Source: Defluviitaleaceae bacterium (GTDB lineage: Bacteria > Bacillota > Clostridia > Lachnospirales > WRAX01). Taken from it: a stretch of 35,479 bases of DNA. Positions 1 to 35,479 of this stretch are shown here, piece after piece (positions within the stretch are counted from its first letter, which is position 1; every line of letters begins with the position of its first letter). The DNA lies in the NCBI GenBank assembly GCA_009787945.1, contig WQSI01000002.1, positions 1 to 35,479 on the forward strand, read 5' to 3'. Both the position numbers and the translations under genes were made by a program. Below the pieces are notes generated by a model. It did no database searches, was not told where the DNA came from, and worked only from the letters and a program-made list of their open reading frames with translations.

Positions 1-104
1 ATTTTCTTAATCTGTTGTTTTTAGGAGTTGTGGCGTTGGTCACGCTTTTGGAGTACATAGACGGAAAGAAGAAAAACAAACGCCGCCCTCCCAAGCAGGA
101 TTAG
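1..104 (+). CDS. Small hydrophobic peptide, copy 1 (5'-truncated by window edge), candidate type I toxin
   Basis: Reading frame from position 3 gives ..FLNLLFLGVVALVTLLEYIDGKKKNKRRPPKQD with stop TAG at 102..104. It is a paralog of the 342..458 ORF; of 15 differing codons, 8 are synonymous. Confidence 0.45.
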   Translation, partial: FLNLLFLGVVALVTLLEYIDGKKKNKRRPPKQD

Positions 105-115
105 CGGCGTTTGTT
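75..115. terminator. Hairpin spanning the stop codon of peptide ORF copy 1; intrinsic terminator for the antisense RNA
   Basis: AACAAACGCCGC (75..86) pairs with GCGGCGTTTGTT (104..115), a 12-bp stem. On the minus strand it is followed by TTTTCTTCTTTCC. The plus-strand U-tract is displaced and weak. Confidence 0.5.
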
Positions 116-163
116 ATTAAGATTTTTTAATCAATGAACGCAAAGCCTGTTGACTTGTGCGAT

Positions 164-200
164 AGAGGGGATGTTGACGCATCCTCTCTTTTTGTTGCTT
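164..200 (+). terminator. Rho-independent terminator for the plus-strand peptide mRNA (copy 1); also the 5' stem-loop of antisense RNA 1
   Basis: AGAGGGGATG (164..173) pairs with CATCCTCTCT (180..189): 10 bp with one G-U and a 6-nt loop. It is followed by TTTTTGTTGCTTTT. Confidence 0.55.
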
Positions 201-213
201 TTGGTATAATAAA

Positions 214-242
214 ATTATAGCATGTGTGGGGCAGATTGTCAA
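214..242 (-). promoter_or_regulatory. Sigma-A consensus promoter driving antisense RNA 1
   Basis: The minus strand reads TTGACA (242..237), a 17-nt spacer, then TATAAT (219..214), an exact consensus. Confidence 0.6.
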
Positions 243-259
243 TAGAATATTTAAATTTC

Positions 260-291
260 TTGACTTTTGGGGATTTTGTGTAAAATATAAT
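260..291 (+). promoter_or_regulatory. Putative, sub-optimal promoter for peptide ORF copy 2
   Basis: TTGACT lies at 260..265. Candidate -10 boxes are TAAAAT (281..286, 15-nt spacer), AAATAT (283..288, 17 nt) and TATAAT (286..291, 20 nt). None has ideal geometry. Confidence 0.3.
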
Positions 292-341
292 AACGCACTT
301 GGAGGCAGGCTTTGACACCCTCATAGAAAGGGGGTTAGCCT

Positions 342-458
342 ATGTGGATTTGTGATTTTCTTAATCTAATATTTCTTGGCGTTGTGGCGTTTGTCACACT
401 CGCTGATTACATAGATGATAAGAAGAAAAACAAACGCCGCCCTCCTGACAGAGACTAG
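342..458 (+). CDS. 38-aa hydrophobic peptide with a Lys/Arg-rich tail, candidate type I toxin (copy 2)
   Basis: ATG at 342 is preceded by the GGGGG Shine-Dalgarno (SD) sequence (330..335 region, 7-nt spacing). The product is MWICDFLNLIFLGVVAFVTLADYIDDKKKNKRRPPDRD: one predicted TM segment plus a charged tail. The divergence pattern from copy 1 fits coding constraint. Confidence 0.5.
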   Translation: MWICDFLNLIFLGVVAFVTLADYIDDKKKNKRRPPDRD

Positions 459-548
459 CAACGCGTTTGTTTGAAATTTTAAACTAATAGTTGCAAAGCC
501 TGTCGACTTGTGCGTAGGAAGGTCTGTTCCTGCAGACCTTCTTTTGTT
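418..548 (-). ncRNA. Predicted antisense sRNA 2 (about 130 nt), candidate type I antitoxin
   Basis: It runs from the consensus promoter 555..583 (TSS near 548) to the hairpin 428..472 plus U-tract. It overlaps the last 13 or so codons and the 3' UTR of the 342..458 ORF. Confidence 0.45.
428..472. terminator. Hairpin spanning the stop codon of peptide ORF copy 2; terminator for antisense RNA 2
   Basis: AAACAAACGC (428..437) pairs with GCGTTTGTTT (463..472). On the minus strand it is followed by TTTTCTTCTTATC. The loop is long (25 nt). Confidence 0.4.
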
Positions 549-552
549 ATTT
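516..552 (+). terminator. Rho-independent terminator for the peptide mRNA (copy 2); also the 5' stem-loop of antisense RNA 2
   Basis: GAAGGTCTG (518..526) pairs with CAGACCTTC (533..541), with a 6-nt loop, followed by TTTTGTTATTT. The stem sequence is unrelated to copy 1 but pairing is kept. Confidence 0.55.
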
Positions 553-554
553 CT

Positions 555-583
555 ATTATACCAAACAAACACCCCAATGTCAA
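555..583 (-). promoter_or_regulatory. Sigma-A consensus promoter driving antisense RNA 2
   Basis: The minus strand reads TTGACA (583..578), a 17-nt spacer, then TATAAT (560..555). Confidence 0.6.
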
Positions 584-598
584 CAGAAAATTATCACC

Positions 599-627
599 TT
601 GACGAATTTGCTTGTTGGGGATATAAT
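599..627 (+). promoter_or_regulatory. Promoter of pdp
   Basis: TTGACG (599..604), a 17-nt spacer, then TATAAT (622..627). It sits back-to-back with the antisense RNA 2 promoter. Confidence 0.55.
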
Positions 628-658
628 TATAGTGACTAAAACAATTTGGAGAGTATTT

Positions 659-1897
659 ATGAGCATATTTGAGATTATACAGGCTAAAAAAGAAGGCGAG
701 GCTCTTAGCCCCCAGCAGATTGATTTTGTTGTGGCGGGGTTTTCTGACGGCAGGGTAAGCGAGGGGCAGATGGGGGCTTTGCTGATGGCCATTTGCCTAA
801 AGGGCTTCACCAGGGAGGAAACCACAGCCCTTACCCTTGCCATGGCAAATTCGGGGGATGTTCTTGATTTTGAGGGCTTTGGCGGGGTTGTTGCAGACAA
901 GCACTCGACAGGAGGGGTTGGGGATAAGCTAACCCTTACCATCGCCCCAATGTGCGCTAGTTTGGGGGTTTCTATGGCTAAAATGTCTGGACGTTCCCTT
1001 GGGCACACTGGAGGAACTATTGACAAGCTTGAGGCAATACCTGGCTTTAAGGTGGACTTGCCAAATGAGGAATTAATGAGGATTTTGAGCCGCGTTGGCG
1101 TGTTTATCGCGAGCCAAACCGCAAACCTTGCCCCTGCTGATAAAACCATCTATGCCCTACGGGATAAAACCGCCACTGTAGACAGCCCCGCCCTTATCGC
1201 CGCAAGTGTGATGAGCAAGAAAATTGCGGCAGGGGCGCAGAATATCGTCCTTGATGTAAAGGTGGGCAGTGGGGCGTTTATGAAAACTTTAGAAGACGCC
1301 AGGCATCTTGCCCAAATTATGGTAGACATTGGCAAAGACTGCGGCAGGGGCATGGCGGCGGTGCTGACCGCTATGGATGCCCCCCTTGGCAGGGCTGTTG
1401 GCACTGGGCTTGAGGTGATGGAGGCTATTGATGTGTTGCAAGGGAAAGGTCCTGCTGACATACGGGATTTAAGCGTGGAGCTTACTGCTCAAATCTACTC
1501 CTTGTCTAAAGGGGTTGATATGGAAATTTCCCGAGAAATATCTAAAACTTGTCTTGAAAATGGCACAGCCTTTGCCAAATTTAAAGAGATGGTTGAAGCC
1601 CAAGGGGGCAACCTTGATGGGGTCGCCCAGGGCATTTCAGCAGATAAGCTGGATGTTTTTGCGTCAAGCACTGGATTTATAACTTCTATAGATGGCGAAA
1701 CAATTGGCAAGGTAGCCAATCAAAGCGGTGGTATGACCCTTTATAAGAGCGTTGGCAGTCAAGTGGCAGTTGGCGATAAGGTAGCAAGCATCTATGGAAC
1801 AGCTGATGAGCAGATGGCAAAAAGAGCCGAAGAAGCCTTCACCTACGGAGGCGAGAAGCCCGAAATTCCGCCACTTGTTTACGAGGTAATAAAGTAG
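659..1897 (+). CDS. pdp: Pyrimidine-nucleoside (thymidine) phosphorylase
   Basis: The ORF-track product carries KHSTGGVGDK and GRSLGHTGGTIDKLE motifs plus the C-terminal PYNP domain. I chose the ATG at 659 (MSIFEIIQAKK) because a GGAGAG SD lies upstream and the 599 start sits inside the promoter. Confidence 0.93.
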   Translation: MSIFEIIQAKKEGEALSPQQIDFVVAGFSDGRVSEGQMGALLMAICLKGFTREETTALTLAMANSGDVLDFEGFGGVVADKHSTGGVGDKLTLTIAPMCASLGVSMAKMSGRSLGHTGGTIDKLEAIPGFKVDLPNEELMRILSRVGVFIASQTANLAPADKTIYALRDKTATVDSPALIAASVMSKKIAAGAQNIVLDVKVGSGAFMKTLEDARHLAQIMVDIGKDCGRGMAAVLTAMDAPLGRAVGTGLEVMEAIDVLQGKGPADIRDLSVELTAQIYSLSKGVDMEISREISKTCLENGTAFAKFKEMVEAQGGNLDGVAQGISADKLDVFASSTGFITSIDGETIGKVANQSGGMTLYKSVGSQVAVGDKVASIYGTADEQMAKRAEEAFTYGGEKPEIPPLVYEVIK

Positions 1898-1945
1898 AGC
1901 AGAAATCAAGAATAGAAAATGATACCTAACGAAAATGGTGCAATT

Positions 1946-3691
1946 ATGAAAAAATGGATATTGAAAAACCATGATGCCGACACGGCTTTAATGGCAAAGA
2001 CCTTGAAAATCACCCCAGGTCTTGCAAACCTTTTGGCAACAAGGGGTGTTAAGACCAGAAACACCGCAATCAAATATCTTAACCCCCTTCTTGACTATCT
2101 CCACCCAATGGGCGATATGGCTGGGGTTAGTGATGGCGTTAATATCATTAACCAAGCCATAACAAACGGTGATAAAATCTGCATATATGGCGATTATGAC
2201 GTGGATGGTGTGTCCTCCACTGTTATTTTAATGAAAGGGCTAACTGCCCTTGGGGCAAATGTTGACTACTACATACCCCACCGTGAGCGTGAGGGCTATG
2301 GGCTTAACATCCCCGCCGTGGAAGCTTTGGCGCAGGATTTTAAAGTCCTTATAGCCGTGGATAATGGCATAGCCAGCATTGCAGAGGTCGCCCAAGCTGT
2401 GGAACTTGGCTTAACAGTAATTATAATCGACCATCACAACCCGCAATTTGATGACGCGGGCTATGAGGTTCTGCCTGCCGCTCATGCCATCATCAACCCC
2501 AAGCAATCCGCCTGCCCATATCCCTTTAAGGAGATGAGTGCCGCAGGGCTTTGTTACAAACTAGCCCTGCATCTAGGAGTTGCCACGGAAGAAATGCTGA
2601 TTTTCGCCGCTATGGCAGCTTTTTGTGATGTGGTTGACCTGATTTCAGAAAACCGCATCATAGCTAAAAACGGCTTGCGCCTGCTAACAAAAAATGGCAC
2701 AACAAATTTAGGGCTTGACACCCTTGTCAAAAGGCGAAATTTGGAGTATAATGATATTGATGATTTTGCAATGGGCTTTATTCTAGGGCCTTGCATTAAC
2801 GCAAGCGGCCGCCTTGATAGTGCCGCCCTTGCTGTCGAATTATTTTTGACAGATGACAAGGACAAAGCCGCAGAGCTTGCCCAAAGGCTTATAGACCTAA
2901 ACGAAGAGCGCAAAGAGATGACAGGACGTTTTGTTGATGAGATTATTGAAAGCCTGCAAGAGCCTTTGGATGACATTTTGGTTATCTACCACGAAGGCAT
3001 CCATGAAAGCATAGCAGGCATTGTAGCAGGGCGGGTGAAGGAAGCTACCCACCATCCCGCCATTGTTTTCACAAAAGCAGGGGAGGTTGCCAAAGGCTCT
3101 GCCCGTTCTATTGAGTTTTATAATGTTTTTGAGGCGATGTCTGCCAATAAAGATTTGTTTCTGCGGTTTGGAGGGCATCCCATGGCGGCAGGGGCAACCA
3201 TGGAAATTGGCAAGGTTGATGAGCTTCGCAAGCGGCTTAACGCCCAAAGCCGCCTTACAGCAGAGGATTTCACACCTATTTTGTATGGGGATATGGAGCT
3301 AACCTTAGAAGAAGCCACCTTCGACCTTGCCCAGAGCCTAGATTTGCTGACCCCTTTCGGCAAAGCCAACAAAGAACCTGTGTTTTTTAGTTATGCAGTG
3401 GTAACAGAACGCGCCGAAGTTATCGGCAAAAGCGGAGAAACCTTGCGCTTTACCTTTAGAAGCGACACGGGGCGAAAAATCACCGCAATTGCCTTTAAAG
3501 GCGTTAGTAAATTTGCAGAGCATTTGGAAAATAACTATAGAGAAGATGTGGCGAAAGCCTTTACCGCAGGACGGTTGAAAAACATGACCATCAAATTGGA
3601 CATTGCCTATAACCTGCGGATAAACACATGGCAGGGCAACAGCAGCCTGCAGCTTGTTATTTTGGATTTTAAACACCCAAACCTAGTATGA
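1946..3691 (+). CDS. recJ: Single-stranded-DNA-specific exonuclease RecJ
   Basis: DHH family motifs are present: DYDVDGV, IIIDHH and the DHHA1 motif GGHPMAAG. The start is either 1946 (MKKWILKN) or 1919; both have a weak SD. Confidence 0.9.
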   Translation: MKKWILKNHDADTALMAKTLKITPGLANLLATRGVKTRNTAIKYLNPLLDYLHPMGDMAGVSDGVNIINQAITNGDKICIYGDYDVDGVSSTVILMKGLTALGANVDYYIPHREREGYGLNIPAVEALAQDFKVLIAVDNGIASIAEVAQAVELGLTVIIIDHHNPQFDDAGYEVLPAAHAIINPKQSACPYPFKEMSAAGLCYKLALHLGVATEEMLIFAAMAAFCDVVDLISENRIIAKNGLRLLTKNGTTNLGLDTLVKRRNLEYNDIDDFAMGFILGPCINASGRLDSAALAVELFLTDDKDKAAELAQRLIDLNEERKEMTGRFVDEIIESLQEPLDDILVIYHEGIHESIAGIVAGRVKEATHHPAIVFTKAGEVAKGSARSIEFYNVFEAMSANKDLFLRFGGHPMAAGATMEIGKVDELRKRLNAQSRLTAEDFTPILYGDMELTLEEATFDLAQSLDLLTPFGKANKEPVFFSYAVVTERAEVIGKSGETLRFTFRSDTGRKITAIAFKGVSKFAEHLENNYREDVAKAFTAGRLKNMTIKLDIAYNLRINTWQGNSSLQLVILDFKHPNLV

Positions 3692-3706
3692 TATTACTAT
3701 GACTGC

Positions 3707-3799
3707 GTAGGGGCGCATATTATGCGCCCGCTATCGGACAAACGTGCCATTCATAAAAATACGTTTATCGAGCAATGGGCGCATAATATGCGCCCCTAC
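3707..3799. repeat. Palindromic intergenic repeat (REP/MITE-like), full two-arm copy
   Basis: GTAGGGGCGCATATTATGCGCCC (3707..3729) is the exact reverse complement of 3777..3799. Each arm is itself a hairpin. The centre carries TCGGACAAACG and a further AAACGT/ACGTTT inverted repeat. A second copy lies at 22123..22203. Confidence 0.85.
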
Positions 3800-3824
3800 A
3801 GTATCAACGCAAAAGGAGGACAAT

Positions 3825-5246
3825 ATGAAAAAACCATCTCTACTAACCCTAGTAGCTTTGTTCTGCCTATTCCTCACTGCCTGCAATGGCGAAGAATACA
3901 CAAACCAAGAGGACTACACCTACGAAGAAACCGAATATCCCGAAACCCTAACCCTAGAAATCGCCCTCGATTATGGGCTAAACTTCCCAAGCCGCCGCTA
4001 TTTTGAATACAGCAACTGGGCAGAAGCCCCAAACATTGCCATTTGGGCAAACCAACCCCTTTCCCATCTTGCTGTTTTTAATATGGTGAACCACTGGGAT
4101 GAAGAGCAGGAGCGCATCACATGGACCCCAATGGATAGGCGGGGAGAAACCCCTCTTTTGCCCGCAGGGGATGGCTTTATCATCCAAAACTATATAGGGG
4201 CAGGCACATTGCCCATAAGCGGCATTACCTTCACCGACCTAAATGGGTACACTCGATACTTTGCCATGCAAGAAAGCATGGCATACCCAGATGGAAGTGA
4301 CCAGCGTTTCCACCTTTGGGAGATAACAGAGGACATTGTGCCTTATGAGCCTTTGCAAGTGTTTGTAGCCCCCAGATGGCGGAGCTTCCCTAGTAGATTT
4401 ACAAACGATAATACAATAGGCATGATGACCCCAATGGGTATGTGGGGAGAAACCAGCTTTGAACTCTACGCCAACCAGCCTTTTTATAATTTTGAATTTT
4501 TAAGGCTTGAGGGGGATGTTATTGTTCACTCTATGCCTATTGCCACTGATTTGCAAGAGGTGAGGGTAGGTACGGTTATACGGCTTTATGCTGATTTTGA
4601 CCTTCACACCTACGGCATCAGCCTACAAGACAAATGGGGTGCAAGGCGTTACTTTGTTTTATCATACGAGCCAAGTATCTCTGAAATCAGCGTTTCTGCT
4701 GACCATTCCCTGCGGTTAACCATCTTTCAAACTCAGGAAGGTCATTGGGCTTTTTCTGCTAACCAGCCCATTACACATGAAGGGGTAACAGGGGAAATTG
4801 TACCAATCACCCGCCCAGAAGGGGGTTGGGTCGCTAACTGGGATATTGATTGGGAGCCAAGCATCTATGTTATAACAGACCAGAGGGGTGATGAGCGACA
4901 TTTTACTGTTGTTGAAAACCCCATAAACTCTGAGGTTTTCACCTGGGAAACCCCGCCACGCCCAGACCACATCTTTCACCTTCAAGTAACGGATGATGGG
5001 GAAGTTTTCGCAAACCAACCAATGATGGACTTTAGGCAAATGCGCTCTGCCAATTCTGTTTTGAGAATAGAAGAGCCAAGGGATATAGAGCCAGGGGAAC
5101 TTGTTGCCTTGCAACTTGCCTACCCTCCAGGAAATTCCTACATTTGGTTTATAGACCAAAGGGGGCGGGAACGCAGTTTTATTGTTGCCGAATGGGAAAC
5201 GGAATTCTACCCCTTTAATGGATTTTCAATTTTTGAAACCCCTTAG
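3825..5246 (+). CDS. Lipoprotein of unknown function with four internal repeats
   Basis: An AGGAGG SD precedes the ATG at 3825. The signal peptide has lipobox LTAC (MKKPSLLTLVALFCLFLTAC). The motif pair ANQP ... D-x-x-G-x-x-R-x-F occurs four times. The ORF-track start at 3744 lies inside the repeat element. Confidence 0.8.
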   Translation: MKKPSLLTLVALFCLFLTACNGEEYTNQEDYTYEETEYPETLTLEIALDYGLNFPSRRYFEYSNWAEAPNIAIWANQPLSHLAVFNMVNHWDEEQERITWTPMDRRGETPLLPAGDGFIIQNYIGAGTLPISGITFTDLNGYTRYFAMQESMAYPDGSDQRFHLWEITEDIVPYEPLQVFVAPRWRSFPSRFTNDNTIGMMTPMGMWGETSFELYANQPFYNFEFLRLEGDVIVHSMPIATDLQEVRVGTVIRLYADFDLHTYGISLQDKWGARRYFVLSYEPSISEISVSADHSLRLTIFQTQEGHWAFSANQPITHEGVTGEIVPITRPEGGWVANWDIDWEPSIYVITDQRGDERHFTVVENPINSEVFTWETPPRPDHIFHLQVTDDGEVFANQPMMDFRQMRSANSVLRIEEPRDIEPGELVALQLAYPPGNSYIWFIDQRGRERSFIVAEWETEFYPFNGFSIFETP

Positions 5247-5270
5247 CACACAGATAAAGGAGATGACCAG

Positions 5271-5783
5271 ATGGACTTAAAATCAATAATCCGAACCTTC
5301 CCAGACTATCCCGCAAAGGGCATAATGTTTAGGGATATTACCACATTGCTAAAAGACCCGAAAGCCCTTGCCTACGCCATGGACAAAATGGAGGAAGCTC
5401 TAAAAGGGCTTGACTTTGACCTTATCGTCGCCCCTGAATCCCGCGGGTTTATCTTTGGCGTGCCTTTGGCGGTTAAGCTTGGCAAGGGCTTTGTGCCTGC
5501 CCGCAAAAAAGGCAAGTTGCCAGGGCATGTAACCTCTGGGGAATATGCCTTAGAATACGGCACAGACATTATCGAAATCCACACAGATGCTATTGAGAAG
5601 GGGCAGAAAATTGTCCTAATAGATGACTTGCTTGCCACGGGCGGCACGGCAAAATGCATTTGCGACATTGTGGCAGGTCTGGGGGGAGAGGTTGTCTGCA
5701 ATTTGTTTTTAATTGAGCTTGAAGGCTTAGGGGGAAGAGAAGCTTTGAAGGGTATGGATACAAAATCAATATTATCATATTAA
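5271..5783 (+). CDS. apt: Adenine phosphoribosyltransferase
   Basis: 170 aa with PRPP-binding loop VLIDDLLATGGT and a typical Apt N-terminus (FPDYPAKGIMFRDIT). An AAGGAG SD is present. Confidence 0.95.
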   Translation: MDLKSIIRTFPDYPAKGIMFRDITTLLKDPKALAYAMDKMEEALKGLDFDLIVAPESRGFIFGVPLAVKLGKGFVPARKKGKLPGHVTSGEYALEYGTDIIEIHTDAIEKGQKIVLIDDLLATGGTAKCICDIVAGLGGEVVCNLFLIELEGLGGREALKGMDTKSILSY

Positions 5784-5802
5784 AACCAAGGAGGAAATAA
5801 AA

Positions 5803-6939
5803 ATGGCACATAAATACATGTTCAACGGCATTGAAATTGATTTTGCAGGAGATTTAGGCATCATAGCCATGAGCAACTGCCGAGATTTTGGCAAAAAAAT
5901 AGATGATAACATCCGCCGTCTGCGCAAGGCGGCAGGGATGCTAACCCCAGACACATTTTTGATTGACATTGACGAAATCCGTTTTGCCAACGGCGAAGGC
6001 AAGGTGCTGATAAACGACAGCGTTCGCGGCAAGGACATTTTCATCATCAGTGACACAGGGAATTATAGCCAAACCTACAAGCTCTACGGCTACGACAACC
6101 GCATGAGCCCTGACGAGCATTATCAAGACATAAAGCGAGTCATATCTGCAATAGGCGGCAAGGCGGCAAGAGTTAATGTGGTTATGCCCATGCTTTACGC
6201 CAGCCGCCAAGATAAGCGGAAAGGCCGCGAATCCCTAGATTGCTCCATGATATTGCAAGAGCTTGAAAACATGGGCGTTAGGGATATTATAACCTTTGAT
6301 GCCCACAATGCCGCGGTGCAAAACGCCGTCAGCGTAATGAGCTTTGAAAATATCTACGCAACATATGAAATTGTTAAAAACTTTATAGCGGATGAACCTG
6401 ATGTTATGGCAGACAGGGATAATCTCCTTATCATCAGCCCTGACGTTGGAGGGATGGAAAGGGCAATTTACTACTCCACCGTTATGAGAACGGATGTTGG
6501 TATGTTCTACAAACGCAGAGATTACAGCCGTGTGGAGTCTGGCAGAAACCCCATTGTTCAGCATGAATATTTAGGTAAGGACGTAGAGGGCAAAAACGTC
6601 ATCATCATCGACGACATGATAGGCACAGGGGAAAGCATGGCAGAAATTGTTAGGGAGTTAAAGCGCAGAAACGCCAACAAGGTGTTTGTTGCTGCTACAT
6701 TTGGCATGTTCACCCGCGGCATTGGTGTTTTTGGGGAGCTTCACGACCAAGGGCTGCTAACCCGCCTTTACACCACAAACCTGACCCATGTGCCAGAAGA
6801 TGCCCCCGAAAAGCCCTGGTTTAACCATGTGGACATGTCACCTTTCGCCGCAGAGCTTATGAACAACATCAACATGAACAAGTCAATTGAGCCCGTTATC
6901 GACGCAACAACCCGTCTTAAAAACGCTATCGGCATATAG
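5803..6939 (+). CDS. Ribose-phosphate pyrophosphokinase family protein (long, 378 aa)
   Basis: It has the PRPP loop VIIIDDMIGTGES, FDAHN, and an N-terminal Prs-like fold. It is longer than canonical Prs (about 315 aa). A GGAGG SD is present. Confidence 0.8.
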   Translation: MAHKYMFNGIEIDFAGDLGIIAMSNCRDFGKKIDDNIRRLRKAAGMLTPDTFLIDIDEIRFANGEGKVLINDSVRGKDIFIISDTGNYSQTYKLYGYDNRMSPDEHYQDIKRVISAIGGKAARVNVVMPMLYASRQDKRKGRESLDCSMILQELENMGVRDIITFDAHNAAVQNAVSVMSFENIYATYEIVKNFIADEPDVMADRDNLLIISPDVGGMERAIYYSTVMRTDVGMFYKRRDYSRVESGRNPIVQHEYLGKDVEGKNVIIIDDMIGTGESMAEIVRELKRRNANKVFVAATFGMFTRGIGVFGELHDQGLLTRLYTTNLTHVPEDAPEKPWFNHVDMSPFAAELMNNINMNKSIEPVIDATTRLKNAIGI

Positions 6940-6978
6940 ATATATTTTCCACAAAACAACAATATAAGGAGAACTAAA

Positions 6979-7386
6979 ATGAAAAGATTAAAGCTCGTCG
7001 CAATATTATGCTTGGTTGCCGCCACCTTTGTCGGATGCGGACTATTACCAAGGGAAGATGAAGCAGAAGTTGGGTATTATAGAATTTTACAGAGCTTGAC
7101 TGGGGTTTGGACAACTGAGGACGGGGCGCTTTCCCTTTCAATTTATGAGGACGGAACATGGGAACACTCTTTCGGTGACATGAGTCTTTCTGGTAATGTG
7201 CAGGTTTCGGAACACAGCGAAGGTTTTGCTTTGGAGCTTGTTATTACGTACATAAGCGGACCAGGCGCACCATATTCCGATTGGCTTTCTGGCGATTTAT
7301 GGGGCAGAGGAACATATTCGTCTGCTTCAAGCCATATACACCTAGAACGCCACGACGGCTCAACACTGCGTAGGGGCGGGTATTAG
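6979..7386 (+). CDS. Small lipoprotein, unknown function
   Basis: AAGGAG SD. The signal peptide has lipobox VGCG (MKRLKLVAILCLVAATFVGC). The last 5 codons lie in repeat hairpin 7369..7394. Confidence 0.65.
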   Translation: MKRLKLVAILCLVAATFVGCGLLPREDEAEVGYYRILQSLTGVWTTEDGALSLSIYEDGTWEHSFGDMSLSGNVQVSEHSEGFALELVITYISGPGAPYSDWLSGDLWGRGTYSSASSHIHLERHDGSTLRRGGY

Positions 7387-7394
7387 CCGCCCCC
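7369..7394. repeat. Single-hairpin member of the GTAGGGGCG repeat family
   Basis: The sequence is CGTAGGGGCGGGTATTAGCCGCCCCC, with stem GGGGCGG/CCGCCCC. It lies at the junction of two convergent CDSs and has no U-tract. Confidence 0.75.
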
Positions 7395-8354
7395 TTGCAA
7401 GGTCTGATTTATGATTTCAGGGTCATTTATAGGGATTATCTCAAGAACAACCCCAAGGCGCGGGGTGTGGGTCACAAGAATAAACCTTATTTCAGGGTCA
7501 ATTTGATGTAATTGATATTCTTCCCCCTGCATCATCTGCCGAATGTCCTCTGGGTGGGGCATAGAACGGGCAAAGAGCAGATGTTGCCCCTCCACGTCCA
7601 AATCCCGCACCCCCCAAAAGTGCAGGGCAGTAAACTCCCCAGGGTGCAGGCGGAAGTCGCCCTCATTGTTCCAGCTCATCCCAAAAACCAACACCCTAGG
7701 TTGGATTTCGCCGCTTTCCAACGCCGCCAAATCCTCCCGCACCCGCTCCAATGCCCACGCCCCGTCATCTGTCTCAATAAAAAACACAAGAATAACAGCC
7801 GCAAAACTAAGGATAGACTGGACAACAAAAATCTTTGTGAAGCCTTTGGATATTCGCAAAATCAAAATCAACAGCAAGTTAAAACCATAAATCACAGTCA
7901 TGCCTACAGCAATATTGTTCGTCCGTGTGTAAAACCAATCAAGATACCCCTCCAGAACCTCTGGCGGGGTTATTGCATTATACAAAAAAGCCTCGTCTGC
8001 CACCCCAAAAAGAGTGACGGACAGTATCACCACCGTAAGAACAGCCCCTTGAACAACCATCAGCAAAGCTGAGGTAAGCCCAAAGGTTTTTGGCGGGTCG
8101 TCAGGGGCTTCCTCGAATATATTAATAATAGTGACCGCAATATTATAAACACTAGACAAAACCACAATCAACAAAACCCAGAAAAAACCCGCCACATCAG
8201 GGGTGATTACGGAAAAATACACCATAACCCCCGCATCAACCAAAAGCAAGCCGTCCCGTCGCTTCCTAACCCAAGCAACCACCGTAACGGCAACCGATAT
8301 AAAACTTAAAAACGGCAAAACAAGCAAAAGCACGTCCAAAAGTACATCAAGCAT
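7383..8354 (-). CDS. Multi-pass membrane protein with a C-terminal soluble domain, unknown function
   Basis: 323 aa. The N-terminal two thirds are hydrophobic with several TM segments. An AAGGGGG SD lies 7 nt upstream and a consensus promoter lies upstream. Confidence 0.75.
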   Translation of the reverse strand: MLDVLLDVLLLVLPFLSFISVAVTVVAWVRKRRDGLLLVDAGVMVYFSVITPDVAGFFWVLLIVVLSSVYNIAVTIINIFEEAPDDPPKTFGLTSALLMVVQGAVLTVVILSVTLFGVADEAFLYNAITPPEVLEGYLDWFYTRTNNIAVGMTVIYGFNLLLILILRISKGFTKIFVVQSILSFAAVILVFFIETDDGAWALERVREDLAALESGEIQPRVLVFGMSWNNEGDFRLHPGEFTALHFWGVRDLDVEGQHLLFARSMPHPEDIRQMMQGEEYQLHQIDPEIRFILVTHTPRLGVVLEIIPINDPEIINQTLQGGG

Positions 8355-8366
8355 CTAACAACCCCC

Positions 8367-8395
8367 TTGCCCTATTATACAATTTAGGGTATAAT
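8367..8395 (+). promoter_or_regulatory. Promoter of pgeF, overlapping the divergent promoter
   Basis: TTGCCC (8367..8372), a 17-nt spacer, then TATAAT (8390..8395). Confidence 0.45.
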
Positions 8396-8402
8396 TTGTC
8401 AA
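8374..8402 (-). promoter_or_regulatory. Consensus promoter of the 7383..8354 membrane protein gene
   Basis: The minus strand reads TTGACA (8402..8397), a 17-nt spacer, then TATAAT (8379..8374). Confidence 0.6.
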
Positions 8403-8434
8403 AACAAAACTCGGAAACATCTATGGAGGAATTT

Positions 8435-9205
8435 ATGGAAAATAAACTACAAATTTTCGCATTTGAACGTATTTTAATTGCAGGGGCGACAAACTGCATA
8501 TCCACCCGCAAAGGGGGAGTGTCCCCTGGAGTTTTTGAGAGCATGAATTTAAGCGGCAAAACAGGGGATGACCCTGAAAATATAAGGCAAAATTATAATA
8601 TTTTATGTGATGCCATGGGCTTTAAACTGCGGAGCTTGGTTTTTAGCCAGCAAACCCACGGCACAAACATCGCCATTGTAGACGAAAACACAGGGGAGCT
8701 TAAAGATGTTGATGGGCTAATCACCAATTGTAAAGATGTTGTGTTGACAACGTATTTTGCTGACTGTGTTCCCTTGTTCTTTTACGACCCTGTAAAACAG
8801 GTTATCGGCAATGCCCATGCAGGTTGGAGGGGCTGTGCAAACAATATGGCAGGGAAGATGGTGGAAGCCATGGTCAGCCGCTTTGGCTGCGACCCTGCGG
8901 ACACTTTAGCAGGCATTGGTCCTTCCATTTCTGTTAAAAATTTCCAGGTTGATGCTGATGTTGCAGATAATTTCAAAAATACCCTTCCATTTTCAAGTCG
9001 TTTCGTGTATAATAGTGAAGGTGCAGGTAGCAAGTTTCACATAGACCTGTGGCAGATATGTCGCGAAAGCCTTATTTTGGCAGGCTTAAAGCCTGAAAAC
9101 ATCGAAACCATCGGACTTTGCACCTATGAAAATTCCGAGCTGTTTTTCTCCCATAGACGGGATGGGCTGGCTCGGGGAAGTATGGCGGGGATGATTTCCT
9201 TATGA
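8435..9205 (+). CDS. pgeF: YfiH/PgeF family (laccase-domain) purine nucleoside phosphorylase / peptidoglycan editing factor
   Basis: Family motifs are present: QTHG, YFADCVP, NAHAGWRG. I chose the ATG at 8435 (MENKLQIF) because GGAGGA lies 5 nt upstream. The ORF-track TTG at 8396 overlaps the -10 box. Confidence 0.85.
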   Translation: MENKLQIFAFERILIAGATNCISTRKGGVSPGVFESMNLSGKTGDDPENIRQNYNILCDAMGFKLRSLVFSQQTHGTNIAIVDENTGELKDVDGLITNCKDVVLTTYFADCVPLFFYDPVKQVIGNAHAGWRGCANNMAGKMVEAMVSRFGCDPADTLAGIGPSISVKNFQVDADVADNFKNTLPFSSRFVYNSEGAGSKFHIDLWQICRESLILAGLKPENIETIGLCTYENSELFFSHRRDGLARGSMAGMISL

Positions 9206-10464
9206 AAAAAATAATAATTGGCGTTGAGCCAGGCTCCATAGCTGAAGAAATGGGCATTGAGGTTGGTGATGCCCTAATCTCCATAGGCGGCCGCGAAATT
9301 GTAGACATTTTTGACTATCATCTTGCGGTTATGGATGAAGAGCTTGATATTTTAATAGAAAAAACCACTGGAGAGCAGTGGCTTTTGGAGCTTGATAAAG
9401 ACGAGGACGAGGAACTTGGTTTAATTTTTGAGGGCATGATGGACAAAATGCGCAACTGCGGCAATAATTGCGTCTTTTGCTTCATTGACCAAAACCCGAA
9501 GGGTATGCGCCCTACACTGTATGTTAAAGATGACGATTATCGCCTGTCATTCCTCCATGGCAACTACATCACCCTTACAAATATGAACGAAAAAGACATT
9601 GACAGGATTATCCGCCACCGCATCAGCCCTGTAAACATTAGCATACACGCCACCGACCCAGAATTGCGGGTTAAAATGATGGGTAACAAGCGGGCAGGGG
9701 CAAGCCTGGATTTTCTTGGTAAGCTAACAGAGGGGGGCATAACCCTTGCCTTGCAAATCGTTCTCTGTAAGGGTTATAACGATGGCGCGCAATTGGACAA
9801 GACCATTGGCGATTTGGCAAAGTATATTCCAGAAGGGGGCGGCTGTTCCCTGTCTATTGTGCCTGTGGGCATTACCAAGCACAGGCAGGGGCTTGCCCAT
9901 TTAGAACCTTTCACCCGCGGGGATTGTTTGGAAGTTATTGAAAAAGTGGATAAGTGGCAAAAAAAGCTGTTGGCAGAAAAAGGCACAAGATTCGTATTTG
10001 CGGCAGATGAGTTTTATCTTAAAGCAGAGGTGGATTTGCCTGGTGTAGAAGAATATGAGGATTTCCCCCAAATTGACAACGGTGTGGGCATGATGACTGC
10101 CTTTGCAGATGAGTTTGTTAAGCCTGACCGCACAAGGAAGGTCACTTTGGTGACGGGAAAAGCTTCTGCCCCTTTTATGCAGGATTTGCTAAAAGGGCTT
10201 GATGTTGATGTGGTGGCAATTGAAAACCATTTTTATGGCGAATATATTACCGTTGCAGGGCTTTTGACTGGGGGAGATATTATCAAGCAACTGGAGGGGC
10301 GCGACCTTGGGGAGGTGGTACTCATCCCTAAAACTGCCCTAAAAGCTGAGGAAGATATATTTTTGGATGACATAACTCTTGAAGAAATGTCGAAACAGCT
10401 AGGCAGACCAGTTATCCCAGTAGATTGCACAGGACAAGCCCTAGCAGAAGCCTTGATAAGGTAA
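9202..10464 (+). CDS. PDZ-domain radical SAM protein with C-terminal DUF512
   Basis: It has the CGNNCVFC cluster motif and an N-terminal PDZ-like region. It shows the usual synteny upstream of der. ATGA overlap with the pgeF stop. Confidence 0.82.
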   Translation: MKKIIIGVEPGSIAEEMGIEVGDALISIGGREIVDIFDYHLAVMDEELDILIEKTTGEQWLLELDKDEDEELGLIFEGMMDKMRNCGNNCVFCFIDQNPKGMRPTLYVKDDDYRLSFLHGNYITLTNMNEKDIDRIIRHRISPVNISIHATDPELRVKMMGNKRAGASLDFLGKLTEGGITLALQIVLCKGYNDGAQLDKTIGDLAKYIPEGGGCSLSIVPVGITKHRQGLAHLEPFTRGDCLEVIEKVDKWQKKLLAEKGTRFVFAADEFYLKAEVDLPGVEEYEDFPQIDNGVGMMTAFADEFVKPDRTRKVTLVTGKASAPFMQDLLKGLDVDVVAIENHFYGEYITVAGLLTGGDIIKQLEGRDLGEVVLIPKTALKAEEDIFLDDITLEEMSKQLGRPVIPVDCTGQALAEALIR

Positions 10465-10487
10465 CAACAACCTAAGGAGGGATTAAT

Positions 10488-10727
10488 GTGGAAACCGTTC
10501 TATTCTTGATTGTATTCATCGGTGTGCCAACCTTTATACTTCTTTATTGGATTATTAAGCTTGCAGTGCGACAAGGCATATTGGAAGCAAACAAGATTAT
10601 GCAAAATCCTAAAACACCTAAAACCTACGACAGTATTACAAAAATCATCTGCACAAATTGCGATGGCGAGCATGATTTGGATTGGCCCAAATGCCCCCAT
10701 TGTGGTCATATAAATAAAATGATTTGA
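10488..10727 (+). CDS. Small membrane-anchored zinc-ribbon protein
   Basis: GTG start 7 nt after AAGGAGG. It has one N-terminal TM segment and CTNC...CPHC (two CxxC pairs). Confidence 0.6.
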   Translation: METVLFLIVFIGVPTFILLYWIIKLAVRQGILEANKIMQNPKTPKTYDSITKIICTNCDGEHDLDWPKCPHCGHINKMI

Positions 10728-10759
10728 TATTCATAGCCCCTGATAAGGCAACAACAACT

Positions 10760-10801
10760 CGTAGGGGCGGGTATCAGCCGCCCCCTTTGTCGGACAAACG
10801 C
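10760..10801. repeat. Half-copy of the GTAGGGGCG repeat family
   Basis: The sequence is CGTAGGGGCGGGTATCAGCCGCCCCCTTTGTCGGACAAACGC. It has the hairpin arm plus the TCGGACAAACG tail shared with the full copies, and TTTGTC/GACAAA is itself palindromic. Confidence 0.75.
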
Positions 10802-10817
10802 AATATAGGAGATTTTT

Positions 10818-11333
10818 ATGATAAAACTACGCGAAATAGACAGTGACAATTACGAAAAAGTATGGGAGCTAAAATCCCTAGACAGCCAAAAGAGCTTCAA
10901 GGACACAGTGGCGAAAGACTTTGCCACTGCCTACCTAGAGCTTTTAGAAGGCGACCACCCACCAATGTTCCTCGCCATATACAACGATGAGGAAGTTGTG
11001 GGCTATGCCCTAATACTCTATTATGAGTTAAGGGAAGAAGGGAACGACCACGAAGAATTTGACATCTTCTGCAAAGATTTTGGAGATAAGGCGATTTATG
11101 AGCTAGGCAGCTTTATGATTGACGCTGGGCAGCAAGGGAAAGGGCTTGGCAAGGCATCTATGGTAAAAATTATTGAATATATACAATCTGCCCCTAAAGG
11201 GTCTGCTGACTCTGTATTCCTAATATGCAGAGAAGGGAATGAAGCCGCCGAAAAGCTATTTACATCCCATGGCTTTAAATATATTGGCAAACAGGTTGTT
11301 GAAGGTGAAAAAGTCATGCGTTTAGCATTGTAA
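10818..11333 (+). CDS. GNAT family N-acetyltransferase
   Basis: 171 aa with acetyl-CoA motif QQGKGLGK and GNAT topology. A GGAG SD is present. Confidence 0.8.
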   Translation: MIKLREIDSDNYEKVWELKSLDSQKSFKDTVAKDFATAYLELLEGDHPPMFLAIYNDEEVVGYALILYYELREEGNDHEEFDIFCKDFGDKAIYELGSFMIDAGQQGKGLGKASMVKIIEYIQSAPKGSADSVFLICREGNEAAEKLFTSHGFKYIGKQVVEGEKVMRLAL

Positions 11334-11347
11334 GGAGAAAATAAATT

Positions 11348-12667
11348 ATGCAACCAATTGTAGCAATTGTGGGCCGCCCAAATGTGGGCAAATCCACACT
11401 TTTTAACAGAATAGTAGGCTCTCGCCTGTCTATTGTAGAGGACACCCCAGGGGTCACCCGCGACAGGCTTTACGCCCAGGCAAATTGGCAACGACACAAC
11501 TTTTTGCTTGTGGACACAGGGGGGCTTGACATGGAAAGCGAGGACGACATGGTTCGTCACATTCGCAACCAAGCCCAAATAGCCATAGAAACGGCAGATG
11601 TGGTGCTTTTTGTGGTGGATGGCAAGGCAGGGATGACAGATGGGGATATTGATGCCGCCAACATCCTGCGCCGTTCTGGCAAGCCTGTGGTTCTGGCTGT
11701 AAACAAAATGGACGACATTAAACAGGAAACCTTAGCATATGAATTTTATTCATTGGGTCTTGGCGACCCTGTGCCAATTTCTGCCGCAAATATGCTAGGG
11801 CTTGGAGATATGCTGGACATTGTATGTGACCATTTCCCCGCAGAGGAGGGGGAGGACCCTGACGACATTATCAAAGTGGCAATTATTGGCAAGCCCAATG
11901 TGGGCAAGTCCTCCATCATCAACAGAATTTTAGGGGAAGAGCGGGTGATTGTGTCTGATGTGGCAGGCACAACCCGCGACGCGGTGGACACCTTCTACGA
12001 AAAAGACGGGCAAAAGTTCATGTTTATCGACACGGCAGGCATCCGCAGGCGCAGCAAAATTAAGGAAGATATTGAAAAATTCAGCCTTATCCGTGCTGTT
12101 GCCGCTGTGGAGCGTTGTGACGTTGCCGTCATCGTTATATCGGCAGAAGAGGGCATAACCGACCAAGATACCAAAATAGCGGGCATAGCCCACGAAAACG
12201 GCAAGGCGTGTATTGTGGTGACAAACAAGTGGGACGCAGTGGAAAAAGACAATAAAACCATGGCGAAATACAATGCAAGGCTTGATGATGAGCTGAAATA
12301 TCTTCACTATGCCCCAAGGATGTACATTTCTGCCCTAACAGGTCAGCGGGTCAGCAATTTGTTTGATGAAATTGTATCCGTCCATGAAAATGCCTGCCTG
12401 CGGGTGCAAACAGGGGTGTTAAACGAAGTTCTGATTGAAGCAATGGCGAGAAATCAGCCGCCATCAGTAAAGGGCGTTGGTCTGAAAATTTACTATATAA
12501 CCCAAGTGTCAATAAAGCCGCCTACATTCATACTTTTTGTAAACAATCCAGAGCTTTTGCATTTTTCATATAGACGGTATATAGAAAATCAAGTGCGGGA
12601 TAACTTCGGCTTTAAAGGAACGCCAATACATTTTATAGTGCGCAATAGAGATAATAACAAGAAATAA
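11348..12667 (+). CDS. der: Ribosome-biogenesis GTPase Der (EngA)
   Basis: Two tandem G domains (GRPNVGKST, GKPNVGKSS; DTGG, DTAG; NKMD, NKWD) plus a KH-like C-terminus. Confidence 0.97.
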   Translation: MQPIVAIVGRPNVGKSTLFNRIVGSRLSIVEDTPGVTRDRLYAQANWQRHNFLLVDTGGLDMESEDDMVRHIRNQAQIAIETADVVLFVVDGKAGMTDGDIDAANILRRSGKPVVLAVNKMDDIKQETLAYEFYSLGLGDPVPISAANMLGLGDMLDIVCDHFPAEEGEDPDDIIKVAIIGKPNVGKSSIINRILGEERVIVSDVAGTTRDAVDTFYEKDGQKFMFIDTAGIRRRSKIKEDIEKFSLIRAVAAVERCDVAVIVISAEEGITDQDTKIAGIAHENGKACIVVTNKWDAVEKDNKTMAKYNARLDDELKYLHYAPRMYISALTGQRVSNLFDEIVSVHENACLRVQTGVLNEVLIEAMARNQPPSVKGVGLKIYYITQVSIKPPTFILFVNNPELLHFSYRRYIENQVRDNFGFKGTPIHFIVRNRDNNKK

Positions 12668-12679
12668 GGAGTGATTTTT

Positions 12680-13342
12680 ATGGCAGAGTGGTTTGAGTTT
12701 CCTTGGTGGGCGTATTTGCTGTTTTTAGTGGTGGGATACCCCTTTGGAATGTTGCAGTCAGCCTATTTTGTAGGCAAAATTTTTGGGAAAATTGACATTC
12801 GGGAACATGGCAGCGGAAACGCAGGAACAACCAATGTTTACCGCGTCATGGGCTTTAAGGCGGGCATTGTGGTGCTTGTTTTTGACATTGTAAAAGTCAT
12901 CATCCCTGTAATTATCCTTAACGCAATCCTCTTTGACGGGGATATTTGGAGCATTTCAGACATGCAGTATTTCCCTGGCTTGCTTTTAGGCTTTGGCGTG
13001 GTTCTTGGGCACAATTTCCCCTTCTACCTTAAATTTAAGGGGGGCAAAGGGGTGGCTTCTGCCATTGGCTTGCTGATTATGTTTGACCCTATCGTCCTTG
13101 CCATCATACTCGGCATGGCGTTGGTTATTGTCATCCTCACCCGCCTTATATCCCTTGCTTCTATTACTGGCTTTATCGCCTTTGGCGCGGTTAACTCCTT
13201 CTTCTACTGGGATTATCTGCCCATCGTGATTTTCGCCTGGACTTTTGCCGCTTTGGGACTTTTCCAACATCGCAAAAACGTCAAATGGCTGTTAAATGGC
13301 GAGGAGAAAAGGTTTGATTTTAAGACCAAAGGTAGATTGTAA
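12680..13342 (+). CDS. plsY: Glycerol-3-phosphate acyltransferase PlsY
   Basis: It has GSGNAGTTN and HNFPFYLKFKGGKG motifs and a multi-TM profile. I chose the ATG at 12680, 8 nt after AAGGAG, over the track's GTG at 12671. Confidence 0.93.
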   Translation: MAEWFEFPWWAYLLFLVVGYPFGMLQSAYFVGKIFGKIDIREHGSGNAGTTNVYRVMGFKAGIVVLVFDIVKVIIPVIILNAILFDGDIWSISDMQYFPGLLLGFGVVLGHNFPFYLKFKGGKGVASAIGLLIMFDPIVLAIILGMALVIVILTRLISLASITGFIAFGAVNSFFYWDYLPIVIFAWTFAALGLFQHRKNVKWLLNGEEKRFDFKTKGRL

Positions 13343-13344
13343 TC

Positions 13345-13686
13345 ATGGGTGAAACAGTTGCAATGATTTTGACCAATTTTATAGGTATTGCTGTATGCCT
13401 ACCCTTTGGGCTTCTTTGGCGCATTGGCAAAGGTCATTCCCTTATGGGGGGATACAACACCATGTCCGAAAAAGAAAAATCTAAATGGAACATATTGGCT
13501 TTAGGCAAATTTATGGGCAATATGCTTGTTTTGGCATCTGCCATTTTGTTGGTTGCTTGTTTACCTATTTTGTTGAATTTTTACCCTTCAGTGTTTATAC
13601 TTGTTTCTTGGATATTGTTTATAGTTATTCTCATTAGCGGAGGGATTTACGTCAACATAAGCTCCAAATTCAAAAACAAGGAATAA
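13345..13686 (+). CDS. DUF3784-like small membrane protein
   Basis: TM, then the GGYNTMSEKEKSKWN loop, then two TM segments, which is the typical DUF3784 layout. An alternative start lies at 13363. Confidence 0.6.
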   Translation: MGETVAMILTNFIGIAVCLPFGLLWRIGKGHSLMGGYNTMSEKEKSKWNILALGKFMGNMLVLASAILLVACLPILLNFYPSVFILVSWILFIVILISGGIYVNISSKFKNKE

Positions 13687-13702
13687 AATTGGTAATTTCT
13701 GA

Positions 13703-13736
13703 CTATGATGTAGTAAGTAATACTATTACATCATAG
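13703..13736. promoter_or_regulatory. AT-rich palindrome abutting the yaaL SD
   Basis: CTATGATGTA (13703..13712) pairs with TACATCATAG (13727..13736). The 3' arm overlaps the first 2 nt of AGGAGG (13735..13740). Confidence 0.3.
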
Positions 13737-13746
13737 GAGGGAAATT

Positions 13747-14025
13747 ATGAGTGCTGATGTATATAACTTTGAGGGCGGGCAAAAAGCGGACAAGGGTTCT
13801 TTTCGCCGCCGCAACCAAAACAGGTTAAGCAATGAGGACGTTTTTATTCTGGCAACTTTAGAAAAACTCAAAAAAGATTTGGATACAATCCATAGAAGCC
13901 TAGACGCAGTGGACGACCCCGATTTAATTGACAGCTTTATATACGAGCTTAACGCCGTAAACATGCGCTACAAAGTGTATCTGCGCATGTGCAAGGACAA
14001 GGGCTTGGTGTCTGCCATATTTTAG
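13747..14025 (+). CDS. yaaL: YaaL family protein (DUF2508)
   Basis: 92 aa with the helical motif DPDLIDSFIYELNAVNMRYKVYL. It is adjacent to bofA, as in Bacillus. AGGAGGG SD. Confidence 0.7.
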   Translation: MSADVYNFEGGQKADKGSFRRRNQNRLSNEDVFILATLEKLKKDLDTIHRSLDAVDDPDLIDSFIYELNAVNMRYKVYLRMCKDKGLVSAIF

Positions 14026-14036
14026 GGGGTAAGATT

Positions 14037-14321
14037 ATGAACATTTTCCAAAACATAAGCGAACCCATGCTCATCTGGGTCGTCATTGCATCACTACTTA
14101 TAATCGGCATTTTAATCGCAGCCAACAAACTGGGCAAGGCACTAAACATTATCGCCAAAGGAGCCGTTGGCGGCGTTGCCATTTTCGGCATAAACGCAGG
14201 GGTTGCCGCCATGGGTGCAACAGTTGCCCTGCCAGGCATAAACCTGCTGACCCTTGCCGTCGTAGGGCTTCTAGGCGCGCCTGGCATGATAATGGTTTAC
14301 GGGCTTAATTTCATAATGTAA
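14037..14321 (+). CDS. bofA: Pro-sigma-K processing inhibitor BofA
   Basis: A 94-aa two-TM protein with a Gly/Ala-rich second half (GAVGGVAIFGINAG...LGAPGMIMVY). I chose the ATG at 14037 rather than the track start at 13989, which overlaps yaaL. Confidence 0.72.
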   Translation: MNIFQNISEPMLIWVVIASLLIIGILIAANKLGKALNIIAKGAVGGVAIFGINAGVAAMGATVALPGINLLTLAVVGLLGAPGMIMVYGLNFIM

Positions 14322-14356
14322 AAACAGCGACCTTTCGGGGTTCTGCTCATACTAAA

Positions 14357-14386
14357 GAAAAACCCCCTCGTTTGAGGGGGTTTTTG
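14357..14386. terminator. Bidirectional rho-independent terminator between bofA and the convergent ABC-F gene
   Basis: GAAAAA, then CCCCCTC, GTTT loop, GAGGGGG, then TTTTT. Confidence 0.8.
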
Positions 14387-14482
14387 CTATCGTGTGCTAT
14401 TCTTGTGTGTTACGGCTCAATTCCTATGTTATAGCACTAATTGCGGGGTTTAATTTTGCCATGTCAATCCCCCTTGATTATG

Positions 14483-16006
14483 TTACATCTCTATAACCCT
14501 ATCAGCTACAGTTTGAATAAGCTCTCTGTCATGGGTGGTAAACAAAATATTGCCCGAGAAGTCCGAAAGTGCATTGCTTAAAGCCGTTATTGTTTCAAGG
14601 TCTAAGTGGTTTGTTGGCTGGTCGAGGATAAGGAAATTTGCAGGGGTCATCATCATTTTTGAAAACATGCACCGCACTTTCTCGCCCCCTGAAAGCACAC
14701 TGGCACTTTTAAGTGCTTCTTCCCCCGAGAATAGCATTTTACCCAAAAAGCTCCTGATATAGTTTTCGGAGTCGTCTTTGGAATATCGGCGCAACCAATC
14801 CGCAATGCTAAGATTGCAATTCTCGAAAAAGGGTGTGTTGTCTTTGGGGAAATACTCTTTTGTGATAGTGATACCGTATTTGTAGTTGCCACTGTCTGGC
14901 TGCTCCTCACCTACTAATATTTGAAAAAGGGCACTTATGGCATGTTCGTTGCCTGTGAAAGCAATCTTTTCGCCTTTTTCAACAATAAGGCTAAAATCCT
15001 TAAAAAGTTCGATGCCGCTGACCACTTTTGATAAATTTTCAATCATCAAAATGTCATTGCCTGCCTCGCGTTCAGGCTTGAAATGAATGAAAGGATAGCG
15101 GCGGTTGGAAGGTTGAATGTCCTCCAAAACAATCTTATCGAGAAGTTTTTTACGGCTGGTTGCTTGGCGGGATTTTGACGCATTTGCCGAAAATCGCTGT
15201 ATAAAGTTTTGCAATTCTTGAATTCTTTCTTCCTTTTTGCGGTTTTGGTCACGAGTTAAAGCAAGCATAAGTTGTGAAGATTGATACCAAAAATCGTAAT
15301 TGCCAGTGTAAAGCTTAATTGAACCAAAGTCTACGTCGGCTATATAACTGCAAACATTATTCAAAAAATGCCTATCATGGGACACGACAATTACAACGCC
15401 TTCATAGTTAATAAGAAACTCTTCAAGCCAAGTAATGCTTTTGATGTCCAGGTCGTTGGTAGGCTCGTCAAGGACAAGAACGTCAGGGTTTCCAAAAAGC
15501 GCCTGAGCCAGGTATACACGAACTTTATCACGCCCATCAAGGTCGCTCATCATAAAAAAGTGCTTGTCTTCGGTTATAGAAAGTGATTGCAAAAGTTTAG
15601 CGGCTTCACTTTCAGCCTCCCATCCGTTCAGTGCCGAAAACTCAGCTTCAAGCTCTGCCGCTTTCAGTCCATCAGCGTCATCAAAATCAGGCTTTTGGTA
15701 AAGCGCATCCTTTTCTTTCATTATTTCATATAGGCGTGAGTTGCCCATCATTACTGTATCTATCACATTAAATTCGTCATAAATATAGTGGTCTTGCTTC
15801 AGAACGGACATACGGCGGTCTTTTTCAAGAAACACTTCACCACTGCTCGGTTCAAGCTCGCCGCTTAATATTTTCAAAAATGTTGATTTACCTGCACCGT
15901 TTGCACCTATAACTCCATAACAATGCCCAGGTGAAAACTTCAAGTTTATACCATCAAACAATTTCCTGCCACCAAAGTGCAGTGATAAATTTTCTACTAT
16001 TAACAT
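14483..16006 (-). CDS. ABC-F family ATPase (translation factor type) with a degenerate second ATP site
   Basis: Two NBDs joined by an Arg/Lys-rich linker, with no TM domain. NBD1 has GANGAGKST and LVLDEPTNDLD. I chose the ATG at 16006 (MLIVENLS) with a GAGG SD over the 16018 start. Confidence 0.9.
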   Translation of the reverse strand: MLIVENLSLHFGGRKLFDGINLKFSPGHCYGVIGANGAGKSTFLKILSGELEPSSGEVFLEKDRRMSVLKQDHYIYDEFNVIDTVMMGNSRLYEIMKEKDALYQKPDFDDADGLKAAELEAEFSALNGWEAESEAAKLLQSLSITEDKHFFMMSDLDGRDKVRVYLAQALFGNPDVLVLDEPTNDLDIKSITWLEEFLINYEGVVIVVSHDRHFLNNVCSYIADVDFGSIKLYTGNYDFWYQSSQLMLALTRDQNRKKEERIQELQNFIQRFSANASKSRQATSRKKLLDKIVLEDIQPSNRRYPFIHFKPEREAGNDILMIENLSKVVSGIELFKDFSLIVEKGEKIAFTGNEHAISALFQILVGEEQPDSGNYKYGITITKEYFPKDNTPFFENCNLSIADWLRRYSKDDSENYIRSFLGKMLFSGEEALKSASVLSGGEKVRCMFSKMMMTPANFLILDQPTNHLDLETITALSNALSDFSGNILFTTHDRELIQTVADRVIEM

Positions 16007-16119
16007 GTTACACCTCATTAATATGAATCAAGTTCAAGTATTTAAGTTGAGCATTATGTCATAACATACATTATACTATTCGGTACACGATTCCCCATAC
16101 ACACACGAGATAATTTGTA

Positions 16120-16148
16120 ATTATACCATACCCCAAACATTTTCACAA
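16120..16148 (-). promoter_or_regulatory. Putative promoter of the ABC-F gene (leader of about 115 nt)
   Basis: The minus strand reads TTGTGA (16148..16143), a 17-nt spacer, then TATAAT (16125..16120). Confidence 0.4.
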
Positions 16149-16340
16149 GTTAAAATTGCCCCATGAGGCAAATTGTAAAATTTTATATGTCCCTAGGCTA
16201 CATAAGATTATCTCAAAACCAGCCAAAATCACTAAAATCAGATATTGTCGCTCTTCATTTGTATATTATTAATCTGTACCCCCCAAACAAAGGCAGCCAC
16301 TGGGTACAAAAACAATACAACTCCAAGGAGGAAAACAAAC

Positions 16341-16397
16341 ATGACAAAAACAACAATCGTGGGTAACAGCTATGTTATCACTGGTTGGATGACTTGA
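16341..16397 (+). CDS. Candidate 18-aa small ORF (MTKTTIVGNSYVITGWMT)
   Basis: A strong AAGGAGG SD (16325..16331) lies 9 nt upstream of the ATG, in an otherwise gene-free stretch. There is no other support. Confidence 0.25.
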   Translation: MTKTTIVGNSYVITGWMT

Positions 16398-16626
16398 TAA
16401 GTCGGTTGCCGTGGTCTATGTATATAACTTTCTTGATAAACATCCTCCTCAGATTTATGAATTTGTAATTTCGCTGTTTACACCACTGCTATTTCTGCGT
16501 TGTGCAGTTTTGGGCGCATTATGGATGAGTTAATCACGGCTCGTAAGGCAAATGACCCCATAGAACCCAAATAGAACCCAATTAACTGATTTCCCAGTAA
16601 ATATTTGGAAATATAAAACCCCTTGA

Positions 16627-16663
16627 ATGTTGATTTCAAGGGGTTTTGTTTACCGTGTGCATG
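16627..16663. terminator. Bidirectional intrinsic terminator (ends the tRNA-Arg transcript on the minus strand)
   Basis: CCCCTTGAA (16631..16639) pairs with TTCAAGGGG (16647..16655). It is flanked by AAAA on the left and GTTTTGTTT on the right. Confidence 0.7.
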
Positions 16664-16665
16664 AG

Positions 16666-16739
16666 GATTTGAACCCCAGACCTTCTGATCCGTAGTCAGA
16701 CGCTCTGTCCAGCTGAGCTATGCACACCCGTTTCAAACC
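16666..16739 (-). tRNA. tRNA-Arg (anticodon ACG), 74 nt, no encoded CCA
   Basis: Manual cloverleaf: acceptor GTGTGCA/TGCACAC, D arm GCTC-AGCTGGACA-GAGC, anticodon arm TCTGA-CTACGGA-TCAGA, T arm TGGGG-TTCAAAT-CCTCA, discriminator G. Confidence 0.9.
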
Positions 16740-16760
16740 ACAAAAGCTATTATAATACAT

Positions 16761-16789
16761 TCGGGCAGAAAAAGCAAGCTTTTTTTGAA
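16761..16789 (-). promoter_or_regulatory. Promoter of tRNA-Arg
   Basis: The minus strand reads TTGCTT (16789..16784), a 17-nt spacer, then TATAAT (16766..16761), about 20 nt upstream of the mature 5' end. Confidence 0.55.
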
Positions 16790-16831
16790 AAAAGTTGAAA
16801 AAATTTATGGGTTAGTTTTGGGGATGGTGGC

Positions 16832-17545
16832 TTAGTCGGCGTTTAGGAGGGTTTTTCGGGTGCTTTGTAGGGATTTTTCTGTTGGTGGTTGGGTTTGGTG
16901 CAATTTGTAGCCTAGCCCTAAAGCTTCCCATTTATGCTCCCCCATTTTGTGGAAGGGTAGGACTTGGATTCGTTTGATGTTGGGGTAGGGGCGAAGGTGG
17001 TCGGCGAGGGCTTGTATGTCCTCTGTATTATCGGTTATGCCAGGAACAAGGACATAGCGAATCCACACATCCACGCCTTTTTTGCGGGCTTGCTCTAAGG
17101 TGTTTAGGGTAGGGGAGATTTCAACCCCTGTCAGGTCGCTGTAAATTTTGGGGTTGATGCTTTTAATGTCGAGTAATATTAGGTCGGTGTAATCCAAAAT
17201 TTCTGCTACAATTTCGGGCTTTGCGTAGCCAGATGTGTCAAGGGCGGTGTGTATGCCCTCGGCTTTGGCGGCTTTTAATAATTCCAACAAAAATTTGGAT
17301 TGCAGAAGAGGTTCGCCCCCAGAAATTGTTAGACCGCCGCCAGACACTTTATGGAAATTTTTATATTTTTTCACATCTTTTATAAGTTCGCTGACGGTGG
17401 TCGGCTCGCCAGACCCCATATTCCAAGTGTCAGGGTTGTGGCAATAAAGGCAGCGCAAAGGACAGCCCGACAGGAACACAACATAACGTATACCTGGACC
17501 ATCCGTCATTCCGCCTGTTTCAATTGAATGGACAAAACCCTGCAT
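16832..17545 (-). CDS. pflA: Pyruvate formate-lyase activating enzyme
   Basis: Radical SAM motif CPLRCLYCHNPDTW and the N-terminal GGMTDGPGIRYVVF. It lies downstream of pflB. Confidence 0.95.
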   Translation of the reverse strand: MQGFVHSIETGGMTDGPGIRYVVFLSGCPLRCLYCHNPDTWNMGSGEPTTVSELIKDVKKYKNFHKVSGGGLTISGGEPLLQSKFLLELLKAAKAEGIHTALDTSGYAKPEIVAEILDYTDLILLDIKSINPKIYSDLTGVEISPTLNTLEQARKKGVDVWIRYVLVPGITDNTEDIQALADHLRPYPNIKRIQVLPFHKMGEHKWEALGLGYKLHQTQPPTEKSLQSTRKTLLNAD

Positions 17546-17603
17546 TTTTAACCTCCCACGTTATCGAATGTGCAAATTAGAAATATGCTGTGCAATGCGC
17601 AAC

Positions 17604-17646
17604 CGCAAAAACAAGCCATCGCAAATGAAGCCTGCAATGGCTTGCT
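17604..17646 (-). terminator. Partial terminator/attenuator hairpin between pflB and pflA
   Basis: On the minus strand CAAGCCAT pairs with ATGGCTTG (plus coordinates 17612..17619 and 17637..17644), followed by TTTTTG. Confidence 0.45.
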
Positions 17647-17651
17647 TTACA

Positions 17652-19901
17652 CTAAAATCGTTCAAACAATGTGCGCTCTATAATATCCATCTGCTGCTCT
17701 TTCGTAAGCTTAATAAAGTTCACGGCATAGCCTGACACGCGCACGGTGAGCTGGGGGTATTTTTCTGGATGCTCCATAGCGTCCAGCAGGGTTTCGCGGT
17801 CAAATACGTTGATGTTTATGTGGTGCCCGCCTTCGGCGAAATAGCCATCCATAAGCCCCACGAGGTTGGCTTCCCGCTCCTTTTCGGTTTTGCCTAATGC
17901 CTTAGGTACAATGGAGAAGGTGTAGGAAATGCCGTCTTGTGAGTGGGTATAGGGGAGCTTTGCGACGCTTGCCAGGGATGCCACAGCACCTTTAACGTCG
18001 CGGCCGTGCATTGGGTTTGCGCCAGGGGCAAAAGGCGCGCCTGCTTTGCGCCCGTCTGGGGTAGCACCTGTCACCCTGCCGTAAACCACATTGGAGGTAA
18101 TCGTTAAAACTGACAAAGTTGGCACAGAATTGCGGTAGGTGGGTTGTTTTGCCAATTTGGTCATAAAACTTTTCACAACGTCGCTTGCGATTTTGTCAAC
18201 TTCCTCGTCGTTATTGCCAAAGGCGGGATATTCGCCTTCGATTTCATAATCAACCACCAAACCGTCTGCATTGCGGATTGTGCGCACTTTTGCGTGTTTC
18301 ATGGCGGACAAAGAGTCTGCAACAATGGACAGCCCTGCAATTCCGCAGGCTTGGGTGCGCAAAATATGTTTATCATGGAGTGCAAGCATCATACTTTCGT
18401 AATTATATTTGTCGTGCATATAGTGGATAACGCTTAGGGTATTAATGTACAGACGCGCCAGCCAGTCCATGGTTTGCTCAAATTTGCGGCTAACTTCCTC
18501 ATAATCCAAATATTCTCCTGTGCATGGGGCAAATTCTGGACCAACTTGTTTGCCTGTTATTTCGTCACGACCGCCATTAATGGCATAGGTAAGGGCTTTT
18601 ACGAGATTTGCCCGCGCGCCGAAAAATTGTAATTGTTTGCCAGTGCGCATGGCAGAAACACAGCAGGCGATGGAATAGTCATCACCCCAATAAGGGCGCA
18701 TTAGGTCATCATTTTCGTATTGAATAGAGCTTGTGTCGATGGAGCATTTTGCGCAGTATTTCTTAAAATTCTCTGGCAGATTTTGGCTCCAAACCACAGT
18801 TAGATTAGGCTCGGGAGCTGCCCCCAGATTGTAAAGAGTGTGCAACACACGGTAAGATGTTTTGGTTACAAGAGTGCGCCCACATTCGCTCATACCGCCA
18901 ATAACCTCTGTAACCCAAGCGGGGTCGCCAGAAAATAGCTGATTATACTCATTAGTGCGCAAGAAGCGCACAATGCGGAGCTTCATGGTAAAATGGTCGA
19001 TAAGCTCTTGAGCTTCGTCCTCTGTAAGTGTTCCACGAGCCAAATCACGCTGGATATAGGCATCAAGGAAGGTTGATACACGTCCTAAAGACATTGCCGC
19101 CCCGTCAGTCTGCTTAATTGCTGCCAAATAGCCAAAATACAGCCATTGAATGGCTTCTTTAGCATTTTGTGCAGGGCGGGAAATGTCAAAACCATAACCT
19201 TTACCCATTTCCTCAAGTTGCTTTAAGGCGCGAATTTGCTCGCTTAGCTCCTCTCTAAGGCGCATGGTTTCTTCAAACATTGAAGGCGGCTCTTCATTGC
19301 ACAATTCCGCCTGTTTGTCTGCAATCAAAAAGGTTGTACCGTACAAGGCAACACGGCGGTAATCCCCGATAATGCGCCCACGTCCGTAAGCATCTGGCAA
19401 ACCAGTGATAATGCCAGAAGAGCGTGCCGCACGCATCTCGTCTGTATACACGTCAAAAACCCCTTCGTTATGGGTTTTGCGGTATTTGTTATAAATTTCA
19501 TCTGTGTCTGGGTCTAGTTTGTAGCCGTAATAATTTAAAGCGGAATTTATAACGCGTATGCCGCCATTTGGCATAATTCCACGCTTTAGGGGGGCATCCG
19601 TCTGCAAGCCTACAATCTGCTCCAAATCCCTGTTGATATATCCAGCCCCAAAAGTGTTTATAGCAGAGGGTTTTTTGGTTTCAACATCCAAAATTCCCTT
19701 TTCGGTTTCTTCTTTTACCAGCTCACTAATCTCATCCCAAAGCTTCAAAGTGCGCTGGGTTGCAGGGCGCAAAAATGCATCGTCCCCATGGTATGGCAGC
19801 AAATTTTTCTGTATAAAATCCCGCACATTAACCTCTACCATCCAAGCCCCTTCGTTGAAGCCCTCCCAGGCTTTTACAAAGTTTTCTTCTTTTTTATACA
19901 A
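17652..19901 (-). CDS. pflB: Formate C-acetyltransferase (pyruvate formate-lyase)
   Basis: Glycyl-radical motif RVSGYAV and active-site ACCVSAM, 749 aa. The only in-frame start near the N-terminus is TTG at 19901, with GAGAGG 9 nt upstream. Confidence 0.96.
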
Positions 19902-19936
19902 ACAAATCCCGCCTCTCTAAAATAATCTTTGATATT

Positions 19937-19965
19937 AATATAACATTTTGTGGCTAAAAACGCAA
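19937..19965 (-). promoter_or_regulatory. Putative pflB promoter
   Basis: The minus strand reads TTGCGT (19965..19960), a 17-nt spacer, then TATATT (19942..19937), with an extended TG (TGtTATATT). Confidence 0.4.
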
Positions 19966-19970
19966 TAGGG

Positions 19971-21524
19971 TTATTGGAAAATTTTATATAGCCCTGTTAC
20001 TGGGTCTTGGGTTTTGCTATCAACATAAACCCCTGTACCATTGGGCAAAATTGCCACTTCAGTACGGCGTAATTTGCGATGGAGAGCGGCTTCTGCCCCT
20101 TTGCGTATTTGGTCTAGCTGCTGTTTATTGCCCAATTTCAGGAATAACGGCATATTCGAGCCTTTTACCATAGACAACCAGTCACAAATCATGCGCTCTT
20201 TTAGTGTGCTATCATCGACCCCATCCAAGCCCGCAAAACAGTTATAAATATCCTCCGCATAGTCTGCCAAGGCTCTGCCATCTTTTTGGGCAAATTCCCC
20301 AAAACCACGGTATAAAGCGAAAGGGCGCAAGCCAGATGCCGACAGCACATACTGTAAGGTGGATAAAAAATGACCCTTGTTATAGATGTTTTGTAAGGCG
20401 TTTTCGGTTTTTTTAAGCGCGTCCAAGTCGTCAGCGGATAGCCAAGGGCTGCTTGTTATTTCATAAGGCGGCTCTGGGTCAAAAATTATGGACTTTTCAT
20501 GGTTGCGCAAAGCCGAGCCATGAAGCATTTTCAAAAAGCCAAGTTGCAGCTTGTGAGCCCCAATTTCATAGGCTTGGTTAAAGCTTTCAGCAAAAATGCC
20601 AAGGGTTTCGTGGGGCAAGCCTGCGATTAGGTCAAGATGTATATGTACATTGCCGTTCTCCATAAGCTTGCGGATGTTTTCTGACGCTTTGTTAAGGTCA
20701 GATTTGCGCTTGCTGGCTTCCAAGGTAGGTTTGAAAAAACTTTGCAAGCCCGCCTCAATTTGAAAAAGCCCTGCGGGGGCGGCGGCAAGGAGGTTTATTG
20801 TCCTCTCATCAAACAAATCTGCCGCAACCTCAAAGTGAAAGCGGTTTGACCCGTCTAAAGACATCATATATTCAATAAGCTCATAAGCGCGCTGTTTGTC
20901 ACAGTTGAATGTGCGGTCCACAAATTTGATGACACGAACATGGGCAGATGCCAACTTGGCAATTTGCGCCTTGGCTTCATCTATTGGCAAAAACTCCACA
21001 CGGCTGTCCCCAGAAAGGCAGAAAGCGCAGGAAAATGGACATCCTCGCGAGGTTTCTATATAGGCGATTTTGCCCCTCAGGGCATCTATATATTCGGGAG
21101 TGAAAGGGTCAACAAAGCAACTGCCCCCTTCGGCTTCGCCACCATCAAGAAACGCGGGAAAAGCCTTTTCACCTGCCCCTTTCAGCACATGGTCCGCCCC
21201 CGCAGACAGCCAATAGTCTGCGTTAAAGCTGGCTTCTGGCCCGCCCAACACAAAAACGGCTTGAGGCAACATCTCCCGCATCATTTGCAAAATCTTTGGT
21301 ATTTTGCCAGCGTTCCATATATATGTAGAAACTCCGACAACATTTGGATTTTGTGCTGCAACCTGTGCCACAATTTCCTCATCAGATTGGTTGATATTGC
21401 ACTCTAAAACCGTTACATCCTGGGCTTTTTGGGCAAAGCGCGCGACACTTTCTTTAAGTTGCCACACAGCAAGGGTGGAGTGGACATATTTTGAGTTTAA
21501 AGCCAAAAGAACAACCCTATTCAT
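19971..21524 (-). CDS. B12-binding-domain radical SAM protein (DUF4080-type)
   Basis: It has the SRGCPFSCAFC cluster motif and an N-terminal B12-binding-like region (VVLLALNSKYVHSTLAVW). I chose the ATG at 21524, which overlaps the upstream GNAT stop by 8 nt. The track start at 21632 would lie inside the GNAT gene. Confidence 0.82.
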   Translation of the reverse strand: MNRVVLLALNSKYVHSTLAVWQLKESVARFAQKAQDVTVLECNINQSDEEIVAQVAAQNPNVVGVSTYIWNAGKIPKILQMMREMLPQAVFVLGGPEASFNADYWLSAGADHVLKGAGEKAFPAFLDGGEAEGGSCFVDPFTPEYIDALRGKIAYIETSRGCPFSCAFCLSGDSRVEFLPIDEAKAQIAKLASAHVRVIKFVDRTFNCDKQRAYELIEYMMSLDGSNRFHFEVAADLFDERTINLLAAAPAGLFQIEAGLQSFFKPTLEASKRKSDLNKASENIRKLMENGNVHIHLDLIAGLPHETLGIFAESFNQAYEIGAHKLQLGFLKMLHGSALRNHEKSIIFDPEPPYEITSSPWLSADDLDALKKTENALQNIYNKGHFLSTLQYVLSASGLRPFALYRGFGEFAQKDGRALADYAEDIYNCFAGLDGVDDSTLKERMICDWLSMVKGSNMPLFLKLGNKQQLDQIRKGAEAALHRKLRRTEVAILPNGTGVYVDSKTQDPVTGLYKIFQ

Positions 21525-22029
21525 TTGCCAAATCCCATTCAAAAATGTTAAACCGTCTTTCGCCTTTCTTGTAAAGGTCGTGCCATTCGGGAACGTCCAC
21601 AACCCGCACCAGGCGCAAGCCCAGTTTTTCACACACCCGCGCAGATGGGCGATTTTCCACGTTGTTGCTGATTATTAGCTTCTCCATGCCATGAAATTTT
21701 GCCACATGGGCAAGCAAAGCCACAGCGCGGGCGCAGTAACCCTTGCCACGGTAAGCTTCGTCCACCTCATAGCCAATTTGCCCGCCATAATACAGGGAGT
21801 CGGTGTAGCCTATGCGAAAGCTCATTCCGCCTGCTTTTTCACCATCGACCATTATAGAAAACTCATAGGATGGCACCCACTTTTTCTCGGGGATAGCATC
21901 TTTTCTGGCGGTGCATATAACAGACAACTCCTTGTCCGCCAAACCCGACATATCTTCCATGAAACCATCAAAAACCACAGGCAATTTATTGTAATAGTCT
22001 ATTTCTTGCGTAATATCATCAAAAACCAT
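21517..22029 (-). CDS. GNAT family N-acetyltransferase (paralog 1)
   Basis: It has the YRGKGY...AVAL motif A region and NVENRPSARVCEKLG. It aligns over its full length with 22239..22706. GGAGGA SD. Confidence 0.8.
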   Translation of the reverse strand: MVFDDITQEIDYYNKLPVVFDGFMEDMSGLADKELSVICTARKDAIPEKKWVPSYEFSIMVDGEKAGGMSFRIGYTDSLYYGGQIGYEVDEAYRGKGYCARAVALLAHVAKFHGMEKLIISNNVENRPSARVCEKLGLRLVRVVDVPEWHDLYKKGERRFNIFEWDLANE

Positions 22030-22032
22030 GTA

Positions 22033-22080
22033 TTATTCCTCCAAATTCCATTCAAAAATATTAACTTTTTAGTAAAGCTT
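22033..22080 (-). pseudogene. Relic 3' end of a third GNAT paralog
   Basis: Minus-strand translation gives K-VNIFEWNLEE-stop, matching the C-termini FNIFEWDLANE and LNIYEWDLEGGL. An upstream in-frame stop and a deletion relative to the intact copies are visible. Confidence 0.5.
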
Positions 22081-22122
22081 GCGCTAATTTATTACGATAA
22101 ACTAATAATTTCACACAACCCC

Positions 22123-22203
22123 GTAGGGGCGCATATTATGCGCCCGCTGTCCGACAAACGGAATACCTTTGTCCAGCAACGGGCGCATAATATGCGCCCC
22201 CAC
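22123..22203. repeat. Palindromic intergenic repeat, second full two-arm copy
   Basis: Arm 22123..22145 is identical to 3707..3729. Arm 22181..22203 differs from 3777..3799 at one base. The centre carries CCGACAAACGG and GACAAA/TTTGTC pairing. Confidence 0.85.
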
Positions 22204-22238
22204 ATTGGATAACGATGACATAGGTGAGTTGGGAAATG

Positions 22239-22706
22239 CTACAAGCCACCCTCCAAATCCCACTCATAAATATTCAGCTTGCGGCAGCCAGAATTATATA
22301 AATCTTCAACCCATTCTGGCACATCCACCGTTTTAATCAATTTTAAGTCCAATTTCTCACAAACTCTCCGAGATGCTTGGTTTTCCACATTATTTGACGC
22401 ATACAGCTTCGTCATGCCGTGAAACCTTGCAACGGGCGCAATCAAAGCAACGGCGCGGTAGGCATAACCCTTGCCGCGGTGTTCTTCCCATACATCATAC
22501 CCAATTTGTCCTTTATATTCCAAATCCCCAGAATATCCCACACGAAAGTTAACATTCCCCACCGTTTCTCCGCCTACAATGATGGCGAAGTCGTAGTAAG
22601 GCGTCCAGCCCTTTACAGGGTCCTCGGGAACTTTCGCAACACAGGCTAGGGACAGCTCGCAATCCACCATAGGCGGTATATTTTCCATAAAACCATTAAA
22701 TTCCAT
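22239..22706 (-). CDS. GNAT family N-acetyltransferase (paralog 2)
   Basis: It has HRGKGYAYRAVAL and NVENQASRRVCEKLD motifs, 155 aa. Confidence 0.8.
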   Translation of the reverse strand: MEFNGFMENIPPMVDCELSLACVAKVPEDPVKGWTPYYDFAIIVGGETVGNVNFRVGYSGDLEYKGQIGYDVWEEHRGKGYAYRAVALIAPVARFHGMTKLYASNNVENQASRRVCEKLDLKLIKTVDVPEWVEDLYNSGCRKLNIYEWDLEGGL

Positions 22707-22720
22707 TATAACACCCCATT

Positions 22721-22758
22721 ATAAAATACGGCTGAACCACATAGAATCAGCCGTATTT
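22721..22758 (-). terminator. Intrinsic terminator after the PrsA-like gene
   Basis: AATACGGCTGA (22725..22735) pairs with TCAGCCGTATT (22747..22757). On the minus strand it is followed by TTTATAAT. Confidence 0.65.
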
Positions 22759-22768
22759 CACTTTTTAT

Positions 22769-23815
22769 TTACTCACAGCAATCTCCCAAAGAAACTCCAC
22801 TTAAAGCAGGTAAGAATACGAAATCGGCATTTTCCGTTCTTTCTTCAAGACCTCTGAAAACACCTTCCGCCATTCTGGCTTCAAGGGTTGCTGGCGAACC
22901 TTCTGGCGTTGAGATGAGTATATGCTTTGCCCCTAGCAATTCCATGCCTTCTTCTGCCACTCCAATCATCAGGTTGTCTGGATTCGGCTCAACCCGTTTG
23001 ATGATGTGGAAGCCAAACTGGGTTTGGACAATATCGCTAATCTCCATAATTTCCAGCAGCACAAGGGCATCTTCAAATTCTGAAACCATTGTACCAGGCG
23101 TAAATGTGTAGCCATCTGGCTGGGCAACCGCCCCTGGGTCTTGCCCATAGGTTGCCACAAGGGTGCTAAAATCCTCCCCGCTTCTTGCTCTTTCCAACAA
23201 CTCTTCAGCTTGAAGGGCAGCGGCGGCAAATATATCTTCTGCCATATATTCGTCAAACCCGAAATATTCAAATCGCGAAGGGTTGTCAACAAAATAGTCC
23301 ACCATATGTTCTAGGCGTATTTGAGTGCCATAAAGTGCCAACAAATGGTCTACCCCGCGGAATCCGTCGGAGCGCAGGGCTTCATCCAACTGTTCTGCTG
23401 TCATAAAGCTTAAAAGCTCATCGTGATAATTTTGTAGGTTCTCTCGGTCTTGTGCTGCCAAATGGATATTTAGGTCATCAGCCCAGGTTTCAGAAACAGT
23501 GAAGAATGCTGCAAGCCGCACCGCTTCCCTGCGAACAGCATCGCCAAAGGACACGCCAGGCTCAAATTCGTTTTCAAAATCAATTTCAAAATCACCAAAC
23601 ATTGTAAAATGGTCCCATGCCAAAATTTCCAGGCTTTGGGAAATAAAAATCTCCACATTGGCTTCATAAACATTTGCGCCATTTACTGTTGCAACCACTT
23701 CTCCGCGGTCTGTCCAGGTTTCCTCGTTGGACCTAGAAGCGTTACACGCCCCAAAAAACAAAGCACAGCAGGCAGCCGTTGCCACAAAAAGCATTTTTTT
23801 GCCGAATTTTTTCAT
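22769..23815 (-). CDS. PrsA/SurA-like peptidyl-prolyl isomerase lipoprotein
   Basis: Signal peptide with lipobox FGAC. A parvulin-type region ends in TQFGFHIIKR, with a SurA-N-like helical N-terminal part. Confidence 0.72.
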   Translation of the reverse strand: MKKFGKKMLFVATAACCALFFGACNASRSNEETWTDRGEVVATVNGANVYEANVEIFISQSLEILAWDHFTMFGDFEIDFENEFEPGVSFGDAVRREAVRLAAFFTVSETWADDLNIHLAAQDRENLQNYHDELLSFMTAEQLDEALRSDGFRGVDHLLALYGTQIRLEHMVDYFVDNPSRFEYFGFDEYMAEDIFAAAALQAEELLERARSGEDFSTLVATYGQDPGAVAQPDGYTFTPGTMVSEFEDALVLLEIMEISDIVQTQFGFHIIKRVEPNPDNLMIGVAEEGMELLGAKHILISTPEGSPATLEARMAEGVFRGLEERTENADFVFLPALSGVSLGDCCE

Positions 23816-23859
23816 AATTTACCTCCAAATTTTTATAGCAGATATATGTAATTTTGTTC

Positions 23860-23888
23860 ATTTTAACACAGTAAAACTTGGTTGGCAA
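23860..23888 (-). promoter_or_regulatory. Promoter of the PrsA-like gene
   Basis: The minus strand reads TTGCCA (23888..23883), a 17-nt spacer, then TAAAAT (23865..23860), with extended TG (TGtTAAAAT). Confidence 0.5.
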
Positions 23889-24114
23889 GCATAATTTTTC
23901 CATAAAATTAACCTTTTTATTATTAAAAATTTGTTACAGGATGGTCTGTTTGCAATTCAAGCTATTCTGTATCATGGTCAACTGGCAATAATAAGAATAT
24001 TTGGGTCACATTCCTATGAAAGGCACTTTTTGAAACAAAGATGTTTCTTAAAAATTTTATGGAGGTTTTGTAACATAATTGTAACACAATTAATAAAAAT
24101 TAATAAAAAAGTGC

Positions 24115-24143
24115 TTGCATTTTTTTATAAGTCGTGTTATTCT
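24115..24143 (+). promoter_or_regulatory. Putative promoter of the peptide ABC operon
   Basis: TTGCAT (24115..24120), a 17-nt spacer, then TATTCT (24138..24143), with extended TG and AT-rich upstream tracts. Confidence 0.35.
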
Positions 24144-24221
24144 GTTTATGCTACATACAATAGGCATGTTGCAAACAGATTAAAGGATTTGCAAATGCCT
24201 CAAATTTAAGGAGGTAAAAAA

Positions 24222-25832
24222 ATGAAGAAAAAGTTAGTAATGTTATCCATGTTAATCGTGGGCGCACTTGCTGTTGCGGCTTGCGGAGGTGGAAGCAACA
24301 ATGGAGATGCTCCTGCAGACCCACCAGCACCACCTGTGACCACAAATGAGGGCACTCAGGATGTTGAGCCACCACCAGCAGATGGCGGCGGCAGAACCCA
24401 CCTAAACATCGTTACTGGTTCTCTACCAGTTTCCATGGACCCAATTATGAGAAACGACAATGCGTCCTCTCAAGTTAACAAAAACCTTTATTCCACTTTG
24501 GTTTTGATGGACTATGACACTTTTGAAGTGCTTCCAAGCTTAGCCACTAGCTGGGATATGCCTGATGCTCAAACCATCAACATGACAATCCGTCAAGGCG
24601 TTGTTTTCCACAACGGTGACCCACTTACAGCCCATGACGTTCAGTTTACTCTAGAGCGTGCAGCTGTTTCTGCTGAAGTTGAAATCATCATCGGTATGAT
24701 GGATAGAGTAGTAGTTCATAATGACTACGAATTTACCATCTACCTACAATTCCCATTTGCTCCAATCATGCGTCACTTGGCTCACCCAACTTTGGGTATC
24801 GTTCCAATGAACCACGTGAACACTGTTGGCGAAGAGCATTTTGAAAACAATCCTGTTGGCTCTGGTCCTTTTGAGTTTGTAAGCATCATGCTTGGTGACA
24901 GAGTAGAACTTAGAAGATTTGAAGGCTACTGGGGAACTTTGCCAACTCTTGAAACTGTAACTATCCGTCAAATTGCTGAGCCTTCTGTACGTTTGATGGA
25001 AGTTCAAGCTGGTACTGCTGACTTTGCAACTGGTATCGCTCCAGTTGACGTTCCAACAGCTAATGCTGATGCTAACGTAAACTTGATGAGAAGAACTGCT
25101 CTTGGTAACTCTTACATCGGTATGAACGTTACTCGTCCATATCTATACAGCCCACTTGTTCGTCAAGCTATCAACTACGCTCTTGACACTCAAGCAATCG
25201 TAAACGCTGTTTGGGGTGACGTTGGTTCTGTTCAACGCGGTCCTTTCAATGACATCGTTTGGAGCTTCTATCAAGGTCTTGAGCTTTATCCAGTAAACCT
25301 TGACCGCGCTCGCGAGCTTCTTGCTGAAGCTGGCTATCCAAATGGTTTCGACACTAACATCTGGTGGAACATTGGTAACGGTCAACGTGAGCAAGTAGCT
25401 GAAATGGTTCAGTTTGCTCTAAGCCAAATCGGCATCAACGTTGAAATTCATGCTATGGAATGGCCTGTAATTCTTGAGCGTTCTGCAAATGCTGAGCATG
25501 ACCTATTTATCATGGGTTGGTCTACTGTAACTGGTGACCCTGACTATGGTCTATTCCCACTATTCCACAGCTCTAACTTCGGAGCTGCTGGTAACCGTAC
25601 TTTCTGGGCTACTCCAGAGCTTGATGCTCTTCTTGAAGCTGGCCGTTTTGCTGTAGATGACCAAGAGCGTCTTGACATCTATCGCGAAGCTCAAATCATG
25701 ATTCGTGACCAAGCTCCATGGGTATTCTTACATCAGTCTGAAACTCTTGAAGCTGTATCACACGACCTACGCGGCTACCAAATCAATCCAGCTGGTCACT
25801 TTAACCTAGCTACCATCTGGTTTGCTGACTAA
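24222..25832 (+). CDS. ABC transporter substrate-binding lipoprotein, family 5 (peptide/nickel; Opp/Dpp/Nik-like)
   Basis: Lipobox VAAC, a Pro-rich linker, and an SBP_bac_5-like sequence (PSLATSW, FHNGDPLTA). GGAGG SD. Confidence 0.9.
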   Translation: MKKKLVMLSMLIVGALAVAACGGGSNNGDAPADPPAPPVTTNEGTQDVEPPPADGGGRTHLNIVTGSLPVSMDPIMRNDNASSQVNKNLYSTLVLMDYDTFEVLPSLATSWDMPDAQTINMTIRQGVVFHNGDPLTAHDVQFTLERAAVSAEVEIIIGMMDRVVVHNDYEFTIYLQFPFAPIMRHLAHPTLGIVPMNHVNTVGEEHFENNPVGSGPFEFVSIMLGDRVELRRFEGYWGTLPTLETVTIRQIAEPSVRLMEVQAGTADFATGIAPVDVPTANADANVNLMRRTALGNSYIGMNVTRPYLYSPLVRQAINYALDTQAIVNAVWGDVGSVQRGPFNDIVWSFYQGLELYPVNLDRARELLAEAGYPNGFDTNIWWNIGNGQREQVAEMVQFALSQIGINVEIHAMEWPVILERSANAEHDLFIMGWSTVTGDPDYGLFPLFHSSNFGAAGNRTFWATPELDALLEAGRFAVDDQERLDIYREAQIMIRDQAPWVFLHQSETLEAVSHDLRGYQINPAGHFNLATIWFAD

Positions 25833-25865
25833 TATTTCAGCATTGAACTTTTCTAATGTATAAAT

Positions 25866-25925
25866 GAGAATTTAAAGGGCGGCAGAGCGACGAATGTAAA
25901 CTTTGTCGCCCTTGTTCTCATTTTA
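25866..25925 (+). terminator. Imperfect hairpin between the binding-protein and permease genes (possible partial terminator)
   Basis: GAGAA-ttt-AAGGGCG ... CGCCCTT-g-TTCTC (25866..25919), followed by ATTTTAT. Confidence 0.4.
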
Positions 25926-26018
25926 TAGCAAATTTTATCGAAAAAATTCGTCATTACATACTGTAATTTAAGGTAGTGAATTTATAGTGGCGATATAAAT
26001 TGAAAAGTAGGTGAATTA

Positions 26019-26945
26019 GTGCATAAATTTATATTAAAGCGTTTTTTAATGCTTATCCCTGTTTTGCTGGGTCTTGTATTTATCTTGTTTACCATACTAC
26101 ACTTTGCACCTGGCGACCCAGCGATGGTTATTGGCGGCGAGGCTGCCACTGAAGAAAGACTTCAAGAAATCAGAGAGGAGTTTGGACTCCTTGACCCGTT
26201 TATAGTCCAATTTGGTAACTATATGTGGGGCATCATCCGTTTGGATTTTGGTGTTTCTTGGATAACTAACAACTCTGTTGGTGAAGAAATTTTTGCTCGT
26301 TTCCCCAACACCATTCAGCTTGCAGCAATGGGTGTAACCCTTGGTCTCCTTTTAGGAATTCCTCTTGGCATCCTTTCTGCAACTAAGCAGTATTCAGCAC
26401 TTGATACCGGGGCTACGGTCTTCGGTCTTCTTGGCGTTTCCATCCCTAACTTCTGGCTAGGGCTGATGATGATTATGTTCTTCTCTGTAACTTTAGGTTG
26501 GCTGCCACCTACAGGGTTTGGAGAACCCATACAGTGGATAATGCCTACTGTTGCTATTGGTACAGGTTCTATGGCGATAATCATGCGTATGACACGTTCT
26601 TCTATGCTTGAATGTATCCGTCAAGACTACATACGTACTGCCCGCGCCAAAGGTCAAAAAGAGCGTATTGTTATCTTCCGCCACGCCCTTAAAAATGCCC
26701 TAATTCCAGTTACAACTGTTGCTGGTCTTAACTTTGGTTTCCTTTTGGGCGGTGCTGTTCTAACAGAAACAATTTTTGCCATCCCTGGCATTGGAAGCCT
26801 TGCTGTATCTGCCATCCAAGCAAGGGACAGACCCGTTATTCTTGGCGGTGTTTTGCTTTTTGCGGTAACATTTAGCGTCGTAAATCTGCTGGTTGACATA
26901 CTTTATGCCTTTATTGACCCGCGGATTCGTTCGCAATACAGATAG
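26019..26945 (+). CDS. ABC transporter permease (DppB/OppB-like)
   Basis: N-terminal ILKRFLMLIPVLLG...FAPGDP and an EAA-loop region (IRTARAKG). GTG start after AGGTGA. Confidence 0.9.
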   Translation: MHKFILKRFLMLIPVLLGLVFILFTILHFAPGDPAMVIGGEAATEERLQEIREEFGLLDPFIVQFGNYMWGIIRLDFGVSWITNNSVGEEIFARFPNTIQLAAMGVTLGLLLGIPLGILSATKQYSALDTGATVFGLLGVSIPNFWLGLMMIMFFSVTLGWLPPTGFGEPIQWIMPTVAIGTGSMAIIMRMTRSSMLECIRQDYIRTARAKGQKERIVIFRHALKNALIPVTTVAGLNFGFLLGGAVLTETIFAIPGIGSLAVSAIQARDRPVILGGVLLFAVTFSVVNLLVDILYAFIDPRIRSQYR

Positions 26946-26959
26946 GGAGGCTTAAAATA

Positions 26960-27934
26960 ATGATTAACACTGTTGAAACTGCGGTAAAACCAAATCGCAA
27001 AAAGGGTCAGTTAGGAGCTATTTGGAAACGCTTCAAAAAGAACCCTTTGGCTGTTGCTGGTCTTATCATAGTATCGTTGCTTATTCTTCTTGCGGCATTC
27101 GCAGATGTGATTGCCCCTGCAGATGGTAATATTCCTGGCTATAACCGTCAGGATTGGTCACGTCAAAGGCAATTTCCGTCTGCCGAGCATATTTTCGGAA
27201 CAGACAATGTAGGGCGTGACATTTTCCACCGTATTGCCCATGGTGCTAGAATTTCCTTGCTGGTAGGTCTTGTGGTTGTATCTGTTGGTATGACTATTGG
27301 CGTTACCCTTGGTTCTATTTCTGGTTTTTATGGCGGGTGGCGCGAAAATATAATTATGCGTTTTATTGATATTATCTTGGCTGTGCCAAATATTTTGATA
27401 GCAATTATAATTGCAGGTGCTTTAGGACCTGGCTTGATAAATGTTATGATTGCGGTAGGTATTGGTGCTATACCAGGCTATGCCCGTATTGTACGCGGAC
27501 AAGTTTTATCTGTGCGCGACCAAGAGTTTGTAGAAGCTGCCCGTTCTATCGGGGCTAACGACTTCCGCCTAATTCGTAAACATGTTTTGCCAAACTGCAT
27601 GGCGCCTATTATTGTTGAAGCGTCCATGGGTATGGCGGGAGCTATACTTTCTGCTGCTGGTCTTTCCTTTATCGGTGTTGGCCTTCAGCCGCCAACTGCA
27701 GAATGGGGCGCAATGCTTTCTGCTGGCCGCGGCTTCTTGCTTGCTGGCTACTGGCATATGACCCTTTTCCCTGGCATATTTATAGCTGCCATCGTATTCT
27801 CGTTTAATATGATAGGTGATGGTTTGCGTGATGCCCTTGACCCACGTTTGCGTGGTGCCAGCTTTAGTAAGCGTAAGTTTAAGCGCGTTTTGGCGCAAAG
27901 AGCCGCCAGAGGCGAGGAAGGAGGACGTGCGTAA
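26960..27934 (+). CDS. ABC transporter permease (DppC/OppC-like)
   Basis: OppC-type N-terminal TM segment, GTDNVGRDIF motif, and the EAA loop FVEAARSIGA. Confidence 0.9.
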   Translation: MINTVETAVKPNRKKGQLGAIWKRFKKNPLAVAGLIIVSLLILLAAFADVIAPADGNIPGYNRQDWSRQRQFPSAEHIFGTDNVGRDIFHRIAHGARISLLVGLVVVSVGMTIGVTLGSISGFYGGWRENIIMRFIDIILAVPNILIAIIIAGALGPGLINVMIAVGIGAIPGYARIVRGQVLSVRDQEFVEAARSIGANDFRLIRKHVLPNCMAPIIVEASMGMAGAILSAAGLSFIGVGLQPPTAEWGAMLSAGRGFLLAGYWHMTLFPGIFIAAIVFSFNMIGDGLRDALDPRLRGASFSKRKFKRVLAQRAARGEEGGRA

Positions 27935-28926
27935 TGGCAGACAACAAAAATTTATTAAATGTTGATGGTCTGACCATCCACTTTTTCCTTGAGGATGGCA
28001 CGGTGCAAGCTGTAAATGACCTAAGTTTTGATTTGAAACCAGGGGAAACCATTGGTCTTGTTGGTGAAACAGGTGCTGGGAAAACCACCACCGCTCTCGG
28101 CATTATGCGCCTTGTGCAATCACCTCCTGGGCTTGTGGTTGATGGTAAAGTTGAGTTTGAAGGGCGCAATCTCCTTGATTTAACTGAGGCAGAAATGCGT
28201 AACGTTCGTGGCGGCAAAATTGCCATGATTTTCCAAGACCCAATGACAAGCCTTAACCCCACAATCCCAGTTGTCGACCAAATTGCAGAGGTTATTTTGT
28301 TGCATGAGGACATCAACGCCAAAGATGCAATTATAAAGGCAGAAGGGATGCTTGACAAAGTTGGTATCCGTAGAGAGCGCGCTAAAGAGTTCCCTCACCA
28401 GTTTTCTGGCGGTATGCGTCAGCGTGTGGGTATCGCAATCGCTCTTGCTTGCAACCCTGCCCTTCTTATTGCAGATGAGCCGACAACCGCTCTTGACGTG
28501 ACAATTCAAGCACAAGTTTTGGAATTGATGAAGGATTTGAAAGTAGAACTTAACACAGCAATGGTAATGATTACCCATGACCTTGGTATTGTTGCGGAAA
28601 TTTGCGACAAAGTTGCCATTATGTATGCTGGTTCTGCTGTAGAAACCGCGGATAAATTCGACCTTTTCCGCACACCAAAACACCCTTACACCCTTGGGTT
28701 ATTTGATTCTATTCCAGATATTGCTAAGGACGAAGCCCGCCTCAAGCCCATTAAAGGCTTGATGCCAGACCCAGTTAATTTGCCTTCTGGCTGTCCTTTC
28801 CATCCAAGATGTGACAAGGCAATGCCAGAATGTTCAACTCGCGTGCCGAAGCGCACCGAGGTGGCAGAGGGTCATTTTGTAAAATGCTTGCTATATGAGG
28901 ACGGAAGGAAAGGGGTGGATGCGTAA
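27934..28926 (+). CDS. ABC transporter ATP-binding protein (OppD/DppD-like)
   Basis: It has GETGAGKTT, FSGGMRQRV, LIADEPTTALD and a C-terminal oligopeptide-type CPFHPRC motif. TAATG overlap with the upstream gene. Confidence 0.93.
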   Translation: MADNKNLLNVDGLTIHFFLEDGTVQAVNDLSFDLKPGETIGLVGETGAGKTTTALGIMRLVQSPPGLVVDGKVEFEGRNLLDLTEAEMRNVRGGKIAMIFQDPMTSLNPTIPVVDQIAEVILLHEDINAKDAIIKAEGMLDKVGIRRERAKEFPHQFSGGMRQRVGIAIALACNPALLIADEPTTALDVTIQAQVLELMKDLKVELNTAMVMITHDLGIVAEICDKVAIMYAGSAVETADKFDLFRTPKHPYTLGLFDSIPDIAKDEARLKPIKGLMPDPVNLPSGCPFHPRCDKAMPECSTRVPKRTEVAEGHFVKCLLYEDGRKGVDA

Positions 28927-29930
28927 TGTCAAAAGTTCTGTTAGAAGCTAAGAACCTAAAAAAATATTTTATGACTAAGCGTGGACCGCTTCACGCCGTT
29001 GATAATATTAATTTCAAAATCAACAAAGGTGAAACCCTTGGGCTTGTTGGTGAGTCTGGTTGTGGTAAATCTACCACTGGGCGCGTGGTTTTGCGCCTTT
29101 TAGAAGCCACAGGCGGCGAAGTTGTTTTTAACGGCGAAAACATTTTGGATTACAGCAAACAGCAAATGCGCAGTTTCCGCGAAAATGCTCAAATTGTTTT
29201 CCAAGACCCTTTCGCTTCTCTTAACCCACGTATGAGCGTGTCCGAAATCATCGGTGAGCCTCTTGTTATAAACAAAAAGGTGACTGACAAGCATGATTTG
29301 CATAAGCAAGTCAAAAAGTTAATGGACACTGTGGGTCTTGCAGAGCGTTTGGAAAATGTTTATCCCCATGAGCTTGATGGCGGCCGCCGTCAGCGTATTG
29401 GTATCGCCCGCTCTCTTGCTCTAAACCCAGAGTTTATTGTGCAGGACGAGCCAGTTTCCGCCCTTGACGTTTCCATTCAAGCTCAAATTTTGAACTTGAT
29501 GGAAGAGCTTCAAAGAGAAATGGGGCTCACTTACTTATTCATCTCCCATGATATGGGCGTTATCAAGCATATGAGTAACAACATTGCTGTAATGTACCTT
29601 GGCAAAATTGTGGAGATGAGCGACTATCAATCTATGTTTGAGTCGCCGCAACATCCATATACAAGAGCATTGCTTTCAGCAATTCCTGTGCCAGATGTGG
29701 ACATTAAGCGTGAGCGCATTATTTTGGAAGGTGATGTTCCATCTCCAATTAATCCGCCTCCTGGTTGCCGCTTCTACGGTCGTTGCTTTGAGCGCATGGA
29801 TATGTGTAAAGATGTTGACCCAGAGCTTGTTGAGTTTGCTCCTGGTCGTTTTGTTGCGTGTCATAACTGCAATAAAAACACTGCAGCAACTGCTACTGTA
29901 GCTGCTGCCGCTGATGATGCAGAAGTTTAA
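28926..29930 (+). CDS. ABC transporter ATP-binding protein (OppF/DppF-like)
   Basis: It has GESGCGKST, a signature region (LDGGRRQRI), IVQDEPVSALD and C-terminal GCRFYGRC, plus an Ala/Thr-rich tail. Confidence 0.92.
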   Translation: MSKVLLEAKNLKKYFMTKRGPLHAVDNINFKINKGETLGLVGESGCGKSTTGRVVLRLLEATGGEVVFNGENILDYSKQQMRSFRENAQIVFQDPFASLNPRMSVSEIIGEPLVINKKVTDKHDLHKQVKKLMDTVGLAERLENVYPHELDGGRRQRIGIARSLALNPEFIVQDEPVSALDVSIQAQILNLMEELQREMGLTYLFISHDMGVIKHMSNNIAVMYLGKIVEMSDYQSMFESPQHPYTRALLSAIPVPDVDIKRERIILEGDVPSPINPPPGCRFYGRCFERMDMCKDVDPELVEFAPGRFVACHNCNKNTAATATVAAAADDAEV

Positions 29931-30291
29931 AGAAAAGCTCAAGGCTTTTCTGAAAATGTTAGGTACGGCAGCTGCTATTACGGTGGTGGTGGGGGCTTTA
30001 AGCCCCTTCTACGCCCTAATTGCTCACGGCCGTATGGCATCTTACTACATTTTTACCGCTAACCTTCTTGTGGCCGCGTTTCTTGTGGCCGCGGGGTTAG
30101 TGGTACTTGTGTTTCCTGCGCGCCTTAGCGAGTCTGAAAAGCGGCTTTTGGACCACTCCACCTATGCCGAGCGCATGGGCGACATTAGAGAGCGAAAACG
30201 AGAGCGAGCCTATCACCTACTATATATCGGTTTGTTGGCAGGCGGCATAACTATGCTTGCTGAGCTTCTGGTTTTCTTGGCTCAGGGGTAA
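29914..30291 (+). CDS. Small three-TM membrane protein, unknown function
   Basis: It has three hydrophobic segments and overlaps the end of the upstream ATPase gene by 17 nt. There is no clear SD, so the start is uncertain (alternative Met at 29956). A terminator follows. Confidence 0.45.
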   Translation: MMQKFKEKLKAFLKMLGTAAAITVVVGALSPFYALIAHGRMASYYIFTANLLVAAFLVAAGLVVLVFPARLSESEKRLLDHSTYAERMGDIRERKRERAYHLLYIGLLAGGITMLAELLVFLAQG

Positions 30292-30308
30292 GTACAGAAA
30301 CACTTCAT

Positions 30309-30340
30309 AACACCGCTTTTAAAAGGCGGTGTTTTTATTT
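30309..30340 (+). terminator. Intrinsic terminator of the peptide ABC operon
   Basis: ACACCGC (30310..30316) pairs with GCGGTGT (30326..30332), followed by TTTTTATTT. Confidence 0.75.
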
Positions 30341-30410
30341 GTCCTCATTCACATAGCCAAGACTGGCGCAATATATTGATTTGTAGGAATTTTTTGGGTG
30401 GGGTGGTGCA

Positions 30411-31160
30411 ATGCGTTTAAAGGCGATTGTAGATTTAGTGGACATTTCCATGAATTACCATTCTAAGGAAGGGGAAACCCGCGCTGTGGCAGGGGTTAAT
30501 CTTTCTGTGGAGGCGGGGGAGTTTGTTAGCGTTGTTGGTCCTTCGGGATGTGGAAAATCTACCATTTTATCGTTAATTGCAGGGCTTATATCACCCACCT
30601 CTGGTCATGTGGAAGTAAATGGTCGTGTTGGGTATATGTTCCAGCGTGACCAGCTTTTTCCATGGCGCACTATTTTGGATAATGTTCTGCTTGGCTTGGA
30701 AATTCAGAAAAATAAGTCTGCTGAAGCGATTGCTTACGCTCATGAAATGCTGGAAAAATATGGACTTGGAGATTTCAAAAATCACCGCCCAAGGGAGATG
30801 TCTGGAGGTATGCGTCAACGTGTGGCTCTCATTCGCACTCTGGTAACGCGCCCCAAAATCCTGCTTCTTGACGAGCCTTTTTCCGCTTTAGACTACCAAA
30901 CTCGCCTGTCGGTAAGTGACGAAGTTGGCGGAATTATAGCGGAAGAGGGTGTTACTGCAATACTTGTGACCCACGATATTTCTGAGGCGATTGCCCTTAG
31001 CGACCGTGTGGTTGTCCTAAGTAAGCGGCCTTCAAGGGTGGTTAGCGTTCACAAAATTGATTTTGAGGGGGAATGTGGCACGCCAACAGCGCGACGCAAA
31101 CAACCCCAATTTCCAGAGTATTTTGACAAAATTTGGAAGGAGATGAGAGAAGATGAGTAA
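30411..31160 (+). CDS. ABC transporter ATP-binding protein, NitT/TauT (nitrate/sulfonate/taurine-like) family
   Basis: It has GPSGCGKST, MSGGMRQRVALIRTL and LLLDEPFSALD, in a single-NBD 249-aa format typical of SsuB/TauB-like proteins. Confidence 0.87.
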   Translation: MRLKAIVDLVDISMNYHSKEGETRAVAGVNLSVEAGEFVSVVGPSGCGKSTILSLIAGLISPTSGHVEVNGRVGYMFQRDQLFPWRTILDNVLLGLEIQKNKSAEAIAYAHEMLEKYGLGDFKNHRPREMSGGMRQRVALIRTLVTRPKILLLDEPFSALDYQTRLSVSDEVGGIIAEEGVTAILVTHDISEAIALSDRVVVLSKRPSRVVSVHKIDFEGECGTPTARRKQPQFPEYFDKIWKEMREDE

Positions 31161-31944
31161 CGCACAAATCAACTTCTTGAAAGGGCTTAGGCGCAAAAAA
31201 ATGCTTGTTGCAACCTTCCAAATCTTAATTTTAATAGCTTTTTTTGGGCTGTGGGAGGTGGCATCAAATCTCGGCTGGATAGAAGCCTTTATTTTCAGCT
31301 CCCCCAGCCGTATGTGGCGGATGCTGCTGTCCATGATAGAACGCGGCGAGTTGCTTCGCCATATTTGGGTCACAGGGGGACAGGTTATTGCGGGCTTTGT
31401 TCTGGGCACGGTGCTTGGCGTTGTAATAGCCACTTGCTTGTGGGCAAATGACTTTACAAGGCGAGTTCTAAACCCATATTTAGTGGTGTTTAACGCCTTG
31501 CCAAAAACTGCCCTTGCCCCCATAATCATTGTGTGGATGGGCAACAACCCCCGCGCTATAATCGTCACCGCATTGCTAATTTCGGTTGTGGTCACTGTTT
31601 TAAACGTGTTAACGGGCTTTGTCCAAGTGGAGGAGGACAAAGTGCGCCTAGCACAAAGTTTCGGGGCATCCAAAGGTCAAATTTTAACGAAAGTGGTATT
31701 CCCCGCCTCTGTACCCGACATTATAAACGCGCTAAAAATCAACATCGGGCTGTCTTTTGTGGGCGTTATCGTTGGCGAATTTTTAGTGGCACAGGCAGGC
31801 CTGGGCTTTCTTATTGTCTATGGCAGCCAAATATTCCGTATGGATATGGTGATGTTATCAATAATCATTCTTTGTGTGATGGCGGCAGTTTTCTATTTGC
31901 TGACATCTCTTGCGGAAAAATTTTTCTGCGGTTGGAGCGAGTAA
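31153..31944 (+). CDS. ABC transporter permease, NitT/TauT family
   Basis: Six-TM profile with an EAA-like loop (VRLAQSFGASKGQIL). 8-nt overlap with the ATPase gene. Confidence 0.87.
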   Translation: MSNAQINFLKGLRRKKMLVATFQILILIAFFGLWEVASNLGWIEAFIFSSPSRMWRMLLSMIERGELLRHIWVTGGQVIAGFVLGTVLGVVIATCLWANDFTRRVLNPYLVVFNALPKTALAPIIIVWMGNNPRAIIVTALLISVVVTVLNVLTGFVQVEEDKVRLAQSFGASKGQILTKVVFPASVPDIINALKINIGLSFVGVIVGEFLVAQAGLGFLIVYGSQIFRMDMVMLSIIILCVMAAVFYLLTSLAEKFFCGWSE

Positions 31945-31992
31945 CACCACAACAGCCACTAATCCAAGGGGATTGGTGGCTGTTGTGGTGTT
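31943..31992. terminator. Long perfect hairpin between convergent genes (bidirectional terminator candidate)
   Basis: AACACCACAACAGCCAC (31943..31959) pairs with GTGGCTGTTGTGGTGTT (31976..31992), a 17-bp perfect stem. The loop can extend pairing (AATCC/GGATT). The stem starts inside the TAA stop of the permease gene, and the U-tract is weak. Confidence 0.6.
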
Positions 31993-32020
31993 ATATTAAA
32001 TGAACAAGTTGATGATTTCT

Positions 32021-33385
32021 TTAATCAGCAAAATTAATCCGCCAGTATCCGCCAGAGTTTCGGTAGACTTGTGTGGTAGGCGCGTATTGGTCGCCGATAC
32101 GGCGTGATACATGCAGATATTCACCGCAAGCGGTAACGCGCATAATAAGCCGCTCGTTGGTTGTGGCTATGGGCCACATTTCAACTACAATTTCATCATT
32201 TGTTATTATAAAGTCGCCAAAGCCGTCACTTGGTCCTCTGGAATTTGTTGCATCTCGATTGCCGCCGAAATTATTTGTGGGGCTAGGTCTTAACCCCGAA
32301 TGTTGCATCCTGCCGCCCCTAGGCATAACATTAGACAGGAAGGTAATTTCTCTACCGCTGTCGCTTTCTGAAAAAACATCATTTTCTATTTGCCCAATGT
32401 GTCGCCAGGCGGTGGAACTTATGGTGCGGTATGTTAGCATTAAATAGTTGCCGCATGGGGTTAGGTGACGGGTTATAGGCGATGGTGTCACCGCCAGCAC
32501 ATCATTTCTACCCCCAGCCCTGCCGCTGTTTTGGTAGTTGACGGTATGCCCTAAAGCCACCAAAACATCTGCCACGGGAAACATAGCCACATTGCGGTTT
32601 GCCCTGGTAAGCATGTTATAATCAACCATTCTTGGGTATGTGGTCATGCGGTAATTTGTGCCGTTTATTTGTATGTACGGGCTGTACATGGATAAAATTG
32701 CTGTGTTTGTGCCGTCGTCAAGAAAAAACCTGTTGCCTGCCTCGTCAAATGTTATGTGATACCCGACCCTGCCTAACAAATAGTGATTAAAAGGGGAAAA
32801 GTGCCTGCCTTCGTCCATGGCTCTTGTAAGCCATCCTTCCCCAGTGGGTCTGCTGCTTCCCACTTGAATATCCAAGGGTCGCGATATGAAAGTTGCTTCA
32901 ATGTCGATTAAATGCTGTATATTTGGTATTGGCTGGGGGTTTGTGATAACCAATGTGTTTCTGGTGGTGTCCATTAACACATTGTATCCCGCTGTCCTCA
33001 AGATGAAGGCGAGGGGTGATGCCACACTTTCGCCTATAAGTTTTATTGGCGAACTTAAACCGAAAGTATTTCCGTTAAAAATAAAGGCTGGTATGCCCAC
33101 TGCAACAGCAAGTTGTTTATTACCTTTTATAAAAGCCACAACCCCGTCTTCCCAAATTACGGTGTAGCCCAAAGCCTCAAAAACCTCCCGCATAGGGGTG
33201 AAGGTTACGCCACCAATAGCAACAGGTTGTTGCCTTGCAAAGCTTACAATTTGCCCATTAACCTCCACCGTCATGTTGCTGCTGGCAAGGGCAACGGGTG
33301 CATCAACCATAGATGTGACAAATACAAAAACCATCAAAAAACCAACCCGACCTAGCAGTTTCTTAAAAACTCCCACCATAATCAA
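32021..33385 (-). CDS. Secreted protein with a copper-amine-oxidase N-terminal-like (stalk) domain and an uncharacterised C-terminal region
   Basis: It has a signal peptide (VALASS) and VEVNGQIVSF...VTFTPMREVFEALGYTVIWED, typical of the Cu_amine_oxidN1 domain. AAAGGAG SD. Confidence 0.7.
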   Translation of the reverse strand: MIMVGVFKKLLGRVGFLMVFVFVTSMVDAPVALASSNMTVEVNGQIVSFARQQPVAIGGVTFTPMREVFEALGYTVIWEDGVVAFIKGNKQLAVAVGIPAFIFNGNTFGLSSPIKLIGESVASPLAFILRTAGYNVLMDTTRNTLVITNPQPIPNIQHLIDIEATFISRPLDIQVGSSRPTGEGWLTRAMDEGRHFSPFNHYLLGRVGYHITFDEAGNRFFLDDGTNTAILSMYSPYIQINGTNYRMTTYPRMVDYNMLTRANRNVAMFPVADVLVALGHTVNYQNSGRAGGRNDVLAVTPSPITRHLTPCGNYLMLTYRTISSTAWRHIGQIENDVFSESDSGREITFLSNVMPRGGRMQHSGLRPSPTNNFGGNRDATNSRGPSDGFGDFIITNDEIVVEMWPIATTNERLIMRVTACGEYLHVSRRIGDQYAPTTQVYRNSGGYWRINFAD

Positions 33386-33434
33386 CTCCTTTAAATTAAA
33401 TCAAGAGGGCAATCCCTGTGCCATCCATGACTTT

Positions 33435-33443
33435 ATTATAGCA
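33435..33443 (-). promoter_or_regulatory. Possible extended -10 promoter for 32021..33385
   Basis: The minus strand reads TGcTATAAT. No good -35 box is present. Confidence 0.3.
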
Positions 33444-33518
33444 TATATATAAACAAAAATAAAGGGGTAATTTTCAAAACGCACTATCAAAGCCTTTTGT
33501 AAATTGGGCTGAATAATA

Positions 33519-33547
33519 TTGACAAGGTTTGGATAAAAGTGTATAAT
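33519..33547 (+). promoter_or_regulatory. Consensus promoter of xseB-ispA-dxs
   Basis: TTGACA (33519..33524), a 17-nt spacer, then TATAAT (33542..33547). Confidence 0.6.
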
Positions 33548-33555
33548 TAGAAAGA

Positions 33556-33792
33556 TTGGGGGTTGATAGTATTAGTGAATTTGATTTTGAAGGCGGCTTG
33601 CGCCGATTGGATGATATTACACAGCAGATTGAGGAAGGGGAAACCACCTTGGCTCGGTCATTGGAATTATATAAGGAAGGCGTTGCTGTTGCGGCAGATT
33701 GCGCCGCCGCTTTAAACGGCATTGAAGCGGAGATTATGATTTTACAGCAGAAAGAGGGCGAGGTTGTTCTTGTGCCTTTTAAAGGTGATTAA
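33556..33792 (+). CDS. xseB: Exodeoxyribonuclease VII small subunit
   Basis: FEGGLRRLDDITQQIEEGETTLARSLELYKEG matches the XseB helical hairpin. The start is uncertain: TTG at 33556 is only about 9 nt after the -10 box, and alternatives are ATT at 33571 and TTG at 33598. Confidence 0.78.
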   Translation: MGVDSISEFDFEGGLRRLDDITQQIEEGETTLARSLELYKEGVAVAADCAAALNGIEAEIMILQQKEGEVVLVPFKGD

Positions 33793-33793
33793 T

Positions 33794-34591
33794 ATGGATT
33801 TTAAGATGGAATTATCAAAACGAATGGGAATTATAGATAGCTCATTGGAGCATTATTTAGGTGTTTTAAAAAATGAAGTGCAAGAGGATTTGTACGAAGC
33901 CATGACATATAGTGTGTTTTCTGGCGGGAAGCGTTTGCGCTCCGTTATTTTAATGGAAGTTTTTGGAATGTTGGGAGGCGAGGAAAACCGCGCCCTGCCC
34001 TTTGCTTGCGCCTTAGAAATGATACATGCATACTCCCTTATACATGACGATTTGCCAGCCATGGATGATGATGATATGCGCCGCGGAAAACCCACCAACC
34101 ACAAGGTTTTTGGGGAAGGTATGGCTATTTTAGCGGGGGATGCTCTGCTTAACCGTGCCTATGAAATTATGGCAGATTTTTGTGCCGAAAATGAAGGCAA
34201 GCATTACTTGCGTGCTATGAGCAAAATCGCTAAATATGCTGGTTCTATGGGAATGGTAGGGGGTCAAGCCCTTGACATTAAGCTTGCTGGTCAAAGAACC
34301 GATGATAAGCAATTGGAATTTATTTACACAAAGAAAACAGCAAAACTTTTTATGGCTGCCTTTGAAGGCGGTGCGCTATGTGCGGATGCCGACCTTGAAA
34401 CATTAGGGATTATGGAGAAAATTGGGCTTGATTTCGGCTTTGCTTTTCAAGCTTTGGATGATATTGACGACAACGACCCAAACGCAGGGCGCATAGCCCC
34501 TCCTAACATGGAGGGTCATATCAGTTGGATAAGAGATTATGAAAAAGGCGGGTTTTTGGCGGACTTAATTGAGAGGATTATCACCCAATGA
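33794..34591 (+). CDS. ispA: Polyprenyl (farnesyl/geranylgeranyl) diphosphate synthase
   Basis: The first Asp-rich motif (FARM) is DDLPAMDDDDMRRGKP and the second (SARM) is DDIDD. I chose the ATG at 33794 (MDFKMEL) just after the xseB stop. The region after the second motif is short. Confidence 0.85.
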   Translation: MDFKMELSKRMGIIDSSLEHYLGVLKNEVQEDLYEAMTYSVFSGGKRLRSVILMEVFGMLGGEENRALPFACALEMIHAYSLIHDDLPAMDDDDMRRGKPTNHKVFGEGMAILAGDALLNRAYEIMADFCAENEGKHYLRAMSKIAKYAGSMGMVGGQALDIKLAGQRTDDKQLEFIYTKKTAKLFMAAFEGGALCADADLETLGIMEKIGLDFGFAFQALDDIDDNDPNAGRIAPPNMEGHISWIRDYEKGGFLADLIERIITQ

Positions 34592-35479
34592 GATATTTGT
34601 ATAAAATTAATAGCCCTATAGATTTGAAGGGGCTTAGAATAACCCAGATGAACGCTCTAGCGGCGGAAATGCGGGATTTTTTGGTTAAATCGGTATCAAA
34701 AACTGGCGGACATTTAGCCAGCAATTTAGGGGTGGTGGAAATTGCCATGGCTTTGCATTATTGCCTAAATTCCCCGACGGATAAAATTGTTTGGGATGTG
34801 GGTCATCAATGTTATCCCCACAAAATTTTGACAGGCCGAAGGGATGACTTCGCCAATTTGCGACAATTTGGCGGAATGTCAGGGTTTATCAAGTCTAGTG
34901 AGAGCGAACATGATAGTTTTGATGTTGGTCACAGCTCCACCTCTCTGTCGGTCGCCCACGGAATGGCTGTGGCGCGGGATTTGCAGGGGCAGTGCCACAA
35001 AGTTGCCGCTGTTATCGGTGATGGAGCAATCACCAGCGGGCTTGCTTTGGAAGCCATGAATAATATTGGGCGCAGTAATTCTAATATGTTGGTGGTGCTG
35101 AATGATAACAACATGTCAATTTCCGAGAATGTGGGGGCGTTGTCTGGTCATTTAGGGGACATACGCACGTCACCATCTTACATAGGCGCGAAAAGGGGCT
35201 TGCAAAGCCTTTTGGACAGTGTGCCAACGGTGGGGAAAACTGCCGAAAAATACCTAACCAAAGCGAAAACGCGGCTTAAATATGTGTTGCAGTCTGGGGT
35301 TTTGTTTGAGGAATTGGGCTTTAATTACTATGGCCCAATTGACGGGCATAATTTGGCGCAGTTGATTGAAACCATCGGCAATTTACAGCAGGTTGATGGT
35401 CCAGTGTTGCTCCATGTTGTCACCCAAAAAGGAAAGGGTTATGCCCCTGCCGAACGGGAAAGCTGCCATTTTCACGGGG
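34588..35479 (+). CDS. dxs: 1-deoxy-D-xylulose-5-phosphate synthase (3'-truncated by window end)
   Basis: My translation from ATG 34588 (ATGA overlap with the ispA stop) gives MRYLYKINSPIDLKGL...GGHLASNLGVVE...WDVGHQCYPHKILTGRR...IGDGAITSG...LNDNNMSIS, which carries the canonical Dxs/TPP motifs. It is absent from the ORF track because no stop falls within the window. Confidence 0.93.
   Translation, partial: MRYLYKINSPIDLKGLRITQMNALAAEMRDFLVKSVSKTGGHLASNLGVVEIAMALHYCLNSPTDKIVWDVGHQCYPHKILTGRRDDFANLRQFGGMSGFIKSSESEHDSFDVGHSSTSLSVAHGMAVARDLQGQCHKVAAVIGDGAITSGLALEAMNNIGRSNSNMLVVLNDNNMSISENVGALSGHLGDIRTSPSYIGAKRGLQSLLDSVPTVGKTAEKYLTKAKTRLKYVLQSGVLFEELGFNYYGPIDGHNLAQLIETIGNLQQVDGPVLLHVVTQKGKGYAPAERESCHFHG

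Follow-up and report, generated by a model that had tools for sequence, protein, structure and literature searches.

The window, the whole 35,479-nt stretch of DNA analyzed here, carries two tandem copies, and two only, of a cassette of about 350 bp that is probably a type I toxin-antitoxin (TA)-like module built on the plan of bsrG/SR4. A first-pass annotation had proposed tandem modules of the txpA/RatA and bsrG/SR4 kind. This proposal is now supported by 16 cassettes with the same parts in common, found in eight loci on metagenome contigs, by covariation in their RNA helices, and by selection of these helices on one strand in particular. The features of the two window copies are collected in Table 1.

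Table 1. Features of the two cassette copies in the window; R1 is a model built from the antisense RNAs of the cassettes.
Feature	Position	Strand	Remarks
Copy 1 putative toxin ORF, 3′ part (5′ side cut by contig end)	1..104 (frame 3..104)	+	translation ends in FLNLLFLGVVALVTLLEYIDGKKKNKRRPPKQD and stop
Copy 1 antisense terminator	66..115 (stem 75..115 across stop codon)	-	U-tract from Lys/Asn codons
Copy 1 predicted antisense RNA	about 207..70	-	R1, 116.9 bits at 69..195
Copy 1 long-range helix (P1-like), 3′ arm	141..161	+	5′ arm upstream of window
Copy 1 sense-mRNA terminator hairpin and T-run	164..200 (hairpin 164..189)	+	complement is the antisense 5′ stem-loop
Copy 1 antisense promoter, TTGACA-N17-TATAAT with TG	214..242	-	TSS near 207
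Copy 2 sense promoter region	260..291	+	TTGACT; -10 poor or mis-spaced; 8/12
Copy 2 long-range helix, 5′ arm CGCACTTGGAGGCAGGCTTTG	294..314	+	partner 494..514
Copy 2 SD-sequestering hairpin	316..334	+	anti-SD CACCCTC 316..322; SD GGGGG 329..333
Copy 2 putative toxin ORF, 38 aa	342..458	+	helix residues 2-32; basic KKKNKRRPP tail
Copy 2 antisense terminator	417..472 (stem 428..472 across last codons and stop)	-	U-tract from AAGAAGAAAAA codons
Copy 2 predicted antisense RNA, about 126 nt, no AUG	423..548	-	R1, 107 bits
Copy 2 long-range helix, 3′ arm CAAAGCCTGTCGACTTGTGCG	494..514	+	partner 294..314
Copy 2 sense-mRNA terminator hairpin and T-run	516..552 (hairpin 516..543)	+	predicted
Copy 2 antisense promoter, TTGACA-N17-TATAAT with TG	555..583	-	TSS near 548

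Structure of the Putative Toxin mRNA

A conserved block at 141..161 and 494..514 had been pointed out in the first-pass annotation. Its positions were confirmed, and a role emerged that the annotation had not seen, in which the block serves as the 3′ arm of a long-range helix and pairs with the 5′ end of the toxin mRNA (294..314 in copy 2). The sense RNA containing this helix had an MFE z of -6.3, and RNAalifold recovered the helix. Plain MAFFT alignment of full sense RNAs misplaces their 5′ untranslated regions (UTRs), and the helix was therefore measured with a duplex-energy matrix and with anchored extracts of the two arms. In the matrix (13 × 13), cognate 5′ and 3′ arms formed the most stable duplexes. 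The 15-bp core of the helix was 90% paired, while slid controls gave 28-51%, and 7 of the 15 pairs had changed on both sides in a compensatory manner, a level of covariation that 0 of 500 shuffles reached. Wobble pairs in this helix occur in the sense orientation only. Beside it, the Shine-Dalgarno (SD) sequence is predicted to be sequestered in a short hairpin, and this hairpin lines up with that of the SD in the BsrG consensus of Rfam; the probability that the SD is unpaired was 0.01-0.19 in 9 of 13 modules and ≤0.49 in the others.

The hairpin downstream of the 3′ arm (164..189 and 516..543) had been described as the first stem-loop of the antisense RNA, with unrelated sequence in the two copies and conserved pairing. 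That description of sequence and pairing holds, but the main role of the hairpin is as terminator of the sense mRNA. The hairpin is 99.3% paired in the sense and 92.5% in the antisense orientation, its strand-restricted G·U pairs comprise nine that form in the sense RNA only and none that form in the antisense RNA only, and a T-run follows it on the plus strand in both copies. The mRNA would therefore continue past the stop-codon hairpin to about 550, and the predicted toxin mRNA of copy 2 runs from about 293 to 550 (~255 nt). The sense promoter, earlier judged to be weak, is so in window copy 2 (8/12), which may be weakly expressed given this poor promoter; weakness is not general, however, since five relatives have sense promoters that match at 12/12.

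The Peptide Family and Its Genomic Setting

Both of the paralogous small ORFs that had been proposed were found again by ORF analysis. The complete ORF of copy 2 translates as MWICDFLNLIFLGVVAFVTLADYIDDKKKNKRRPPDRD, and the missing start of the truncated ORF of copy 1 was recovered from a contig that is 99.8% identical (L001) as MWYDFLNLLFLGVVALVTLLEYIDGKKKNKRRPP[K/R]QD. Peptide relatives are 38-45 aa in length and 53-61% identical, and have the motif ...LIFxG..AFV..ADYIExKxKNKRRP in common. The single helix and Lys/Arg-rich tail described at first are borne out by an AlphaFold model with one helix at residues 2-32 (pLDDT 82) and by conservation of the KKKNKRRP tail. With 37-45 aa, one hydrophobic helix, and a charged C-terminal tail, the peptides have the generic features of type I toxins, including a length of <60 aa.

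The peptide had not been recognized as belonging to a named family, and searches agree with this. Pfam, NCBIfam, PADLOC, and PDB yielded no family match, and PHROGs yielded weak matches to families of unknown function alone (best E 1e-3, P0003). Five peptide variants had no match at E ≤ 10 to Pfam Hol_Tox (PF16935, with its N-terminal YESL...FG motif), a search in which the positive controls BsrG and TxpA gave E 1e-8 and E 1e-7, respectively; nor did the peptide match the Fst Pfam family. BLASTP gave no match, and hhalign against a small TxpA/BsrG alignment returned a probability of 9%, a weak test because the underlying TxpA search gave only three close relatives. In 185,579 species-representative genomes, peptide patterns matched 193 times with none confirmed, and the 21-nt conserved block matched just twice, by chance, in MAGs of Planctomycetaceae and of Acidobacteriota. 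No family member was found among IMG/VR viral contigs, by tblastn of the peptide against plasmids and phages, or in a word-indexed protein search with two peptides concatenated as the query. The family is known from a handful of metagenome assemblies, seemingly from related samples, and the JGI sample series of the relatives presumably consists of termite-gut metagenomes. Gene callers overlook the peptide ORF in most assemblies.

In the relatives’ loci the cassette is single or in tandems of two to three, and one related array comprises three copies. The suggestion that the window’s own array continues upstream could not be demonstrated, because every assembly breaks inside the array. Four independent contigs terminate inside such arrays, and the best contig found via the neighboring pdp gene reaches just 48 nt further upstream. 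Cassettes occur in phage regions, a setting typical of type I TA systems: those of L005 lie between a replisome organizer and a terminase, and that of L014 between Dit and a tail protein. The L007 cassette adjoins a MazE-like gene and a holin. A Bacillota host is hinted at only by the style of promoter and SD, by SPP1-type phage genes, and by a sub-threshold match to an L20 leader in L011.

The location of several cassettes among phage structural or lysis genes would also suit a non-toxic peptide with the same sense/antisense architecture, such as a moron, a holin-like or antiholin modulator, or a regulator of a membrane protein, tuned by cis-antisense RNA. That the peptide matches no toxin family favors this reading, as does the precedent of YhzE, a small hydrophobic protein with an antisense RNA that was not toxic (PMC2887945). 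It is nevertheless quite unlikely, given that the closing helix and SD hairpin lock the mRNA in a manner typical of toxin mRNAs, that all copies have consensus antisense promoters, that a gene of proven toxicity has a similar RNA chassis, and that one cassette has kept its antisense gene after decay of its ORF. In the latter, cassette 1 of L009, the promoter and SD are gone, the ATG has become ATA, and 43 nt are missing from the segment that encodes the helix; the 3′ half remains at ~96% identity, with a perfect antisense promoter. Survival of the antisense gene after its ORF had decayed fits a need to neutralize paralogous toxins.

The Predicted Antisense RNA

The exact minus-strand promoters reported in the first-pass annotation are perfect (12/12) in both window copies and include TG. 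Co-occurrence of peptide and promoter in relatives, which had been suggested as a check, was seen throughout: the promoter is near-consensus in 16 of 16 cassettes and perfect (12/12) in 12 of them, and its position is constant though the surrounding sequence is unrelated between subfamilies. The predicted antisense RNAs are ~125-140 nt in length and have neither an AUG nor an ORF. In copy 2, the overlap takes in the last ~10 toxin codons and the entire 3′ UTR.

Antisense terminators reaching into the last codons of the ORF had likewise been proposed, and minus-strand terminator-like hairpins with T-tails were located in both copies (98..83 and 451..437), inside the larger stems 75..115 and 428..472. 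The strand on which selection maintains the stop-codon hairpin is the antisense one, where it represents the terminator of the antitoxin. It is 94.4% paired in the antisense and 82.2% in the sense orientation, and its G·U pairs, 25 antisense-only as against 3 sense-only, argue for selection on the minus strand. In the strand-specific hairpins, 8 of 21 pairs are compensatory, and 0 of 500 shuffles had as many.

AT-rich intergenic DNA often has promoter-like hexamers, and hairpins are necessarily present on both strands. These points favor the view that the minus-strand promoters and hairpins are incidental, representing bidirectional terminators together with promoters of spurious or unrelated transcripts, and that the peptide mRNA is under no antisense regulation. 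Five promoter-like sites were counted in the region, with 1.6 expected from shuffles. An incidental origin is very improbable, however, in view of the same placement of the promoter in every cassette despite unrelated surroundings, the G·U asymmetry of the stop-codon hairpin, a predicted transcript that is free of ORFs and stops ~125 nt downstream, and the agreement of the RatA model and the R1/SR4 match (described below) on position and strand.

Coding Constraint on the Peptide ORF

The peptide ORF is under coding constraint. A recount of the 15 differing codons reported between the window copies, 8 of them synonymous, gave identical numbers and codon pairs. The dN/dS ratio between the two paralogue types is ~0.2 (Nei-Gojobori), and third codon positions hold 15 of their 25 differences. 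Entropy at the three codon positions is 0.78/0.27/1.27 for 12 distinct ORFs, and pairwise differences are distributed as 469/152/740. The frame of the peptide ORF is the only one open in all copies, and the coding signal is missing from other frames apart from the reverse frame that shares the wobble positions and is interrupted by stops. All intact copies keep an SD and ATG with the right spacing, and indels between subfamilies are multiples of three. Overlap with the antisense terminator constrains the final nine codons, with AACAAACGCCGCC nearly invariant, and three-base periodicity peaks in codons 1-20, outside the terminator. Minus-strand ORFs at 366..572, 117..242, and 127..324 were considered as genes and rejected as unconserved, with frames that carry no coding signal.

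The idea that the ORF is untranslated, and that the repeats are structured non-coding RNA or mobile units in which constraints of RNA structure produce the coding signal, draws on the highly structured RNA, the terminator constraint on the last nine codons, and the gene calls that miss the ORF, but it can scarcely be credited against the location of the periodicity, the low dN/dS in the single frame open in all copies, the conserved SD and ATG spacing, and the in-frame indels.

Proposed Mechanism

In the proposed mechanism, for which we infer transcription, RNA-RNA pairing kinetics, RNase III cleavage, and toxicity, the sense promoter would drive synthesis of a toxin mRNA that is closed in a long helix by its 5′ end and 3′-UTR block and whose SD would be locked in the short hairpin. 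This mRNA would encode a single-helix membrane peptide of 37-38 residues with a Lys/Arg tail. Just downstream, the consensus promoter on the opposite strand would make an antisense RNA that traverses first the mRNA terminator and then the 3′ block and stops at the toxin stop-codon hairpin, where the KKKNKRRP codons would give the G+C arm and the U-tract. If the analogy with SR4 holds, the abundant antisense RNA would pair with about 120 nt of the mRNA 3′ end, with two effects. The duplex would be a substrate for RNase III, leading to mRNA decay, and the 5′ arm of the mRNA would be displaced from the closing helix, so that AGGCU, once released, could pair with the AGCCU that immediately precedes the AUG, occluding the start site more tightly. 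Upon loss of the antisense RNA, e.g., with the cassette or prophage, the highly structured mRNA would persist and be translated, and the peptide would damage the membrane or cell envelope.

Refolding with the antisense-covered region masked gave a thermodynamic prediction in which the start region becomes paired with the released 5′ arm. The predicted probability that the AUG is unpaired fell upon masking from 0.73 to 0.07 in L9b, from 0.90 to 0.28 in L12, and from 0.76 to 0.12 in L14; refolding at the start codon was strong in these 3 of 13 modules only, with a smaller drop in L5a-c.

Significance

The cassettes open no new class of system. They add an unannotated putative toxin peptide family to the type I TA systems with 3′-overlapping antisense RNAs, and they indicate that the bsrG mRNA design, in which P1 and a locked SD are combined with an antitoxin that lies over the 3′ arm of P1, is found again well beyond Bacillus, where covariation supports it. 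This recurrence provides independent comparative backing for the proposed dual-action model of SR4. In practical terms, such arrays break metagenome assemblies, and the modules flag phage or mobile DNA.

A tentative and somewhat doubtful extension is that the bsrG-type RNA chassis, consisting of the closing helix, the near-identical SD hairpin, and a 3′ antisense terminator written in Lys/Arg codons, is an ancient, portable scaffold whose toxin ORF has been exchanged for unrelated ones. If so, the family would represent toxin replacement inside a conserved RNA framework, and the tandem mosaic arrays with their copy-specific stem-loops would be mutually insulated, phage-borne addiction or abortive-infection modules.

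Comparison with Known Systems

Type I TA systems of Clostridioides difficile (CD2517.1/RCd8 and others) are prophage-associated and encode small helical toxins with Lys-rich tails (PMC6563280). The cassettes resemble them in having Clostridia-type hosts, an association with prophages, and Lys-rich tails; no sequence relation between the two groups was found or reported, and the C. difficile modules are not described with a bsrG-type closing helix. In hok/sok (fbi) and aapA1/IsoA1, as in the cassettes, a 5′-3′ helix is associated with a full-length toxin mRNA that is compact and poorly translatable. The antisense RNAs of those two systems target the 5′ region, and activation requires 3′ trimming, whereas the antisense RNA of the cassettes covers the 3′ arm of the lock itself.

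In the par system (Fst/RNA II of Enterococcus plasmid pAD1), as in the cassettes, the toxin (putative in the cassettes) is a small membrane helix with a charged tail, the RNAs are convergent, and one terminator is common to both genes. In par, direct repeats make both 5′ ends complementary, which gives rise to pairing. In contrast, 294..314 and 494..514 are inverted repeats, so that the copy of the mRNA 5′ arm in the antisense RNA is of the same sense and cannot pair with that arm; pairing in the cassettes would go through the 3′ overlap.

The txpA/RatA system of the B. subtilis skin element, with its Enterococcus relatives (EF3263), has a convergent 3′-overlapping antitoxin RNA like that of the cassettes. 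The putative cassette toxin (37-45 aa) differs from TxpA (59 aa) in length and is unrelated to it in sequence, and RatA is 222 nt in length as against ~125-140 nt for the cassette antisense RNA. The Rfam RatA model (RF01776) matched the minus strand of the window at 481..558 (35.9 bits) and 124..203 (25.5 bits) and the antisense strand of L005 module 1 (33.1 bits), scores that lie below the gathering score of 49 bits. The cassettes have in common with the RatA model a leader rich in A, a stem-loop whose loop is GCnnnAAC, and the block downstream. In E. faecalis, txpA-ratA adjoins mazEF (PMC6563280), an arrangement resembled by the L007 cassette beside its MazE-like gene.

In bsrG of the B. subtilis prophage SPbeta, structure probing revealed that nt 1-35 pair with nt 232-262 as helix P1, that a stem of 4 bp contains the SD, and that the terminator comes one nucleotide after P1; binding of SR4 releases the 5′ end of the mRNA and lengthens the SD stem (PMC3834814). 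The cassettes differ from bsrG/SR4 in that their peptide is without detectable similarity to BsrG/TxpA, their antisense RNA (~125-140 nt) lacks the non-complementary 5′ stem-loop of SR4, they form tandem arrays of two to three, and their hosts are uncultured bacteria rather than Bacillus. The Rfam BsrG model (RF01412) matched the sense strand throughout and was aligned end to end, apart from a partial alignment in window copy 2. Scores were 41.9 bits in L011 (E 1e-6 to 1e-8, being E 1e-6 in 41 kb), 26.5 bits in L005 module 3, 16.7 bits in L012, and 13 bits (partial) in window copy 2; no cassette reached the gathering score of 55 bits, and the true bsrG scores 210 bits. The best match of R1 at the SPbeta bsrG locus (20.5 bits, E 1.5e-4) coincides exactly with the bsrG-overlapping portion of SR4. 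Sequence-only similarity to bsrG was marginal by nhmmer (E 0.0017), and the likeness could therefore be partly convergent. The resemblance to txpA/RatA and bsrG/SR4 that had been proposed is upheld by Rfam matches that are correctly placed though sub-threshold, and by the finding of SR4 in SPbeta with R1.

The architecture of bsrG/SR4 was found in the window as a P1-type 5′-3′ helix (294..314 with 494..514), an SD in a short stem beside it (the CACCCUC/GGGGGU hairpin at 316..334), and, at the sequence level, a convergent 3′-overlapping antitoxin ending at the ORF end. Like the cassettes, bsrG/SR4 has a 38-aa peptide with a Lys-rich end, a phage context, an mRNA of ~260-300 nt closed by a long 5′-3′ helix (P1), and a terminator immediately after P1. 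The sequence of its SD stem (CCCCUAU.GAAAGGGG) is nearly identical to that of the cassettes. In both, the convergent antitoxin starts just past the terminator, overlaps the mRNA by ~120 nt, and ends at the end of the ORF, where Lys codons form the U-tract.

The paired cassettes and their surroundings

Two paralogous cassettes, each combining a peptide ORF with a predicted antisense-RNA gene, occupy positions 1..600, copy 1 being truncated by the contig end; no further copies were found within the 35.5-kb window. The ORFs of the first-pass annotation (38 aa in copy 2, truncated in copy 1) were recovered where it placed them, as were the minus-strand promoters (perfect TTGACA-N17-TATAAT, with TG upstream), the conserved block, the stem-loops, and the minus-strand hairpin-plus-T-tail sites extending into the last ORF codons. 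Its codon count was exact (15 codons differ between copies, 8 of them synonymous). Promoter-like sites in the cassette region number 5, against 1.6 expected. The start of the copy 1 ORF (MWYDFLNLL...) was read from a 99.8%-identical metagenome contig extending 48 nt further upstream.

Positions of cassette elements and neighboring features in the window
Feature	Position	Strand
Copy 2 cassette	~243..600	
Peptide ORF, copy 1 (truncated)	ends at 104	+
Peptide ORF, copy 2	342..458	+
Antisense promoters, copies 1 and 2	242..214; 583..555	-
mRNA 5' arm of long-range helix, copy 2	294..314	+
Conserved block, copies 1 and 2	141..161; 494..514	
Hairpin plus T-tail in last ORF codons, copies 1 and 2	98..83; 451..437	-
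Stem-loop, copies 1 and 2	164..189; 516..543	
Palindrome	202-219	
Extended -10	202..210	+
Antisense -10	219..214	-
Promoter divergent from copy 2 antisense promoter	599-627	
Phosphorylase gene and recJ	659-3691	
tRNA gene	16654..16727	-

In the palindrome TATAAT-AAA-ATTATA, an extended -10 (TGGTATAAT) and the antisense -10 face away from each other. The palindrome is kept in window copy 1, in the related locus L001 and in modules 2-3 of another, L005, but is not conserved in window copy 2 or L005 module 1; the extended -10 could drive a plus-strand transcript toward the next cassette. Beyond copy 2, a near-consensus promoter (TTGACG-N17-TATAAT) leads into a pyrimidine-nucleoside phosphorylase gene (Glycos_trans_3N/Glycos_transf_3) and recJ, so that in this genome ordinary housekeeping genes lie directly beside the array.

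Relatives and their genomic settings

The peptide matched nothing in Pfam or NCBIfam or in a word-indexed protein search; searches of species-representative genomes gave no genuine relative, and those of plasmids, phages and viral contigs gave none. A JGI metagenome scan located a three-cassette array (L005, ~2195..3270) flanked by a phage replisome-organizer gene on one side and terminase genes on the other; a tRNA-Leu adjoins it. HMMER, run exhaustively against 1.84 billion representative proteins, picked out four small ones (38-45 aa, 53-61% identity), and a profile search brought the number to 11, all unnamed and devoid of Pfam domains. Their contigs carry one cassette (L011, L012, L013, L014, L016), two (L007) or three (L009). 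Neighbors are chromosomal at some loci (groEL, tig/clpP, infC-rplT, fliD) and phage genes at others, the L014 cassette sitting between Dit and a tail protein. The L007 array (L007:2012-3431 region) adjoins genes for a MazE-like antitoxin (3228..3431) and a Phage_holin_4_1 protein (2012..2407), recalling Enterococcus faecalis, in which txpA-ratA adjoins mazEF (PMC6563280). The known range of the family is thus far a few related metagenome assemblies only; the analysis took in 13 complete cassettes along with window copy 1 and a single decayed copy.

Other elements were seen at these loci. A ribosomal protein L20 leader upstream of infC-rpmI-rplT (L011:5852-5965, minus strand), sub-threshold at 43.9 bits (gathering score 58.7), hints at Bacillota as hosts. 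Four independent assemblies (NCBI contig, ENA, Logan, JGI) break off inside a cassette array, at window:1, L001:1, L002:1 and L006:1, and array copies are mosaic, window copy 1 matching L005 module 2 in its 5' part and L005 module 1 in its 3' part; this suggests that copies have recombined or that the assembly has collapsed. L005 also has a small ORF of a different sort (L005:1-200, minus strand; MIEISMTHFEFFMSIMTGALVYIAYRNLKQNKKK, 34 aa, hydrophobic, KKK end), with a good Shine-Dalgarno (SD) sequence and a hairpin across its stop codon; this phage-like region may thus contain a further type I-like module, from another family. Directly downstream of their cassettes, L013 (3290-3500) and L016 (2470-2665) both have a consensus promoter followed by a leader of ~190 nt that forms two strong hairpins and matched no Rfam family; the small ORF that follows has 44 aa in L016 and at least 78 aa in L013, where it runs off the contig end.

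Coding evidence for the peptide

Judged by its sequence, the cassette ORF codes for protein. Comparison of the two paralogue types gives a dN/dS of ~0.2, with 15 of 25 differences at third positions, and entropy is 0.78/0.27/1.27 at codon positions 1/2/3 (12 distinct ORFs; 20 codons outside the antisense terminator). The other reading frames lack the dN/dS and third-position pattern; the one reverse frame that has its wobble positions in common with the ORF contains stops. The family motif is [DN]xL[ND]LIFxG..AFV..ADYI[ED]xKxKNKRRP, and AlphaFold predicts a single helix at residues 2-32. Invariant AACAAACGCCGCC (codons N-K-R-R-P) also serves the antisense terminator as its 3' arm, so that the conserved basic tail is doubly constrained.

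P0002, a 499-aa predicted protein of the representative library, has about 8 tandem repeats, each containing ...CWTGLIGFVTIADDRSQKRNHGRN..., which resembles the peptide's helix and basic tail (E 2e-8, 6 stretches). Possibly this protein is spurious, an ORF reading through tandem copies of a related cassette.

Antisense RNA, terminators and promoters

R1, a covariance model built for the predicted antisense RNA, realigns all cassettes. In its alignment, 5/9 pairs of the antisense 5' stem-loop show compensatory changes, and the overall covariation was reached by 0/500 shuffles. R1 also matches L005 partially at 1..63 (plus strand, 27.3 bits), in the stretch with the 34-aa ORF, where the match is cut by the locus end.

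Because a hairpin is present on both strands, wobble asymmetry was used to find the selected one. For the stem-loop (516..543 / 164..189), 99.3% of cells pair in the sense and 92.5% in the antisense orientation, with 9 G·U pairs sense-only and none antisense-only. For the stop-codon hairpin, the values are 94.4% antisense versus 82.2% sense, with 25 G·U pairs antisense-only versus 3 sense-only. The former is therefore the terminator of the putative toxin mRNA and the latter that of the predicted antisense RNA. It follows that the sense RNA would pass through the stop-codon hairpin to ~550, and that the antisense RNA would start on the far side of the mRNA terminator and stop within the ORF, with an overlap of ~120 nt. 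The stem-loop, which the annotation had assigned to the antisense RNA, does differ in sequence between copies and keep its pairing, as the annotation stated; the selected strand is the sense.

The antisense promoter is present in 16/16 cassettes (a perfect 12/12 match in 12). The sense promoter, which the annotation called weaker than the antisense one, is poor only in window copy 2 (8/12); distant relatives have strong ones too. In L009 cassette 1 the sense side has decayed: promoter and SD are gone, the start codon has changed from ATG to ATA, and 43 nt that coded for the helix are missing. Its 3' half is still ~96% identical and includes a perfect antisense promoter; such decay with the antisense gene kept fits toxin-antitoxin logic.

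A long-range helix closes the sense mRNA

The conserved block is one side, the 3' arm, of a long-range helix whose other side is the 5' end of the same mRNA. This helix appears in the fold of the 258-nt sense RNA (z = -6.3), together with an SD-burying hairpin and the terminal hairpin, and RNAalifold gives the same structure. Its arms change together across subfamilies: CGCAC/GUGCG to CGUAC/GUACG in L011, GGCUUUG/CAAAGCC to GGUCUUG/CAAGACC in L007, and CUUUGC/GCAAAG to CUUUAC/GUAAAG in L012. Among the arm combinations of a 13x13 duplex-energy matrix, those that join cognate or same-subfamily arms are the most stable. Within the 15-bp core, 90% of cells are paired and 7 pairs have changed on both sides, a covariation reached by 0/500 shuffles; slid controls pair 28-51%.

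Proposed mechanism

The antisense RNA would pair with the last ~10 codons and 3' UTR of the mRNA, yielding an RNase III substrate and evicting the mRNA 5' arm from the closing helix. When the overlap was masked in folding, the freed arm paired with the AGCCU-AUG segment; the probability of an unpaired AUG dropped strongly in 3/13 modules (L9b, L12, L14), moderately in L5a-c and little elsewhere. Loss of the antisense RNA would leave a stable mRNA to be translated, with membrane or envelope damage as the expected outcome.

Comparison with bsrG/SR4, txpA/RatA and par

The cassettes share the plan of bsrG/SR4, here read from sequence and models. Structure probing of bsrG mRNA, alone and in complex with SR4, showed a helix, P1, joining nt 1-35 to nt 232-262, an SD inside a 4-bp stem, and a terminator beginning one nucleotide past P1; SR4 binding frees the 5' 33 nt and lengthens the SD stem to 8 bp, and SR4 affects both decay and translation (Jahn and Brantl, 2013, PMC3834814). 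Over its full length, from P1 through the SD hairpin and AUG to the terminator, the Rfam BsrG model can be aligned to the sense RNA, and its SD hairpin, CCCCUAU.GAAAGGGG, is almost identical in the cassettes. Scores are 41.9 bits for L011 (E ~1e-6 in 41 kb), 26.5 for L005, 16.7 for L012 and 13 for the window, against a gathering score of 55 and 210 for true bsrG. The RatA model matches the antisense strand at 35.9, 33.1 and 25.5 bits (gathering score 49). Conversely, within the SPbeta bsrG locus the best R1 match lies on the SR4 strand, exactly over the bsrG overlap (20.5 bits, E 1.5e-4).

Sequence-only likeness to bsrG is marginal, and no relation of the peptide to TxpA/BsrG (Pfam Hol_Tox) is detectable. 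With sub-gathering RNA scores, the cassettes are therefore not members of RF01412, RF01776 or PF16935 by curated thresholds. They are unlike par/Fst, since the antisense RNA contains the mRNA 5' arm in the same sense and so cannot pair with that arm. The type I reading of the first-pass annotation is supported overall, with details corrected: the cassettes are best read as a type I toxin-antitoxin module of the bsrG/SR4-txpA/RatA kind, which by analogy would function as BsrG, RatA and Hol_Tox systems do. They are probably a remote relative of the BsrG/RatA systems at the RNA level, a variant with an unclassified predicted toxin peptide.
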